Shown in pieces: positions 1 through 64,000 of a DNA stretch of 64,000 nucleotides. The stretch spans positions 111,349 to 175,348 of the forward strand of contig CASEWE010000009.1 in NCBI GenBank assembly GCA_949291555.1, written 5' to 3'. Source of the stretch: an uncultured Bacteroidales bacterium (lineage in GTDB: Bacteria; Bacteroidota; Bacteroidia; Bacteroidales; P3). The stretch's first letter is position 1, and each line of letters starts with the position of its first letter. Position numbers and translations under genes: made by a program. Below the pieces are notes generated by a model, which saw only the letters and a list, made by a program, of their open reading frames with translations, searched no databases and was not told the DNA's origin.

Positions 1-1
1 G

Positions 2-1147
2 GAATTGGAAGCCGATTACGGAATAGGAGGGGAGGGGGAATATGCTTTGTGCCGCTTGCTTTCCGCCTTGTGGAAGAAAGAGCCGGTTTCGGGCATACCG
101 TCCCTTTACGTGGGCCGGAACGAAGGCGGCTCGCGCGATGGCGGGTACGCCGGGGAAAATGCAGCCGTTGGCAAGGCTGCTGCTGTAACCGGAGCCGCAA
201 CCGGAGTTGCAGCCGAGGGCAAGGCCCTTCCGGGAAAAGCCGGCCGTTCGGGCAGCGGCAAGGAAAGCTGCCGGGACGGAAAGCCTTGTTACATCGAATC
301 CCCTCGTGCCGAATACGAAGAAGACTTGGTGCGGTATTACTGGAAGGAAAGCGGGATGCTGAACATCCAGACCAAGCGGGGGTGCCCTTACCGTTGCATT
401 TACTGCACCTATCCCCGCATAGACGGCTGCAAGGTGCGTACCATGGACATAAGCTCCCTTGTGGAAACCGTTCTTCGCGCCAAAAGGGATTTCGGGGCGG
501 ATTACTGGTTCTTCACGGATTCGGTTTTCAATATCAGCAATCCCTACAACATGGCTTTGGCCCAGGCTTTGCTCGACAGCCGTGCCGGCATCTCGTGGGG
601 GGCTTATTTTTCCCCGATGGGAATCGATGACGAGCAGATGGCCTTGTACAAGGCTTCGGGATTGAAGCATATCGAGTTCGGCACCGAGTCGTTCTGCGAC
701 CGCACCTTGGCTTCCTATGGCAAGCTGTTCGGCTTCGACCAAGTGCTCAGGGCTTCGGAAACAGCCTTGAAGCATAATGTGTACTACGCGCATTTCCTCA
801 TTCTGGGAGGCTGGGGCGAAACCCGGCAGCAGCTGGACGAAACGATTTCCAACTCCCGCTATTTGCGCCACACGGTCATTTTCCCCTATGTGGGGATGCG
901 GGTCTATCCGGGTACTTTGCTGCAAAGGTGCATGGTGCAGGCGGGTTGCCTGGATGCCGCCGGTGATTTGCTGGAACCTCGTTTTTATATTGCGGAGGGC
1001 TTCGATTTGGCCGATGTCAAGCAGAAAGCCTCTTCCACCGGGAAAGCCTGGGTCTTCCCGGACGCCCCGCAAGAGGCTTTGGCAAAGACGTTGCGATTGA
1101 AGAAAAACAAGAAAGGGCCTTTATGGGAATATTTGCGCAAAGCTTGA
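2..1147 (+). CDS. B12-binding-domain/radical SAM protein of the lipid-biosynthesis type (5' partial)
   Basis: Frame stays open to the window edge; the TTG at 5 is only the ORF-finder start, so the N-terminus is off-window. Radical SAM CxxxCxxC in KRGCPYRCIYCTYP. First visible gene of a co-directional operon with overlapping stops and starts. Confidence 0.85.
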   Translation, partial: ELEADYGIGGEGEYALCRLLSALWKKEPVSGIPSLYVGRNEGGSRDGGYAGENAAVGKAAAVTGAATGVAAEGKALPGKAGRSGSGKESCRDGKPCYIESPRAEYEEDLVRYYWKESGMLNIQTKRGCPYRCIYCTYPRIDGCKVRTMDISSLVETVLRAKRDFGADYWFFTDSVFNISNPYNMALAQALLDSRAGISWGAYFSPMGIDDEQMALYKASGLKHIEFGTESFCDRTLASYGKLFGFDQVLRASETALKHNVYYAHFLILGGWGETRQQLDETISNSRYLRHTVIFPYVGMRVYPGTLLQRCMVQAGCLDAAGDLLEPRFYIAEGFDLADVKQKASSTGKAWVFPDAPQEALAKTLRLKKNKKGPLWEYLRKA

Positions 1148-1560
1148 TCGAACCCGGGGAAGTGACGGGCTTCATTCCGCAGCGGGAGCCGATGCTCATG
1201 GTGGATGCTTTCTACGGGGAAGCCGGCAACGAAGCGGTGGCAGGCCTGACAGTCCGGGAAGAAAACTTGTTCGTGGAGAACGGTTTCTTGTCGGAAACGG
1301 GACTGATCGAACACATAGCCCAGTCGGCGGCCTTGCAGCACGGGGTCGCCTGCCGCAAGCGGGGAATGCCCCCTCCGGTGGGATATATCGGGGCGATTCA
1401 GGACTTCGAGCTGCACGCCTTGCCTTCCGTGGGCGAAAACTTGCGGACAAGCGTGCGCGTGGAGCAGGAAATCATGGGGATAACCTTGGTTTCGGCAAGG
1501 GTGGAGTCGGAAGGCCGCTTGCTGGCCGCGTGCAAGATGAAGATATTCGTGAATGCGTAG
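1123..1560 (+). CDS. hotdog-fold (FabA/FabZ-like) 3-hydroxyacyl-ACP dehydratase
   Basis: 145 aa. IPQREPMLMVD resembles the FabZ-type PFLLVD entry motif. ATG 1123 overlaps the upstream gene by 25 nt. Confidence 0.7.
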   Translation: MGIFAQSLIEPGEVTGFIPQREPMLMVDAFYGEAGNEAVAGLTVREENLFVENGFLSETGLIEHIAQSAALQHGVACRKRGMPPPVGYIGAIQDFELHALPSVGENLRTSVRVEQEIMGITLVSARVESEGRLLAACKMKIFVNA

Positions 1561-1566
1561 GAAATC

Positions 1567-1986
1567 ATGGGTGGATTGAAAAACGAAACCAGAATCCGTG
1601 TCCGCTTCAGCGAAGTGGATTCCATGGCTGTGGTCTGGCACGGGGAATATGTACGGTATTTCGAAGACGGCAGGGAAGCTTTCGGGCGGCAGTACCCGGG
1701 TCTGGGTTACATGGACATCTGGCATAGCGGTTACCTGGCCCCGGTGGTGGAACTGGATGTCCGGTACAAGTCGCCCTTGCGCTGCAACGAGGAAGCGATT
1801 GTGGAAACCCGGTACGTGGAAACGGCGGCGGCCAAGATTTGCTTCGAATACGAAATCCGGAGGGCCGGCAACGGCATGGTCGTTGCCACGGGCCGCAGCA
1901 CGCAGGTGTTTACCGATAGCAAAGGGGAGTTGCAGTTGTATGCTCCCGATTTTTACAAGGAATGGAAAAAACGTTGGTTGAAATGA
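1567..1986 (+). CDS. 4HBT/YbgC-type acyl thioesterase
   Basis: 139 aa. IRVRFSEVDSMAVVWHGEYVRYFEDGREAF matches the N-terminal signature of hotdog thioesterases. Starts 6 nt after the previous stop. Confidence 0.75.
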   Translation: MGGLKNETRIRVRFSEVDSMAVVWHGEYVRYFEDGREAFGRQYPGLGYMDIWHSGYLAPVVELDVRYKSPLRCNEEAIVETRYVETAAAKICFEYEIRRAGNGMVVATGRSTQVFTDSKGELQLYAPDFYKEWKKRWLK

Positions 1987-3776
1987 GCGGCGGCAAGACG
2001 GTTTATTGCGGATACGGGCGTGTCATAAGCGCCTCGGGCCGGGACACCGCTTCGGTTTGCGAGGCGATAGGCCGGTACCAGACTTGTTTGACGGCTACGT
2101 CCGACGGAGTTCCGGTTTGCCGGATAGACCGTTCCTTGCCGGCTTGGGATTCCGTTCCCGGCTTGTCTTTCGTGGAAAAGATGGCCGTGGAAGCGCTTTC
2201 CGCGGCCCAGCAGGAAAGCGGTTTGCTCTTGTCGGATCCGGGCGTGCAGCTGATTCTTTCCACGACCAAGGGCGATGTTTCCTTGTTGGGGGAAGCTCCC
2301 GAACGGGTTTGGCTATGGGACTTGGGCGAGCGTTTGTCGGCCCGGTTCGGATGCGCGAGGAAAATCCGGATCGTGTCTTGCGCCTGCATTTCGGGCGTTT
2401 CCGCGCTCATTCTGGGCAAAAGGCTCGTCGAACGGGGCGATTGCGAGCATGCTTTCGTGTTGGGCGTGGACGAGGCCAGCGACTTCGTGGTGAGCGGTTT
2501 CAAGTCTTTCAAGTCGTTGAGCCCGACGTTGTGCCGGCCGTATGACGAGAAGCGGGACGGGCTTACCTTGGGCGAGGCTTGCGGGCTGCTCGTCCTGACA
2601 AGCCGGAAGGAGCTTTCCCCTTGCGGGATCGTGCTCCGGGGCGGTGCCATATCGAACGATGCGAACCATATATCCGGGCCGTCCCGGACGGGCGACGGCC
2701 TGTATCTGGCCATCGCGGAGGCTTTGCGCCAAGCCGGGATGGATGCGGGGGAGATAAGCTTCGTGAACGCTCACGGCACCGGAACGGATTACAACGACCA
2801 GATGGAGAGCAAGGCCTTTGCCTTGGCCGGTTTGTCGGGCACGCCGTGCAACTCCTTGAAACCCTATTTGGGGCATACCTTGGGGGCTTCGGGCGTTGTG
2901 GAAACGATTCTCGATATCGAACAGCTCCGGCGGGATTGCGTGTTCGGGGTAAAGGGATTTGAAAGACCGGGAACTCCTTGCCCGCTGAATGTATGCGCCG
3001 GACACCGGCATATTCCCTTGCATTCCTGCCTGAAGACCGCTTCCGGTTTCGGAGGGACGAACGCGGCGATTGTCCTGGCCAAGAGCCCGGGAACGGCCTG
3101 CATGGAAGCATCAGGCATGGAAGCACCGGATACGGGATTGCCGGCCAAGCCGGTGGAAATCTGTTTGCGGTCGTCCTTGCTTTGGACGGCGGAAGATTTG
3201 AAAGGATTGGACTTCGCTGCCTGGATCAAGGAAAAATACAAGCAGTCGGGCGAAGCTTATCTGAAATTTTTCAAGATGGACAATCCTTCCAAGCTGGCTT
3301 ATGCGGCTTCGTGCTATCTGCCGGGTTTCATCGGGAGGGAATTTTCTCCCGAGCGCTCGGCGTTGGTGCTGTCCACTTCGGCCGGGTCGTGGGATTCGGA
3401 CTCGAAGCATTGGCAAATCATGGAACAGCATCTTCCCGAAGGGGCTTCCCCGGCGGTTTTCGTGTATACGCTGGCCAATATCCCGGCAGCAGAAGTGACG
3501 ATAAGGCACAAGATGCAGGGGGAGGTGATGGTATTCGTTGAAAAAGAGGAAGATGGATTTTCGCGGGCTTATGCGGAAAGTTTGTTGCGGGAGGGGCTTT
3601 GCGGAGAGGTCTTGTATGCCCGTTGCGACTGTGCCGGGGATTATTTTCGAGCGGATTTCCATTGGATGACGGCGCGGGAGCATCTTTCCCCGGAAGCCGG
3701 GGCAGGCTCGGGAAGCGCTTGCCGGGAGCGGCCTTGCGGGACAGGGCCAAGGAAGGAGGGGGCGCAAGCCGGATGA
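1983..3776 (+). CDS. beta-ketoacyl-ACP synthase (Cys-His-His type) fused to a ~220-aa C-terminal extension
   Basis: Active-site contexts VSCACISGVSA, NAHGTGTDYND and LGHTLGASG. ATG 1983 forms an ATGA overlap with the upstream stop (alternative ATG 1962). There is no stop between the KS core (ends near 3100) and the extra region. Confidence 0.85.
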   Translation: MSGGKTVYCGYGRVISASGRDTASVCEAIGRYQTCLTATSDGVPVCRIDRSLPAWDSVPGLSFVEKMAVEALSAAQQESGLLLSDPGVQLILSTTKGDVSLLGEAPERVWLWDLGERLSARFGCARKIRIVSCACISGVSALILGKRLVERGDCEHAFVLGVDEASDFVVSGFKSFKSLSPTLCRPYDEKRDGLTLGEACGLLVLTSRKELSPCGIVLRGGAISNDANHISGPSRTGDGLYLAIAEALRQAGMDAGEISFVNAHGTGTDYNDQMESKAFALAGLSGTPCNSLKPYLGHTLGASGVVETILDIEQLRRDCVFGVKGFERPGTPCPLNVCAGHRHIPLHSCLKTASGFGGTNAAIVLAKSPGTACMEASGMEAPDTGLPAKPVEICLRSSLLWTAEDLKGLDFAAWIKEKYKQSGEAYLKFFKMDNPSKLAYAASCYLPGFIGREFSPERSALVLSTSAGSWDSDSKHWQIMEQHLPEGASPAVFVYTLANIPAAEVTIRHKMQGEVMVFVEKEEDGFSRAYAESLLREGLCGEVLYARCDCAGDYFRADFHWMTAREHLSPEAGAGSGSACRERPCGTGPRKEGAQAG

Positions 3777-3865
3777 AAGGACTTGCCGGTTGGTTGCCGG
3801 TTGTTTGTGGTTCATGAAAGTTTTGGAAAGAAGTATTTTTGGCGAAAAGCAAAAAAACGTGCTAT

Positions 3866-4120
3866 ATGGAAGCGTTGAAGAAAGAATTGAAAGAAGAATT
3901 GATTAAAGCATTGAATATCGAGGATTTGAGCCCGGAAGACATCGATTCCTCCGCCCCCTTGTTCGGGGAAGGATTGGGCTTGGATTCCATCGATGCCTTG
4001 GAAATCATCCTGTTGCTGGAACGCAAATACGGAATCCGTCTCGAAAAGCCGGAAGGGGCCAAGGAGATTTTTTATTCGATCGACACCTTGGCCGACTTCA
4101 TCGAAAAGAACAGGAAGTGA
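3866..4120 (+). CDS. acyl carrier protein
   Basis: 84 aa from ATG 3866 (the track start 3839 is TTG). Phosphopantetheine-attachment motif LGLDSIDALE. Confidence 0.9.
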   Translation: MEALKKELKEELIKALNIEDLSPEDIDSSAPLFGEGLGLDSIDALEIILLLERKYGIRLEKPEGAKEIFYSIDTLADFIEKNRK

Positions 4121-4214
4121 AAAAGGTTCCGGCTTTTCCGGAGCGCCGGCATCGGAACCCGTGCCGGCCTTGCTGCTTGTTTTAACTGCTTTTTTAGGAA
4201 AGGAGGATTCGGGA

Positions 4215-5387
4215 ATGGGAGTCAAGATAATCGGAGCCGGGGTCGTTTCGGCTTTGGGCATAGGTTACGATGCGAACTTGTCGGCCCTTGAAAGCCATGC
4301 CTGCGGGATTGGCAGGAAGCGCTTCGTGGAAACCTGCTTGGAATTTCCGGTGGGGGAAGTGAAGCATCCGGATGCGGAGTTGCAGGCCATGCTCGGAATC
4401 GAGGCCCGGAAAACCGTTTCCCGGACGGCCTTGCTCGGCGCCATGGCGGCGAAAGAAGCGCTTTGCATGGCAAATTTGCCTTCCGGCGCCCGGGTGGGCT
4501 TGGTTTCTTCCACTTCGGTGGGAGGAATGGACCTGACCGGACGTTTTTATGCCGATTTCCGGAAAAACCCGGAAAAAGGCAGGCTGCGTTATGTGGCCGG
4601 TCACGATTGCGCTTCCAGCACGGCTTTCATTGCGGGATATTGCGGGCTCGATGGCTTTACGGCCACCATCAGCACGGCCTGCTCTTCGGCTGCCAATGCT
4701 ATCTTGTTTGCAGCCAGGTTGTTGTGGAAAGGCATTCTGGATTATGTGCTGGCAGGCGGCACGGACGCTCTTTGCGCTTTCACGCTCAATGGTTTTGCTT
4801 CGTTGAAGATATTGGATAGCAGCTTGTGCCGCCCGATGGACAGGGACAGGGCCGGACTGAACCTCGGGGAAGGGGCCGGTTATGTCCTCATGTGCCGGGA
4901 CGAAAGCCCGGGCCGGCCGCTGGCGCGCTTCCTTGCCGGAGCCAACGCGAACGATGCTTTCCACCAGACGGCTTCCTCTCCGGGCGGGGACGGTGCGTCG
5001 CGTGCCATGGAAAAGGCATTGGAAAAAGCCGGCCTGGCGGGCGGGCAAATCGATTACGTGAATTTGCACGGAACCGGAACGGTGAACAACGATGCTTCGG
5101 AATCGGCTGCCTTGAAGCGGGTTTTCGGCGAGCATGTCCCGGCTTTCAGCTCCACGAAGTCGTTTACCGGGCATGCCTTGGCCGCGGCGGGGGGAATAGA
5201 GGCGGTTTATTCGGTCATGGCCTTGCGGGAACAGCTCCGGTTTGCCAATCTCCGTTTTGAAAACAAGATGGACGAGAGCCCTTGGGAACCTTGCCGGACG
5301 ACTTCTCGCGGCAAGGTCGGCCACGTGCTTTCCAATTCGTTCGGTTTCGGGGGAAATTGCACTACATTGATTTTCGGGAGGGCATAA
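4215..5387 (+). CDS. beta-ketoacyl-ACP synthase II-like
   Basis: 390 aa from ATG 4215 (MGVKIIGAGVV...). The track ORF from 3993 overlaps the ACP gene and is an artefactual extension. Motifs TACSSAANA, NLHGTGTVNND and FTGHALAAAG. Confidence 0.9.
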   Translation: MGVKIIGAGVVSALGIGYDANLSALESHACGIGRKRFVETCLEFPVGEVKHPDAELQAMLGIEARKTVSRTALLGAMAAKEALCMANLPSGARVGLVSSTSVGGMDLTGRFYADFRKNPEKGRLRYVAGHDCASSTAFIAGYCGLDGFTATISTACSSAANAILFAARLLWKGILDYVLAGGTDALCAFTLNGFASLKILDSSLCRPMDRDRAGLNLGEGAGYVLMCRDESPGRPLARFLAGANANDAFHQTASSPGGDGASRAMEKALEKAGLAGGQIDYVNLHGTGTVNNDASESAALKRVFGEHVPAFSSTKSFTGHALAAAGGIEAVYSVMALREQLRFANLRFENKMDESPWEPCRTTSRGKVGHVLSNSFGFGGNCTTLIFGRA

Positions 5388-5389
5388 GC

Positions 5390-6160
5390 ATGGCATATTA
5401 CATTAATTGCATGAAGAGCTATGCAGGCATAGGCCGGGAGTTGAAGGAACTGGTACCCGACATGAACTTGCGCCGCCGCATGGGGCCGGGCTTGAAAATG
5501 GGGAGCGCTACGGCCATGGCTGTCTTGGAGGATTTCGACGCGCACGGGAAAGTAGATGCCGTAGTTACCGCGACCGGGCTGGGCTGCATTGCCGACAGCG
5601 AGAAATTCCTGGCGGCATTGTCCGATCTGCACGAGCAAGCCCTCAACCCGACTCCCTTCATCTATTCCACTTTCAATACCTTGGGGGCGATAATCGCCCT
5701 TTTGCGTTCGGAACCGGGTTACAACAATACTTTTTCCCATCGGGAGACGAGTTTCGAGTGCGCGCTCTTGGATGCGATGATGCTGATAGACGAAGGGGAA
5801 GCGCGAAACGTGCTGGTCGGCTTTTTCGATGAAGCCACCCCTGCGGTCTGCCGGATCGTGGAACGCTTGCGGCTCGGTCAAGGAAAGCCGGTAGGCGAAG
5901 GGGCCTTTTTCTTGGTGTTGACAGGCAGGGAATTGGCTTGTTCCCAAGCCGAGATTACCCGTCTTTCGTTCGCGGAGCAGGAAATCGGGGGACCCTCCGT
6001 TTCCGTGCAGGAAGCAGTTTCCCGCAACTGGTTCGGGGCGATGGCCGAAGCTTTGCATGGCCTTGTTTCCAAGGGACAAGCGGGGGATTACGTTCTGGTC
6101 AATGACCTGAATGGCATGTTTCATTCCTTAATGCAGGTGCGATGCTTGCCGCGGGAATAA
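5390..6160 (+). CDS. KS N-terminal-domain-like protein lacking the catalytic Cys context (chain-length-factor-like partner)
   Basis: 256 aa from ATG 5390, 2 nt after the KS stop. Thiolase-fold-like stretches (VVTATGLGCIADSEKFL, NPTPFIYSTFNTLGA, VLVGFFDEA) without the His-His motifs. Confidence 0.6.
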   Translation: MAYYINCMKSYAGIGRELKELVPDMNLRRRMGPGLKMGSATAMAVLEDFDAHGKVDAVVTATGLGCIADSEKFLAALSDLHEQALNPTPFIYSTFNTLGAIIALLRSEPGYNNTFSHRETSFECALLDAMMLIDEGEARNVLVGFFDEATPAVCRIVERLRLGQGKPVGEGAFFLVLTGRELACSQAEITRLSFAEQEIGGPSVSVQEAVSRNWFGAMAEALHGLVSKGQAGDYVLVNDLNGMFHSLMQVRCLPRE

Positions 6161-6891
6161 CCTTGGGCGTTTTGCTGGTCCTGGCCGGTTTTTTCCTGGC
6201 TTCTTACAGGATTTCTTCCGGCATTTACCTGAAAACGTTCTGTTGCCGGCCGCAAGCGGGGAAGAAAGTGGCGCTGACTTTCGACGACGGGGTTTCTCCG
6301 CAGACTACCCCGCTCGTTCTGGACATTTTGAAAAAGCATGATGCCAAGGCTACGTTTTTCCTTGTCGGGGAACGGGTGGATGCCCATCCCGCTTTGGCGG
6401 GAAGGATTGCCGAAGAAGGGCATTCCATAGGAAATCATTCGTATTTCCACCGGAATACGTTCCCTTTGCAAAGCAGCGGGAAAGTCCAGGCAGAAATATC
6501 CGCTTGCGATGCAGCCATAGCCCGGGCGACCGGGATTGTCCCGGGATATTTCAGGCCGCCTTTCGGCGTGACGAACCCCATGGTGGGAAAGGCTGTACGC
6601 AGGACAGGCAAGTTGGCGGTTGGCTGGAACATCCGCTCGTTCGACACGAAGGGAGAGCCGCTTGGAAAAGTGTTTTCACGTATCCGGAAACGCTTGAGAG
6701 GGGGCGATGTGATTCTTTTGCACGATGACCGCCCGGGGGCGGATTTATTATTGGAGCGGCTTTTGGTTTACTTGCAAGAACAAGGATACGAGGCTGTTAC
6801 GATAGAGGCATTAATGGGGAACGGTTCGCCGGGGACGGGGCCGAAAGCATCGGGATCCGATCCCGGGAAGGCGGGGCGGAAAAGGCTTTGA
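6142..6891 (+). CDS. membrane-anchored polysaccharide deacetylase (NodB homology domain)
   Basis: N-terminal TM helix. Motifs ALTFDDG, ATFFLVGERV and HSIGNHSYFH. Overlaps the upstream gene by 19 nt. Confidence 0.85.
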   Translation: MLAAGITLGVLLVLAGFFLASYRISSGIYLKTFCCRPQAGKKVALTFDDGVSPQTTPLVLDILKKHDAKATFFLVGERVDAHPALAGRIAEEGHSIGNHSYFHRNTFPLQSSGKVQAEISACDAAIARATGIVPGYFRPPFGVTNPMVGKAVRRTGKLAVGWNIRSFDTKGEPLGKVFSRIRKRLRGGDVILLHDDRPGADLLLERLLVYLQEQGYEAVTIEALMGNGSPGTGPKASGSDPGKAGRKRL

Positions 6892-6900
6892 AGGCAGCCG

Positions 6901-7674
6901 ATGGGGGCGGACACCGCGTCACCCGGTGCCGGGAAAGTTCAGGAGAAAGCAAAAAAAGAAAGAATGGTTGTTTTTTTGATTCGGAAAATGGAAATGCGGT
7001 TTTGGCATGCAGGGAAGCCGGGATGCCGGAAAACGTTCGGGAATCCTTTTGCGAAAGCAGGTCTGCTGCCGCTGCTTCTTGCCTTGCTCTTGCCTGCCGC
7101 TTACGCTCAGGAAACGGAAGCGGATGCCAAGTTCGAGGAATTCAAGGGGCAGGTATCGGAATGGAGCCAGCGAAACAAGACGATCGTATGCGATTTCTTG
7201 CAGGAGAAGAAAGTCAGAGGCATCCGCGAGCCGGAAAGGCGGGAAGGGCGCTTCTTTTACGATAACGAGGGAAAGATCGCTTTGCTCTACGCGGAGCCCG
7301 CGGGCGACAAGGTGGTGATGGACGGGGATCGGTTCGTGGTGGTCAATGCCGGGAAAAGGATGGAAGCCACTTCGGCAAGCAATCCCATGCTGGGGCAGAT
7401 GTCGGGCTTGCTGCAGGGTTGCATGACCGGGAACCTTTCGGGCATAGGGAAGGGCTGGAACCACCGCCTGGAGGAAACCGGCGAGGTTTACCGTTTGGAA
7501 CTGTTGCCGCAGGGAAGGCAGCCGAAGCGGCCGAAATCTTTGACGTTGGTGTTCAGCAAGTCCGACATGACATTGGAAGAGTTGCGGATGGAGGAGGGGG
7601 AAGGCTTCATGACCCGCTATGTCTTCAAGGACAAGCAGCGGAACGTGGCGTTCGACCGTTCCGTGTTCGAATGA
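6901..7674 (+). CDS. LolA-like outer-membrane lipoprotein carrier family protein
   Basis: Signal peptide LLPLLLALLLPAAYAQ. The ~200-aa mature part has a LolA-like pattern (CDFLQEK...GRFFYDNEGKIALLYAEP...VVMDGDRFVV). Start is uncertain (ATG 6901, 6964 or 6988). Confidence 0.6.
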   Translation: MGADTASPGAGKVQEKAKKERMVVFLIRKMEMRFWHAGKPGCRKTFGNPFAKAGLLPLLLALLLPAAYAQETEADAKFEEFKGQVSEWSQRNKTIVCDFLQEKKVRGIREPERREGRFFYDNEGKIALLYAEPAGDKVVMDGDRFVVVNAGKRMEATSASNPMLGQMSGLLQGCMTGNLSGIGKGWNHRLEETGEVYRLELLPQGRQPKRPKSLTLVFSKSDMTLEELRMEEGEGFMTRYVFKDKQRNVAFDRSVFE

Positions 7675-7794
7675 ACCCGGAACAGGAGAGCCGCATCTGG
7701 CAGCAGCGTTGCATCCGGCAGCGGACCCGCAATCGGGGAAAGGCCGGACCGCCAAGGGGAATCGGACCCGGAAAGGGAAACAAGAGGAAAAAGC

Positions 7795-8157
7795 ATGGAA
7801 GAGATATTCCGCATGAAAAGCAAGGAGCGGCAGGAGGGCGGCTTCTGCTGCCAGGTCGGCATTTGCTGGGAGGCCGGTTTGTTCAAGGGGCATTTCCCGG
7901 GACAGCCCGTGGTGCCGGGGGTTTGCTTGCTCGGCCTGGTGAAAGAGGCTTTGGCGCAGGAGCTGGGAATGCCTTTGCGTTACCAGCAGATAAAGGACTG
8001 CAAGTTCCTGTTTCCGGTAACACCGGCTTTGCAGGGCGATTTGAGGCTGGCATGCAAGGTGGAGGGCCAGGACGGCCCGCTTTTGAAAGTGACGGCCTTG
8101 CTGGAAACGGCCGATAAGAAAGTGATGAAATTGAAAGCCTCTTTGGCAAGAAGTTGA
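7795..8157 (+). CDS. FabZ-like 3-hydroxyacyl-ACP dehydratase
   Basis: 120 aa. FabZ signature GHFPGQPVVPGV. Confidence 0.8.
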   Translation: MEEIFRMKSKERQEGGFCCQVGICWEAGLFKGHFPGQPVVPGVCLLGLVKEALAQELGMPLRYQQIKDCKFLFPVTPALQGDLRLACKVEGQDGPLLKVTALLETADKKVMKLKASLARS

Positions 8158-8162
8158 AAGCC

Positions 8163-9302
8163 ATGGAAAACAAGCTCTTGGTGGCAATCCCGGTTTACAA
8201 CAACCAGGCCACGGTGGCCCGTGTCGTTTCTAATGTGAAGGCTTGCGGCTTTCCGTTGGTGGTGGTCGACGATGGTTCCACCGACCGCACTTTGTCCGAG
8301 GCGCAAGGGCAGAAAGCGGTTTGCCTTTCCTATAAGCCCAACCGGGGCAAAGGCTATGCGATCCGGCAGGCTTTCGCCTATGCCGCCAAAGAGGGTTGCA
8401 CGCATGTGCTGACGATGGATGCGGACGGGCAGCACTACGCCTCGGACATTCCCGCTTTTGTGCGGGAAATGCAGGAAAATCCCGAGGCTTTGGTCATCGG
8501 GGCCCGGAATCTCCAAGCCGGCAACATGCCGGGAAAAAACACGTTCGCCAACCGGTTTTCCAATTTCTGGTACCGGCTCGAAACCGGGAAAAAGCTTTCC
8601 GACACCCAGTCGGGATTCCGGTTGTATCCTTTGCGCGGGCTCGAAGGCATGCGCTTCTTTTCCAAGCGTTATGCTTTCGAGACGGAAATCATCGTGAAGG
8701 CTTCCTGGCGGGGAATCCCGGTGAAGAACATCCCGATAGAGGTCTATTACCCGCCTAAAGGCGAATGGGTTTCCCATTTCAAGCCCTTCCGGGATTTTGC
8801 CCGGATCGGTTTCCTGAACGCTTGGCTGGTCATCGTGGCCTTGCTGCTCTATTACCCGTGGCGGTTCCTGCGGGCCTTGACCCGGGAGAACATCAAGCGG
8901 TTTGTCCGGGAGAACATTACCCGGACAGAGGATTCCAACCACAAGGTGGCCGCTTCGGTCGGGTTGGGCGTTTTTTTCGGCATTGTGCCCATCTGGGGTT
9001 ACCAGATGATTGCCGCCGGCCTGACGGCTCATTTTCTGAAGTTGAACAAGGTTCTGACGATACTGAGCTCGAACATCAGCATCCCGCCCATGATCCCGTT
9101 CATCTTGTACGGGAGCTTTTGCACGGGGGCATGGATACTGGGGCGGGATGCAAGGCTCGATTTTCAGGCCATCTCGTTTGAGAATGTTTATAAAGACTTG
9201 ATACAATACGTATTGGGCGCCATTGTCTTTGCGGTGGCCTGCGGGATTGCGGTTTACGGGCTCATGTACGTGGTCTTGTCGGCATGCAGGAGGAAAGTCT
9301 GA
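8163..9302 (+). CDS. family 2 glycosyltransferase with C-terminal DUF2062-like membrane domain
   Basis: LVAIPVYNNQATVARVV and VVVDDGSTDRT (GT2 N-terminus). The C-terminal ~130 aa is hydrophobic (VGLGVFFGIVPIWGYQMI...). ATG 8163 lies 5 nt after the upstream stop (track start 8154 is TTG). Confidence 0.8.
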   Translation: MENKLLVAIPVYNNQATVARVVSNVKACGFPLVVVDDGSTDRTLSEAQGQKAVCLSYKPNRGKGYAIRQAFAYAAKEGCTHVLTMDADGQHYASDIPAFVREMQENPEALVIGARNLQAGNMPGKNTFANRFSNFWYRLETGKKLSDTQSGFRLYPLRGLEGMRFFSKRYAFETEIIVKASWRGIPVKNIPIEVYYPPKGEWVSHFKPFRDFARIGFLNAWLVIVALLLYYPWRFLRALTRENIKRFVRENITRTEDSNHKVAASVGLGVFFGIVPIWGYQMIAAGLTAHFLKLNKVLTILSSNISIPPMIPFILYGSFCTGAWILGRDARLDFQAISFENVYKDLIQYVLGAIVFAVACGIAVYGLMYVVLSACRRKV

Positions 9303-12300
9303 TGGGAAAACTATTTGCGGCTATTTACGATTTTTTTGCCCGGCATAAGCCCCTTTATTGGATCTTGCTGGTTTTTTCCACATTGGCATTGGCTTGGGGG
9401 GCTTCCCGCTTGACCTATTACGAGGATATTACCGATTTTTTCCCCGAGGGGAAGAAGCAGTTGACGGGGGGTTTCGAAAACATGAAGTCGAAAGACCGGA
9501 TTTCCGTGCTCTTTGTGTTCGATTCATCGGCTTGCGGGGGAAAGGAAGCCGGTGCGGAGGAACGCTTGATCGAGGCGGCGGAAAGCTTCGGGGAGCGCGC
9601 TGCCCGGGATGCCTTTTTTTCCTCGCATGCCTGTTGGAGCGCCCGGATAGATGTTTCGGAAGCCGATACGCTCATGGAATTCCTTTACGGGAACTTGCCC
9701 GTATTCCTTTCCGATTCGGCTTTTTCCCGCCTTGATTCCTTGCTCCAGCCCGGCTTCATGGAACGGGCCTTGCAGGAAAATTACCGCTGGCTGTTTTCTC
9801 CCATGGGGGCTTTCATGGCGGAGACCCTCTACCGGGATCCTTTCGGGTTCGGGCACGAGGCTTTGGCGAACCTGCAGGCCTTGTCGGGCGGGTTCGACTA
9901 CCTTTTGCAGGACGGGTACATCTTTTCCAAGGACGGGAATTGCTTGCTTTCTTACATAGACCCCGGCGTGGATGCCAACAGCCCGGAAGCGAAAGGCTTG
10001 GTTTCGCGGGTAAGAGAATTTTCGGAGCAGGTGGAGCTGCAATGCCCGGGCGTCGAGGTGCAGGCTTACGGGGCCTTGCTGGTGGCGGCAGGCAATTCCG
10101 AACGCGTGAAGAAAGACACCTTGCTGACTGTCGGGGTGGCCTTGCTTTTGGTTGTTGCCTTGATTGCGTTTTCGTTCCGGAACAAGTGGAGCCTGCTTTG
10201 GGTGCTGGCTCCGGTTCTGTACGGAGGATTGGCCGCCATGGCTTCCATGTACGTTCTCAAAGGGGATATTTCGTTGATAGCGATGGGGTCGGGCGCGGTC
10301 GTGCTGGGAATCGCCTTGAGCTATTCCATGCATGTGCTTTCGCATGCCAACCATTGCCATGACATGCGGGAGGTGGTCCGCGAACTATCTGCGCCTTTGA
10401 CCATCGGCAGCTTCACGACCATCGGGGCCTTTGCCGGCCTTACCTTCACCACCTCTTCCTTGTTGCAGGATTTCGGCCTTTTCGCTGCGTTCGCCCTGAT
10501 AGGGACGACGCTGTTTTCGCTGGTCTTCCTTCCGCACTTGATTGCAAAGGGGAAACCGGCGGAAGCCAATGCGTTGCTGAGGGCTGTGGAAAGGATCTCT
10601 TCGGCAGGCTTGGATCGCAATCCTTTCCTGATAGGATTGATCGGGGCGGTTTCGATAGTTTGCCTGTTCTTTTTCCAGAAAGTGGGCTTCGACAGCGATA
10701 TGATGAAGCTCAATTACCAGAGCCCGGAATTGGATGCCGCCCAGGAACGCTTGGAAAGTTTTCAAGGCGAGCAAGACCGTTACGATGGCGTTTTTGTTGC
10801 CGTTTCCGACTCTTCGGGGAGCGGGGCTGCGGCAAGGTACCAGCAGCTTTGCCGGGTTCTGGACAGTCTTGCCGCCCGCTCGGAAATAGGCCGGTATTCA
10901 TCGGTTTCCGCGTTCGTGCTTCCTGAAACGGTGCAGCAGGAGCGGATAGAGCGCTGGAACGCGTTCTGGACGGAAGCCCGCACGGAAGAACTGCTGGCAC
11001 GCTTGGAGGAATCGGCAGGAATGACCGGTTTCGAACCAGGGGCTTTCTCGGCTTTCGGGGATTTGGTGAAGAAGGATTACGAACCTGTCCGTTACGATGC
11101 CTCCGGAGAGGGCAGTTTCGCCCGGGCTTTTCCCGACTGGATTTCCTTTTCCGGGAGCGGGATTTCTTTCTTGACGAATGTCCGACTGGAAGAGGATAGC
11201 AAGCCGGCGGTGTACGAGTCGCTTTCCGGCTGCCCGGGCGTGATGGCTTTGGATCGGGCCTTTTTCGCCGGGATGATGGCCGAAGACGTCAATTACAACT
11301 TCAATTTGATTCTGGCCATATCGGGGATATTGGTCTTTGCGGCATTGCTGCTGTCTTACGGCCGGATGGAACTGGTGCTGATGCTCTGCCTTCCCATGTT
11401 CCTTACATGGGTGGTCATATTGGGCGCCATGGCTGTTTTCGGGATAGAATTCAATATCGTTACCATCATTTTGTCCACGTTTATTTTCGGCATAGGCGAT
11501 GATTTCAGCATTTTCGTGATGGATGGCTTGCTGGGCAAGTACAAAGACGGTTCCGATGTGCTTTCGGCCCATAAGACGGCTATCTTTTTTTCGGCCTTCA
11601 CCATGATAGCCGGCATGGGATCCTTGGTTTTTGCCCGTCATCCGGCCATGCATTCCCTGGGCTTGATTTCCTTGCTGGGAATTGTGGTGGTGGTCTTGAT
11701 GGTATATACGGTATTGCCGGTCGTTTTCCGGCTTTTTATCGGGACGCCGGCCGGCAAGGGAGGCTTCCCTTGGACTTTGGCCGGGCTGCTCAATTCGCTT
11801 TACGCGTTCGGCTTGTTCGGCATAGGCTGTCTGGTAATCCAGACAGGAATGCTGCTGGTCCTTCCTCTTCCCGTGAAAGGGGAAAAGCGGAGGCAGTGGA
11901 TACAAAGCCTTACCAGCTGGTCGACCCGCGTGTTCATGAAAGCCATGGTTTCGGGTCGGCAGATTACCCTCAACCCGTCCGGCGAGGATTTCCGGAAGCC
12001 GGCTATGGTCATTGCCAACCACCAGTCTTTCATCGATATCCTCATCTTGATGGGCATGCACCGGAAATTCGTGATGATGACCAATTCCTGGGTCTGGAAA
12101 TCGCCTTTCTTCGGGAGGATAATCCGTTATTTGGGTTTCCTCTATGCCAAAGACGGCCCGGAAAACATGGTTCGGGAGGCAGAGGAGAAAGTGAAGCAAG
12201 GTTACAGCATCCTGGTTTTCCCGGAGGGAACCCGCTCCAAGGACGGCCGGATCGGGAGATTCCACAAGGGAGCCTTTTACTTGGCAAGGGAGTTGCGGCT

Positions 12301-13168
12301 GGACCTCGTTCCGATCGTGTTGTACGGGAACGGGCTCATATCCTCCAAGCAACAGCCTTTTTACATAAAAAAGGGATTGATGGTTTCCAAGATCCTGCCC
12401 CGGATTCCTTACGGTTCGGGCATGTACGGGGAAAGCTGTGCCGAGCAGGCCCGGGACATGGCCCGTTATTTCCGGGATGAATACGCAAGGCTTTATGAAA
12501 CGTACAATCGTCCGGTCAATTTCCATTTCAAGGATGCGTTGCTGAAGAATTACATTTACAAGGGCCCGGTCCTGGAATGGTACATGCGGGTAAAGTGCCG
12601 GCTGGAGAATGCTTATGCCGCGTACGACCGGCTCCTGCCCCGGGAAGGCGTGCTTGTCGATCTGGGCTGCGGTTACGGGGCTGTTTCCTACATGTTGGGC
12701 ATGTTGTCGGGCCGGAGGCGCATCCTTGCGTTCGATTACGATGCGGAAAAAATCGCGCTGGCGCGGAATTGCTATGCCCGTTCGCCTCGGATTTCCTTCC
12801 AGTGCGCCGATATCCGCGCCTGCAGCTTGCCCGAGGCGGATGCGTTCCTTTTGAGCGATGTCCTGCACTATCTTTCCAAGGCGGATCAGGAAAAGATTGT
12901 CGGGGAATGCCTCCGGAAGGTGCGGAAGGGCGGATGCGTCTTGGTCCGGGAGGGCGATTCTTCGGAAAAGCGGAAACATGAAAGGACGAAGTGGACGGAA
13001 ATCTGGTCTACCCGGATCTTGCGCTTCAATAAGACCGATGGGGAATTAGTGTTCCTTTCGCAAGACGAGCTTTGCGCCATGGCGCGCGCCCAAGGTTTCT
13101 CGCTGAGCGTGGAAAAGGCAGGGCGGAAGACCAGCAATACCCTGTTCTTGTTGAAAAAGGAGGAATAG
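9302..13168 (+). CDS. trifunctional fusion: MMPL/RND-type transporter + lysophospholipid (PlsC-type) acyltransferase + class I SAM methyltransferase
   Basis: ~1288 aa. The N-terminal ~850 aa has two blocks of TM helices typical of MMPL exporters. HX4D acyltransferase motif NHQSFID at 12017-12037 plus FPEGTRS. SAM motif I VLVDLGCGYG near 12650-12679. ATG 9302 shares one base with the upstream TGA (TGATG). Confidence 0.8.
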   Translation: MGKLFAAIYDFFARHKPLYWILLVFSTLALAWGASRLTYYEDITDFFPEGKKQLTGGFENMKSKDRISVLFVFDSSACGGKEAGAEERLIEAAESFGERAARDAFFSSHACWSARIDVSEADTLMEFLYGNLPVFLSDSAFSRLDSLLQPGFMERALQENYRWLFSPMGAFMAETLYRDPFGFGHEALANLQALSGGFDYLLQDGYIFSKDGNCLLSYIDPGVDANSPEAKGLVSRVREFSEQVELQCPGVEVQAYGALLVAAGNSERVKKDTLLTVGVALLLVVALIAFSFRNKWSLLWVLAPVLYGGLAAMASMYVLKGDISLIAMGSGAVVLGIALSYSMHVLSHANHCHDMREVVRELSAPLTIGSFTTIGAFAGLTFTTSSLLQDFGLFAAFALIGTTLFSLVFLPHLIAKGKPAEANALLRAVERISSAGLDRNPFLIGLIGAVSIVCLFFFQKVGFDSDMMKLNYQSPELDAAQERLESFQGEQDRYDGVFVAVSDSSGSGAAARYQQLCRVLDSLAARSEIGRYSSVSAFVLPETVQQERIERWNAFWTEARTEELLARLEESAGMTGFEPGAFSAFGDLVKKDYEPVRYDASGEGSFARAFPDWISFSGSGISFLTNVRLEEDSKPAVYESLSGCPGVMALDRAFFAGMMAEDVNYNFNLILAISGILVFAALLLSYGRMELVLMLCLPMFLTWVVILGAMAVFGIEFNIVTIILSTFIFGIGDDFSIFVMDGLLGKYKDGSDVLSAHKTAIFFSAFTMIAGMGSLVFARHPAMHSLGLISLLGIVVVVLMVYTVLPVVFRLFIGTPAGKGGFPWTLAGLLNSLYAFGLFGIGCLVIQTGMLLVLPLPVKGEKRRQWIQSLTSWSTRVFMKAMVSGRQITLNPSGEDFRKPAMVIANHQSFIDILILMGMHRKFVMMTNSWVWKSPFFGRIIRYLGFLYAKDGPENMVREAEEKVKQGYSILVFPEGTRSKDGRIGRFHKGAFYLARELRLDLVPIVLYGNGLISSKQQPFYIKKGLMVSKILPRIPYGSGMYGESCAEQARDMARYFRDEYARLYETYNRPVNFHFKDALLKNYIYKGPVLEWYMRVKCRLENAYAAYDRLLPREGVLVDLGCGYGAVSYMLGMLSGRRRILAFDYDAEKIALARNCYARSPRISFQCADIRACSLPEADAFLLSDVLHYLSKADQEKIVGECLRKVRKGGCVLVREGDSSEKRKHERTKWTEIWSTRILRFNKTDGELVFLSQDELCAMARAQGFSLSVEKAGRKTSNTLFLLKKEE

Positions 13169-13170
13169 CG

Positions 13171-14664
13171 ATGGAACACAAGCACGATGTTGTCATTATA
13201 GGGAGCGGCTTGGGTGGATTGGAATGCGGCCTGATGCTCGCCAAGGAAGGTTGGGATGTCTGCCTCCTGGAGCAGGATGCTTTCTTTGGCGGCTGCTTCC
13301 GTTCTTTCCTGCGCAAAGGCCGGCATATCGATACCGGGATCCACTTTGTCGGGAGCATGGGGGAAGGGCAGATACTTCGCCAGTACTTCAAGTATTTCGG
13401 CTTGATGGATTCGCTTTCGGTCGTGGCCTTGGACAACGATTTCGATACGATTTGCTTTCCTCGGGGCGAAGAATACCGGCATGTCCACGGGTACGAGGGC
13501 TTTATCGGCACGCTTTCGGAACAATTCCCGTCCGAGCGGGAAGGTTTGGTCAGGTATTGCCGTAAAATCAAGGAAATAGGCGAAACCATAAGCGTGGACG
13601 TGCATCGGTCGGGCAAGCTTTCCTCGGGCGGGCTTGGCAATTTGGGGACACAGGCGTGGGCTTTCATTTGCGATTGCGTTTCCGACCCTTTGCTCCGGCA
13701 GGTGCTCGCGGGCAACAATCCCTTGTACGGGGGCAGGAAGGATGCTTCGAACCTGTACCATCACGCCATGATAACCCATTCCAACATCGAGGGTTGTTAC
13801 CGTTTCGCGGGAGGGACGCAGAAGGTGGCCGATGCGATGGCCGGAAAGATTGCGTCCTATGGCGGCTGCTTGCACAGCCGCCAGCAGGCAATCCGTTTGG
13901 TAGCTTCCGGAGACAAGGTGGACTATGTGGAAACCCGGCAAGGGGAACGTTTCAGGGCGCGGTACTACATCTCGGATCTGCATCCGGCCGCCACGTTCAA
14001 CATGATGGAAGGAAGCACGGTAGTGAAGAAGGCCTACAAGAGCCGGCTGAACGCTTTGCCGAACACCTACGGATTGTTTTCCGTTTACCTGATCATGAAA
14101 CCCGGCACGGTGCCGTATCTCAACAAGAATTATTATCTCTACGCGCAGGACGATGTCTGGGACACGGTCATGGGGAAGGATTTGCGCCCCAAGGCCATGA
14201 TGCTGAGCATGCAGCCCAAAGAAGAAGGGGCCCGGTTCAGCGATGTGGCAACGTTGATGAGCCCGGTTGATAGCCAGTTGTTCTCTCCGTGGGCCAGCGA
14301 GGAGAGCGGCAAGCGCTCGGCGGAATATTATGCGCTGAAGGAGGAGATCGCGGCCCGCATGGTTTCGGCCATGGAGGCCCGTTTTCCCGGAATGGCAAGC
14401 CGGGTGGAACATGTCTGCTCGGCTTCCCCGCTCACGTACCATTCTTATACGGGAACGCCGCAGGGTACCGCCTACGGCTTACTGAAAGACTATTCCCGCG
14501 TGCTGGCTTCCTTGATACCGGCCAGGACGAAACTGGAGAACCTTTTGCTTACCGGCCAGAACTTGAACGTGCATGGCGCGCTGGGGGTTACCTTGACAGC
14601 GGCGGCCACCTGCTCGGAACTTCTGGGAACGGAATATCTGGCGAAAAAGATAGGGAGGGCGTAA
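13171..14664 (+). CDS. FAD/NAD(P)-dependent oxidoreductase, phytoene desaturase (CrtI) family
   Basis: 497 aa from ATG 13171, 2 nt after the upstream stop. Dinucleotide-binding motif DVVIIGSGLGGLECG...LLEQ. Confidence 0.85.
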   Translation: MEHKHDVVIIGSGLGGLECGLMLAKEGWDVCLLEQDAFFGGCFRSFLRKGRHIDTGIHFVGSMGEGQILRQYFKYFGLMDSLSVVALDNDFDTICFPRGEEYRHVHGYEGFIGTLSEQFPSEREGLVRYCRKIKEIGETISVDVHRSGKLSSGGLGNLGTQAWAFICDCVSDPLLRQVLAGNNPLYGGRKDASNLYHHAMITHSNIEGCYRFAGGTQKVADAMAGKIASYGGCLHSRQQAIRLVASGDKVDYVETRQGERFRARYYISDLHPAATFNMMEGSTVVKKAYKSRLNALPNTYGLFSVYLIMKPGTVPYLNKNYYLYAQDDVWDTVMGKDLRPKAMMLSMQPKEEGARFSDVATLMSPVDSQLFSPWASEESGKRSAEYYALKEEIAARMVSAMEARFPGMASRVEHVCSASPLTYHSYTGTPQGTAYGLLKDYSRVLASLIPARTKLENLLLTGQNLNVHGALGVTLTAAATCSELLGTEYLAKKIGRA

Positions 14665-16320
14665 ATGAAACGGAAGATTTTGAAGATCATTGTCGCGGCA
14701 GTCTTGCTGCTTGTCTGCTTGCCGGTTTTTGCCGTGCTGGCCATGTATTGGGCCGCCGACATGGGCGAACCGGTTTTGCAGGTCTCGCAGCCGCAGTACG
14801 CCCTTCATCGGGATGGCGCCCGGGTTTATTGCGGGGAGTCTTTCCTCGAATACGACAGTTGCGGCTTGTGGGAACTGTATGTGGAGGGAAGCGGTCAGGA
14901 GAGAGGGGCCAGGCAAGGCGCGTTGACGAAGGAACTGATGCGCTATCAGGAAGATGTTTTCGTGGCGCAGATCCGGCGATGGATTCCTTCCGACCGCTAT
15001 CTGGGCTTTTTGCGCTTCCTGATCGTGGCCTTCAACCGGGATCTGGGCCGCCATGTGCCCTTGGAATACCGCGACGAGATAGCCGGCATGGCTTTGTTCT
15101 GCACGCACGATTACGATGCCATCGGCACGCCTTACGAGCGGCAGCTGAATTACCATGCGGCCCATGACATCGGGCATGCCATGCAGCAGTACATGCTGGT
15201 GGGGTGCAGCTCGTTCGGGGTCTGGGGCGGGGAATCGGCTTCGGGTTCCTTGCTGGTGGGAAGGAATTTCGACTTTTACATGGGCGAGGACTTCGCCCGG
15301 CACAAAATGGTGGTTTTCGCCGTGCCCGATAGCGGTTACCGTTATGCCAGCATCGCTTGGCCGGGCATGCTCGGCGTCTTGTCGGGCATGAACGCCCAAG
15401 GCCTGACGGTGACGCTCAATGCGGCTCGCGGGCCCATGCCCTTGGCTTCGGCCACGCCTATTTCGATTCTGGCCCGGGAAATACTCCAGTATGCCGCCAA
15501 TATAGAGGAAGCCTATGCGATCGCCGCCCGGAGGAAGACTTTCGTGAGCGAGTCCATCCTGATAGGCTCGGCCCGCGACCATCGTTGCGCCATTATCGAG
15601 AAAACGCCCGAAGAGACGGTCTTGTACGAACCGGCGGGCGAAAGAGCCGTTTGCACCAATCATTACCAGTCCGAGGCATTGGCCGATAGCAAGGACAATC
15701 GGGAAAATATCGCTGCCAGCGACAGCTGGTACCGTTACCAGCGGCTGGAAGAACTTCTGGAAGATTCCTTACCTTTGGACTACGGAAAAGCGGCGGGGAT
15801 ATTGAGGAACCGGTACGGTTTGGACGGGGAAGACATAGGTCTTGGAAACGAAAAGGCGTTGAACCAGTTCATTGCGCATCATTCGGTGGTGTTCGAACCG
15901 GAAAGCCATCGGATGTGGGTCTCGACCCATCCTTGGCAATCGGGCTCTTTCTCCTGCTACGATTTGTCGGCTTTCTTCCTGCGCGATTCCCTTCCCCGGA
16001 AGGAAGCGGTTTTGCGCATACCTGCCGATTCGGCATTCCTGGAAAAGGATTACTTCTCCTTGCAGGAATACCGGGCCGGATTGAAGGCGATAGCCGAAGC
16101 CCGGGAGAGGGGCGGGGTTTTGCCGCAAGGCTTCGCCGAGGCTTTCCTGTCTAGCAATCCCCGGCATTACCATGCCTACCAGGCCTTGGGCGATTATTAC
16201 CGGGATAAAGGCAAGAAGGATTCGGCGCGCCTCCTGTACGAAAAATCCTTGGAGTGCGAGATTCCTTGGTTATCCGACCGGGAAGAGATAGAAAAGCAAT
16301 TAAAACGCATGGGAAGATGA
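14665..16320 (+). CDS. membrane-anchored C45-family (acyl-CoA:6-APA acyltransferase-like) protein with TPR-like C-terminus
   Basis: N-terminal TM helix (IIVAAVLLLVCLPVFAVLAMYW). Candidate Ntn nucleophile context LVGCSSFGVWG. C-terminal YHAYQALGDYYRDKGKKDSARLLYEKSLE looks TPR-like. Starts immediately after the upstream stop. Confidence 0.6.
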   Translation: MKRKILKIIVAAVLLLVCLPVFAVLAMYWAADMGEPVLQVSQPQYALHRDGARVYCGESFLEYDSCGLWELYVEGSGQERGARQGALTKELMRYQEDVFVAQIRRWIPSDRYLGFLRFLIVAFNRDLGRHVPLEYRDEIAGMALFCTHDYDAIGTPYERQLNYHAAHDIGHAMQQYMLVGCSSFGVWGGESASGSLLVGRNFDFYMGEDFARHKMVVFAVPDSGYRYASIAWPGMLGVLSGMNAQGLTVTLNAARGPMPLASATPISILAREILQYAANIEEAYAIAARRKTFVSESILIGSARDHRCAIIEKTPEETVLYEPAGERAVCTNHYQSEALADSKDNRENIAASDSWYRYQRLEELLEDSLPLDYGKAAGILRNRYGLDGEDIGLGNEKALNQFIAHHSVVFEPESHRMWVSTHPWQSGSFSCYDLSAFFLRDSLPRKEAVLRIPADSAFLEKDYFSLQEYRAGLKAIAEARERGGVLPQGFAEAFLSSNPRHYHAYQALGDYYRDKGKKDSARLLYEKSLECEIPWLSDREEIEKQLKRMGR

Positions 16321-17633
16321 TACGTTCGCCGCGACTTCAGTTCGAACCGAAGGATCGGATCAGGGAATTTCAAGACCGGAGGCTGCGCGAGGAGGTGAGC
16401 TACATGGCAAGTTTTTCCCCGTTTTACAAGGATAGGTTCGCTGCCTATGGCCTGTCTCCCGGGCAAATAAGCTCGGTGGATGATCTGCCGCTCCTTCCGG
16501 TCACGACCAAGGAAGACTTGCAGCGGGAGAACGCCCGGTTCGTCGCCGCGCCGAAAAACACCATCATCGATTATGTTACCACTTCCGGCACCTTGGGCGA
16601 TCCGGTTTCGTTCGCTTTGACCGATACGGATCTGGACAGGCTGGCTTATAACGAATCCCAGTCGTTCAAGACCGCCGGATGCACGGCAGAAGATATCATC
16701 CAGTTGATGACCACCATCGACAAACGGTTCATGGCAGGGCTGGCTTATTTCCTGGGAGCCCGGGAACTGGGTTGCGGGGTGACCCGGGTCGGGAACGGGA
16801 TCCCGGAATTGCAGTGGGATACGGTCAGGCGGGTCTTGCCCACGGCATGTATCGCTGTCCCGTCTTTTTTGCTGAAACTGGTGGAATTTGCCCGGAACCA
16901 CGGCATAAACCATCACGCCTCTTCGTTGAAACGGGCCATTTGCATAGGCGAAGCCCTGCGTCTCCCGACCGGGGAATACAATGCCTTGGGAAGCCGGATC
17001 GCGGAGGAATGGCCCGAAATGGAACTTTTTTCCACCTATGCCTCGACCGAGATGCAGAGCTCGTTGACCGAATGCGGCTTCCATTGCGGCTGCCACGTGC
17101 CTCCCGATCTGATTATCGTGGAATTGCTCGACGACAGGAACCAGCCGGTTTCCCCGGGGCAGGAAGGCGAGGTGACCATTACCACGCTTGGCGTGCGGGG
17201 CATGCCTTTGCTCCGGTTCAAGACGGGCGACATCTGCATAGCCGATACCCGGCCGTGCCGTTGCGGGAGGGAGACGATGCGGCTGAGTTCGGTCCTGGGC
17301 CGGAAAGGGCAGATGATAAAATACAAAGGGACTACGCTTTATCCGGCGGCTTTGTACGAGATTCTCGACAATGTTCCGGGTATTGCCAATTACCAGGTAG
17401 AGGTCTACACGGGAAGCATAGGAACCGACCAGATACGGGTCTGGATCGGAAGCCCGCGCGCGAGCGAGGCGTTCGAAAAGGAGTTGAAGGATATCTTCCG
17501 CGCCAAGGTGCGCGTGGCCCCGGAAATCCGCTTCGAGCCGATTGAACGGGTGGCCGCCTTGCTGATGCCGCCTTCTACCCGGAAGCAGGTGAAATTCGTG
17601 GACAGGAGGGGAAAATGCGGGGAAGGTTCATGA
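16317..17633 (+). CDS. phenylacetate-CoA ligase (PaaK)/F390-synthetase-like adenylating enzyme
   Basis: 438 aa from ATG 16317 (ATGA overlap with the upstream stop). Motifs VTTSGTLGDP (P-loop-like), STYASTE and FKTGD; PaaK-like length. Confidence 0.8.
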   Translation: MIRSPRLQFEPKDRIREFQDRRLREEVSYMASFSPFYKDRFAAYGLSPGQISSVDDLPLLPVTTKEDLQRENARFVAAPKNTIIDYVTTSGTLGDPVSFALTDTDLDRLAYNESQSFKTAGCTAEDIIQLMTTIDKRFMAGLAYFLGARELGCGVTRVGNGIPELQWDTVRRVLPTACIAVPSFLLKLVEFARNHGINHHASSLKRAICIGEALRLPTGEYNALGSRIAEEWPEMELFSTYASTEMQSSLTECGFHCGCHVPPDLIIVELLDDRNQPVSPGQEGEVTITTLGVRGMPLLRFKTGDICIADTRPCRCGRETMRLSSVLGRKGQMIKYKGTTLYPAALYEILDNVPGIANYQVEVYTGSIGTDQIRVWIGSPRASEAFEKELKDIFRAKVRVAPEIRFEPIERVAALLMPPSTRKQVKFVDRRGKCGEGS

Positions 17634-17779
17634 ACGCGGGGAATCCGAGGAAACGGTTGGACAAAAGAAGATGATTCCGCTGGCAGCTGCTTCTGCCCGG
17701 GGCCGCAAACCGGATCAAATGAATGAAGAAAGAAGCTATTGCTTCTTGAAAATCATGTCGTACAAAAAAACAAGGTGCC

Positions 17780-18412
17780 ATGAAAAAGAAATCCTTCTTC
17801 TCGATGCTGGTGTTCGCAACCCTTTTTGCTGGATTGTCGGCGCAAGAGGCCGCCAAGCCGGCGCAAGTGGAGTTTCACGGAGTCGATTTTTCGGAAACCG
17901 CGGTGATGTGGGCCGAAGAAACGGGACCTGAATTCGTGGAAGCGTTCAAAGGAATAAACAGGCTGATGTTGTCCGAACCGGGCAAGTACGATGTAGGGAA
18001 GTTTCTCGGTTTTTCTTCCGTTTCAGGCAGGGAAATCGAGACTGCTTGGCACCGGGCCGAGGCTTGGGATTCGAATTTCCTGCGGGACAAGAGCCGCGAG
18101 GAATTTTCGGACGAGGATCTTGCCCGGATCCTGTCGGCTTACCCCGAGTCGGAAACCGCCGGCTTGCTGATTGTAGCCCTTTGCCTGGACAAGGGCAGGG
18201 AAGAGGGCCGTTTCATGGCGGTGGCTTTCGATGGCAAGACGAAAGAAATACGCTGGAAACGTTCTTTTTCGGGCGAGGCCGGCGGCTTCGGCTTGCGCAA
18301 TTATTGGGCCGGTTCGCTTTACGATGGCTTGGAAAAGGTTTACGTGGAGATGGAGAAAGAAGCGCTGGATGCCTGGAAGGCTCGCAAACCCAAATCCCGG
18401 AAAAGGAAATAA
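17780..18412 (+). CDS. secreted hypothetical protein
   Basis: 210 aa. Clear signal peptide MKKKSFFSMLVFATLFAGLSAQE and lysine-rich C-terminus. No family recognised. Confidence 0.6.
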   Translation: MKKKSFFSMLVFATLFAGLSAQEAAKPAQVEFHGVDFSETAVMWAEETGPEFVEAFKGINRLMLSEPGKYDVGKFLGFSSVSGREIETAWHRAEAWDSNFLRDKSREEFSDEDLARILSAYPESETAGLLIVALCLDKGREEGRFMAVAFDGKTKEIRWKRSFSGEAGGFGLRNYWAGSLYDGLEKVYVEMEKEALDAWKARKPKSRKRK

Positions 18413-18517
18413 GGGATCACGCAAGCCTTCGCGGCTTTCATGCGGTTTTCAGGATTCTGCAATTAGGAGTCGATCTTTTCTGGTGCCGCAAGCCGGCCCG
18501 GGTTCAAAACGGAAATT

Positions 18518-19486
18518 ATGAAAACACGAGGATTTCTGGTTCCGCTTGCCTGCATTGCGTTCGGGCTTTTCGCCCTTCCTCTTCCCGGTTTTCCCTCTCC
18601 CGAAGAAGGGAAAGGCTTGGAGAAAATCCCCTATGGCGACTTTGAAAGGTGGCTGACCCGGATTATCAAGGAGTCGGCCTTGGTGGGGGGCGAGGAAAAA
18701 GAGGTGTATGCCATTGCCGACAAGGGCGTGGTCCGGGGAAAGATACCCTATGTCAACACCACCTCTCCTTGGGCCAGTTCGAATGTTTACGCGGAGGTCT
18801 GGGGGGTAGACAAAGTGAATTGCAATGTCAGGCCCGGGCCGCATGAAGGCGGTTCTTGCGCCGTGCTGACCACCGAGATGATCAGTTTCCGCGCGGCGGG
18901 CATGATCCGGATGAACGTCATCACGGCGGCGGCCATTTATTTAGGCAGGACCTTCGAGCCTATCCGGGACATGAACGCCTCTTACAGCTGCGTGGACATG
19001 GGGATTCCTTTTACACGGCATCCCCGCAACCTGGTGCTCGATTACGCGGCCCGCATCGGCAACACGGGTACGCTTGTCCATGCTTCGGGCCGCAAGAAAG
19101 AAGAATATCCGGGCAAGGACAGGGCGGTAATCCTGATCCAGCTCCAGAAACGCTGGGAGGAAGACGGGCAGGTTTACGCCTACCGGGTAGCGACGGGCGA
19201 ATTGGCCATCAATCAGAGCGTGGACTGGCAGGAACAGGCCCGGGTCCCGCTTGTTTACGGAAAGCCGGAGAACCCGGAGGATTTGACGCAGTTCGGCCGC
19301 TTGCACAGCCAGTTCCATACGCGCAATTCGGAAGGGAAAAACGTGCCGATACAGGAAGTAGGCTGGGCGGAAGAAGGCACGCAAGCCACCCATTTGATCC
19401 TTTTCATTTGTTCGGGCACGCAAGGCGCCTATCGGGGCGAATTGGGCAACAGTCTCAGCGTGGATAACATAGCGCTCGAATATTGA
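18518..19486 (+). CDS. secreted PCMD-like (putative carbohydrate metabolism domain) protein
   Basis: 322 aa with a signal peptide. The pattern GDFERW...PWASSNVYA...AVLTTEM...GIPFTRHPRNLVLDY...DRAVILIQL resembles the Bacteroidota PCMD domain, from memory. Confidence 0.55.
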   Translation: MKTRGFLVPLACIAFGLFALPLPGFPSPEEGKGLEKIPYGDFERWLTRIIKESALVGGEEKEVYAIADKGVVRGKIPYVNTTSPWASSNVYAEVWGVDKVNCNVRPGPHEGGSCAVLTTEMISFRAAGMIRMNVITAAAIYLGRTFEPIRDMNASYSCVDMGIPFTRHPRNLVLDYAARIGNTGTLVHASGRKKEEYPGKDRAVILIQLQKRWEEDGQVYAYRVATGELAINQSVDWQEQARVPLVYGKPENPEDLTQFGRLHSQFHTRNSEGKNVPIQEVGWAEEGTQATHLILFICSGTQGAYRGELGNSLSVDNIALEY

Positions 19487-19535
19487 CGACGGGCTTCGTT
19501 TGCTTTGCCGAGGCGGGAAATCCGCCAAGGCAGGG

Positions 19536-19566
19536 AAAAGGCCGGGGGGAAAGCCCCCGGCCTTTT
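19536..19566. terminator. bidirectional rho-independent terminator
   Basis: aaaaGGCCGGGGG-gaaag-CCCCCGGCCtttt between convergent genes. 9-bp GC stem flanked by an A-run and a T-run. Confidence 0.75.
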
Positions 19567-19715
19567 CGATAAAGCCGGTTGGCCGGCAGCGAAAGAAGGC
19601 CCGTTCGCTTTTCCTGAACGGGAAGTACGGGCACGCTTGGATGCTGCAAGCAGGAAACGGCCTTTTTTCGCGAGGCAGCCTGGATGGAGTCCGGATTTGG
19701 AGAAGGGGGCGCGCT

Positions 19716-20276
19716 TCAGGCGTAATAGCCGTATGCTTTCTGGTAAATTTGCTTGCAGACGGCTTCGAAACCGGCTTCGAAATTTTCCCAGCCGTAATGC
19801 ATCAGTTTCATGGGCAGGAACCCGTCGCTTTTCCGGTAGGGCGGCTGGCGGTAGGCTATCGGGCAGAGGATAAAGCCGTGGCGCTGGTAGAATCCGATGC
19901 GCCGGCGGCTGAATTCGTCTGCAGGTTCTTCCACTTCCAGGACCAGGGGGGTGCGGATTTGGGTTTTGAGGGTTTCCAATACCCGGCCTCCCATGCCTCC
20001 GTTGCGTTTTTCCGGATCAATGGCAAGATGTTCCAGGTAGGTGAAAGGTTTTCCATCCATGCCCTTTGTGTCCTGGCCTGCATCGAAAGTCCATGCAGTG
20101 AGTAAGCCTGCCGGGCCGTCTTCTTCTATCAGGAAAACGGTAAAGCCGGTATCGGAATCGGCCAATTGCCTTTGCAGGTCGTCATCCCGGCGTTCCTCGG
20201 GCGGGAAAGCGGAATGCAGGAGGTTTTCCACGAAGGGATAGGCAGGATGGGAAGTCTTGACGGGAACAAGTTTCAT
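19716..20276 (-). CDS. GNAT family N-acetyltransferase
   Basis: 186 aa. Acetyl-CoA-binding region LAIDPEKRNGGMGGRVLETL and YQRHGF. Confidence 0.85.
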   Translation of the reverse strand: MKLVPVKTSHPAYPFVENLLHSAFPPEERRDDDLQRQLADSDTGFTVFLIEEDGPAGLLTAWTFDAGQDTKGMDGKPFTYLEHLAIDPEKRNGGMGGRVLETLKTQIRTPLVLEVEEPADEFSRRRIGFYQRHGFILCPIAYRQPPYRKSDGFLPMKLMHYGWENFEAGFEAVCKQIYQKAYGYYA

Positions 20277-20376
20277 CTTTCAGTTCTTATCAGGTTGTTA
20301 ATCGTTGTTTTGCCCGTTGGAATAGGGTTTGAAAAGGAATTCGCAATTCGCGCGTTAGGGTTTCTTCAAGTTCCTC

Positions 20377-20403
20377 GGGCTCTTCAGGCTCTTCGGGCTC
20401 TTC
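20377..20403 (-). repeat. 3 x 9-bp tandem repeat (GAAGAGCCY on the - strand)
   Basis: + strand reads gggctcttc/aggctcttc/gggctcttc. It lies inside a possible small acidic ORF encoding PEEPEEPEEPEE. Confidence 0.8.
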
Positions 20404-20580
20404 CGGTTTACCGGCCTCTTCAAGCTCGCCGGGGTTCATCGGGTGCATCCGGCGCCGGCTCTCCCGGAAAAGGGAAAAAGGCTCGGGGAAGCGGGATGCC
20501 GGCATCGATTGCCAGGTGGCGTGCAAAGAGGGCCAGGCAAATCCAGCCTGGCCCTCCTTTTTTCTTGCAAGAAGCCGGTT

Positions 20581-23439
20581 TTAGTCCAAGCGGCATTGCA
20601 GGTTGCGATCGCCATAGGCATCGTCTACCTTGCCCACCGTAGGCCAGTATTTGTCATCGTGCGGGAGCGGGAATGCGGCCTGCTGGCGCGAATACGGGTA
20701 GTTCCATTGGTCGGCGCACACCATCTGCTGGGTGTGGGGCGCGTTCTTGATAAGGTTGTTTTCGCGGTCGGCCCTGCCTTCTTCGATTTCGGCAATTTCC
20801 TTGCGGATGGCGATGAACGCGTCTGCCAGGCGGTCCAGCTCGGAAAGCGGCTCGCTTTCGGTGGGTTCCACCATCAAGGTCCCGTGCACCGGGAAAGCCA
20901 CGGTAGGGGCATGGAAGCCGTAATCCATGAGACGCTTGGCTATGTCGCCCACTTGCACATTGGCGCTCATGAGGAAGGAATTGCAGTCCAGGATCATTTC
21001 ATGGGCATTCATGCCTTGCTTGCCCGTGTAATAAATCTTGTAATGGTCTTTGAGACGGGCGCGCAAGTAGTTTGCGTTCAGGATGGCGTAGACGGTGGCG
21101 GAAGTCAGGCCTTCCGCTCCCAGCATGCGGATGTAGCCGTAGGTGATGGGCAGCAGGAACGCGCTCCCGTAGGGCGCGGAGGAAACCGCCGGCCGGCCGG
21201 TATGGCTTACGGGAACAAGGGTGTGGTCGGGAAGGAATCCGGCCAGATGCTTGGCTACGCAGATGGGGCCTACGCCCGGGCCGCCGCCGCCGTGGGGCAT
21301 GGCGAAGGTCTTGTGCAGGTTGAGGTGGCAGACATCGGCCCCCATGTAACCGGGCGAGGTAAGCCCTACCTGGGCGTTCATGTTCGCTCCGTCCATGTAG
21401 ACTTGGGCCCCGCAGGAATGCACGGTCTTGATGATTTCCAGAACGGCTTCCTCGAACACCCCGTGCGTGGAAGGATAGGTTATCATCAGGCAGGAAATCT
21501 CTTTGCCGTATTGCTCCACTTTGGCTTTGAGGTCTTCCACATCGATTTCCCCTTCGGGCGTGGAGGCCACCACGACCACCTTCAAGCCGGCCATGGCCGC
21601 CGAAGCCGGATTGGTGCCGTGGGCGGAGGCGGGGATAAGGCAGATGGTGCGGTTGCTTTCCCCTTGGGCTTCCTGGTAAGCGCGGATTACCGACAAGCCG
21701 GTGTATTCGCCGGCAGCACCCGAATTGGGCTGGAAGCTGGCTTTGGCAAACCCGGTAATTTCGCAAAGATCTTTTTCCAAGCGGTCGATGAGGCTATGGT
21801 AGCCTTTTGCTTGCTCGGCGGGCGCAAAGGGATGTATGTCGGCGAAACCCGGCAGGCTCAGGCACATCATTTCGGCCGCCGCGTTCAGCTTCATGGTGCA
21901 GGAGCCTAAGGGAATCATGGCGCGGTTGAGCGAGAGATCTTTTATTTCCAGCTTCTTGATGTAGCGCATCATTTCGGTCTCGCTGTGGTAGGTGTTGAAC
22001 ACAGGGTGCTGCAGGAACGGCGTATTGCGGGCCAGATCGGCGGGAATATCGTCCAGGGCTTCGTGCCGGCAATGCCCGTGGCAGCAGTTGCCCTTATGGC
22101 ATACCCGTTCGTTTTTCGTGGCATCGGCCAGGATGCCGAGAATGTCGTGCAGGTCGTCTTCCGAGGTGGTTTCATCGAGGCTCAGGCTGAAATGCTTGTC
22201 ATCGATGTAATTGAAGTTGATGCCGGCTGCAAGGGCGGTTTCGCGGATGGTTTCGGTCGAAACCGGGCTTTCGAAGCAGAGGGTGTCGAAGAATACCGTG
22301 TTGAGCTGCTTGAAGCCGAAGCCGGAGGCGCGCTTGGCAACGCGTTTTGCCATGGCGTGGATGTCGCAGGCAATGGCCATGATTCCATCGTGGCCGTGAT
22401 AAACCGCATACATGCCCGACATCACGGCCATCAAGGCCTGGGCGGTGCAGATGTTCGAAGTGGCCTTGTCGCGCTTGATATGCTGTTCCCGGGTCTGGAG
22501 CGCCAGACGCAGGGCGCGGTTGCCTTGGGCATCGACCGTGATTCCGATGATACGGCCGGGAATGGCGCGTTTGAAGTTGTCGGTGCAGGCGAAAAATCCG
22601 GCCGAAGGGCCGCCGAAGCCCAGCGGAAGCCCGAACCGCTGGCTGTTGCCGAACGCGCAGTCGGCCCCCTCTTCGCCCGGGGCGCGCAGCACGGCCAGCG
22701 CCATGAGGTCGGAGGCCACGGCCACCATCGCGCCGGCTTCATGGGCCGACTGGATGAAGGGCTTCAGTTCGTGCACTTGCCCTTGGCGGTCTATTTGCTG
22801 GACGATAGCCCCGAAGACTTCCGGACGGAACTTGAAATCTTCCATCCGGCCGGTTTCGAGCTCGATTCCCAACAAATGGGCCCGGGTCTCGAGCACGCTC
22901 AAGGTTTGCGGGAATACCCGTTCATCCACGAAGCATACGCGGGCATCGGCTTTCACTTTGTCGCGGTTGCGGCTGTGGTAGAACATGATCATGGCTTCGG
23001 CCGCGGCAGTGCCCTCGTCGAGCAAGGAGGCATTGGTAAGGGGAAGTCCGGTCATGTCCGAGACCATGGTCTGGTAATTGAGCAGGGCTTCCAATCGGCC
23101 TTGCGAGATTTCGGCCTGGTAGGGCGTGTAGGCGGTGTACCAGCCCGGGTTCTCCAGGATGTTGCGCGTGATGACCGCGGGCGTGATGCTCCGGTAGTAC
23201 CCCATTCCGATATAGGAACGGAATACTTGGTTCAAGGCTGCTAATTCATGAAGATGGCCAAGGTACTCGTATTCGGTCATGGCAGCCGGCAAATCGAGCG
23301 GCTGCGGCAGGCGGATGGCCGAGGGGACGGTTTTTTCAATGAGTTCGTCCAAGCTTTTCACCCCGATGACCGAAAGCATTTTCTCTGTCTGTTCGGGACT
23401 GGGGCCGTTGTGGCGGCGGGCAAAATTGTTGGTGATCAT
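20581..23439 (-). CDS. gcvP: glycine dehydrogenase (decarboxylating), single-chain P protein
   Basis: 952 aa. Full-length collinear resemblance to GcvP (FARRHNGPS..., TAYTPYQAEISQGRLEALLN, NLHKTFAMPHGGGGPG). Confidence 0.97.
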   Translation of the reverse strand: MITNNFARRHNGPSPEQTEKMLSVIGVKSLDELIEKTVPSAIRLPQPLDLPAAMTEYEYLGHLHELAALNQVFRSYIGMGYYRSITPAVITRNILENPGWYTAYTPYQAEISQGRLEALLNYQTMVSDMTGLPLTNASLLDEGTAAAEAMIMFYHSRNRDKVKADARVCFVDERVFPQTLSVLETRAHLLGIELETGRMEDFKFRPEVFGAIVQQIDRQGQVHELKPFIQSAHEAGAMVAVASDLMALAVLRAPGEEGADCAFGNSQRFGLPLGFGGPSAGFFACTDNFKRAIPGRIIGITVDAQGNRALRLALQTREQHIKRDKATSNICTAQALMAVMSGMYAVYHGHDGIMAIACDIHAMAKRVAKRASGFGFKQLNTVFFDTLCFESPVSTETIRETALAAGINFNYIDDKHFSLSLDETTSEDDLHDILGILADATKNERVCHKGNCCHGHCRHEALDDIPADLARNTPFLQHPVFNTYHSETEMMRYIKKLEIKDLSLNRAMIPLGSCTMKLNAAAEMMCLSLPGFADIHPFAPAEQAKGYHSLIDRLEKDLCEITGFAKASFQPNSGAAGEYTGLSVIRAYQEAQGESNRTICLIPASAHGTNPASAAMAGLKVVVVASTPEGEIDVEDLKAKVEQYGKEISCLMITYPSTHGVFEEAVLEIIKTVHSCGAQVYMDGANMNAQVGLTSPGYMGADVCHLNLHKTFAMPHGGGGPGVGPICVAKHLAGFLPDHTLVPVSHTGRPAVSSAPYGSAFLLPITYGYIRMLGAEGLTSATVYAILNANYLRARLKDHYKIYYTGKQGMNAHEMILDCNSFLMSANVQVGDIAKRLMDYGFHAPTVAFPVHGTLMVEPTESEPLSELDRLADAFIAIRKEIAEIEEGRADRENNLIKNAPHTQQMVCADQWNYPYSRQQAAFPLPHDDKYWPTVGKVDDAYGDRNLQCRLD

Positions 23440-23882
23440 ATCGCTTTTGTTTAATTATCCTGCAAAGGTTTCTTCCGAAAGCCTTCCGGGCTTCATCTTG
23501 AAACATTTTCCTTAAGGTTCCTGTTCGGGAAACGACAGCGCGAAATTACGAAACTTGCCTAAGTATTTCCTGCGGCGGCCCAAGTTTTTTCCGGTCGCTT
23601 CCCCTTCCGCCGAAGGGTCTGGGGAAGCGCAGGGAGCTCTTCGGGCTTTTTCCGGTTCGAGGCTTCGCGGCCATGAACGGACGCAGCATCGGGAAAGAGC
23701 GTTTCGGGCTTTCCCGGGTCAAGGCCGGTTCTGCCCGGAGACAGGGGGCGGGGAGATCCGGTTGCGGCTGCAAGGCTCTGGCCGGCTTCGGCTGGGTTTG
23801 GGCGTCTCTTTGCACCCTGGTAAGCGGGGGATGCCGTGTGGCCGGGGCAGGTCCATGCCGGCCAGAGACGGAAAGGGGCTGC

Positions 23883-24569
23883 CTACCGGATGCGGCTGCC
23901 GTGCTTGCGCCAGTAGCGGATCAGGAAGAAACCGAAAATCATGCCGCCCAAGTGCGCGAAATGGGCAACGCCGTCGGCGGTTCCTCCAATGCCGGCAAAG
24001 AGTTCGATGGCCCCGTAGATGATCACGAACCATTTGGCTTTGATCGGGATGAAGAAGTAGAGGAAAATAGGAACGTTGGGGAAGCACATCCCGAAAGCCA
24101 GCAGGATGCCGAAAACGGCGCCCGAGGCTCCGATGGTGACGATCCGGTCCACGTATTGCGCCACGGCTTGAGGCGGGTAGGCCAACGAAAGGCTGTGGAT
24201 GTCGAACGCCACCACGGCCATCTGGATGAGGCCGGCCCCGATGCCCGTGATGAAATAATAGGCCACGAACCGCTTCCAGCCCCAGTAGTTTTCCAGGGCA
24301 TATCCGAACATCCAGAGCGCGAACATGTTGAAGAACAGGTGGGAAAAGTTGCCGTGCATGAACATGTACGTGACGAATTGCCAAGGATAGAAGTCCGTTG
24401 CCGTGAAGTAATGCAGTCCGAGCCAGCGGGAAAGATCAATGCCCCTCAGGGCTAAGGTTATATCGGCAAGATAAAATAACACATTGATTATCAATATGTT
24501 TTTTACAGCAAGCGGTAGGAAGCTGAATCTTTGTACGCGGTAGGTGTCGTTGTACGGGTCGTTATACAT
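23883..24569 (-). CDS. rhomboid family intramembrane serine protease
   Basis: 228 aa, polytopic. Catalytic GASGAVFG and HFAHLGG motifs. Confidence 0.9.
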   Translation of the reverse strand: MYNDPYNDTYRVQRFSFLPLAVKNILIINVLFYLADITLALRGIDLSRWLGLHYFTATDFYPWQFVTYMFMHGNFSHLFFNMFALWMFGYALENYWGWKRFVAYYFITGIGAGLIQMAVVAFDIHSLSLAYPPQAVAQYVDRIVTIGASGAVFGILLAFGMCFPNVPIFLYFFIPIKAKWFVIIYGAIELFAGIGGTADGVAHFAHLGGMIFGFFLIRYWRKHGSRIR

Positions 24570-24658
24570 GTTTTTTTGTTTCTTTTATTCCTGTTCCCGT
24601 TTCCGGGCTTATGGCTTTTCTTGCATCTGCCTTGCAGCGGCCCTTTCGGGGAGAAAGT

Positions 24659-24745
24659 CCGGTAATGTTCCCCGCTCCGGGATGCGCCGCGTTGCCTCTT
24701 CCTCTATCGGACCCGCGAAAAAGGCCGGTAATATTCCCCGCTGCG
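24659..24745. repeat. pair of 21-nt direct repeats (19/21 identical) 66 nt apart
   Basis: ccggtaatgttccccgctccg (24659-24679) and ccggtaatattccccgctgcg (24725-24745). Both are preceded by a gaaa(a)g stretch and lie between the mutL stop and the rhomboid start. Confidence 0.7.
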
Positions 24746-24799
24746 CCTATTCCCGGAAAAAGGGTTCCGGAGGCTTCCGCTCTTGCGGGCTTCTTTCCG

Positions 24800-26905
24800 T
24801 CAAGGGCTTGTGGCCGAAGGGTCTTGCGTTGAAAATTTGTCTATCGCGGGTTTGTTTGCCAAAGGCTTTTCTATCACAGGCCTTTCCGTTACAGGCTTTT
24901 CTGCCAAAGGCTTTCCTGTCCAGGGAAAGGGGTCGTTGAACAAGCTTGCGAAGTCTTTTTCGGAAATGATCCAGAGGATCCGTTTCCCGGACGGGGAAAT
25001 TTCGGGTTCGGGACCCGAGAAAAGCCGGTTGGCAAGATAGAGTATTTCTTCCTGGCAGAGCGGAGTGCCTTGTTTCACGGCCAATTGGCGGGCCATGGCG
25101 GCCGGCAGGGAGGCTGCCGAGCCGGCATTCTTCCCTTTGAGGAGGTTCGCGGCATAATCGTCGAGCAGGTTCTCCATGCTTTCCTGCACGAGGCTTTCCT
25201 GGATGCCGGCCGGGAAAGCGTTTACCATGAACGTGTTTTGTCCCAGCCATTCGATGCTCCATCCCAAGTGGTTGAGCATCTCCCGCACATCCCGCAGCAA
25301 TTCGGCATGCGAGGCCGACAGGTCGATTGTCTGGGGAAAGAGTGTGCGTTGGGAAAGCCGGGCGGTTCCGGTTTTCTGGACAAGGTCGTTGTAAATCACT
25401 CTTTCGGAAGCGGCTTCCTGATGGAGGATGGCCAATCCCGATTTGAGCGGCGCAACGATATAGCGGTCGAAAATCTGGAAGATCCTTGACCCGCTTCCTC
25501 CCTTTTCCTTTTCCGGATCTCCGGAAGGAATACGGCTTCCGGGTTCCCGGGCTTGGGCCGTTTCTTCGGCGGGCAGGGGAAAAAGCGGGTCGAGGCGGGT
25601 ATCGGACAGGATTTCCTCGTAGCAATCCAATACCAACTGGTTGGGCGCGGCATCGCCGGCTCCTTGCTGCATCAGGGCGAAGTTTTCCCGGTAAGCTTCC
25701 CGGTAGGCGGCATCCGTTCCGGAGGCGTTGCCGGCGTTTCCATGCGGGAATGCCGGGGATATCCCGGAAAAGGAGGCGTTCTCGCCCGGATTGGGATTGG
25801 TGAATGGATCGTATCCGGCGTGCAGGCGGGGCTTGGGTATGCCGGGCATCTGGTTTTTAGGCTGGTAACGGTAAGGCAGGGCTTGGCTCGACTCGAAATC
25901 CAAGACATTGCGCATCTGATTGATGCCCAAGGCATGCTTGCAAGCCGAGAGCACCACGCCGTAGAGCAGGTGCTCGTCTTTGAACCGGATTTCGGTTTTG
26001 GTGGGATGGATATTCACATCGATGGTGGCCGGGTCGGTCTCGATGTAGAGGAAAAAGGCAGGGGACTTCCCTTCGGGAAGCAGGTCCTGGTAGGCCTTTT
26101 CCACCGCGTTCGAAAGGCCGGGATGCCGTATGAAGCGGCGGTTGACGAAAAAGAATTGCTTGCTGCGGCCCTTGACGGAATAGTCGGGGCTGCACAGGTA
26201 GCCCGAAATGCTCAGGGACGGAATGGTTTCGGACACTTTCACGATGCGGCTCTCGAAGGCCTTTCCCATGAGCTGCACGATGCGGCGTTTGAGATTGCCG
26301 GCGTCCAGCATGGAGACCTTTTGCCCGTTCCGGTACAGGCTGAAACGGATTTGCGGCTGGGCAAGCGCCACGCGGTTGAACTCGTCTTCGATGTACCGGT
26401 TCTCCACCTCGTTGCTTTTGAGGAATTGCCTGCGCGCGGGGGTGTTGAAATACAGGTTCTTCACCTTGATGCAGGTGCCTTCCGGGCAAGAACAGGCTTC
26501 CACCGGCCCGAGGCGGTTGCCTTCTATCCTGACCGAAGTCCCGATTTCGTCCCCTTTCCTGCGTGTCTGGAGTTCTACTTGCGCCACGGCGGCAATCGAG
26601 GCCAAGGCTTCCCCCCGGAAGCCGAGCGTGCGGATTTGGAGAAGGTCTTGCGCCGAAGAAAGTTTCGATGTGGCATGGGGCAGGAAGCAGGCTTGCGCGT
26701 CTTTTTCCGACATGCCGCACCCGTTGTCGACCACTTGTATCAGGCTTCGTCCGGCATCTTGCACATGCAGCTCGATTTCGGTAGCGCCTGCATCGATGGC
26801 GTTTTCCAGGAGCTCCTTCACGGCCGAAGCCGGCCGGTTGACCACTTCGCCGGCCGCAATCTGGTTGGCAACGGAGTCGGGGAGTATGTGGATGAGATTC
26901 TCCAT
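24800..26905 (-). CDS. mutL: DNA mismatch repair endonuclease MutL
   Basis: 701 aa. N-terminus ILPDSVANQIAAGEVVNRPASAVKELLENAIDAGAT. Full-length MutL architecture plus an unusual C-terminal repeat tail. Confidence 0.95.
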   Translation of the reverse strand: MENLIHILPDSVANQIAAGEVVNRPASAVKELLENAIDAGATEIELHVQDAGRSLIQVVDNGCGMSEKDAQACFLPHATSKLSSAQDLLQIRTLGFRGEALASIAAVAQVELQTRRKGDEIGTSVRIEGNRLGPVEACSCPEGTCIKVKNLYFNTPARRQFLKSNEVENRYIEDEFNRVALAQPQIRFSLYRNGQKVSMLDAGNLKRRIVQLMGKAFESRIVKVSETIPSLSISGYLCSPDYSVKGRSKQFFFVNRRFIRHPGLSNAVEKAYQDLLPEGKSPAFFLYIETDPATIDVNIHPTKTEIRFKDEHLLYGVVLSACKHALGINQMRNVLDFESSQALPYRYQPKNQMPGIPKPRLHAGYDPFTNPNPGENASFSGISPAFPHGNAGNASGTDAAYREAYRENFALMQQGAGDAAPNQLVLDCYEEILSDTRLDPLFPLPAEETAQAREPGSRIPSGDPEKEKGGSGSRIFQIFDRYIVAPLKSGLAILHQEAASERVIYNDLVQKTGTARLSQRTLFPQTIDLSASHAELLRDVREMLNHLGWSIEWLGQNTFMVNAFPAGIQESLVQESMENLLDDYAANLLKGKNAGSAASLPAAMARQLAVKQGTPLCQEEILYLANRLFSGPEPEISPSGKRILWIISEKDFASLFNDPFPWTGKPLAEKPVTERPVIEKPLANKPAIDKFSTQDPSATSP
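24842..24916 (-). repeat. 15-bp-period coding repeat (pentapeptide [E/N][K/R]Pxx x5) in the MutL tail
   Basis: The tail reads GKPLA-EKPVT-ERPVI-EKPLA-NKPAI. The DNA shows repeated aggcttttct/aggcctttcc units. Confidence 0.75.
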
Positions 26906-26927
26906 GCTTTGCGGGTTCGGAAAGATT

Positions 26928-27203
26928 CTAACGCAGTATCCAGAGCAGGAGAATAACGAGCAAAGCCATGAAAATCAATAATTTTCTTGTACTCAAAAGC
27001 CCTTTCGGCCGAGGGCTCCTCTGGAAAGACTCGCTGATGCGGGCTTTCGCTTCCGCCAGTTGCTGTTCTTCCGAGGTCTTGGGCTCGTATTTTTTTTTCA
27101 ATTGTTCCAGACGTTCCTTTTCCGGGTCGTAGTACCGCGGATTGATGTTGAATTGGCGGCGCTTCGGCGTAGGGAAGAAATTGGGGAGGAAAGATGCAGC
27201 CAT
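26928..27203 (-). CDS. small C-terminally anchored membrane protein (hypothetical)
   Basis: 91 aa from ATG 27203. Charged N-terminal half, then TM helix LLIFMALLVILLLWIL. Ends 22 nt before the mutL ATG and has a TACCTTTG box upstream. Confidence 0.5.
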   Translation of the reverse strand: MAASFLPNFFPTPKRRQFNINPRYYDPEKERLEQLKKKYEPKTSEEQQLAEAKARISESFQRSPRPKGLLSTRKLLIFMALLVILLLWILR

Positions 27204-27272
27204 GGGTCTTTTTTTGAAGGTTGGGATTTTGCCGGCCCTGCGGGAGCATGGCCCGGACCTTGGGGCCGGCGG

Positions 27273-27280
27273 CAAAGGTA
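27273..27280 (-). promoter_or_regulatory. Bacteroidota -7 promoter box TAnnTTTG (TACCTTTG on the - strand)
   Basis: + strand caaaggta, about 70 nt upstream of ATG 27203. Confidence 0.4.
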
Positions 27281-27337
27281 CGAAATCCGGGAAAGGTATT
27301 CTTCTTTTCCGCTTCTCTGCTTTTCCAGGAGCGTTCC

Positions 27338-28312
27338 CTATCGGTTCAGCGCCTCTTGGAGCATGTTATGGTAGAGGGTTTCCAAAGACCAGCCCATTTG
27401 GCGTACTTGTTTCGGCACGATGCTTTCTTCCGACTGGCCCGGCGTGGTATTCACCTCCAGGAAGTAGACATCCTGCGTGGATTCTTCCACGATGAAGTCG
27501 CATCGCACCACGCCGCTGCAATTCAGCAGGCGGTACACCTGCGTGGAAACCCGTTCGATTTCCGCTCTGAGCTTTTCTTCCACAGGGGCCGGGACGATTT
27601 CTTCCGAAGCCCCTTTGTACTTGGCTTCATAGTCGAAAAACGCGTTCTTCGGCACGATTGCGGCCAAGGGGAAAACCGTGATTTCTCCTTTGAGCCGCAT
27701 CAGCCCGCAAGAGTATTCCTTGCCTTCGATGAAACGTTCCGCCAAGACTTCCTTGTCTTCCAAGAAAGCCCGCTCGATGGCTTCCTGGAGGTCTTCCATC
27801 CGGTCGACCTTGCTTGCTCCGATGCTGGAGCCTTCCGAGTTCGGCTTCACGAAGCAGGGGAAACCCAGTTTCCGGCCGATTTCTTCCGGGGAATAAGGCT
27901 CCTTGCGGGTCAGGCGTACCGACTCGGCTACCCGTATGCCGTTGCGGGCAAGGATGGCATTGCAGAAGGCCTTGTTGAAAGTCACGGCCGAAGTGCAGGC
28001 CCCGCAGGTGGTATAGGGAATGTGGAGCATGTCGAAATATCCTTGCAAAAGCCCGTTTTCGCCGGGAGTGCCATGGATGTTGATGAAAGCCACGTCGAAA
28101 TGAAGGCCGGAAAGGGTGAAGTTGTTTTTATCGACCTCTTCGGTAGCGCCGTCGGGCGACCGGTAGTACCATCGGTTAGGCTCGATGATGATCTTGAAGA
28201 CCCGGTAGAGGTCGGCGGGAATATGCTTCTCGATGGATTCCGCGCCCATGATGGAAATGACGCTTTCTTTGGAATAGCCTCCGCAGAGGAGCGCGACATT
28301 GATTTTTTCCAT
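27338..28312 (-). CDS. ddl: D-alanine--D-alanine ligase
   Basis: 324 aa from ATG 28312 (MEKINVALLCGGYSKESVIS...). ATP-grasp architecture. Longer track start 28390 is TTG; ATG 28366 is also possible. Confidence 0.93.
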   Translation of the reverse strand: MEKINVALLCGGYSKESVISIMGAESIEKHIPADLYRVFKIIIEPNRWYYRSPDGATEEVDKNNFTLSGLHFDVAFINIHGTPGENGLLQGYFDMLHIPYTTCGACTSAVTFNKAFCNAILARNGIRVAESVRLTRKEPYSPEEIGRKLGFPCFVKPNSEGSSIGASKVDRMEDLQEAIERAFLEDKEVLAERFIEGKEYSCGLMRLKGEITVFPLAAIVPKNAFFDYEAKYKGASEEIVPAPVEEKLRAEIERVSTQVYRLLNCSGVVRCDFIVEESTQDVYFLEVNTTPGQSEESIVPKQVRQMGWSLETLYHNMLQEALNR

Positions 28313-28439
28313 GCTCTTTCTGATTTTTCCGTACCCTTGCTCTCTTTCTGGCAGGGAGAACGGCATTCCGCGTTCAACGCTTTTCTCCAAGCCTTTGCTT
28401 GGCCTTTGGAAAAGGTTGATATTGCTATGATAAAAATTA

Positions 28440-28447
28440 CAAATTTA
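28440..28447 (-). promoter_or_regulatory. Bacteroidota -7 promoter box (TAAATTTG on the - strand)
   Basis: + strand caaattta in an AT-rich patch, 128 nt upstream of ATG 28312. Confidence 0.35.
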
Positions 28448-28762
28448 AAAAAAATGCGGGATTTCAGGATTCGATGCCGGTTCAGGACTGCGGATCGGCA
28501 CGGCCGGCCGGAAACGGGAAGAGCCGTCGGGTTGTCCGATGAATCCGACTACAGCTTCGTAGGGCGCAGCCGGACAGGGACAGGCAGACCCCCAACGGGG
28601 CACAGACCCGCATGCCGGTTTCCAGGCGCAGCCGGACAGAGAGACAGGCAGGCCTCCTTCCGTCCGGATAGTTCCCTTTTGCCGGGATAAGGGGAACACT
28701 TCCCGCCATGGCCTTCCGGTCTGTTTCCCGGCAGCGGGAAGCGGGGTCTATCCGTAACGGGC

Positions 28763-29683
28763 TTATCCGTAAATATGCACGCTCAGCCCTTTTGCCGCAT
28801 TGAGGTAGTGGACCCCATACCAGCAGAGCTGCAGGCATGCAAAGCCCGCTATCTGGATGACCAGGCTGGGCTTTCCTCCCAAGGCAGGAATGCGGGCCGC
28901 GCTCTTGCGCGCGCCGATGTACAAGGCATAGCAAAGCAAGGTTGCCAGCGCCCAGGTTTCTTTGGGATCCCAAGTCCAGAAATAGCCCCAGGCTTGCTTG
29001 GCCCAAATGGCGCCCATGCAAAGTCCGGCTGTCAGGAAGCCGGCCCCGGCAAGGGTCAGCTCGTCTATCTTTTCCATGAGCCTGTCCATGAGCCTGCTCC
29101 GCCTTTCGGATTTTTCCAGAAAGCATCCTTTCTGGCCTTTTTCCGTTTTCCGGGCAGCGTTTTTCCCGTTTTCCGTTCGTTCCGGATTTTCCAGGCTTTC
29201 CGGGGCGAGCCTCCGGCCTTTTCCCCTGCAGGCCAAGGCATAAAGGGCAAAGAGGAAGGCGATGCCCGACAAGCCGTAGGCGAGGATATACGCGATCACA
29301 TGGGGAACGAACCAGAAACTCTTCAAGACCGGCATGAGTTCCTGTCCATGGGGGCCGATCCGGAAAATCCCGGCAGCGAGGAAGATGCCCGACAAAACGG
29401 TCACGAAAGCCGGAAGCCAGCGGAAAGGGCAGCGGGCATAAACCAGCAAGCCGCATAAGAACAGGAAGAACGCATACCATAGGCGCGTTTCGGCCAAAGT
29501 GGCCAAGGGCGGTCTTCCCGCGTACGCCCAGTAGCCGCCGATGAAAACGGCCAGGATGGCTGTGCCCGCCGCGGCGGGCCACAAGACGGCCGACGTGTTC
29601 TTTCTTGCCCAGGCCATAGCCGAGGCGGCAATCCAGCAAAGGATGCTGGCTGAAGCGAATAAAAGGAAAAGACTTCCGTTCAT
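28763..29683 (-). CDS. ccsA: cytochrome c biogenesis protein CcsA (System II haem-handling WWD protein)
   Basis: 306 aa, polytopic. Trp-rich motif WGYFWTWDPKETWA. Carries a highly charged ~60-aa loop insertion (RGKGRRLAPESLENPERTENGKNAARKTEKGQK...). Confidence 0.8.
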   Translation of the reverse strand: MNGSLFLLFASASILCWIAASAMAWARKNTSAVLWPAAAGTAILAVFIGGYWAYAGRPPLATLAETRLWYAFFLFLCGLLVYARCPFRWLPAFVTVLSGIFLAAGIFRIGPHGQELMPVLKSFWFVPHVIAYILAYGLSGIAFLFALYALACRGKGRRLAPESLENPERTENGKNAARKTEKGQKGCFLEKSERRSRLMDRLMEKIDELTLAGAGFLTAGLCMGAIWAKQAWGYFWTWDPKETWALATLLCYALYIGARKSAARIPALGGKPSLVIQIAGFACLQLCWYGVHYLNAAKGLSVHIYG

Positions 29684-29828
29684 GCTTGTGGGTTTTACGG
29701 GATTTTACCCCGGCCGGGATTTCGCCCGGTCTTTTCCGCCTTGGCCGGCCGGGGCTTTGGCAGACGTGCCGGGCTTGGCGTGTTCCTCCTTTCCGCTCCG
29801 GCCGGCCGGGGCTTCGGGAAAAAGCTGC

Positions 29829-30995
29829 TTACCGCAACGGGTGGCTCCTGGGCTGTTTCTTCAGCGCAAGCGCCATCAAAGAGGCCAAGACCAAAGCCAG
29901 ACCGGCAAAGGAAACCGGTTCCCAGGGATCTTTGACCAATTCGAACCGCACGTAAGGATCCCAGAAGCCATGCGATTCCTTGTAAGATTTAAGGTAAATC
30001 CGGTAAGCCCCGGCTTTTGCCGGGTGGTTGGGGCTTACTTCGGCCATTCGTGCATGGCCGCCGTTTTCCATCAGGAGGAACTTGAGCGTGGCGCGGTAAT
30101 CTTTTGCCTGCGGTTTGCCCATGCCCAAGGCGGTAACGCTGTCGAAGCGGATGAAGAGCGGGATTTGCAGGATGCTGCCCGAACAGATCCATTCCTGCCG
30201 CCGGCTGCTGTCTTTCAGCGAAAGCGTTTCCACTTTCACGGCCACCGACCAGCCCTCCTCGTCGGAGGCGAAGCATTCGTAAGAGAGGCCCTGCTCCCGT
30301 ATCCAGGCCTTGGGAAGGTAATCGAGCACCCGTATGCGCCATTGGCAGATTTCCTTTTCCTGGGCCGGGCCTTTCCCCTGCTTGTAATCCTGGACCCTGC
30401 CCGGGTCGACTTTCAATCCTTGCGGCCTTTTTTCCGGCAGCGGGAGGCCGGTGCGGGTATCGACCACGTAAAGCGTCGGTTCATGGTAGTCGATTTGGAA
30501 ATCCTCCAGTTGCATGGCAAAAGGGAATTCCTTTACCTTCCCCGGCGAACCGGGAATCTCCGTCCTCCATTGGGGCATTCCCTTCCACAAGGCAACCGGG
30601 TAGCGTTCCAAGGCGTAGCTTCCCATCAAGAGCGAAAGCAGGCTCAGGAAGATTCCGGCAGCCAAGGATCCTTGCCGCCAGCGGCCTTTTCGGGAAAAAT
30701 CGTCCATGGCCCGCATGCCTGTGCATACGAGCAGCAGCAAGAGGGTGCTGAGCATGAAGATGGAGTCCTTGAACGAACGCAATCCGGCGCGCGATGCCCA
30801 GTCGGCATCGAACGATTCCGGGCTCTGGCGGACAAGCCCTTGCACCAGGCAGGCAATGAGGAAAAAAAAGATGCAGAGGCTCAGGCCGAGCGGGGAATAG
30901 AAACCCGACAGGAGCCGTACCCGCGTGCGCGAAAGCCCGTAGAGCGTTCCGCAAAGGACTAAAAGGGCCAACGAAGCCCAGAGCGTGAAAATCAT
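29829..30995 (-). CDS. ResB/CcsB-like cytochrome c biogenesis protein
   Basis: 388 aa. N-terminal TM helices, a large soluble domain and a C-terminal TM helix. VSPNHPAKAGAYRIYLKSY resembles the ResB NHP...Y..SY motif. Sits next to ccsA. Confidence 0.65.
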   Translation of the reverse strand: MIFTLWASLALLVLCGTLYGLSRTRVRLLSGFYSPLGLSLCIFFFLIACLVQGLVRQSPESFDADWASRAGLRSFKDSIFMLSTLLLLLVCTGMRAMDDFSRKGRWRQGSLAAGIFLSLLSLLMGSYALERYPVALWKGMPQWRTEIPGSPGKVKEFPFAMQLEDFQIDYHEPTLYVVDTRTGLPLPEKRPQGLKVDPGRVQDYKQGKGPAQEKEICQWRIRVLDYLPKAWIREQGLSYECFASDEEGWSVAVKVETLSLKDSSRRQEWICSGSILQIPLFIRFDSVTALGMGKPQAKDYRATLKFLLMENGGHARMAEVSPNHPAKAGAYRIYLKSYKESHGFWDPYVRFELVKDPWEPVSFAGLALVLASLMALALKKQPRSHPLR

Positions 30996-31034
30996 GGCGG
31001 ACAGGGATGGATGCCGGACCCGGGTCCCGGGTCG

Positions 31035-31658
31035 TTAAGCGGTTTGTTTGCCTTGCTGCTTGATGTATTCGGCAAAGAGCCGGGCCACGTATTTGCCGAA
31101 CACGTCGAACTCGATGTTGACCAGGGTTCCTTCCGCGATATTGTGGAAATTGGTCTCGGCATAGGTGTAGGGGATGATGGCCACCGAGAAACTGCCCGGC
31201 TTGGAATCCACCACCGTAAGGCTTACCCCGTTCACGCAAATCGAGCCTTTTTCCACCGTGAAATGCTCCTGGTTCCCGGCTTCGAAACCGAAGTGGAATT
31301 TCCAGCTTCCATCCAGCGTTTCCACCTTGGTGCAGATGGCCGTCTGATCCACATGCCCTTGCACGACATGGCCATCGAAACGCCCGTCCATGCGCATGGA
31401 ACGTTCAAGGTTCACCTCCGTGCCGGGTTTCCAGAAACGGAGATTGGAGCGTTGCATGGTCTCGTCCATGGCCGTCACCGTGTATTGCTCCTGCTCCGGA
31501 TCGATTTTCACCACGGTGAGGCAGACCCCGTCGTGCGCCATGCTTTGGTCGATTTTCAGCTCTTTGGCGATGGGGGTTTTCAAAGTGAAGTGGAAATTGC
31601 TGCCTTCCTGCTCCACGCCGGTCACGACAGCCATTTTTTCGATAATTCCTGTAAACAT
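31035..31658 (-). CDS. ribE: riboflavin synthase
   Basis: 207 aa from ATG 31658 (MFTGIIE...). Internal duplication with GDSICVNGVCLT-like motifs (HDGVCLTVV, GSICVNGVSLTVV). The 604-aa track ORF is an artefactual upstream extension. Confidence 0.93.
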   Translation of the reverse strand: MFTGIIEKMAVVTGVEQEGSNFHFTLKTPIAKELKIDQSMAHDGVCLTVVKIDPEQEQYTVTAMDETMQRSNLRFWKPGTEVNLERSMRMDGRFDGHVVQGHVDQTAICTKVETLDGSWKFHFGFEAGNQEHFTVEKGSICVNGVSLTVVDSKPGSFSVAIIPYTYAETNFHNIAEGTLVNIEFDVFGKYVARLFAEYIKQQGKQTA

Positions 31659-31738
31659 GCTGTTTTTGTTTTTCGTATAGTCATTCGGGCAATGCCGGGG
31701 TTCATCCGTTCCGCTTGCCGGGAACGGACGGGCCTCTG

Positions 31739-32959
31739 TTATCCGAGGCTTTGCGCGGCTTCCTGCACCGCGGCTTTGAAGAGCGTCATGCCGTAGTCGA
31801 TTTCTTCTTCGGTGATGGTGAGGGGAGGCGTGAGCGCCAAGGCCTGGTGGTTGAACAACAGCCAGAAGCAGATGAATCCTCTGGCCATGCAGCGTTCCTG
31901 GATCCGGGCCGCGAGTTCCTCGTTGGCGAAGTGGGCAGCCAAGAAAAGCCCTTTGCCATGCACGGTCTCCACTTGAGGGATTTCCGAGAGATGCTTGCGG
32001 ATGCGCTGGCCTTTGGCCTCCACTTCCGACAGGAATCGCGGTTGCTTCACGATATTGAGCGATGCCAGCGCCGCCGCGCAGCTGAGCGGATGCCCGCCGA
32101 AGGTGGAAGCGTGGCCCATGAGCGGGTGTTCCCCGTTGAGCAGCTCCATGAGTTCTTCGCTGGCCACGAACGCTCCGATCGGCATTCCTCCGCCCATGCC
32201 TTTGGCAATGCAGAGGATGTCGGGCTCCACGCCGTAGTGTTCGAACGCGAAAAGCTTGCCTGTCCGGCCGAAGCCGCTTTGTATCTCGTCGAACACGAGA
32301 AGCGCCCCGGTTTCCGTGCACCGCTCCCGAAGGCGGCGCAGCCAGGCCGTATCGGCTTCGAGCATTCCTCCGCCCGACTGTACCACTTCGGCAATCACGC
32401 ACGAGGTCTGCTTGTCGATGAGTTCCAAGGATTCCATCTTGTTGTAGTCCAGCAGGCGATGCCCGGGCAGGAGCGGGTCGAACCGCTGCCGTATGGGGTC
32501 GTTGCCCAAGGCGCTCATGGCTCCCATGCTGCTGCCGTGGTAGGAGTTCCGGAACGAGACGATACCGCCCCGGTGGTTGGACAGCCTTGCCAGCTTGATG
32601 GCTCCATCCATGGCTTCCGAACCCGAATTGAGCAGGAAGATCTTTTGCAGGCGGCCGGGCAGTTCCTGGCAGAGCGCCTGGGCCAGGTCGAGCTGGGGCT
32701 GCTGGATGAACTCCCCGTAGACCATCACGTGGAGGTATTGCCGCATTTGCTCCTGCAAGGCTTCCATGACGGCCGGATTCCTGTGCCCTACGTTGTTGAC
32801 GCAGATGCTGGCAATGAAATCGATGTATTTTTTCCCTTCTTTGTCCCAAAGGAAAACCCCTTCGGCTTTTTCCACATCGACAATGAACGAGTCCATGTTG
32901 GAAGCTTGCGCCATGTAGCGCTTGAAGAGATGGCGGTTGCGGTTATTGTTGCTTTCCAT
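31739..32959 (-). CDS. class III (acetylornithine/GABA-type) PLP aminotransferase
   Basis: 406 aa from ATG 32959. Motifs FLLNSGSEAMDGAIKLAR and FDEIQSGFGRTGKLFAFEH. Confidence 0.85.
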   Translation of the reverse strand: MESNNNRNRHLFKRYMAQASNMDSFIVDVEKAEGVFLWDKEGKKYIDFIASICVNNVGHRNPAVMEALQEQMRQYLHVMVYGEFIQQPQLDLAQALCQELPGRLQKIFLLNSGSEAMDGAIKLARLSNHRGGIVSFRNSYHGSSMGAMSALGNDPIRQRFDPLLPGHRLLDYNKMESLELIDKQTSCVIAEVVQSGGGMLEADTAWLRRLRERCTETGALLVFDEIQSGFGRTGKLFAFEHYGVEPDILCIAKGMGGGMPIGAFVASEELMELLNGEHPLMGHASTFGGHPLSCAAALASLNIVKQPRFLSEVEAKGQRIRKHLSEIPQVETVHGKGLFLAAHFANEELAARIQERCMARGFICFWLLFNHQALALTPPLTITEEEIDYGMTLFKAAVQEAAQSLG

Positions 32960-33114
32960 AGTGCAGGATGACCGTTCCCTGCCGTGGCCGGCCGCTTTGC
33001 TCCGGGTTTCCGAGCCATGTTTCCGGGCTTCGAGCCTTCTGTCCTCATGGCGGGAATGGAACCCGTTTCCGGCGGCGTTTTGCTTCTTGTTTCCCGGCAG
33101 GGAGGGTCGGGACG

Positions 33115-33122
33115 CAAATTTA
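33115..33122 (-). promoter_or_regulatory. Bacteroidota -7 promoter box (TAAATTTG on the - strand)
   Basis: + strand caaattta, 156 nt upstream of ATG 32959. Confidence 0.3.
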
Positions 33123-33256
33123 TATCTTTTTTGAAAACCCTTTCGGCACTTCCCGGGCGGAGAGGCCCCAAAACCGGCAGCTTCTTTACCGCGATGCCAC
33201 AAAATGGAAAATCTGAGCGCGGCATCCTCGCGAATGCGCGAGGAGGCCGGGCTCCG

Positions 33257-33288
33257 GCATTTGCCGGAACTTTCCTTCCGGCAAATGC
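33257..33288 (-). terminator. strong hairpin downstream of the five-gene operon (no U-tract)
   Basis: Perfect 13-bp stem GCATTTGCCGGAA/TTCCGGCAAATGC with a 6-nt loop, and a second small CTTCCC/GGGAAG hairpin beside it. It starts about 35 nt after the stop at 33323. Confidence 0.4.
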
Positions 33289-33322
33289 GCTTCCCTTCGG
33301 GAAGATGTCCTTTTGCGAGGTT

Positions 33323-33913
33323 TTATAACAAGCTTTCAGGCAGTTCCTGCTTGCAGAGGTTCTTCATTTCGAGCGTGTCTTCCTCCCGCAATCCCAACCC
33401 CATGGCATTGTCGAGCTCCTCTTGGTAAGAGGGCGAGATGTTGAGGCTTTTCCGGTTGAAGTAGTCGAGCTTGATGTAGGCCAGGAGATAATGGTAAATG
33501 GCCTTGTCCTCGATCATGATGGCCGCATCGAGGTATTCCATCATTTTGTTGATGGTGTCGCGGGGCGTAACGAAAGGCTTTTTCCCTTTCATCATGCAAA
33601 GGGCGGCGTAGAAGTACGTGTCGGGGTAGTCGAAGTTTTCTACCAAAGCCTTTTCGAACGCTTCGATGGCCTTGTCGTACAGGCCTAATTGCCAGTAGCA
33701 GATGGCAATCGAAGTGTTCAGTTCCCGATTGTCGGGATGTTCGGCCAAGGCTTTTTTGTAGGCGTTGGCGTACTTGTTCAGTTCTATGGGCTTGAACCCG
33801 CTGATAGACTGCGTGCTGGTTATGACAATGGGCCGATCGCAGGATTCGCAGACTTTGTCGCTCAGCGAAACCGGTGTACCGCAACCCGGGCAGGTGAGAT
33901 TGATGACTTCCAT
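33323..33913 (-). CDS. zinc-ribbon + TPR repeat protein
   Basis: 196 aa. N-terminal CPGCGTPVSLSDKVCESCDRP (two CxxC pairs). TPR-like helices follow (YANAYKKALAEHPDN..., LGLYDKAIEAFEKAL). Confidence 0.7.
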   Translation of the reverse strand: MEVINLTCPGCGTPVSLSDKVCESCDRPIVITSTQSISGFKPIELNKYANAYKKALAEHPDNRELNTSIAICYWQLGLYDKAIEAFEKALVENFDYPDTYFYAALCMMKGKKPFVTPRDTINKMMEYLDAAIMIEDKAIYHYLLAYIKLDYFNRKSLNISPSYQEELDNAMGLGLREEDTLEMKNLCKQELPESLL

Positions 33914-33921
33914 GTTCTGAT

Positions 33922-34680
33922 TTAATTTTTCGAAGCGTTTTTAATGAAATCGATTTGCGGGAGTGCGCTGGCAACCAGGCGATCCATTTTCTTGGTCATG
34001 TTTTCGAGTTCCTCGGCAGGCGCGTCCTCGGTCTGGTTGATCAGTTCCTCGCACTTGTCGAGCAAGGAGGCCAGCTGCGCGCCCAAGGTGGGATTCTGGC
34101 ATGCTTTGGGCGGAAGCGTGGAAATGGCGTTGGCCACAGGGCTCAGCCGGTTCAGGTATTGCATCCCGGCCGGGCGGGAGATGCCCTTTTCCACGCAGAT
34201 GGCTTGATAGCGGTTCACGAGCATGTCGGCCTTTTGCGAGAAGAAGGCGATCGACTTGAAATCTTCGTCGAGCTTCTCGACGCTTTCCTTGTAGTTGGTG
34301 TCCTGACGGCCCAATACCAGCGAGAGGATGATCCATAGCAGGGTGATGATCATCAGGCCGGCAATGTAGTACTTCATGGCCATGACCCCGCTCAGGGCAA
34401 TGGAGTAAAGCAGCATCCAAGCCAAGCCCGCCACGATGTAGTAGACCGCCACGATTCCGAAGACCGCGTAGAAAGGCGTGCTCAAGTCGTGGTTCTTCTT
34501 CTGGAACAGGACATTGATGTAGCCGAAAAAGATCCCTTCCAGAAGGAGCGTGTAAACCATGTTGGTGTAAAACAAGGCCCCCGCGTTTTCCGGGCGGAAA
34601 ATGAAAAACATCACAATGGTGCATGCCGCCACGATTGCCGGCAGCACGAAAGCGCTGATTATATTGATTTTTTCCCTCAT
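33922..34680 (-). CDS. polytopic membrane protein with C-terminal soluble helical domain (hypothetical)
   Basis: 252 aa from ATG 34680. About five predicted TM helices, then ~110 aa of charged helical sequence. Lies 9 nt upstream of the next gene. Confidence 0.65.
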   Translation of the reverse strand: MREKINIISAFVLPAIVAACTIVMFFIFRPENAGALFYTNMVYTLLLEGIFFGYINVLFQKKNHDLSTPFYAVFGIVAVYYIVAGLAWMLLYSIALSGVMAMKYYIAGLMIITLLWIILSLVLGRQDTNYKESVEKLDEDFKSIAFFSQKADMLVNRYQAICVEKGISRPAGMQYLNRLSPVANAISTLPPKACQNPTLGAQLASLLDKCEELINQTEDAPAEELENMTKKMDRLVASALPQIDFIKNASKN

Positions 34681-34714
34681 GATAGTGGTTGTTTGGGTTT
34701 CTGCATCGGGTTGC

Positions 34715-36013
34715 TTACAGGGCCGGGGGTGTCGGTGGAACCGGCGGAGCTGGCGGAACGGGGGGGGCTGGCGGCACATTCCCGAAGAGGGCTTGCATCT
34801 CCGGGCAATCCCCGGCTTTGAGCCATTGGGCCATTCCCGGCCTCCAGACCAGAGTTTCCCGCGTGATCTGGCCGCTGGCGATAAGCTGCTGCAAGTATTG
34901 GGCATCGAAAGGCCCGGCTTGCTGGTTGTTGATGATGGCATGGAACGATACCGGAGCGGGCGGAGGCGGGACTGCGCCAGGAGCAGGCGGGGGCGTTTGC
35001 GGGTATCCTCCCTGCGGGTATCCTCCTTGCGGGTAACCTTGCGGGTAGCCGCCTTGCGGGGGAGCGCCAGGATTCATGACATTGGCGATGTTGCCCATTT
35101 GCTGCCCGAAAGCGCCGCCGATGCCGAAGCCCATTCCCAGGCCCATGCCGGCACCCATTACCTGGCCGGCACCGCCTTCGTTCCGGGCCGCGCCTTCCAG
35201 AATATCGAACCGGCGTTCCTCCTGGTAAGTAAAGCCTTCCACTTTCCGGCTGGCAGCCCTTGCCTTGGCTTCCAAGACGGCCTTCGCGCCGGGATCATTC
35301 TGGTCGAAGTCGATGTTCGAGACCCGGAGATTGGTTATTTCGATGCCGTAGCGCGAAAATTCGGACGCGATCCGGTCTCGGACGAATTCGGAAACCGGGG
35401 TCAGGAAGCGCGCGATTTCCACGACGGAGAGCTTTTGTTCGTAGAGGAAAGTGCTGATGCTTTCCTTCAGGTTGGCCACGATATCGGAGCGGAACTGGTT
35501 GATGATGTCTTTCGTCGTGAAGAGGTGCAGCGTGCCCACCATCTTTCGGAACAGCGCCACGGCATCGACCACTTGGATCCCGTATTCCCCGTGCGAGCGC
35601 ACGTTGATGATGGCTTCCCCGAATTTGGTGTCTTCGATGGGGAGCGGTTCGGGCGTGCCGAATTTGAGGTTGCGCCGGGCGGTCTTGTTGACGAACCAGA
35701 CTTCCGCCGTGAAAGGCGTGCGTCCACCGAAAGGAAGGTTGATGAGTTTCTGGAGTATCGGGAGGTTGTTGGCATCCAAAGTCCGGGTTCCCGGGCCGAA
35801 GACATCGCACATCTGCCCGCCTTTCAAGAAAATGGCTTCCTGGCCTTCCCGGACGGTGAGCTGGGTGCCGGTACTGAGGTTGTCGTAGGGAAATTTCCAG
35901 ACCAGGTCGTCTTCTTCCCCGCTGTAGCGGACAACATCGATCATGCCTTTCCGTTCTTCGCCTTGGCCGTCGTAGGTCATGCCGTCGGTCCTGTTTTTAT
36001 TGAATAAGCCCAT
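34715..36013 (-). CDS. SPFH (stomatin/prohibitin/flotillin/HflKC)-domain protein, YdjI-like, with Pro/Gly-rich linker and GYF_2-like C-terminal domain
   Basis: 432 aa. The N-terminal ~290 aa resembles the YdjI/virion-core-like SPFH group (LVWKFPYDNLSTGTQLTVREGQEAIFLKGG..., PFTAEVWFVNK). Then GGYPQGYPQGGYPQGGYPQ, then FHAIINNQQAGPFDAQYLQQLIASGQITRETLVWRPGMAQWLKAGDCPEMQALF (GYF_2-like), then PPAPPVPPAPPVPPTPP. Confidence 0.8.
   Translation of the reverse strand: MGLFNKNRTDGMTYDGQGEERKGMIDVVRYSGEEDDLVWKFPYDNLSTGTQLTVREGQEAIFLKGGQMCDVFGPGTRTLDANNLPILQKLINLPFGGRTPFTAEVWFVNKTARRNLKFGTPEPLPIEDTKFGEAIINVRSHGEYGIQVVDAVALFRKMVGTLHLFTTKDIINQFRSDIVANLKESISTFLYEQKLSVVEIARFLTPVSEFVRDRIASEFSRYGIEITNLRVSNIDFDQNDPGAKAVLEAKARAASRKVEGFTYQEERRFDILEGAARNEGGAGQVMGAGMGLGMGFGIGGAFGQQMGNIANVMNPGAPPQGGYPQGYPQGGYPQGGYPQTPPPAPGAVPPPPAPVSFHAIINNQQAGPFDAQYLQQLIASGQITRETLVWRPGMAQWLKAGDCPEMQALFGNVPPAPPVPPAPPVPPTPPAL
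34997..35053 (-). repeat. coding tandem repeat G(G)YPQ x4
   Basis: The - strand reads ggcggctacccgcaa ggttacccgcaa ggaggatacccgcag ggaggatacccgcaa. Confidence 0.8.
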
Positions 36014-36034
36014 GACTTTTTGTATTTATGGATT

Positions 36035-36484
36035 TTACGGATAGTCTATTACGATTTCTTTTCCGGTGCATCGGCGCAGGAGGCGGATGCCGGTCTTGTA
36101 GCAGCCCACCCAGGCGCCGTATTTCTTTATGGCGAGGATGGCGTACTGGGAGCAGGTCGGAATCATGCAGCACCTTCTTCGCACATGGTCGGGCGCGTAA
36201 TGCTGGTAGAGTTTCACGGCCAGGATGAGCGTGACGCGGAGCGTCGACAGGAAGACAATGGCTTGCCCGAGGAAAAAGGTTAGCGGGAAGCCCAGTCTTT
36301 CATGAAAAAAGGAAATACCGGCAAACGGCAACCCCTTTTCGGCCAGGAACGCAAGTAGAAGAGAAGCGGTTTCCAAGGCCAGAATCCAACCCGCAAAATG
36401 CCATGCCCGTATGTCGGGCCGGGTTATTTCCCGCTTGGCGTAGTCTTCGAGCGAGGGGACGGCTGTCGGTATCTCCTTTTCCAC
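36035..36484 (-). CDS. YidD-like (membrane protein insertion efficiency factor family) domain protein with N-terminal TM extension
   Basis: 149 aa. C-terminal YQHYAPDHVRRRCCMIPTCSQYAILAIKKYGAWVGCYKTGIRLLRRC matches the YidD Cys-rich signature. The N-terminal ~95 aa adds hydrophobic helices. The only usable start is GTG 36484 (no in-frame ATG before the domain), 16 nt after the upstream stop. Confidence 0.65.
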   Translation of the reverse strand: MEKEIPTAVPSLEDYAKREITRPDIRAWHFAGWILALETASLLLAFLAEKGLPFAGISFFHERLGFPLTFFLGQAIVFLSTLRVTLILAVKLYQHYAPDHVRRRCCMIPTCSQYAILAIKKYGAWVGCYKTGIRLLRRCTGKEIVIDYP

Positions 36485-36499
36485 GGCAAAACGCCGGAC

Positions 36500-37186
36500 T
36501 TAGGCGGTTTTCTTTTCCCGCAGTTTGTTCTTCATGGCTTTCACGGCCTTTTCCGTGTAGTCGTTTTGTTCCATGGCGCAGTAGAAGGAGTCGCCCGGAA
36601 CGATGAGCTTGAAGCGGGTCGTGTTCACGTTCTCGAGGTTGTATTTGCCCGTCTTGGCGTTGAAAGTGGTGGGCACTTCAACCAAATCGCTCGAAGTGGA
36701 GAAGTTGGTGATATCCTTGTAGAAGTATTCTTCGGTGGATTCCTTCTTCCCGTCTTCGTCGGTGTGGAAGGTGTACTGGTAAACGTGGACTTGGGTTTCG
36801 GAGAAGAACAGCCAGGTGATCTGGTACATGGACGACCTCCAGATCCCGTCCCGTTTGCCTTTGCGGGCAAAGTACTGGCCTTTTTCAGGGAAGAGGTAGT
36901 TTTCCAGGTGGATGGGTTCGATTTCCTGGGTTTCGGATTCGTCCAGGCCTACCTTCTCCAAGGCTTTTTCACGGGAAGTGATGTTCGCGGCGATTTCCTG
37001 GACCATCTTGTCATAGGCGTCGTCCGACATGCGTTTTTTCAAGCAGCCGTCGTTGAGGAAATAACGCAAGGCGTCTTTCTGGGCCTTGGTCCTGCCGGCT
37101 CCGCGTTCGCGGACTTCCTTGGCATCGCGGGACATGACGAAATAGGCAATCGCGGCGATGACTACGATAATAATAACAAAAGCCAT
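36500..37186 (-). CDS. N-terminally anchored hypothetical protein
   Basis: 228 aa. TM helix MAFVIIIVVIAAIAYFV followed by a soluble domain (YQITWLFFSETQVHVYQYTFHTDEDGKKESTEEYFYKDITNF). First gene of the operon. Confidence 0.65.
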   Translation of the reverse strand: MAFVIIIVVIAAIAYFVMSRDAKEVRERGAGRTKAQKDALRYFLNDGCLKKRMSDDAYDKMVQEIAANITSREKALEKVGLDESETQEIEPIHLENYLFPEKGQYFARKGKRDGIWRSSMYQITWLFFSETQVHVYQYTFHTDEDGKKESTEEYFYKDITNFSTSSDLVEVPTTFNAKTGKYNLENVNTTRFKLIVPGDSFYCAMEQNDYTEKAVKAMKNKLREKKTA

Positions 37187-37428
37187 GATATTAGTTTTTT
37201 ATGTTTTGCCTACTTCGGTTTTGAGTCTCGTTCGGCTTATTCCGACTTCTTTTTTTGCTGGTCGTTATCAAACCGGTTTTCCCGCCTTGGCAAGGCAAGC
37301 AGGCTTTCCCTGCAAGGGAAAGAACGGCAATACCGGAATGGCTATTGGCAATGAGGCGGGAGCAAAGTATTCACGAAGAGGGATTTGTCGCGCAACCGCG
37401 CTCTTCAGCGCTTGCTCCACTGCACCAG

Positions 37429-37436
37429 CAAATATA
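37429..37436 (-). promoter_or_regulatory. possible -7 promoter box (TATATTTG on the - strand)
   Basis: + strand caaatata. It lies ~245 nt upstream of ATG 37186, implying a long leader, hence the low confidence. Confidence 0.25.
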
Positions 37437-37735
37437 GGCAAATGGAATGTATTTGCGCGATTAATTCGCATAAAAATTCATTCGCTTTGCTGGAGTACTT
37501 TCCCGTCGGATAAAGGAAATAAGCGTTTTTTTGCGGGTTTCAGCGTGTTTCTTGCCGGTTTGAACTTGATTGTTTAACCGGGAATGGGTAATTTTGAAAG
37601 CCGTTCCTCGAGGAAAGGGAAAGCGGGCTTCCCCCTTGCCGGGAAATTTTCCCGTCCGCGGGGCGAAGGGCATTCCCGCTGCCGCACGGGCAGCGGGGGA
37701 AGGAAAGATGGTATGACAAATTAAAATCCAGCACG

Positions 37736-38032
37736 ATGAAAGATTATGCACCTTACGCAGTAGCTTCTTTGGTATTAGGTATCTGTTCTTTGGTATTCGC
37801 CTGTTTGTTCGTGGGATTCGTTTGCGGGATCATAGGCTTGGTACTGGCCGTGAAAGGAACCCGGATTTATCGGATGAACCCTTCGGCTTATAGCGGTTAC
37901 GGCATGCTCAATGCGGGCAAGATCCTGTCGATTATCGGGATTGCGCTCGGCTTCATTTACGTGATATACGCCCTTGTGGTGGTTTTTATTTTGGGGGCCG
38001 GGCTTTTTTGCCTTCCTTTCATGACCATGTAG
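37736..38032 (+). CDS. small DUF4190-like membrane protein
   Basis: 98 aa with hydrophobic helices (VASLVLGICSLVFACLFVGFVCGIIGLVLAV; ILSIIGIALGFIYVIYALVVVFILG). Confidence 0.6.
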   Translation: MKDYAPYAVASLVLGICSLVFACLFVGFVCGIIGLVLAVKGTRIYRMNPSAYSGYGMLNAGKILSIIGIALGFIYVIYALVVVFILGAGLFCLPFMTM

Positions 38033-38379
38033 GAAACCTTCTGCCGGGCTTTTTCCCCCGGCAGGTAACGGTTTTCAACCCCGGAAGCGGGTTGCTGGAT
38101 TGCACCTTCAAGCAATTGACGGGTTTTTCTTGCCCCGGATGCGGCTTGCAGCGTTCGGCAAAGGCTCTTTTGCAAGCCGATTTCTTGGAATCGTTGCGGC
38201 TTTACCCCGCCTTGCTGCCTTTCCTGGCATCGGCGGGCTTGCTGCTTGCCTCGGTTGTCCGCCCTTGGCCTCCATTGCGCAAATGGGGGTTCAGGGGCGC
38301 GATCTTTTCGGCCGTGCTGGTCATCGGGCACTGGCTTTTCCTGTTGTTTTCTGAAATTTTCGGGGCGTTTCCCGGATAG
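38008..38379 (+). CDS. DUF2752-like membrane protein
   Basis: CTFKQLTGFSCPGCGLQRS motif followed by TM helices. The frame contains no ATG; TTG 38008 (overlapping the upstream gene by 25 nt) or a downstream TTG must be the start. Confidence 0.55.
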   Translation: MPSFHDHVGNLLPGFFPRQVTVFNPGSGLLDCTFKQLTGFSCPGCGLQRSAKALLQADFLESLRLYPALLPFLASAGLLLASVVRPWPPLRKWGFRGAIFSAVLVIGHWLFLLFSEIFGAFPG

Positions 38380-38425
38380 ATGGCGAAAGCCCGCCGCACG
38401 GTCGTTTCCCCGGCATCGCCTTGGT

Positions 38426-39826
38426 CTATTTCCCGGATGTATTCTTTCCGGGCAGGATTCCCGATCGGAAAGCCCAGCCGGTCATCAGCCCGCCTCGGAG
38501 CAGGAGGAAGAGGGTCATGGCGGTCCACATGGCATGGTTGTGGAGCGAGGGTACAAGCAGGCAATAGGCGGCCAGGAAACCCGAGGCTGCCAAGGCCATG
38601 GTGACCAGCATGCTCCGGGTGGCAAGGCTTCCGGCGTAAACCCCGTCCCAGAGGAAGGCCGGGAAACCGGTCAGGGCGATGGCCAGGATCCAGAAATGAT
38701 ATTCCCGGCTCATTTCCAGCAGCGCGGAGTCTTGGGTGAAAATTCGCAAGATGGGCGTATAGAAGGCAGCGTAGCATGCGCAGAAAACGGCTGCCGTGCC
38801 CGCGCCCCAGCGGAAGACCTGTTTCACCACGGCTCTTTTTTCATTCCAGCGGCTTCCTCCGGTGTATTTCCCGCTCAAGGCTTCGGCTGCATGGGAAAAG
38901 CCATCCATGGCGTACGAGTAGAAGATGAAGAATTGATAGAGCAGGGTGTTGAGGACTAAGTACTGGTTCCCCAGACGGGTGGATTGCGCGGTGAAGAAGC
39001 TGAACACGAAAATGGTGAGCAGGGTCCGGAGGAAGATGTCGGTATTGACATTCAGGAATTTTTTCAATGGCCGGGATTGGAAGATGTCGCTTGCCCGCAC
39101 GCTTTCCAAGCCTTGCCGCAAAGCCGTACAGGAAAAGCGCTTTGGTTGCAAAGCCTTATCCCCGGCATTGCGGAATTGCCGGTTCAGAGACCTTGCCGCG
39201 AATCCCATGTTGAGCAGCAAGCCGGTGTATTGGGCGCAGACCGTTCCCCACGCCACGCCCTCGGCGCCCATTCCTTTCACGAAGACGAATCCGTAGTTGA
39301 ACGCTATGTTGGCGAGGTTGATGCCGATGGAAACCCACATGGGCGATTTGGCATCCTGCCGGCCGATGAACCATCCGGCAAAAGCGAAGGCCGACAAGGC
39401 GGCCGGGGCCGCCCAGATGCGGATCTGGAAATAGCTTGCCGTGGCTCGGGCCAAGTCGGCTTCAGGCTTGGCCCAGAGCAGGGCCGCATGCAGGATGGGG
39501 GTTTGGAAAACGAGCAAGAGCAACGAGCCGCAAAAGGCGATAAACAAGGCACGGAAGAGGATGCAGAGGGTTTCTTTCTCGTTCTTCAAGCCTACGGCCT
39601 GGGCCGTGAAGCCGCAGGTTCCCATCCGCAAGAAGCCTAAGGCCCAGTAAATGAAATTGAAGATCATGGAGCCTAAGGAAATGGCGCCCATGGCGGCCAG
39701 ATCATCGGCATGGCCGATCATGGCCAAATCGATGGCCCCCAGCAGCGGGACGGTCAGGTTGCTGACCAAGTTGGGAATGGCCAGCCGGAGAATTTCCTTG
39801 TTGGCTTGCAAGGCTTCGGCTTTCAT
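38426..39826 (-). CDS. MATE family efflux transporter
   Basis: 466 aa, ~12 TM helices. N-terminus ILRLAIPNLVSNLTVPLLGAIDLAMIGH. Confidence 0.9.
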   Translation of the reverse strand: MKAEALQANKEILRLAIPNLVSNLTVPLLGAIDLAMIGHADDLAAMGAISLGSMIFNFIYWALGFLRMGTCGFTAQAVGLKNEKETLCILFRALFIAFCGSLLLLVFQTPILHAALLWAKPEADLARATASYFQIRIWAAPAALSAFAFAGWFIGRQDAKSPMWVSIGINLANIAFNYGFVFVKGMGAEGVAWGTVCAQYTGLLLNMGFAARSLNRQFRNAGDKALQPKRFSCTALRQGLESVRASDIFQSRPLKKFLNVNTDIFLRTLLTIFVFSFFTAQSTRLGNQYLVLNTLLYQFFIFYSYAMDGFSHAAEALSGKYTGGSRWNEKRAVVKQVFRWGAGTAAVFCACYAAFYTPILRIFTQDSALLEMSREYHFWILAIALTGFPAFLWDGVYAGSLATRSMLVTMALAASGFLAAYCLLVPSLHNHAMWTAMTLFLLLRGGLMTGWAFRSGILPGKNTSGK

Positions 39827-39993
39827 GTTCTTTCAGCGGGCGGATTGGAGAAGGGCTCCCGATCCCGGCCGGCTTCCGCAGAGCCGTGGAACGCGGAAGA
39901 AGCGGCGTTCGGAGGCGCGGCGCATCGAGGAAGGTCGGGAAAGCAGGCGGGGGCTTTGCAACAGCCGGGGACTTTGCTCCCCGGCCGGGCGGT

Positions 39994-40941
39994 TTAGCGG
40001 CTTTCGAGGAAAGCGAGCACATTCTTTTCGATACGCTCCTGCAAGCGCGAAGTATCGGTCTTGACGAATTTCAAGCCGGTAATGTGTTCGTAGAGTTCGA
40101 TGTACCGGTCGGATACCTGTTGCACGAAATCGGCGGTCATTTCCGGGACTTTCTGTCCTTGGAGGCCTTGGAATCCGTTGGCAATCAACCATTCGCGAAC
40201 AAATTCCTTGGAGAGCTGCCGTTGCGGCTCGCCTTTTTCCTGCCTTTGCTCGTAACCTTCGGAATAGAAATAGCGGGAAGAATCGGGCGTATGGATTTCA
40301 TCGATGAGCGTGATTTCCCCTTGGCATTTTCCGAATTCGTATTTGGTATCGACCAGGATGAGCCCTTTTTCCTTTGCCATTTCCTGGCCGCGGGCGAAAA
40401 GGGCCAAGGCGTACTTTTCCAATTGCGCGTAATCATCCTCTCCGACCAAGCCCGAAGCGAGGATTTGTTCTTTGGAAATGTCTTCGTCATGCCCTTCGAC
40501 GGCTTTGGTGGTCGGGGTGATGATGGGACGGGGCAGCGGGTCGTTTTCGCGCAGGCCTTCCGGCAGGCTTTCGCCGCAGAGTTCGCGCTTCCCTGCTTTG
40601 TATTCGCGCCAAGCATGCCCGGCAAGGTAGCCTCTGACGACCATTTCCACCTTGAAAGGTTCGCAAAGCTTTCCCAAGGTGACCATGGGGTCGGGAGAAG
40701 CGATTTTCCAATTAGGAAGGATGTCGGTGGTGGCATCGAGGAAGTAGGAGGCAATCTGGTTCAATACCTGCCCTTTGTAAGGAATCCCTTTGGGAAGGAC
40801 TACATCGAAGGCCGAGATGCGGTCGGAAACCACCATGACGAAGAACCGGTCGTCGATATTGTACACATCGCGGACTTTGCCGGTGTAAAGGCTTTTTTGT
40901 CCGGGAAACTGGAAGTTGGTTTTGACTAAGGCTTGATCCAT
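39994..40941 (-). CDS. purC: phosphoribosylaminoimidazole-succinocarboxamide (SAICAR) synthase
   Basis: 315 aa. Motifs [19 protein letters not shown] and [11 protein letters not shown]. Confidence 0.95.
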
Positions 40942-41044
40942 GATATGGAGGTTTTATAAGTTGTCATTTCCGCTTGATCGCGAGGCCGGCGCACGGATGC
41001 CGGCTTTTCCCTGCAATGGACCGGGGAAAGTCGCATGTGCCGGC

Positions 41045-41809
41045 TCAGCCTTTTTGGAGGAAACCGTTTTTTTCCAAGAAGGCATGCAATTTGGAGGAGA
41101 TGGCCAGGTTGTCCTTCAGGGTGTACCGCTTCCGGGTGAACACTTGGGCCAAGTTCGGCAGTTGGTTTTCTTCCAGGAGCTTTTTGGTCAATTCGCTATG
41201 GTCTTTTTCGTGGAAGAGTTCCCGGATGTCTTCATCGCTTTCTTTCCGGTAGGTTTCGTAATGTACCACGGCTTTGAGCGGCAAGCGGTCGGTGAGCGGA
41301 GGCGTTTCGGCCGGGAATCCCAAGGTGATGGTCGTTATGGGGATCACGCCTTGGGGCATTTCGAGCACTTGGGCGATTTCTTCGGCCATGTAGAGCGTGG
41401 TGCCGAGGAAGCATAAGCCCAAGCCTTCGGCTTCCGCGGCCACGGCGATATTCTGGGCGAAGAGCATGGAATCGATGCATCCGCATACGAACCAAAGAAA
41501 GTTGTCGTACGATTTTTCAGCCTGGTTCAGGGCGCACCAGCGGTGGAACCGTTGCACATCGGCCGCGATGGTCAGCACCACGGGGGCTTCTTTTACCATG
41601 GGCTGGTTGAAGTGAAGCGGGGAAAGTTTTTCCTTCATGGCCGGATCCCGGGTTACAACCACGCTGTAAACCTGCATGTTCCCCGTGTTCGAAGCCCGTG
41701 TTCCGGCTTGCAGTATGCGTTCGAGCAAGGTATCCGGGACAGGTTTGTCTTGGTATTTCCGGATGCTCCGGTGGTTGAGCAGGGTTTCCAAGGTGTTTTC
41801 GGCGGTCAT
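41045..41809 (-). CDS. nitroreductase-family NAD(P)H oxidoreductase (NfsA-like)
   Basis: 254 aa from ATG 41809. LLNHRSIRKYQDKPVP...AGTRASNTGNMQ. The upstream 94 aa of the track ORF is an extension. Confidence 0.85.
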   Translation of the reverse strand: MTAENTLETLLNHRSIRKYQDKPVPDTLLERILQAGTRASNTGNMQVYSVVVTRDPAMKEKLSPLHFNQPMVKEAPVVLTIAADVQRFHRWCALNQAEKSYDNFLWFVCGCIDSMLFAQNIAVAAEAEGLGLCFLGTTLYMAEEIAQVLEMPQGVIPITTITLGFPAETPPLTDRLPLKAVVHYETYRKESDEDIRELFHEKDHSELTKKLLEENQLPNLAQVFTRKRYTLKDNLAISSKLHAFLEKNGFLQKG

Positions 41810-42065
41810 GGCGTTTTTTTTTCTAAGTGTTTTTGATTCTGGGTTTTCCCGGAGGAGAAGAAAATCCTTGCGGGCGGGAATCTTTCCGGCGAAGGCGCTT
41901 GCAGGCGGGAAGTTCTCCGGCAAGCAGCAAAGGTATGAATTTTTCCGTAGCGCGGAATGAGCGGCTGCCGCTGTCCCTTTTCCCGGAGGAAAGCCTGCTC
42001 GGGACGGCCGCGTAAGGCCGTTGGGAGGGGGAACGGGGAAGCCGTGCAAAAGAAGTGCCGCCATG

Positions 42066-42100
42066 AAAAAAGGGGATGCTTGAAAAAGCATCCCCTTTTT
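42066..42100 (-). terminator. rho-independent terminator after the T9SS cargo gene
   Basis: aaaaaaGGGGATGCTT-gaaa-AAGCATCCCCttttt. 10-bp stem with a U-tract available on both strands. Confidence 0.8.
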
Positions 42101-42136
42101 CTCTAAGGACTCTCCTTAGAAGGTCAGACCGTTTGG

Positions 42137-45100
42137 TTATTCAACCACGAACTTCATGACGGTGGTTCCTTGGTCGGTCTTCACGCGGGCAAAGTACATG
42201 CCGGCCGAAAGGGCGGACACGTTGAACCGGAAGTTGTCGGTGTTGAGGTTGGCCGAGGAGTAAACCATGCGGCCGCTGAGGTTGAAGATACCCACTTGGT
42301 TGATCCGGGCATCGGTCGAGTTGATCATGATCATTTCCTTGGCCGGGTTCGGGTAGAGGCTCAACTGGGCATCGAGCTTGTCGAAGCGGCCATTGGCAGC
42401 CGGCTTGCTCACGCGGATGTTGTCTACCATGAAGATGAACTGGTCGTTGGAAACGCATTGGATGGCGAGGTAAACGCTCTTGCCGGCAAATTCATCGAGC
42501 GGGATGATTACTTCCTCCCAAGAGCCAGGAGCTTCGCCCGAATGCAGTTCGGTGAAGTCGTCCAGTTCGCCGGTGGCGGAAACCAGAACCTTGTATTTTT
42601 CCACGTAGCCGTCGGCAGCCGAGAACGTCTGCACGTAGAGGCTGATGCTGGCATCGGTTGCTGGCAAGGTGAGGGCCGGGGAAATCAGCCAGTCATCGTT
42701 CGCGCCGTCGGGCGAAGCAAAAGCGGCACCGAAGCGGGTTCCGTTCTGCGGTTGCAGGTCGGGAATTTCCTCAGGCGTGCAAGCCGGTTCGGTCATGGCC
42801 GGGTTGAAGGCGATGAAGCCGAAAGGCTCGCCGGAATGCGGGAAGCTGATGCCAGAGAACCCATACGTGCTGCCCATGTCGTTGTCGACCGAACGCCAGT
42901 TGGGGTTGAAGCCGGAGATGGCGAAATCGGCGCAGTATTCGAAGTCCATGATGTAGGGATCGGCCGGTGCGAGGCTGCGGACAACCCGCTCAACCGTGTC
43001 GTTGAGGGGATCTTCATCGCCTTCCAGCGCCGTGTAGGCTCTGATTTTGAATTCCGTAGAGGAAGCGGAAAGGTCGGCGGTGAAGGTTACTTCAACCTTG
43101 CCGTAGGCAGGAACATTCACGGTCTGGCTTTCCAATGCCGTGCCGTTCACGGTTACGTGTACCGGAACTTGGGCGTCTTCGCTTCCGTTGCTGCCGATTT
43201 CCACTACGATAGGTTCGTTGGTGGCAAAGAGGCCTTCATCGGCCGGTTGCAGGATCTGGGCAACGTAAGCGTCTTTGGTCATCGGCTTGCCGTCATGGCC
43301 GAAGATGGCGCGGATAGCCGGGGAACCCAAGTTGGTCTGCGCGTTGGCAGCGCCGCCGCTGATCACGTAGAGGATGCCGTTCGGATCCTTGTCGCAAGGA
43401 AGCGCATAGCCTTGAACGCCCACGGCGATCATGTAGTAACCCGGTTCCAGGATCAGAGCCGGGACTTCGTAGCGTTTTTCGCCGCCTTCGATGCCCCTGC
43501 GGTAGGTGTTGGCGTAGATTTGTTCGCCGAGCGCGCCGGCTTCATTGTCGAAAGCGTAGATGGCGATATCGGTTTCATAATCGGCTTCGATGGCGCCCCA
43601 TTGCACGGAAATGTGGGTCAGGGTGTCTTTCACGGCGAAGTACATCGGAACGCCGCAAACCAGGTAACCACTGGAGCCGACCAGATTGTTTTCATCCATG
43701 TAGGCGTCATCGGCGTTCTTGTCGTAAGCAAGCACCACATCGGAGATGGCGCTGTTCAGGCTCAGTTCGTTGTCGGCGTTTCCATCGGTCTGGCCCACGA
43801 TTTCGGCTTTGGCGACGAGCGTGGCCTGCGTGCCGGCGGCAAGGCCGCTAAGGGTGATGTCGATCGGAGTGGCGACCACCGTATCGGGCTCACCGACGGC
43901 GAATTCCTTCGAGCCGACTTCGGCCGCATCCTTGCTCACGGTCACCTTGGCCTGGTCAACGGCGTTGCGTCCCATGTTCTTCACTTCCACGTTCACAGGG
44001 AAAGTGGTATTGACGTGTTCGGCCGGGATCTGGTACGGCATGCCGGTGAACTTGGTCATCTTGATGTCGTAGTCGAGGACTTCGGATATGGAAATGCTCT
44101 GGAAGCCCAAGGTGCCGCCGTTGTTCGTGACGGGCACGATGGCAAACGAGTATTCGCCGGCTGTTTCGGGAGTGAACTTGAAGTCTGCTTCCGTTACGGT
44201 TTCAACGTACTGGTCAACCAAGTGGGCAATGGTGTCCCACGTGGAGATATCGGTACCCGATTCGCCGTACATTACCATGAATTCGTCGTAGATCACCCAG
44301 ATGAGCACGATGCCGCCGGCCATGTAGTTCATGGTGAAGCGGTATTCCGTGTTGGCTTCCAGGTTCAAGCAACGGGAGTAGAGAGGCGTGCCGCCGACGC
44401 TCCAGTAGAGGCCGGAATTCATCATCCAGTCATTCTGGTTTTCCATGGCCCAGTCGTAGATATCCCAGTTGTCCTCATCCCCGAAGTTGGAGGTGAAAGG
44501 CATGGAGCCGGCGGTGAAATTGGTCACCGAGGCCTGGCCGGAATTGTTGCCGATCGAATCTTCCGGCTTCTGTTCCCCTACGGCGTTGACCGTAGCATTC
44601 ACTTTGACCGTATAGGTCTTTTCGGGCAAGGAGAAGTCGGCGGTTTGCGTGAAGTAGACGGTCTTGGTGGCGCCGATGCCGATCGTGTCGGTGAAATCCT
44701 GCTCTACGGGCGAACCGTTGTCTACGGTGTAGGCGAGATTGAAGGAAGTGATGTCGCCCATGCCGAGGTTGGTCAGCTGGACGCCGATGGTTTCATCGCT
44801 CAGGCCGCAGCTGGAAATCGGCAGGATGACTTTGTCGACCCGCAGGTCGGGAACACCGTAGTAGGTGCCGGTCTGGATGCTGATGTTGTCGAGATTCAAG
44901 TCCCAGCAGGTGCTCAAGAAGCCGGCAGCGAACGAGAAGTAGTAGTTGCCTTCTTCGGCAATGTTGAAGTTGGAAACCCCCATTTGCCAAGAGCTGCTAC
45001 CCGGCAAGGTCTGGTGCGTAAGAACCTGCATGTCTTCCACTTTGTCGGTTTTGCCGTAGAGGATGAGGAAGTCTTCGGATTCGGAACCTTCGGACAAGAA

Positions 45101-46342
45101 GTCGAACGTGATGTTATGGGCGCCGGCTTCCATGTGGACGGGGTTCAGCATGGTCATGTAGGAGTATTCCCCTTCGTACATCATGTAGGAGAAGACATAG
45201 GCGCTACCTCCGGCTTGTTCGGGGTCGGCGTTGGTCTCGTTCCATTCCCATACCACTTCGCTCGGGGAAGGAGTGAGGGTGTAGTTCTCGAAGCTGGTCG
45301 CGTCATCGAAAGTTTCCTTGAAAGGCAGTTCGACCGGGGCCGTGTGCCAGAACACCTTGCGCATGGTATCGTTCGCGCGGAGTTCCTCATTGTCAGAGGC
45401 CTGGGCCACGGCTACGATTTCATGACGGCCTTCGGCCGAAAGGTCGGCTTTCGCGCTGAACGTGTAGGTCTTCTCGGCATCCGGTTCGAGGCCTTCGTGG
45501 ATGGCTTCCTGAATCCAATTGCCGCCATCGATGGAGTAGGCCACTTCGATCATCTCAACGGCTTGCGCGCCATTGTTGGTAAAGCGGATGGTAACATCCT
45601 CGGAAGCAGTCAGGTCGGCGCTGTTGGAAGGAGCGATGATTTCGGCCATGGCGATGTCGTAATCGGCAACCACCGACAAGACGCAGTTATCGTAATTGCC
45701 GTTCTTGCTGATGGTGAAGACATATTCCACGCCGGCTTCGAAAGCGTAGTCATCGGCGCGGCCTTCGCCCGAGGCGATCCAGAACGCATCGCCCGGGGTG
45801 GGGTTGACCACGCACCAGTCGTAAACGCCCGGTTCGATCTCGATGGTGCCGGAATTGCCGGCCAGGATCACCGGGCTGGTGGTTTCGCCGACAGCGTCTT
45901 CGGGAATCTTGTATTCGAATTCGGAGAAGTCGGCCGTGGTTTCGGTAGAGAACGGGCCGCTTGCGGGAATCACCGTGCCGTAGGTATTGGCATCGGCATC
46001 CAGCAGAAGGAGGTAGCCGGAGCCGTCACCCCAGTCCATGAATACTTCCAAGGTGATGGTGGCTTTGTCTTCGGCCTTGCCGGCTTTGGTTTCCGTCAGG
46101 CGGAGCGAGGGGGCGGCCACGCTGGTAGCGGATTGGGAATAGCGAACAAGCCGCTGCACGTCGGCCCGGTTTTGTTGCGTCTTCTGGGCTTCGGTTTTCT
46201 TTACTTGTTGCACGGATTGCAAGGAAGTCGGGCTGACCGGCTTCTTTGAGAACTGGGTTTGGGCATAAGCGCTTCCTCCTGCTAAGAAAAGGAAAGCCGA
46301 CAAAATGCCCAAAACTGATTTCATGCTTTTCATGTTCTTCAT
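42137..46342 (-). CDS. large secreted T9SS cargo protein (adhesin-like, cleaved-adhesin/choice-of-anchor-J-like domain, Por C-terminal sorting domain)
   Basis: ~1401 aa from ATG 46342 (46333 and 46324 also possible). Signal peptide SVLGILSAFLFLAGGSAYAQ. DDWLISPALTLP...YKVLVSATG motif near the C-terminus. Terminal LSLYPNPAKEMIMI...GIFNLSGRMVY...LSAGMYFARV...MKFVVE matches the T9SS type A sorting domain. Confidence 0.85.
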   Translation of the reverse strand: MKNMKSMKSVLGILSAFLFLAGGSAYAQTQFSKKPVSPTSLQSVQQVKKTEAQKTQQNRADVQRLVRYSQSATSVAAPSLRLTETKAGKAEDKATITLEVFMDWGDGSGYLLLLDADANTYGTVIPASGPFSTETTADFSEFEYKIPEDAVGETTSPVILAGNSGTIEIEPGVYDWCVVNPTPGDAFWIASGEGRADDYAFEAGVEYVFTISKNGNYDNCVLSVVADYDIAMAEIIAPSNSADLTASEDVTIRFTNNGAQAVEMIEVAYSIDGGNWIQEAIHEGLEPDAEKTYTFSAKADLSAEGRHEIVAVAQASDNEELRANDTMRKVFWHTAPVELPFKETFDDATSFENYTLTPSPSEVVWEWNETNADPEQAGGSAYVFSYMMYEGEYSYMTMLNPVHMEAGAHNITFDFLSEGSESEDFLILYGKTDKVEDMQVLTHQTLPGSSSWQMGVSNFNIAEEGNYYFSFAAGFLSTCWDLNLDNISIQTGTYYGVPDLRVDKVILPISSCGLSDETIGVQLTNLGMGDITSFNLAYTVDNGSPVEQDFTDTIGIGATKTVYFTQTADFSLPEKTYTVKVNATVNAVGEQKPEDSIGNNSGQASVTNFTAGSMPFTSNFGDEDNWDIYDWAMENQNDWMMNSGLYWSVGGTPLYSRCLNLEANTEYRFTMNYMAGGIVLIWVIYDEFMVMYGESGTDISTWDTIAHLVDQYVETVTEADFKFTPETAGEYSFAIVPVTNNGGTLGFQSISISEVLDYDIKMTKFTGMPYQIPAEHVNTTFPVNVEVKNMGRNAVDQAKVTVSKDAAEVGSKEFAVGEPDTVVATPIDITLSGLAAGTQATLVAKAEIVGQTDGNADNELSLNSAISDVVLAYDKNADDAYMDENNLVGSSGYLVCGVPMYFAVKDTLTHISVQWGAIEADYETDIAIYAFDNEAGALGEQIYANTYRRGIEGGEKRYEVPALILEPGYYMIAVGVQGYALPCDKDPNGILYVISGGAANAQTNLGSPAIRAIFGHDGKPMTKDAYVAQILQPADEGLFATNEPIVVEIGSNGSEDAQVPVHVTVNGTALESQTVNVPAYGKVEVTFTADLSASSTEFKIRAYTALEGDEDPLNDTVERVVRSLAPADPYIMDFEYCADFAISGFNPNWRSVDNDMGSTYGFSGISFPHSGEPFGFIAFNPAMTEPACTPEEIPDLQPQNGTRFGAAFASPDGANDDWLISPALTLPATDASISLYVQTFSAADGYVEKYKVLVSATGELDDFTELHSGEAPGSWEEVIIPLDEFAGKSVYLAIQCVSNDQFIFMVDNIRVSKPAANGRFDKLDAQLSLYPNPAKEMIMINSTDARINQVGIFNLSGRMVYSSANLNTDNFRFNVSALSAGMYFARVKTDQGTTVMKFVVE

Positions 46343-46810
46343 GATTTTAGTTTTGGTTTTTGGTTTACTTAATGTTTTTGTTTTCGAAAGACTTTTCGTT
46401 CCTTCCATAAAAAAGGTGTTGGTTAAACTTGGGGTTCCGGGCCGGACGAGGCTATGCCTTCCGCGGCATCCGGGGCCTCGTCCGCAGGCCGGCGTTTCCC
46501 GCAAAAGGGAGAAGCGAGGCTTGCAAAGCGAAACCGAAGCCTAAATTAGGAAAAGTTTTTGGAATGGCAAGGCGGGAACCGGGATAATTTTTCAAGAATT
46601 TTTACAATCCTTGTTCCGGCGGATGGAATCTTTTCAATGCCAATGTTTTCTCTGGAAAACCTTTTGGAGGGGGCTGTCGGAGACAGGCTCGGAAGGGTCC
46701 TTCCGAAGGGTTCCGTGTAGCGTCGCGAGCGGGAAACGCGGGAAGCAGCTTTGCGCGGCAGGCGGATTCTGCGGCAAGCGGGGATGCCGGCCCCGCCGGA
46801 AAGGTAAAAA

Positions 46811-46850
46811 GCGGAAAAGGCGTGCTTTTGCACGCCTTTTCCGCTTTCTG
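46811..46850 (-). terminator. rho-independent terminator after nifJ
   Basis: 15-bp stem GCGGAAAAGGCGTGC-tttt-GCACGCCTTTTCCGC. On the - strand it is followed by TTTTTACC. Lies ~110 nt downstream of the stop. Confidence 0.75.
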
Positions 46851-46955
46851 GCTTTTGCTGGAAGCCGGTTCCCGGCACAGCGCAGCCGCAAAATGTGTCC
46901 GGAAACGGATCGGAAGCCCGGCTCGGGTTCCGGCCCGTTCCCGGCAGGGAGGGGG

Positions 46956-50510
<3,555 letters not shown>

Positions 50511-50561
50511 GATTATAAGGTTTTTGCTTTCAGGTTTCTGGATTGGGACGGAAAACGAGCG

Positions 50562-50569
50562 CAAAGATA
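50562..50569 (-). promoter_or_regulatory. Bacteroidota -7 promoter box (TATCTTTG on the - strand) for nifJ
   Basis: + strand caaagata, 52-59 nt upstream of ATG 50510. Confidence 0.45.
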
Positions 50570-50661
50570 CATCTTTTTGGCTTTCCGGCATTAGCCGGCC
50601 CGGACTTGCGGATTGGTCGATTTTTTTTAAGATTTTTTCATTGTTGTATTAAAATTTTTCA

Positions 50662-50669
50662 TACCTTTG
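50662..50669 (+). promoter_or_regulatory. Bacteroidota -7 promoter box TACCTTTG (+ strand), divergent from nifJ
   Basis: Lies in an AT-rich patch with TTG ~19 nt upstream. A second TATTTTTG is at 50691-50698. The nearest confident + strand gene starts ~560 nt downstream. Confidence 0.4.
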
Positions 50670-51226
50670 GAAAAACACATATCAGGAAGTTATTTTTGGT
50701 GGCATAGGGCTGAAAACATAACATAACGATAACAAACCCGCAAAAAAGAAGCGAGCATTTCTACCGTTGCATATAATAGGGTATGCCAGAGAAGAGGGTG
50801 CGGGAAAAACATATCGGTCATGGTTCGTATTCTGCATGTATTGCAATCGGTCGGTCCGGATCTTGGTGCTGGATGCCAACGAAAGAGTGGAGCAAAGCAG
50901 CCGGGAGACGGCGCGTTTGCTGGGCTTGGAACGTCCGCGGCAATTGGCAGACCTTTCCAAGGCGGACGATTTGGTCAAGGTGATTCGGGGCTTGGCTCCT
51001 GGCGGCAAGCAGACGTGTCTTTTCAGAATAATCGCGGCAAAGCGGAGCTTTTCATCTGCCTTTCGGTGGTGGACATGCCCAGGGGGCTTGTGCATCTTGG
51101 TATTGAACGATATCGCGAGTTTGATGAACAGAGGAAGAAGAGCTGCAATCCTTTTCGTTGGAGGGTCAAAGGTTGATGGCGGGAACAGGGAGGACGAAAT
51201 GTTAGGCCTTGAAAATAGTGCCAAGC

Positions 51227-53710
51227 ATGGACAAAAAGGATGAGGCGATGAAGGGAGAAAATACGTATAAGGCCATTATGGCCTGCCTGGCAGGGTTGTT
51301 AGGTGGTTTGCTTCCTGCTTTCGGGCAGGAAGTCCTGAAAATAGAGGGGTGCGTGCGGGACAGCCTTGGGGATGCCGTGCCTTATGCCACGGTGGTCCTG
51401 TGGCAGGGGGCGGGAGAGGTTGCCGGGCAGACTTTGCTGGGAGCGGCGGACAGTTTGAAACTTGTTGGTGGCAGCGTGACGGATACCAGCGGCTATTACA
51501 GGTTGGAGGTGCCGGAACCGGGGCGGTATCTGTTGCAATGCAAGCATATCGTGTACCGGAGCGTTTGGCAGGAAGCGGAAATAGGTTTCGATTCCGGAGA
51601 TTTGGACTTTGTCATGGTGCCTGATAGCGAGATGTTGGAGGAAGTGGAGGTGAAAGGTACCCGGATACGGTTCACGGCAGGGGAGTACAAGATAAACCTG
51701 TCGGAATCCTCAGTGGTCAAGAACCGGACGATGAGCGAGACGCTCAACCTTCTGCCGGGCCTGGTCTACAAGGACGGGAAACTGCTCCTGGACGGGCAGG
51801 CGGTGTCGATTATCTATCTGGACGGGCGGGAATTGCAGAGCGCGGAGCAACTGAGGTGGCTTAACGGGGAGGATATCGAGAATGTGGAAGTCCAGAACCA
51901 GGCAGGCAGTGCCTATTCATCCACCTTGCGTGGCGGGATAGTGCGGATAGAGACCAAGAAGAAGTAAGGCTATTCGTTGGATTTGATCCTGAATCCCTAT
52001 TATGGCCCGAGTGCGAAGAAAGCGGACAGTTATGGGGGTAGCGTCATTATGCCATTCTATTTGCGCACAGGAAAATTCAGTCTGTCTAACGAGGCGAGCT
52101 ACCGTCATCATGCCGGGGATGGCATTCAAAACGAAGATGCTGCCTATCATGAGGACGGGTATGGCTTGTCAACGGTTCAGAGGTCGAGGCTTCGTCACAA
52201 TACATTCAAGGATTACCTGACGATGGCTTATGAGATAGATGAAAGGAAGACAGTGGGCTTGGTCGGGGCGGTTTATTTCAGTGCGTCCCGGAACAGGATC
52301 CGTTCCGCATCGCATCCTGTAGCGCTGCCAGGAGGGACTCCCGACGGGCTTGGCTATGAGGAATCCCGATATTCGTTGGACGAGAATAGCAAGAACCTGA
52401 GCTACCTGCTGGCTGTGGATTATTCCCAAGTGTTCGATTCCTTGGGGTCGAGGCTTTCCGTCAAGGCGGACTACCTGTATAATTCCTTGAAAAGCGATGG
52501 CCTGTACAGGACGGAATGGCTGGACGGGGAAGCCGCTTCTTTGGGCGAGGAAGTGTATCGGCAGCATGCGCCCTTGACGGAAAACAACACGACGGCACGT
52601 CTGGATTACAGCCATGTGTTCCGAGCGGGGAGAGCCTTGAACGTGGGCATGACGTACGATGGGAAGTTCGCCGCCGATGCGTTCCGTACGGAAATATGGC
52701 GCGGAGGGGCATGGCAAGACGACCCGGAGCAGTCGGGCCGGTACGGCATACAGACCAACCAGGCTACAGCCTACGCGATATATAAGGACAATTATGGCAA
52801 GTTTTCTTACTCGGTGGGGGCGAGCGTGCAATGGGACGGTCTTTTGTCGGAAGATGCCGCTGGGAACAGGTTTTCGAACCGGAACTACGTGCAGCCATTT
52901 GCCAATGTCAGCCTTGGGTACCAATTCAATCCGCAGCGAGGGACGGGCTTAAGCTTGGACCTGAGCCGTTATTCGGGCGGGATGCCTACATACAAGCAGT
53001 TGTCTCATAGGGCGGTGCGGCTTACAGAGAATATATACACGGTGGGGAACGAAAAATTGCGTTTGCCGACCGGGTATTCGGCTTCGCTGACCTATATGCT
53101 CAGAGGTCAGTGGCGGTTCGTGTACGGGTTCAGCGCAGGGAACGGGAACATTTACAACATCACGGCTTACGACCCGGCGACAGGCATCACGTGGCAAAGC
53201 CCCCGGAACGGGAATTGGGAATACGGGCATGACTTGAGAGCGAGCTGGGACAAGGAGATAACCGATTGGCTGTATATGGGTTTGATGGTGGGCGGAATTT
53301 ATCTGGATCAGTCGTATTCGGATGTTTCCGGAAATTATCGCCATGAGACGGTCGTGGGGCTGGCCTCTGCCAATGTGAATTTCCAGGTATTGCCAAGCAT
53401 GGGGATAGGTTTGAACTTGTACTATACCAGCCCGATATCGATGATTGGAGAAAAGACCAACCATGATTTGACCGGGAACGTATCCGTATACAAGACTTTT
53501 TGCGATGGAAATTTGTACTTGGGACTGGAGGGGTATTTCAGGGGCTGGGATGTGGTGGTTACAGCGAGGGAACTCGATGGGTCGTACCAGAATACAATCC
53601 GGTATTACAATCCGTTTGTGCAGAGCCTGTATTTGACGCTTCGGTGGAGGTTTTCTCGTAATTCACAGGATTTTAAGCTGATACGAGCAACGCAGCGAAT
53701 CGGGCAATGA
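51227..53710 (+). pseudogene. CarboxypepD_reg + plug + beta-barrel outer-membrane receptor (TonB-dependent-receptor-like) interrupted by one in-frame TAA
   Basis: ORFs 51209-51967 and 51977-53710 share one frame, separated only by TAA at 51965-51967 plus three sense codons. The first part has a signal peptide, CarboxypepD_reg (VLKIEGCVRDSLGDAVPYATVVL) and a plug ending GGIVRIETKKK. The second part is barrel-like with alternating aromatic strands. Start ATG 51227 or 51248. Confidence 0.6.
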
Positions 53711-54016
53711 TACCGGCGTTTGCCGGCCCCGGAACCATTTTTCACATTCTGCTTGGGCAGGAAATCTCCTGCCGTGAAATTGGACAAGTACTTTTCCCTT
53801 CCTTGCGGGATTTTATTTTTTTTTGCTTCCTTTGCGTTTGCACAAAGACGGGATGAGGCTCGGCCATGGCTGTTCGGGCAAGCGCTTTCGGCGTATGGCC
53901 GGAGGGGCAAGCCGTGGAGAGAAGCGGCGGGCAGGGCTTGGCTGCTGCTTTGCGCATGGGGTCGAACACTTCACTACACGAGAACTTCAATATAAAATTT
54001 AACAGGAAAAGGAATC

Positions 54017-55405
54017 ATGAAGAAGAAAATGCTTACCATGGCTGCTGCGGCTGCCGTTGCCTTCAGCGCCGGGCTGCAGGCCCAGAGCTTAGGCCCGGAG
54101 GAATTGGGCCGGTTGCAGGAAAGTTTCGTTCTGGACGCTCCTTCCCGGGCCATCCAGAATGTGCTGACGGGCGATGCCAATATACGCGGCTTGGCGTTGA
54201 ACCGGGAAAAACAGGGGAAAATCGACCACTATTTCAAGTATAGGGTCGATGTGAAAGGCATTACCGATCAAAAGCAGTCGGGCCGGTGCTGGATGTTCAC
54301 GTCCATGAACGTGCTCAGGCCGGGGGTCATGGAAAAATACCGGATCGACCACTTCGATTTTTCGCACAATTACCTTTATTTCTACGACATCCTTGAAAAG
54401 GCCAACCTCTTCCTCGAAAACGTTATCCGCACGGCCAAGCGCGACATCGGCGACCGGGAGGTCATGACGCTTTTCGGTTCGCCCGTGAACGATGGCGGCG
54501 TATGGAATCTCTATTTCAACCTTGCGGCCAAATACGGCGTGGTCCCGGCCGAGGTCATGCCCGAAACCGCCCATTCGGACAATACCGCCCAGATGATCGG
54601 TCTGGTCAACGAAAGCCTGAGGCGTACCGGCATGCAGATGCGCCATTCGGCCGAAGCGGGCGCCAAGGTGGACGCTTTGCGCCAGCGCAAGATGGAAGGG
54701 CTGGAAGACGTCTACCGGATTCTCGCCCTTTGCTTAGGCGAGCCGCCGGCCAAGTTCACTTGGCGGTACAAGGATGCGGATGGCAATATCCGGGAATTGA
54801 AGGATTGCACGCCTTTGCAGTTCCATGCCGAAATCACGCCCGAAGGGTATACGCCCGACAACTACATCATGATCATGAACGACCCGACCCGTCCTTATTA
54901 TAAGGTATACGAGATACAGAATTACCGCAACAGCTACGAAGGGGTCAACTGGGTTTACCTGAACCTTCCCAACGATGCCATCAAGAAGGCGGCGCTGGCT
55001 TCTATAAAGAACAACGAGGCCATGTACGCTTCTTGCGATGTGGGCAAGCAGTTCGACTCCAAGAAAGGGATTTCCGACCCGGGCTTGTACGACTACTCGT
55101 CTCTGCTGGGCGTGGACTTGGATATGGACAAGGCCGACCGCATCTGGAGCCGCCAGAGCGGTTCGAGCCATGCCATGACGTTGGTGGGCTGCGATGTGGA
55201 TCAGGACGGGAACCCGGTGAAATGGGAGTTCGAGAATAGCTGGGGGCCTTCGGCAGGCAACAACGGTTACATAACCTTTACCGACGAGTGGTTCGACGAG
55301 TACATGTTCCGCTTGGTTATCCGCAAGGCTTACTTGGAACAAGAGGCGGTCGATGCGCTGGATTCCAAGCCGGTGCAGCTTCCCATGTGGGATTTCATGT
55401 TTTGA
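54017..55405 (+). CDS. pepC: aminopeptidase C / bleomycin hydrolase-type C1 cysteine peptidase (with signal peptide)
   Basis: 462 aa. Catalytic Cys context QKQSGRCWMFTSMNVLR and HAMTLVG. Confidence 0.92.
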   Translation: MKKKMLTMAAAAAVAFSAGLQAQSLGPEELGRLQESFVLDAPSRAIQNVLTGDANIRGLALNREKQGKIDHYFKYRVDVKGITDQKQSGRCWMFTSMNVLRPGVMEKYRIDHFDFSHNYLYFYDILEKANLFLENVIRTAKRDIGDREVMTLFGSPVNDGGVWNLYFNLAAKYGVVPAEVMPETAHSDNTAQMIGLVNESLRRTGMQMRHSAEAGAKVDALRQRKMEGLEDVYRILALCLGEPPAKFTWRYKDADGNIRELKDCTPLQFHAEITPEGYTPDNYIMIMNDPTRPYYKVYEIQNYRNSYEGVNWVYLNLPNDAIKKAALASIKNNEAMYASCDVGKQFDSKKGISDPGLYDYSSLLGVDLDMDKADRIWSRQSGSSHAMTLVGCDVDQDGNPVKWEFENSWGPSAGNNGYITFTDEWFDEYMFRLVIRKAYLEQEAVDALDSKPVQLPMWDFMF

Positions 55406-55513
55406 GCCGGGCATGATGCACGGCAGGGCTTGCGCCTCGTCTGCAGCCTTGACCGGAAAGGGTCTCGCGCGGATTTAAACGGATTCTTAATTTTTTTATT
55501 GGACGCGACTCCC

Positions 55514-55521
55514 TATCTTTG
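55514..55521 (+). promoter_or_regulatory. Bacteroidota -7 promoter box TATCTTTG
   Basis: The ccctatctttgctttccttg context is nearly identical to the box at 60635. Lies ~150 nt upstream of ATG 55669. Confidence 0.4.
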
Positions 55522-55668
55522 CTTTCCTTGACCGGCGTTTCCATGGCAGGCGGTGCCTGCTTCCGGAATGTTTCCCGGCAGATGGCCGCGGGTGCGGCTG
55601 CCTGCCGGGAAAGGAGAGCGTTGCGCCGGAAACTTGGATGATGCGTTGGAAACTTGAATGAAAAGAAA

Positions 55669-56736
55669 ATGATGCGAACGAGAAAACTTGGCGGTTTGTT
55701 TTTCTTTCTCCTCCTGCTTGCGGGAAGCCGTCTCCAAGGCCAGGAGAGGAAGTCCTACGAGCTGGGCATGGTGGGTTTTTACAACCTGGAGAACCTTTTC
55801 GATACCATAGACGACCCTGCTGTCAACGACGAGGAGTTCCTCCCTCGGGGCAGTTACGGGTGGAACGGAACCAAATACCGCGACAAGCTGCATAACCTTT
55901 CGGAGGTCATAGCCCGGATGGGCACCGACGAGATTGCGGGTTACCCCTTGCATTGCCCCGATATCCTGGGGGTGAGCGAGGTGGAGAACCGCCGGGTTCT
56001 GGAAGACTTGGTCTCCCAGCCGGCTTTGGCGGGTTACGGTTTCGGAATCGTGCATTACGACGGGCCGGATGCGCGCGGGGTGGATGTGGGTCTGATTTAC
56101 AAGAAGGACAAGTTCCGGGTGCTTTCCAGCCGTTCTTACCGTTTGCACGACCCGGATGATCCCGGTTTCAAGACCCGCGACCAGCTTCTGGTGTCGGGTT
56201 TGTATATGGGGGACACGCTTCATTTGATAGTCAATCACTGGCCTTCCCGTCTGGGCGGGGAAAGGCGGAGTTCCCCCAAGCGGGAAAAGGCCGCGGCTTT
56301 GTCCCGTTCGGTGGTCGACAGCCTTCTTGCCGCCAATCCCCAGGCCAAAGTCATCGTGATGGGGGATTTCAACGACGACCCCTACAACAATAGCGTGACC
56401 CAGGTGATGAACGCGCCCGAGGAGGACGATTACAGGAAGCTGGAGCCGGGCCAGATGTTCAATGCTTCTTACGGATTGTACAAGCGGGGTGTCGGGACGC
56501 TTTGTTACCGCGGACGGTGGAATCTCTTCGACCAGATGCTCCTTACGCAGGCCTTGGTGGGGAAAGACCGTTCGAGCCTGAAATTTTTCGGATTCCGCAT
56601 CTATAACGACCCTTCGCTTTTGCAGAAGAGCGGCCGGTATGCCGGTTATCCTTTGCGCACGCATGCTGGAGGAGTGTATCTGAACGGCTATAGCGACCAT
56701 TTCCCGGTATTTACCGTGTTCATCAAGGAGAAATAG
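55669..56736 (+). CDS. secreted endonuclease/exonuclease/phosphatase (EEP) family protein
   Basis: 355 aa from ATG 55669 (track start 55654 is TTG). Signal peptide. Motifs FYNLENLFD, VNHWPSR, MGDFND and SDHFPV. Confidence 0.85.
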   Translation: MMRTRKLGGLFFFLLLLAGSRLQGQERKSYELGMVGFYNLENLFDTIDDPAVNDEEFLPRGSYGWNGTKYRDKLHNLSEVIARMGTDEIAGYPLHCPDILGVSEVENRRVLEDLVSQPALAGYGFGIVHYDGPDARGVDVGLIYKKDKFRVLSSRSYRLHDPDDPGFKTRDQLLVSGLYMGDTLHLIVNHWPSRLGGERRSSPKREKAAALSRSVVDSLLAANPQAKVIVMGDFNDDPYNNSVTQVMNAPEEDDYRKLEPGQMFNASYGLYKRGVGTLCYRGRWNLFDQMLLTQALVGKDRSSLKFFGFRIYNDPSLLQKSGRYAGYPLRTHAGGVYLNGYSDHFPVFTVFIKEK

Positions 56737-56785
56737 GCAGGTTGGATCGAAGGCGAAGCCCTTGCGGCGGCCCCGCAAGGGGAAA

Positions 56786-56829
56786 GCCCCGGTTCCCGGA
56801 CGGAGACGCTTGGGAACCGGGGCTTTTTT
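56786..56829 (+). terminator. rho-independent terminator
   Basis: GCCCCGGTTCCC-(14 nt)-GGGAACCGGGGC followed by TTTTTT. Confidence 0.7.
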
Positions 56830-56994
56830 GAGCCGGGACGGGGTACGGAAACGAGCCGGAAAGCCGCGGAAATGGGGCGGGCCGGATTTTTTTTCGTACT
56901 TTCGTGTTCATTTTCCGGGGAAAAAGGCTGTTGCCATCGGGAAGGGCCATGGCGGTTCCCGGATTCAGCCAGGCAAATAAAAAAAACAGGAGAT

Positions 56995-58302
56995 ATGCTT
57001 TCACAAATGAAAATCGTTTCGGCCGAAGAAGCGGTCAAGGCAATCAAGTCGGGAGACCGGGTCCATATCCATGCCATCGGGTGCGCTCCCCAGAAATTGA
57101 TTCAGGCCATGTGCGAGCGGGGCCGCCGCGGAGAGTTGAAGGATGTCCGCATCCAGCATTTGCACACCGAAGGCCCGGCTCCCTACACGGAACCGGAATT
57201 CGAGGGGGTTTTCCTTTTGGAATCGTTTTTTGCCGGAGCCAACGTGCGCAAGAACACGCAGGCCGGGTATGCGGATTACATACCGGGTTTCCTTCAGGAT
57301 ACCCAAAGGCTGATCCGCGAGGGCTATTGCCGTCCGCAGGTGGCCTTGATACAGGTTTCTCCTCCCGACAAGCACGGGTATGTGTCGTTGGGCTGTTCGG
57401 TCGATGCCACGTTGGCCGCGGTGGAAACGGCCGATACGGTCATTGCCACGATCAACCCCAAGATGCCGCGTTCGTTCGGGGATGCCCTTATCCCGATGGA
57501 CATGATCGACATCTTCACCGAAGACGATACCCCTTTGATGACGGCCAATTTCGCCCAGCCCTCGCCCGAAGAGGAGAAAATCGGGAAATACGTTTCCGAG
57601 CTGATTGAAGACGGGGCCACGTTGCAGATGGGCATCGGCTCCATTCCCAATGCGGTATTGTCGCAATTGGGCGGGCACAAGAACTTGGGCATCCATACCG
57701 AAATGTTTGCCGACGGGGTGCTGCAGCTTGTCCGCAAAGGGGTGATAAACGGCTTGAACAAGAAGATAGACCGCGGCAAGATTGTTTCCACCTTCGTTAT
57801 GGGCAGCCAGGAAGTGTACGATTTCCTCGATGACAATCCCGGTGTGGCCATGATGGATGTGGGCTATACCAACAACGAGTTCATCATTGCCAAGAACCCC
57901 AAAGTGACGGCCATCAATTCGGCTTTGCAAATCGATTTGACGGGGCAGGTCTGCGCCGATTCGCTGGGGACGAAGTTCTATTCGGGCGTGGGCGGCCAGG
58001 TGGATTTTATCCGGGGGGCTTCGCTGAGCGAAGGCGGGAAGCCGATTATTGCCATGCAGTCGGTAACCAACAAGGGGATAAGCAAAATCGCCCCGGTACT
58101 GGCTTCCGGAGCGGGCGTGGTGACTACCCGGGCGCATGTGCAATGGGTGGTTACGGAGTACGGCGCGGTGAACCTCTACGGGAAAACCATGCAGGAAAGA
58201 GCCAAGATGCTGATTTCCATTGCGCATCCTGATCATCGCGAGGAACTCGACCGGGCTGCGTTCGAACGTTTCGGCCCGCATTTCCATTTCGTTTCCCGGT
58301 AG
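56995..58302 (+). CDS. acetyl-CoA hydrolase/transferase family protein (4-hydroxybutyrate/butyryl-CoA:acetate CoA-transferase-like)
   Basis: 435 aa from ATG 56995 (MLSQMKIVSAEEAVKAIKSGDRV...). GGQVDFIRGA and GIHTEMF motifs typical of the family. Confidence 0.9.
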   Translation: MLSQMKIVSAEEAVKAIKSGDRVHIHAIGCAPQKLIQAMCERGRRGELKDVRIQHLHTEGPAPYTEPEFEGVFLLESFFAGANVRKNTQAGYADYIPGFLQDTQRLIREGYCRPQVALIQVSPPDKHGYVSLGCSVDATLAAVETADTVIATINPKMPRSFGDALIPMDMIDIFTEDDTPLMTANFAQPSPEEEKIGKYVSELIEDGATLQMGIGSIPNAVLSQLGGHKNLGIHTEMFADGVLQLVRKGVINGLNKKIDRGKIVSTFVMGSQEVYDFLDDNPGVAMMDVGYTNNEFIIAKNPKVTAINSALQIDLTGQVCADSLGTKFYSGVGGQVDFIRGASLSEGGKPIIAMQSVTNKGISKIAPVLASGAGVVTTRAHVQWVVTEYGAVNLYGKTMQERAKMLISIAHPDHREELDRAAFERFGPHFHFVSR

Positions 58303-58401
58303 GGAGGGGCTGTTTGCCTTTTTCCGGGGCATCGGGTCTCTCTTGGGGGAGGCCGGATGTGGAGGCCGGAAGCCGGACGAGAATCCGGGATGACGTTTTT
58401 T

Positions 58402-58446
58402 GCCTTTGGCTTTGCGTGCAGGCGCGGCAGAGCCAAAGGCTTTTTT
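58402..58446 (+). terminator. rho-independent terminator
   Basis: GCCTTTGGCT-(19 nt)-AGCCAAAGGC followed by TTTTTT, ~100 nt after the stop at 58302. Confidence 0.55.
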
Positions 58447-58639
58447 CTTCTCCGGTTTTTTCCCGGCGGGTCCGCTTGTTTTGCGGGTTCGCTTGTTTTA
58501 AATCCCGTCTGGAATGAACGCGGGGCCTCGGCATGGTCGAAGCAAGGTTTTGCCTTTGCGCCCGGCTTGCGCTTCCTGCTTTCTGCCCGGCCTGCCGGGC
58601 CGCCCGGATTTTCCAGCAGTTTTTTCGGGAAGAAAGCGG

Positions 58640-59545
58640 CTAAAACCGGAGGCAGGCATGCAGGATGCCGATAAGGAGGATAGTCAGGAAGCAGGCTTCG
58701 CGGAAAAACCTGTTTTTCCCTTTTTCGAGGAATTTCGTGCAGAAAAACGCGACGGGGAAGAGCAGGAAGAAGCGCTCGGAAAGCGGCGTTCCGGAAATGG
58801 TGAAAAAAATCGTGAAATAGAAAAGCATTACCGCCAAAGCCGAGGATTTGTGTCGTTCCGAAATTTCCATGTCTTGGTGGTAGCGCCTGAAAGAAAGGAT
58901 GGAAACCATCGAGAAAGCCAGGCAGAGGGCGGTGAGCACAAGCGGGATCGTCTGCCCTTTCTGCCAAGGAAGGATGCCGAAAGAGAGGGCTTCCTGGCAG
59001 TCGACCCAGGGGATTCTGCCTTGGGAAAGGAAATGGGCGGCAAAGAGGAGCAAATAGGCCGAGCCGGCACCGATCAGGACGCAAGCCCATTCCCGCCAGC
59101 GGTTTCGCGAGTAGGCGATCAGAATGCAGAAGATGCAGGGGAGCGTGAAAAAAAGTTCCGGGAGGAGGAACGTGACGAGCCCCCAGAGGAAAGCGGTGTT
59201 GAAAATGGCAGGATAGGCATTGGGCTTCCCGCAGATTTCCAAGCTGCAATGCGTAATCAGCAGGCCCGCAGGGTAAAGCCAGGTGTCTACGGAAAATACA
59301 TGCAGGGCATGGACGTTTGCCAGGCAGAGGAAAACGATGCCCACGATGCCCGGGTTGCGGGAGAGCTGGTGCCGGGCCGCTATCCAGCTTGCTCCGGCCG
59401 AAGTGGCCAGCATCCATGCCCAGCTGGCCCATGCGGTCCCTTTCCCTTCGCTTGCGAACAAGTCCGGGCTCCAGAAGGCAACGGAAAGAGCCAGCAAGAG
59501 CAGGTATTGGGAAAGAGGGTTGTTTTGCGTTGCTTTCAGGAGCAT
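58640..59545 (-). CDS. polytopic membrane protein (hypothetical)
   Basis: 301 aa from ATG 59545, with ~8 hydrophobic helices. The 562-aa track ORF is an upstream extension. Confidence 0.6.
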   Translation of the reverse strand: MLLKATQNNPLSQYLLLLALSVAFWSPDLFASEGKGTAWASWAWMLATSAGASWIAARHQLSRNPGIVGIVFLCLANVHALHVFSVDTWLYPAGLLITHCSLEICGKPNAYPAIFNTAFLWGLVTFLLPELFFTLPCIFCILIAYSRNRWREWACVLIGAGSAYLLLFAAHFLSQGRIPWVDCQEALSFGILPWQKGQTIPLVLTALCLAFSMVSILSFRRYHQDMEISERHKSSALAVMLFYFTIFFTISGTPLSERFFLLFPVAFFCTKFLEKGKNRFFREACFLTILLIGILHACLRF

Positions 59546-59740
59546 GGCAGGAGGGTTTTTCGCTTGCAGGAAAGCACGAAAATACGAAAGCGATGCGAAA
59601 GTACGAAATGCGGGCGGGCCTTCCGGCGTGGCGGATCCGGGCATCCGACGCGCTTTTAGGGCAAGGGCGTCCCGTTGCCTGTTTGAATTTTTCCTGATGG
59701 TTTTTGCGTTCTGCAATTGCAGGGTTTTAGGCGGATTCTT

Positions 59741-59748
59741 AAATTTGT
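59741..59748 (+). promoter_or_regulatory. Bacteroidota -7 promoter box TAAATTTG
   Basis: 132 nt upstream of ATG 59880. Confidence 0.3.
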
Positions 59749-59879
59749 GAGGTTGCGGAAAAGGTCTGAGGGCTGGGCCTTCAGCCTTCGAGGGGTGTCC
59801 GGATGGTTGGGCAGTGATTGGGCAATGCTTGGATAATAGCGGTTTCCGGGTTGTTCCGGAGACCCGAACAGGGAATATT

Positions 59880-60593
59880 ATGAAAAATAGCGTATCTGTG
59901 CCGTTCCTGAGGCCGCTTTTCTTTCTGTTGATGTTTTTTCCGGCTTTTGCCTGGCCCGGCCGCGTTGCCGCGCTGAGCCGGAGCAACGGGGCTTTCCCCG
60001 CAGTAGGGCAATTCGGTTCCTGGGCCGCGGACCGGGGGTGGAGTGCCGGATTTTCGGCTGCCTGTCCGGTTTCGGCCGGCAAAGGGGCAATGGCCATCGG
60101 GCCGGAACCCCGGGCGGCGGAAGGGACAGGGAAGTCTTCCCGCTCCGATAGGAAAGCCTGGATTCCGATGGTGCTTGCCGACAAGACTTTCGGCTTGGAA
60201 GTGGAGCGCATGTTCATTCCGCAGGGGGTCAAGCCCTTGCGGGACGCTTGGCTTTTTCTGGTACGGGAAGGGAGAGTCCAGGCCGAATTGCCGTACGTGG
60301 GCCGGTTCTCTTCGCCCAACCTTTCCATTGCCCATCGGCAGCTGGTGGATATAGACGGCTTGCTTTTCGACTACCAGGTCGACACCTTGCGCCGGGGCGC
60401 GTACCGGGTCAAATTCAAGGTGCAGCAAGTGGGCGAGACTTTCGAAGCGGAAATGCGCATCGGAAGGGATGCCTACACGACGCTTTATCTCCGAAGCGGC
60501 ATGCGCAGCGAGATACGGTATTCGGGAATGCTGAAAATCGTTCCGGGCTGGGAACCGCGGGAGGCGAAGCCCGCGGACGGGCCCGAACGATGA
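59880..60593 (+). CDS. secreted DUF4251-like protein
   Basis: 237 aa from ATG 59880 with a signal peptide. AELPYVGRFSS...LLFDYQVDTLRRGAYRVKFKV...TLYLRSGMRSEIRYSGML resembles the DUF4251 pattern (LPYFGR...isY.G), from memory. Confidence 0.55.
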   Translation: MKNSVSVPFLRPLFFLLMFFPAFAWPGRVAALSRSNGAFPAVGQFGSWAADRGWSAGFSAACPVSAGKGAMAIGPEPRAAEGTGKSSRSDRKAWIPMVLADKTFGLEVERMFIPQGVKPLRDAWLFLVREGRVQAELPYVGRFSSPNLSIAHRQLVDIDGLLFDYQVDTLRRGAYRVKFKVQQVGETFEAEMRIGRDAYTTLYLRSGMRSEIRYSGMLKIVPGWEPREAKPADGPER

Positions 60594-60634
60594 TTTAAAA
60601 CGGTTTCTTAAACTTTTTTAAACATATTTTTCCC

Positions 60635-60642
60635 TACCTTTG
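60635..60642 (+). promoter_or_regulatory. Bacteroidota -7 promoter box TACCTTTG
   Basis: 38-45 nt upstream of ATG 60680, with AT-rich upstream flank. Confidence 0.45.
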
Positions 60643-60679
60643 CTTCCTTGCTTTTGTTTGACATTTTAATTGTTTTTGT

Positions 60680-63436
60680 ATGAGATATTTGATTACTTCC
60701 TTCCTTTTCCTTTTCTCCCTGGCGTTCTCTTTTGCCCAGCGGCAGGCGGAGGGGACGGTATTGGACAGCCGCAGCCGGCAGCCTATCGCCGGGGCCCGGG
60801 TTTCGGCCGGGACGGAGCAGGTGGAAGCCAAGGCCGATGGGACGTTTTCCATCGGGAACCTGCCGGAGAAAGGCAAGATAACCCTTACGGTTTCGGCAAC
60901 CGGGTATGAAACCAAGGTGTTCAATGTGACGGATTTTTCCGGCGGGCGTTACGCGCTTGCCGAGAACACGGGCATATCCGACGATTTTGCCTTGATGGAG
61001 CTCGATGCCGATGAAGACATGGGTTACGGAGGGCAGTCGGTGGGCGGCTTGCTGACCCGCTCGGAAGACGTGTTCGACCGGAATGCCGGTTACAATCTCA
61101 GTTTCGCTTATTTCCGTCCGCGGGGCTACGACAATGAAAACAATACGGTTTACGTGAACGGGGCCTTGATGAACGATCCCGAAAACGGGCGGGCTTCCTG
61201 GTCGGAATGGGGCGGGCTCAACGACGCGACCCGGAACAAGGAATTGGTGAGCGGCCTGAACCTGAACAATTTCGGTTTCGGGAATATCGGCGGGGAGCAA
61301 GACATCAACATGCGGGCCACGTCCATGCCCAGGCAGCACAAGTTCACTTATTCCATCACCAACCGGACATATACCAACCGCCTCATGTACACCTACGGTT
61401 CGGGGCTTCTCCGCAACGGCTGGGCTTTTTCGGCAAGCATCTCGCGCCGCTGGGGCAACGGGCTGGTGTACAATCCGGTCACGAAAGTCCGCGAACCGGG
61501 CTTCACGCCGGAATACACCCGGAAGCTGGCCAGCAAGGGCGGCGTCCCGGACGGGCTGATGTACGACGGATGGGGGTATTATTTCTCTTTCGGGAAACGT
61601 GTCGGGCGGAGCGGCCACACCCTCAATTTCGTGGCTTTCGGATCGCCCACCAAACGTGCCATGCAGGGCGGTTCCTACCAGGAGGTTTACGATTTGGTCG
61701 GCACGCCCTACTACAACGGGAACTGGGGATACCAGAACGGGGAAATCCGCACGGCGCGTGTCCGCCAGATGTTTTTGCCCACGTTCCAGTTCGTTTGGGA
61801 TTACGAATCCGAAAAGACCACGGTGACCACGGTGGCCAGCCACCAGTTCGGGCGTTACGGCACCACGGCCTTGAACTGGTACGATGCGCCCGACCCGCGT
61901 CCGGATTATTACCGTTACCTGCCTTCTTACTACGAAGACCCGGCAACGGCAGCCTTCATTGCCGACCTCTGGCGCAACGACCCGTCCAAGAGCCAGGTGA
62001 ATTGGGATAACCTTTATCAGGTGAATTACACGCAAAAGGCCATCGGCGCGCAGTCCAAGTACGTGATCGAGGATCGCCGGAACGATGTGAACGATTTCAA
62101 CCTGAGTTCGGTGGCCAATCATCGGTTTTCCGACCATTTCCGCTTGAACGGAGGGGCCCGGATCCGGAACAGCATCACCCGCAATTTCAAAGTAATGGAC
62201 GATTTGCTGGGCGGGGAATACTGGCTGGACATAGACCAGTTCGCCGAGCGGGACTTCTCCTCCGATGCGCAGGAAATCCAGAACGATTTGGACAATCCCA
62301 ACCGGATTATCCATGAGGGCGACATTTACGGGTACAATTACGACATGCACCTTGTCTACGGGCAGCTGTTCGCTTTGGCCAATTTCGAATACCCGCATTG
62401 GGATTACTATGCCGGAGCCGAATTGTCCACTTCGAATTTCTGGCGCTACGGCCGCATGCGCAATGGCCGGGCTCCCGACAATTCCAAAGGGAAAGGCGAT
62501 GTGCATAGCTTTTTCAACTATGGCTTGAAAACCGGGGTCACTTGGAAGATAAACGGTCGGAACTACATTTTTGCCAATGTGATGTGGAAGACCCGCGCGC
62601 CTTATATCCGCGATGCTTACATTTCCCCGCGCATCAAGGACCAAGTGGCTTCCAACCTTGTCAATGAGAAGATTTTCTCGGCCGATCTCAATTACGTGAT
62701 CAAGACGCCCGTGGTTTCCGGCCGTTTCACTTTGTACCATACCATGTTTTTCGACGGGATGGAATCGTTCAGCTTCTATCACGACGACTACCGCACGTTC
62801 GTCAACTATACGCTCAGCAATGTCGACCAAGTGCACCAAGGCGTGGAATTGGGCATCGATGTGAAGATTATTCCCCAATTGAGCGCCACTTTGATCGGGA
62901 ATATCGGCAATTACCGTTACACCAACCGTCCAACGGCCACGGTTTCGGCCGAAAACGGGGCTTTTGCCGACAGGACGAACACCATTTATTACGAGAATTA
63001 TTATGTGACGGGCACGCCTCAGCTGGCCGGTTCGCTGGGTCTGAACTATCAGGCCCCGTTCAACATCTACTTGAATGCCAACTTGAATTACGTGAATTGG
63101 AACTATCTGAGCATGAATCCGGAACGCCGCAGCCAGGCTGCCATCGTGGGGGTTTCGCAGGACAATACCGCCTTGCTCGATGCCATCCTGGACGAAGAGA
63201 TGCTTCAGGGCGGATTCACGCTGGATATTTCGGTGGGCAAGGTGTTCCGCTTCAACGGATGGCAATTGAATCTGAACGCTTCGGTGCAGAACGTCACCAA
63301 CAACCGCAATATCAAGACGGGAGGTTACGAGCAGCGCAGGTTCGACTATGCCGAGCATGATGTGGACAAATACCCGCCGCGCTATTTCTATGCCTACGGG
63401 ACCACTTTCTTTATCAATGCCAGTGTGCGTTTCTAA
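60680..63436 (+). CDS. TonB-dependent receptor with N-terminal CarboxypepD_reg domain
   Basis: 918 aa with a signal peptide. GTVLDSRSRQPIAGARV...GTFSIGNL (CarboxypepD_reg), plug region, long beta-barrel and terminal aromatic residue (...NASVRF). Confidence 0.9.
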   Translation: MRYLITSFLFLFSLAFSFAQRQAEGTVLDSRSRQPIAGARVSAGTEQVEAKADGTFSIGNLPEKGKITLTVSATGYETKVFNVTDFSGGRYALAENTGISDDFALMELDADEDMGYGGQSVGGLLTRSEDVFDRNAGYNLSFAYFRPRGYDNENNTVYVNGALMNDPENGRASWSEWGGLNDATRNKELVSGLNLNNFGFGNIGGEQDINMRATSMPRQHKFTYSITNRTYTNRLMYTYGSGLLRNGWAFSASISRRWGNGLVYNPVTKVREPGFTPEYTRKLASKGGVPDGLMYDGWGYYFSFGKRVGRSGHTLNFVAFGSPTKRAMQGGSYQEVYDLVGTPYYNGNWGYQNGEIRTARVRQMFLPTFQFVWDYESEKTTVTTVASHQFGRYGTTALNWYDAPDPRPDYYRYLPSYYEDPATAAFIADLWRNDPSKSQVNWDNLYQVNYTQKAIGAQSKYVIEDRRNDVNDFNLSSVANHRFSDHFRLNGGARIRNSITRNFKVMDDLLGGEYWLDIDQFAERDFSSDAQEIQNDLDNPNRIIHEGDIYGYNYDMHLVYGQLFALANFEYPHWDYYAGAELSTSNFWRYGRMRNGRAPDNSKGKGDVHSFFNYGLKTGVTWKINGRNYIFANVMWKTRAPYIRDAYISPRIKDQVASNLVNEKIFSADLNYVIKTPVVSGRFTLYHTMFFDGMESFSFYHDDYRTFVNYTLSNVDQVHQGVELGIDVKIIPQLSATLIGNIGNYRYTNRPTATVSAENGAFADRTNTIYYENYYVTGTPQLAGSLGLNYQAPFNIYLNANLNYVNWNYLSMNPERRSQAAIVGVSQDNTALLDAILDEEMLQGGFTLDISVGKVFRFNGWQLNLNASVQNVTNNRNIKTGGYEQRRFDYAEHDVDKYPPRYFYAYGTTFFINASVRF

Positions 63437-63445
63437 CTTAAAACC

Positions 63446-64000
63446 ATGAAAGCCATGAAAAAAATGCGATACTTGATGCTTCTTCCGGCCCTTTTCGCCG
63501 CGGGCACGCTGGCTGTTTCCTGCACGGGCGAACGCGACATGCCCGAACCGCCGTCCACGGACTTGCAAGCCAATATCACCATCGAGGATTTGATAGACCG
63601 TTACCGGGGGGTGGATTACGCGGCAATCGACACGGCTTTGTACATCGAGGGCGTGGTAACGGCCAACGATGTTGCTGGAACAATCTACAAGAAGATTTTC
63701 GTGCAGGATTCCACGGCGGGAATCGACATAGAAATCGAGATGACCAACAACAACCACAAGTACCCGGTCGGACAGCGTTTGGTGATTGCTTTGGACGGGC
63801 TGGCTTTCGGCCGTTACGGCGGGCAGCCCCAAATCGGGGGGCAAGGAGGGGTAGAGACGGTACGTCTGTACGAGCCCGAGTGCGACGAGCATTTTTTCCG
63901 CAAGGGCTATGCCTCTTCGGCCTTGGTTCCCGACCCGGTGGTTCTGAGCCTGAAGGATGCCAATAGCAGGAAAATGACCTATTGCGGGATGCTGATCCGC
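63446..64000 (+). CDS. lipoprotein, DUF5689-like (OB-fold-like N-terminal domain), 3' partial
   Basis: Not in the ORF track because it runs off the window. My own translation from ATG 63446 gives MKAMKKMRYLMLLPALFAAGTLAVSC (lipobox), then ITIEDLIDRYRG...LYIEGVVTANDVAGTIYKKIFVQDSTAGIDIEI...YPVGQRLVIALDGLAFGRYGGQPQIG. Starts 9 nt after the receptor stop. Confidence 0.65.
   Translation, partial: MKAMKKMRYLMLLPALFAAGTLAVSCTGERDMPEPPSTDLQANITIEDLIDRYRGVDYAAIDTALYIEGVVTANDVAGTIYKKIFVQDSTAGIDIEIEMTNNNHKYPVGQRLVIALDGLAFGRYGGQPQIGGQGGVETVRLYEPECDEHFFRKGYASSALVPDPVVLSLKDANSRKMTYCGMLIR

What the first reader, a model, noticed from the sequence alone, without database searches (positions are those of the whole stretch)
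33323..37186. Compact five-gene membrane operon built around a YdjI-like SPFH protein: candidate undescribed membrane-stress/organisation module
Five - strand genes are separated by only 15, 21, 34 and 8 nt. In order they are: (1) an N-terminally anchored 228-aa protein; (2) a YidD-like Cys-rich domain with extra TM helices; (3) an SPFH protein of the YdjI/virion-core-like group; (4) a 252-aa polytopic membrane protein; (5) a zinc-ribbon + TPR protein. A strong hairpin closes the unit at 33257-33288. From memory, in Bacillus subtilis the pspA-ydjGHI operon pairs an SPFH protein (YdjI) with a zinc-ribbon protein (YdjG) and a membrane protein (YdjH) to recruit PspA to damaged membrane. This locus has the same three part types but no PspA/IM30 gene, and it adds a YidD-like protein and an anchored protein of unknown fold. 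I know of no characterised Bacteroidota equivalent. This is the most system-like set of unknowns in the window.
Basis: partly seen in the sequence, partly recalled or inferred. Interest (0 to 1): 0.7.

Follow-up and report, generated by a model that had tools for sequence, protein, structure and literature searches.

The report
Conserved five-gene SPFH membrane-scaffold operon
Five tightly packed genes in this gut-type Bacteroidales genome encode a soluble SPFH scaffold protein and four partners, three of them membrane-anchored; the same set recurs in dozens of distinct loci, has not been described before, and has no tested function.

Summary

The set is a real, conserved module. The same five families occur in the same order in Prevotellaceae, Paraprevotella, Bacteroides (including cultured B. 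finegoldii) and termite-gut Bacteroidales, while the flanking genes differ. In a search centred on gene 1, 22 of 27 informative loci had the full order.

The YdjGHI analogy holds only for the SPFH protein. YdjG and YdjH have different domain sets, no PspA gene is linked, and the partners here are four families without Pfam models.

New findings:
- The 4-TM protein is the general partner of Band_7_1 SPFH genes in three operon classes across phyla.
- Gene 1 models as a TM helix plus a PH-like domain.
- Genes 5 and 1 are fused in one variant.
- A variant carried on mobile elements inserts a HerA-like ATPase.

I found no hit to known defence, phage or RNA families, and no paper on the module.

The most likely function is a cytoplasmic-face membrane scaffold with a structural or regulatory role. 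That function is inferred, not shown. Verdict: new variant of a known kind, moderate interest.

The parts
36500..37186 (-). g1: 228-aa protein with an N-terminal TM helix (aa 1-19), a helical linker, then a seven-strand beta domain capped by a C-terminal helix (PH-like)
   Evidence: ORF and independent gene call. One TM segment by hydropathy. No Pfam, NCBIfam, PADLOC or PHROGs family. AlphaFold2 model with pLDDT 87 and pTM 0.82. Best PDB fold matches are PH domains (Btk, DAPP1) at E 0.02, probability 0.97, target-normalised TM-score 0.39-0.46, which is weak. 1093 homologue clusters found.
36035..36484 (-). g2: 149-aa protein with two N-terminal TM helices (aa 30-48 and 64-82) and a basic C-terminal YidD-like Cys-rich domain (aa 85-139)
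   Evidence: PF01809 E 3.4e-13 and TIGR00278 48.5 bits against a cut-off of 40. TM segments and K/R-rich tail. Three Cys and a terminal DYP motif are conserved in the family. PGAP annotates the B. finegoldii orthologue as yidD.
34715..36013 (-). g3: 432-aa soluble SPFH protein. Band_7_1 domain (aa 38-237 = nt 35303-35902); nearly invariant Gly/Met-rich segment (aa ~279-308 = nt 35090-35179); Pro/Gln/Gly/Tyr repeat linker (nt 34949-35071); GYF_2 domain (aa 358-405 = nt 34799-34942); Pro-rich tail (nt 34718-34777)
   Evidence: Pfam. No TM segment. Invariant G/M-rich columns. The GYF region matches the solved GYF domain 7z3c at E 4e-6. One GYPQG unit differs between strains.
33922..34680 (-). g4: 252-aa protein with 4 TM helices and a cytoplasmic helical bundle of about 125 aa. 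It is the general partner of Band_7_1 SPFH genes.
   Evidence: TM segments. AlphaFold2 model has low confidence in the TM part and pLDDT 80-87 in the tail. No Pfam family. Profile-profile homology to the TM partners in two other SPFH operon classes: probability 97%, E 8e-11 over 219 columns, and 96.5%, E 8e-10. 165 representatives at 50% identity.
33323..33913 (-). g5: 196-aa soluble protein with an N-terminal CxxC...CxxC zinc ribbon (aa 6-25 = nt 33839-33898) and TPR repeats (aa ~44-104)
   Evidence: Pfam TPR_19 31.7 bits against a cut-off of 25, TPR_1 and TPR_2 at their cut-offs; zinc-ribbon hits are sub-threshold. The ribbon aligns with the C-terminal ribbon of the Firmicutes partner family C1 (hhalign E 1.4e-11 over 29 columns). 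The whole protein is fused to a g1-like module in variant loci.
33257..33288 (-). Hairpin 34 nt after the g5 stop codon: perfect 13-bp stem, 6-nt loop, no U-tract. Candidate transcript end.
   Evidence: Sequence. Folding gives dG -23.1 kcal/mol. The terminator scan does not list it on the minus strand because it lacks a T run.
37187..37735 (-). 549-nt non-coding spacer upstream of g1. It carries one Bacteroidetes-type -7 box candidate (TATATTTG, 37429-37436, minus strand). Many other genomes have an Xre-type HTH gene at this position; this window does not.
   Evidence: Sequence. Strain comparison shows 1-nt and 3-nt indels, consistent with non-coding DNA. No HTH homologue anywhere in the window. 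No Rfam family. That the motif acts as a promoter is inference only.

Best explanation
The five genes are one operon. It encodes a protein complex on the cytoplasmic face of the inner membrane, built around a soluble SPFH (Band_7_1) scaffold.

Proposed assembly:
1. g3 has no membrane anchor. Its dedicated 4-TM partner g4 brings it to the membrane, probably through g4's cytosolic helical bundle.
2. g3 then oligomerises, as SPFH proteins do. Its invariant Gly/Met-rich segment may dip into the bilayer.
3. The GYF_2 domain of g3 binds the proline-rich stretches that flank it on neighbouring g3 subunits, or is gated by the zinc ribbon of g5.
4. g5 (zinc ribbon + TPR) and g1 (TM + PH-like domain) act as one adaptor unit.
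5. g2 (2 TM + YidD-like domain) accompanies g1.

No component in this window has a catalytic domain, so the output is structural or regulatory. The likely role is sensing or buffering membrane perturbation, or corralling client membrane proteins. This is analogous to SamGHI/YdjGHI in Bacillus and HflKC in E. coli.

Shown: gene structure, domains, TM segments, conserved synteny, homology of g4 across operon classes, and the g5-g1 fusion.
Inferred: all protein contacts, the topology, and the physiological role.
For: One unit:
- Gaps are 34 nt or less and all genes share one strand.
- The same order is seen in GTDB species representatives L001, L003, L004, L006, L007 and L013. L002 is reordered.
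- B. finegoldii has the operon, and so does Ca. Symbiothrix.
- In a g1-centred metagenome scan, 22 of 27 loci with enough downstream sequence had the order g1-g2-SPFH-4TM-g5.
- The 27 loci include near-identical contigs of the same species. After dereplication at 90% g1 identity there are 39 distinct module loci across all collections searched.
- Within 8 kb on either side, no flanking gene is shared between the window and ten related loci.

Membrane complex:
- TM counts are 1, 2, 0, 4 and 0 for g1 to g5.
- B. subtilis YdjI, the SPFH protein of the pspA-ydjGHI operon (Pfam family membership is my recollection), is soluble and needs the membrane proteins YdjG and YdjH to localise.

g4 as the dedicated partner: it is homologous to the TM protein encoded immediately after Band_7_1 genes in Firmicutes (33-36 loci) and in a second Bacteroidota/Spirochaete operon class (13 loci).

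g5 and g1 as a unit: they occur as one 585-613-aa polypeptide in L171, L018 and L029 (hhalign 99.8% for the g5 part, 87% for the g1 part).

GYF logic: bacterial GYF domains bind proline-rich sequences, and about 44% of bacterial GYF proteins have an adjacent zinc ribbon that acts as a switch (PMC11135422). g3 has conserved Pro runs on both sides of its GYF domain.

Chromosomal and stable:
- Operon GC is 55.3% against 56.4% for the window.
- Two Bacteroides species carry it at the same site next to pgeF-obgE-adk.
- The window's species carries it in the same context in four samples.
Against: - There is no experimental datum for any of the five families.
- No PspA/ESCRT-III gene or other known stress effector is linked.
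- g2 is missing in some lineages (L004, L169), so it is not essential to the core.
- One variant sits on mobile elements together with a HerA-like ATPase. A few loci adjoin Abi_2, PIN, Fic or integrase genes. These would fit a conflict system better than housekeeping membrane maintenance.
- An Xre-type regulator is often encoded upstream, which is also common for mobile or defence cassettes.
Confidence: 0.5

Rival explanations
1. The module is a membrane-based conflict system: anti-phage defence, abortive infection, or exclusion of incoming DNA. The SPFH scaffold and its anchors would form the sensor or platform. The chromosomal five-gene form would be a minimal or domesticated version of the mobile-element-borne form, which adds a HerA-like ATPase and a putative peptidase.
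For: - The type III variant (g5-g1-g2, then an ~890-aa HerA/DUF87 ATPase, an acidic protein with a weak Peptidase_C39-like tail, a 150-aa protein, SPFH-SHOCT and the 4-TM partner) lies directly beside an integrase, a recombinase and an Xre HTH gene on a contig with Clostridia-type conjugative-element genes (L128). In Paludibacter sp. 221 (L085) it lies beside a relaxase, MobC and an integrase.
- The ATPase matches HerA models used in defence-system annotation.
- Abi_2 and PIN genes lie next to the module in L169, and an integrase in L171.
- An Xre HTH gene is upstream in many loci.
- The genomic context varies between genera.
Against: - None of the five proteins, nor their type II and III counterparts, matches any PADLOC model apart from generic HerA and TPR hits.
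- g1 has no relative in IMG/VR viral contigs or in GenBank phages.
- Of 137 flanking ORFs from 39 distinct loci, most are housekeeping. Only 2 are Abi_2, 2 are Fic and 3 are integrases.
- Types I and II carry no nuclease, NADase, protease or other effector domain.
- The locus is stable within Bacteroides and its GC content matches the host.
Confidence: 0.2
2. The module is a dedicated microdomain for membrane-protein insertion and quality control. The TM-anchored YidD-like protein assists YidC/Sec-dependent insertion of particular clients. The SPFH assembly fences off the site, as HflKC does around FtsH.
For: - g2 passes both the Pfam and the NCBIfam equivalog thresholds for YidD.
- YidD is listed as a membrane-protein insertion efficiency factor acting at the Sec/YidC machinery (PMC8082313).
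- YidC, FtsH and the SPFH complex HflKC are described as acting together in membrane-protein quality control.
- In type III an ATPase and a putative peptidase join the scaffold, which is formally like HflKC-FtsH.
Against: - g2 is the least conserved member. It is absent in L004, L169 and the fusion-type loci.
- No yidC, sec or ftsH gene is linked in any locus examined.
- The YidD domain may simply be a small Cys-rich membrane-proximal interaction domain.
- No client protein can be named.
Confidence: 0.15
3. It is a true orthologue of the Bacillus PspA-recruiting SamGHI/YdjGHI system, working with a PspA/IM30 homologue encoded elsewhere in the genome.
For: - The same SPFH subfamily (Band_7_1), soluble and encoded together with membrane proteins.
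- A zinc ribbon is present in both systems.
Against: - None of the five proteins has a TPM domain or a double zinc ribbon with an NTF2-like domain (compared).
- The SPFH tail is GYF_2, not a zinc ribbon.
- No pspA gene appears in the window locus or among the 25 most frequent families in the flank survey.
- Gene order differs. In the Firmicutes relatives found here, the SPFH gene is first and is followed by the 4-TM partner, so they are not ydjGHI-like either.
Confidence: 0.08

Closest known systems
Bacillus subtilis pspA-ydjGHI (renamed samGHI): SPFH protein YdjI/SamI recruited by the membrane proteins YdjG and YdjH
   Same: Both have an SPFH protein without a TM segment, with a low-complexity region followed by a small C-terminal domain. 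That YdjI belongs to Pfam Band_7_1 is my recollection; the papers read here call it a band-7 protein. In both, the SPFH gene sits in an operon with membrane proteins, and a zinc-ribbon domain is present somewhere in the system.
   Different: No pspA is linked here. YdjG (2x zinc ribbon + NTF2-like + TM) and YdjH (TPM domain) have no counterpart. The partners here are a 4-TM protein, a soluble zinc-ribbon-TPR protein, a TM + PH-like protein and a TM + YidD-like protein. The SPFH tail is GYF_2 rather than a zinc ribbon, and the gene order differs.
Uncharacterised Band_7_1 operons found here: class A (Firmicutes and others: SPFH, 4-TM protein, then one or more TM proteins ending in a zinc ribbon) and class B (Bacteroidota/Spirochaetes: SPFH, 4-TM protein, a ~640-aa protein, ~310-aa proteins)
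   Same: They share a homologous SPFH protein with the same invariant Gly/Met-rich segment, and a homologous 4-TM partner encoded immediately downstream (hhalign 97% and 96.5%). Class A also has a homologous zinc ribbon.
   Different: Classes A and B lack g1, g2 and the TPR protein and have other accessory genes. None of these partner families is in Pfam, so they offer no functional annotation either.
HflK/HflC-FtsH and SPFH-NfeD pairs (classical bacterial SPFH operons)
   Same: The general logic is shared: an SPFH oligomer on the membrane is encoded next to the membrane proteins it organises. The type III variant adds an ATPase and a putative peptidase to the scaffold.
   Different: HflK/C, stomatin-type proteins and flotillins carry their own TM or hairpin anchor; g3 has none. 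There is no NfeD or FtsH hit. A sequence search of the PDB finds no solved relative of the g3 SPFH domain.
Myxococcus GltJ ZnR-linker-GYF switch module
   Same: The GYF_2 domain of g3 is a sequence relative of the solved 7z3c domain (deposited as 'Adventurous gliding motility protein X'; I take it to be the GltJ GYF domain). The operon also supplies a small four-Cys zinc ribbon and proline-rich sequences, which are the three elements of that switch.
   Different: Here the ribbon and the GYF domain are on separate proteins, the proline-rich sequence is in cis on g3, and no MglA, MglB or AglZ homologues or gliding genes are involved.
YidD, the membrane protein insertion efficiency factor
   Same: The g2 C-terminal domain scores above the curated thresholds and keeps the conserved Cys residues.
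   Different: From my own knowledge, canonical YidD is a single-domain protein of about 70-85 aa encoded with rnpA and yidC. g2 is 149 aa with two added TM helices, lies in an SPFH operon, and no rnpA or yidC is nearby.

Membership tests
Band_7_1 (YdjI/SamI-type) SPFH proteins | Match to Pfam PF13421 above the gathering score | tested here: met
   162.9 bits against a cut-off of 24, E 1e-47, covering aa 38-237.
Band_7_1 (YdjI/SamI-type) SPFH proteins | No intrinsic membrane anchor (soluble SPFH protein) | tested here: met
   No 19-residue window of g3 reaches the hydropathy threshold. YdjI is described as lacking a hydrophobic anchor.
pspA-ydjGHI / SamGHI system | pspA (PspA/IM30) encoded in the same operon | tested here: not met
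   None of the five proteins has a PspA hit. The neighbouring genes are an aminotransferase, riboflavin synthase, a DUF4190 protein and a MATE transporter.
pspA-ydjGHI / SamGHI system | YdjH-type partner with a TPM domain | tested here: not met
   No TPM_phosphatase hit in any of the five proteins at E <= 0.1. The YdjH architecture is taken from PMC11237479.
pspA-ydjGHI / SamGHI system | YdjG-type partner (two zinc ribbons + NTF2-like domain + TM) | tested here: not met
   g5 has one zinc ribbon, TPR repeats and no TM segment.
pspA-ydjGHI / SamGHI system | The SPFH protein recruits PspA to damaged membrane | not testable with these tools
   This needs localisation experiments.
YidD (membrane protein insertion efficiency factor) | Profile match above the curated thresholds, with conserved Cys residues | tested here: met
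   PF01809 49.6 bits against 27, and TIGR00278 48.5 bits against 40. Three Cys residues are conserved across the g2 family.
YidD (membrane protein insertion efficiency factor) | Small single-domain protein linked to rnpA and yidC | tested here: not met
   g2 is 149 aa with two extra TM helices, lies in the SPFH operon, and the window has no second YidD-like sequence. The canonical architecture is from my own knowledge.
Known or candidate anti-phage defence systems (PADLOC-DB v2) | Component proteins match a defence-system model | tested here: not met
   Zero hits for all five proteins at E <= 0.1. In the variants, only the extra HerA-like ATPase matches, and it matches generic HerA models.
Known or candidate anti-phage defence systems (PADLOC-DB v2) | Enrichment next to defence genes or mobile elements | tested here: inconclusive
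   Among 137 flanking ORFs from 39 loci there are 2 Abi_2, 2 Fic and 3 integrases; the rest are mostly housekeeping. No background rate was computed.
SPFH-NfeD operons, flotillins | An NfeD partner, or a flotillin-type anchor and domain | tested here: not met
   No NfeD or flotillin Pfam hit, and g3 has no TM or hairpin.
Bacterial ZnR-GYF switch proteins (GltJ type) | GYF_2 domain | tested here: met
   PF14237 67.9 bits against 25.8. Match to PDB 7z3c at E 3.7e-6.
Bacterial ZnR-GYF switch proteins (GltJ type) | Zinc ribbon adjacent to the GYF domain in the same polypeptide, followed by a membrane receptor module | tested here: not met
   The ribbon is on g5, a separate protein. The GYF domain is C-terminal on a soluble SPFH protein.
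PH-like (bacterial PH) domain proteins | Seven-strand beta sandwich capped by a C-terminal helix, with significant structural similarity to PH domains | tested here: inconclusive
   The topology fits, and the top Foldseek hits are PH domains. They are weak, however: E 0.02, target-normalised TM-score 0.39-0.46. No bPH Pfam hit.

The most novel reading that the evidence does not exclude
Band_7_1 SPFH proteins and their 4-TM partner would form a widespread, unrecognised class of bacterial membrane machines. The Bacteroidales five-gene module is one type of it. The mobile-element-borne relative adds a HerA-like ATPase and a putative peptidase. That addition would mark the whole class as a membrane-anchored conflict system: phage defence, abortive infection, or exclusion of incoming DNA. 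Such a system would use an SPFH scaffold as its platform, which no described defence system does.
Probability: 0.15. Interest if true: 0.8.

Novelty: new variant of a known kind. Interest (0 to 1): 0.55.

Why it matters
SPFH (stomatin/prohibitin/flotillin/HflKC) proteins occur in nearly all cells, but how the anchor-less bacterial ones find and organise the membrane is known only for one Bacillus operon. This locus adds four things:
- A second, much more widespread solution: a dedicated 4-TM partner family shared across phyla.
- Four protein families without Pfam models. One has a confident PH-like model.
- A natural gene fusion that predicts a physical contact between g5 and g1.
- A split ZnR / GYF / proline-rich arrangement that can be tested directly in vitro.

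The module is present in cultured Bacteroides finegoldii and in abundant gut and rumen Bacteroidales. Its role in envelope robustness (bile, antimicrobial peptides, phage) can therefore be tested genetically. If the mobile-element variant proves to be a conflict system, it would be the first built on an SPFH scaffold.

Tried and rejected
- PADLOC and PHROGs scans of all five proteins gave nothing useful.
- Rfam found nothing real in the locus at a permissive threshold, or in the whole window at gathering thresholds. The only hit was a chance miRNA match inside g5. No tRNA genes were found.
- The sigma-70 promoter and intrinsic terminator scans gave no more sites than shuffled sequence. The hairpin is missed on the minus strand because it lacks a T run.
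- g1 has no relative in IMG/VR viral contigs or in GenBank phages. The 'Caudoviricetes' label that one source gives to a g1 homologue is therefore probably a binning artefact.
- The only plasmid hit is a B. finegoldii record that carries obgE, adk and rny, so it is probably a chromosomal fragment.
- A Foldseek search with the g4 model returned only generic helical bundles. The model has low confidence, pLDDT 66.
- A PDB sequence search found no solved relative for the SPFH domain of g3, for g1, or for the YidD domain of g2. The AcpS hit to the g2 N-terminus is spurious.
- I looked for a decayed Xre HTH gene in the 549-nt upstream spacer. The best match was E 8, and the strain indels argue for non-coding DNA.
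- I looked for a conserved neighbour beyond the five genes and found none within 8 kb on either side.
- Literature searches for Band_7_1/PF13421/COG4260, YidD+SPFH, GYF_2/DUF4339, SPFH + anti-phage, and the B. finegoldii accessions found no description of the module.
- I could not name the source organism. A gingipain-like DUF2436/Por_Secre_tail neighbour and GC of 56% suggest an uncultured Bacteroidales.

Full report
**Observation.**
The ORF table shows five minus-strand genes:
- g1: 36500-37186, 228 aa
- g2: 36035-36484, 149 aa, GTG start
- g3: 34715-36013, 432 aa
- g4: 33922-34680, 252 aa
- g5: 33323-33913, 196 aa

Gene callers used on four independent metagenome contigs of the same species give the same lengths. 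For g4, the alignment with homologues supports the MREKINIIS start rather than an upstream in-frame ATG.

The hairpin at 33257-33288 is a perfect 13-bp stem with a 6-nt loop, 34 nt after the g5 stop, with dG about -23 kcal/mol and no U-tract. Operon GC (55.3%) matches the window (56.4%).

**What the five proteins are.**
- g1 has no family in Pfam, NCBIfam, PADLOC or PHROGs. It is well conserved, with 1093 clusters and 53-62% identity among the best hits. AlphaFold2 gives a confident model (pLDDT 87, pTM 0.82): an N-terminal TM helix, a helical linker, and seven strands capped by a C-terminal helix. The best PDB fold matches are PH domains, but weakly (E 0.02). I call it PH-like and not more.
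- g2 has two TM helices followed by a basic YidD domain above the Pfam and NCBIfam cut-offs. Three Cys residues and a terminal DYP motif are conserved in its family.
- g3 is a Band_7_1 SPFH protein with no TM segment. After the SPFH domain come a nearly invariant Gly/Met-rich segment, a Pro/Gln/Gly/Tyr repeat linker, a GYF_2 domain and a Pro-rich tail. It is a sequence relative of the solved GYF domain in PDB 7z3c.
- g4 has four TM helices and a cytoplasmic helical bundle of about 125 aa, and has no Pfam family.
- g5 is soluble, with a CxxC...CxxC zinc ribbon followed by TPR repeats.

**Is it a unit?**
I scanned one genome per GTDB species with an SPFH alignment and compared the four other proteins against the loci found.
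- The order g1-g2-g3-g4-g5 appears in Prevotellaceae, Prevotella, Paraprevotella, Bacteroides and two Bacteroidales MAGs. Another Bacteroidota MAG has a reordered version.
- No gene outside the five is shared between the window and these loci within 8 kb on either side.
- In a second scan, centred on g1 in metagenomes, 27 loci had at least 3.6 kb downstream. Ten had all five genes by tblastn. Twelve had g1-g2-SPFH-gap-g5.
- The gap holds a 223-231-aa ORF that profile comparison identifies as a divergent g4 (probability 92-98%).
- So 22 of 27 loci have the full order. The 27 include near-identical contigs of the same species.
- After dereplication at 90% g1 identity there are 39 distinct module loci across all collections searched.
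- Cultured Bacteroides finegoldii carries the operon. PGAP annotates it as HTH regulator, hypothetical protein, 'yidD', SPFH protein, hypothetical protein and zinc-ribbon protein.
- Ca. Symbiothrix has all five genes.
- An Azobacteroides MAG has g1, g3, g4 and g5 but lacks g2.
- Within Bacteroides the operon sits at the same site next to pgeF-obgE-adk in two species and in several human-gut contigs.

The unit is real.

**Variants.**
- Type I, as in the window, has an SPFH protein with a GYF_2 tail.
- Type II has the same five families, but the SPFH tail is SHOCT and g4 is divergent.
- Type III puts g5 first. Between g2 and SPFH-SHOCT it inserts an ~890-aa HerA/DUF87 ATPase, an acidic protein with a weak C39-like tail, and a 150-aa protein. 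The 4-TM partner follows.
- Type III lies beside an integrase, a recombinase and a CHAP-hydrolase gene on a contig of Clostridia type. There g1 has lost its TM helix. In Paludibacter sp. 221 it lies beside a relaxase, MobC and an integrase.
- Type IV has SPFH-GYF, g4 and a single 585-613-aa protein. Its N-terminus is g5 (hhalign 99.8%). After two TM helices, its C-terminus aligns collinearly with g1 (87%). This natural fusion predicts that g5 and g1 work together.
- g2 is absent in some loci (L004, L169 and type IV).
- Many loci have an Xre-type HTH gene directly upstream. The window has a 549-nt non-coding spacer there instead.

**Wider family.**
I clustered the neighbours of all 80 SPFH loci from the genome scan. 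This shows two further operon classes.
- Class A is mainly in Firmicutes. An SPFH gene is followed by a polytopic TM protein and then one to four TM proteins ending in a zinc ribbon.
- Class B is in Bacteroidota and Spirochaetes. An SPFH gene is followed by a 4-TM protein, a ~640-aa protein and ~310-aa proteins.
- g4 is homologous to the TM partner in both classes (97%, E 8e-11 over 219 columns, and 96.5%).
- The g5 ribbon aligns with the class A ribbon (E 1.4e-11).
- None of these partner families has a Pfam model.

The conserved core across phyla is therefore a soluble Band_7_1 SPFH protein plus a 4-TM partner. A small zinc ribbon recurs in different positions: on a TM partner in class A, on the TPR protein here, and, according to the literature, on YdjI itself and on YdjG in Bacillus.

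**Comparison with pspA-ydjGHI.**
Published descriptions give the following:
- YdjG: two zinc ribbons, an NTF2-like domain and a TM segment.
- YdjH: a TPM domain.
- YdjI: band-7 plus a C-terminal zinc ribbon.
- YdjI is soluble and depends on YdjG and YdjH to reach the membrane, where it stabilises PspA foci.

The concept carries over: a soluble SPFH protein placed on the membrane by operon-encoded partners. Homology does not. None of the five proteins has a TPM, NTF2-like or PspA hit, the SPFH tail differs, and the gene order differs. I could not obtain the B. subtilis sequences, so this comparison rests on domain composition only.

**Mechanism (inference).**
- Every soluble part is basic or lacks a signal peptide, so the complex should lie on the cytoplasmic face of the membrane.
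- g4 anchors g3, and g3 oligomerises.
- Bacterial GYF domains bind proline-rich sequences, and about 44% of bacterial GYF proteins pair with an adjacent zinc ribbon that acts as a switch (PMC11135422).
- In this operon the GYF domain and conserved Pro runs are on g3 and the ribbon is on g5. A split version of that switch could control cross-linking of the scaffold.
- The tail domain can be swapped (GYF_2, SHOCT, zinc ribbon), which fits a role in assembly rather than catalysis.
- Types I and II have no enzyme domain.
- In type III the scaffold is joined by an ATPase and a possible peptidase, which is formally like HflKC-FtsH.
- The YidD-like domain, together with the reported YidC-FtsH-HflKC connection, makes a membrane-protein insertion or quality-control role a reasonable rival.

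**Defence rival.**
- For: type III sits on mobile elements, Abi_2/PIN and integrase genes adjoin some loci, and an Xre regulator is often upstream.
- Against: there are no PADLOC matches and no viral or phage copies. Flanks are mostly housekeeping (2 Abi_2, 2 Fic and 3 integrases among 137 ORFs from 39 loci). The chromosomal position is stable and the composition matches the host.
- I give this reading about 0.2.

**Novelty and verdict.**
I found no paper describing this module or any of its four partner families. SPFH scaffolds with operon-encoded membrane partners are a known kind of system. This particular five-family set, the pan-phylum 4-TM partner, the TM-YidD paralogue, the PH-like anchored protein and the split ZnR/GYF arrangement are new. 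I classify it as a new variant of a known kind.

Interest is moderate (0.55): it is a genuine, tractable, conserved unknown in gut Bacteroidales, but its function is only inferred and it is not in itself surprising for an SPFH locus.

Noticed in passing
window 37187-37735: There is an unusually long (549-nt) non-coding spacer upstream of g1. It is nearly identical between strains apart from 1-nt and 3-nt indels. Bacteroides, Paraprevotella, Symbiothrix and the mobile-element variants encode an Xre-type HTH regulator at this position; the window has no homologue of it. One Bacteroidetes-type -7 box (TATATTTG) lies at 37429-37436 on the minus strand, which would imply a leader of about 235 nt.
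   Followed up: partly
window 34949-35071 (g3 linker); L082 7174-8487: Strains differ in the length of the GYPQG pentapeptide repeat in the SPFH linker: 432 aa in the window against 437 aa in L082 and L084. The proteins are otherwise 99% identical.
   Followed up: yes
L128 6032-14574; L085 5001-10687; L116 2293-10125: A mobile-element-borne variant of the module carries an inserted ~890-aa HerA/DUF87 ATPase, a highly acidic protein with a weak Peptidase_C39-like C-terminus, and a 150-aa protein. It lies next to integrase, recombinase or relaxase genes. The L128 copy appears to be in a Firmicutes-type conjugative element, and its g1 has lost the TM helix.
   Followed up: partly
L171 6987-8744; L018 5508-7349; L029 11185-13011: Single polypeptides of 585-613 aa fuse a g5-like zinc-ribbon-TPR N-terminus, an acidic linker, two TM helices and a g1-like C-terminus. 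They sit in operons that keep SPFH-GYF and g4 but lack separate g1 and g2 genes.
   Followed up: yes
L008-L051 (class A); L060-L079 (class B): Two further conserved Band_7_1 SPFH operon classes share the 4-TM partner. Their other partner families (C1 with a C-terminal zinc ribbon, C5 of ~640 aa, C6 of ~310 aa) have no Pfam model and, as far as I could find, no literature.
   Followed up: partly
L173 (NZ_OY725907.1, 'plasmid 5' of B. finegoldii TSDC17.2-1.1): This 108-kb record is labelled a plasmid but carries obgE, adk, hpt, rny, zapA and dinB, and is typed non-mobilizable. It looks like a chromosomal fragment, not a plasmid.
   Followed up: no
L169 7677-9169: In an Azobacteroides-like MAG, Abi_2 and PIN-domain genes follow the module directly, and g2 is missing between g1 and the SPFH gene.
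   Followed up: no
window 37736-38379 (+ strand): Two small, overlapping plus-strand ORFs run divergently from the operon. One is a 98-aa DUF4190-type membrane protein (37736-38032). The other is a 123-aa ORF with CxxC motifs and TM segments (38008-38379). They do not accompany the module in other genera.
   Followed up: no
window 34715-36013 versus the protein database: The best hit for g3 in the 5.8-billion-protein search was only 62% identical, although exact copies of g1 and g5 are in the collection. The low-complexity words of g3 probably crowded near-identical sequences out of the candidate list.
   Followed up: partly
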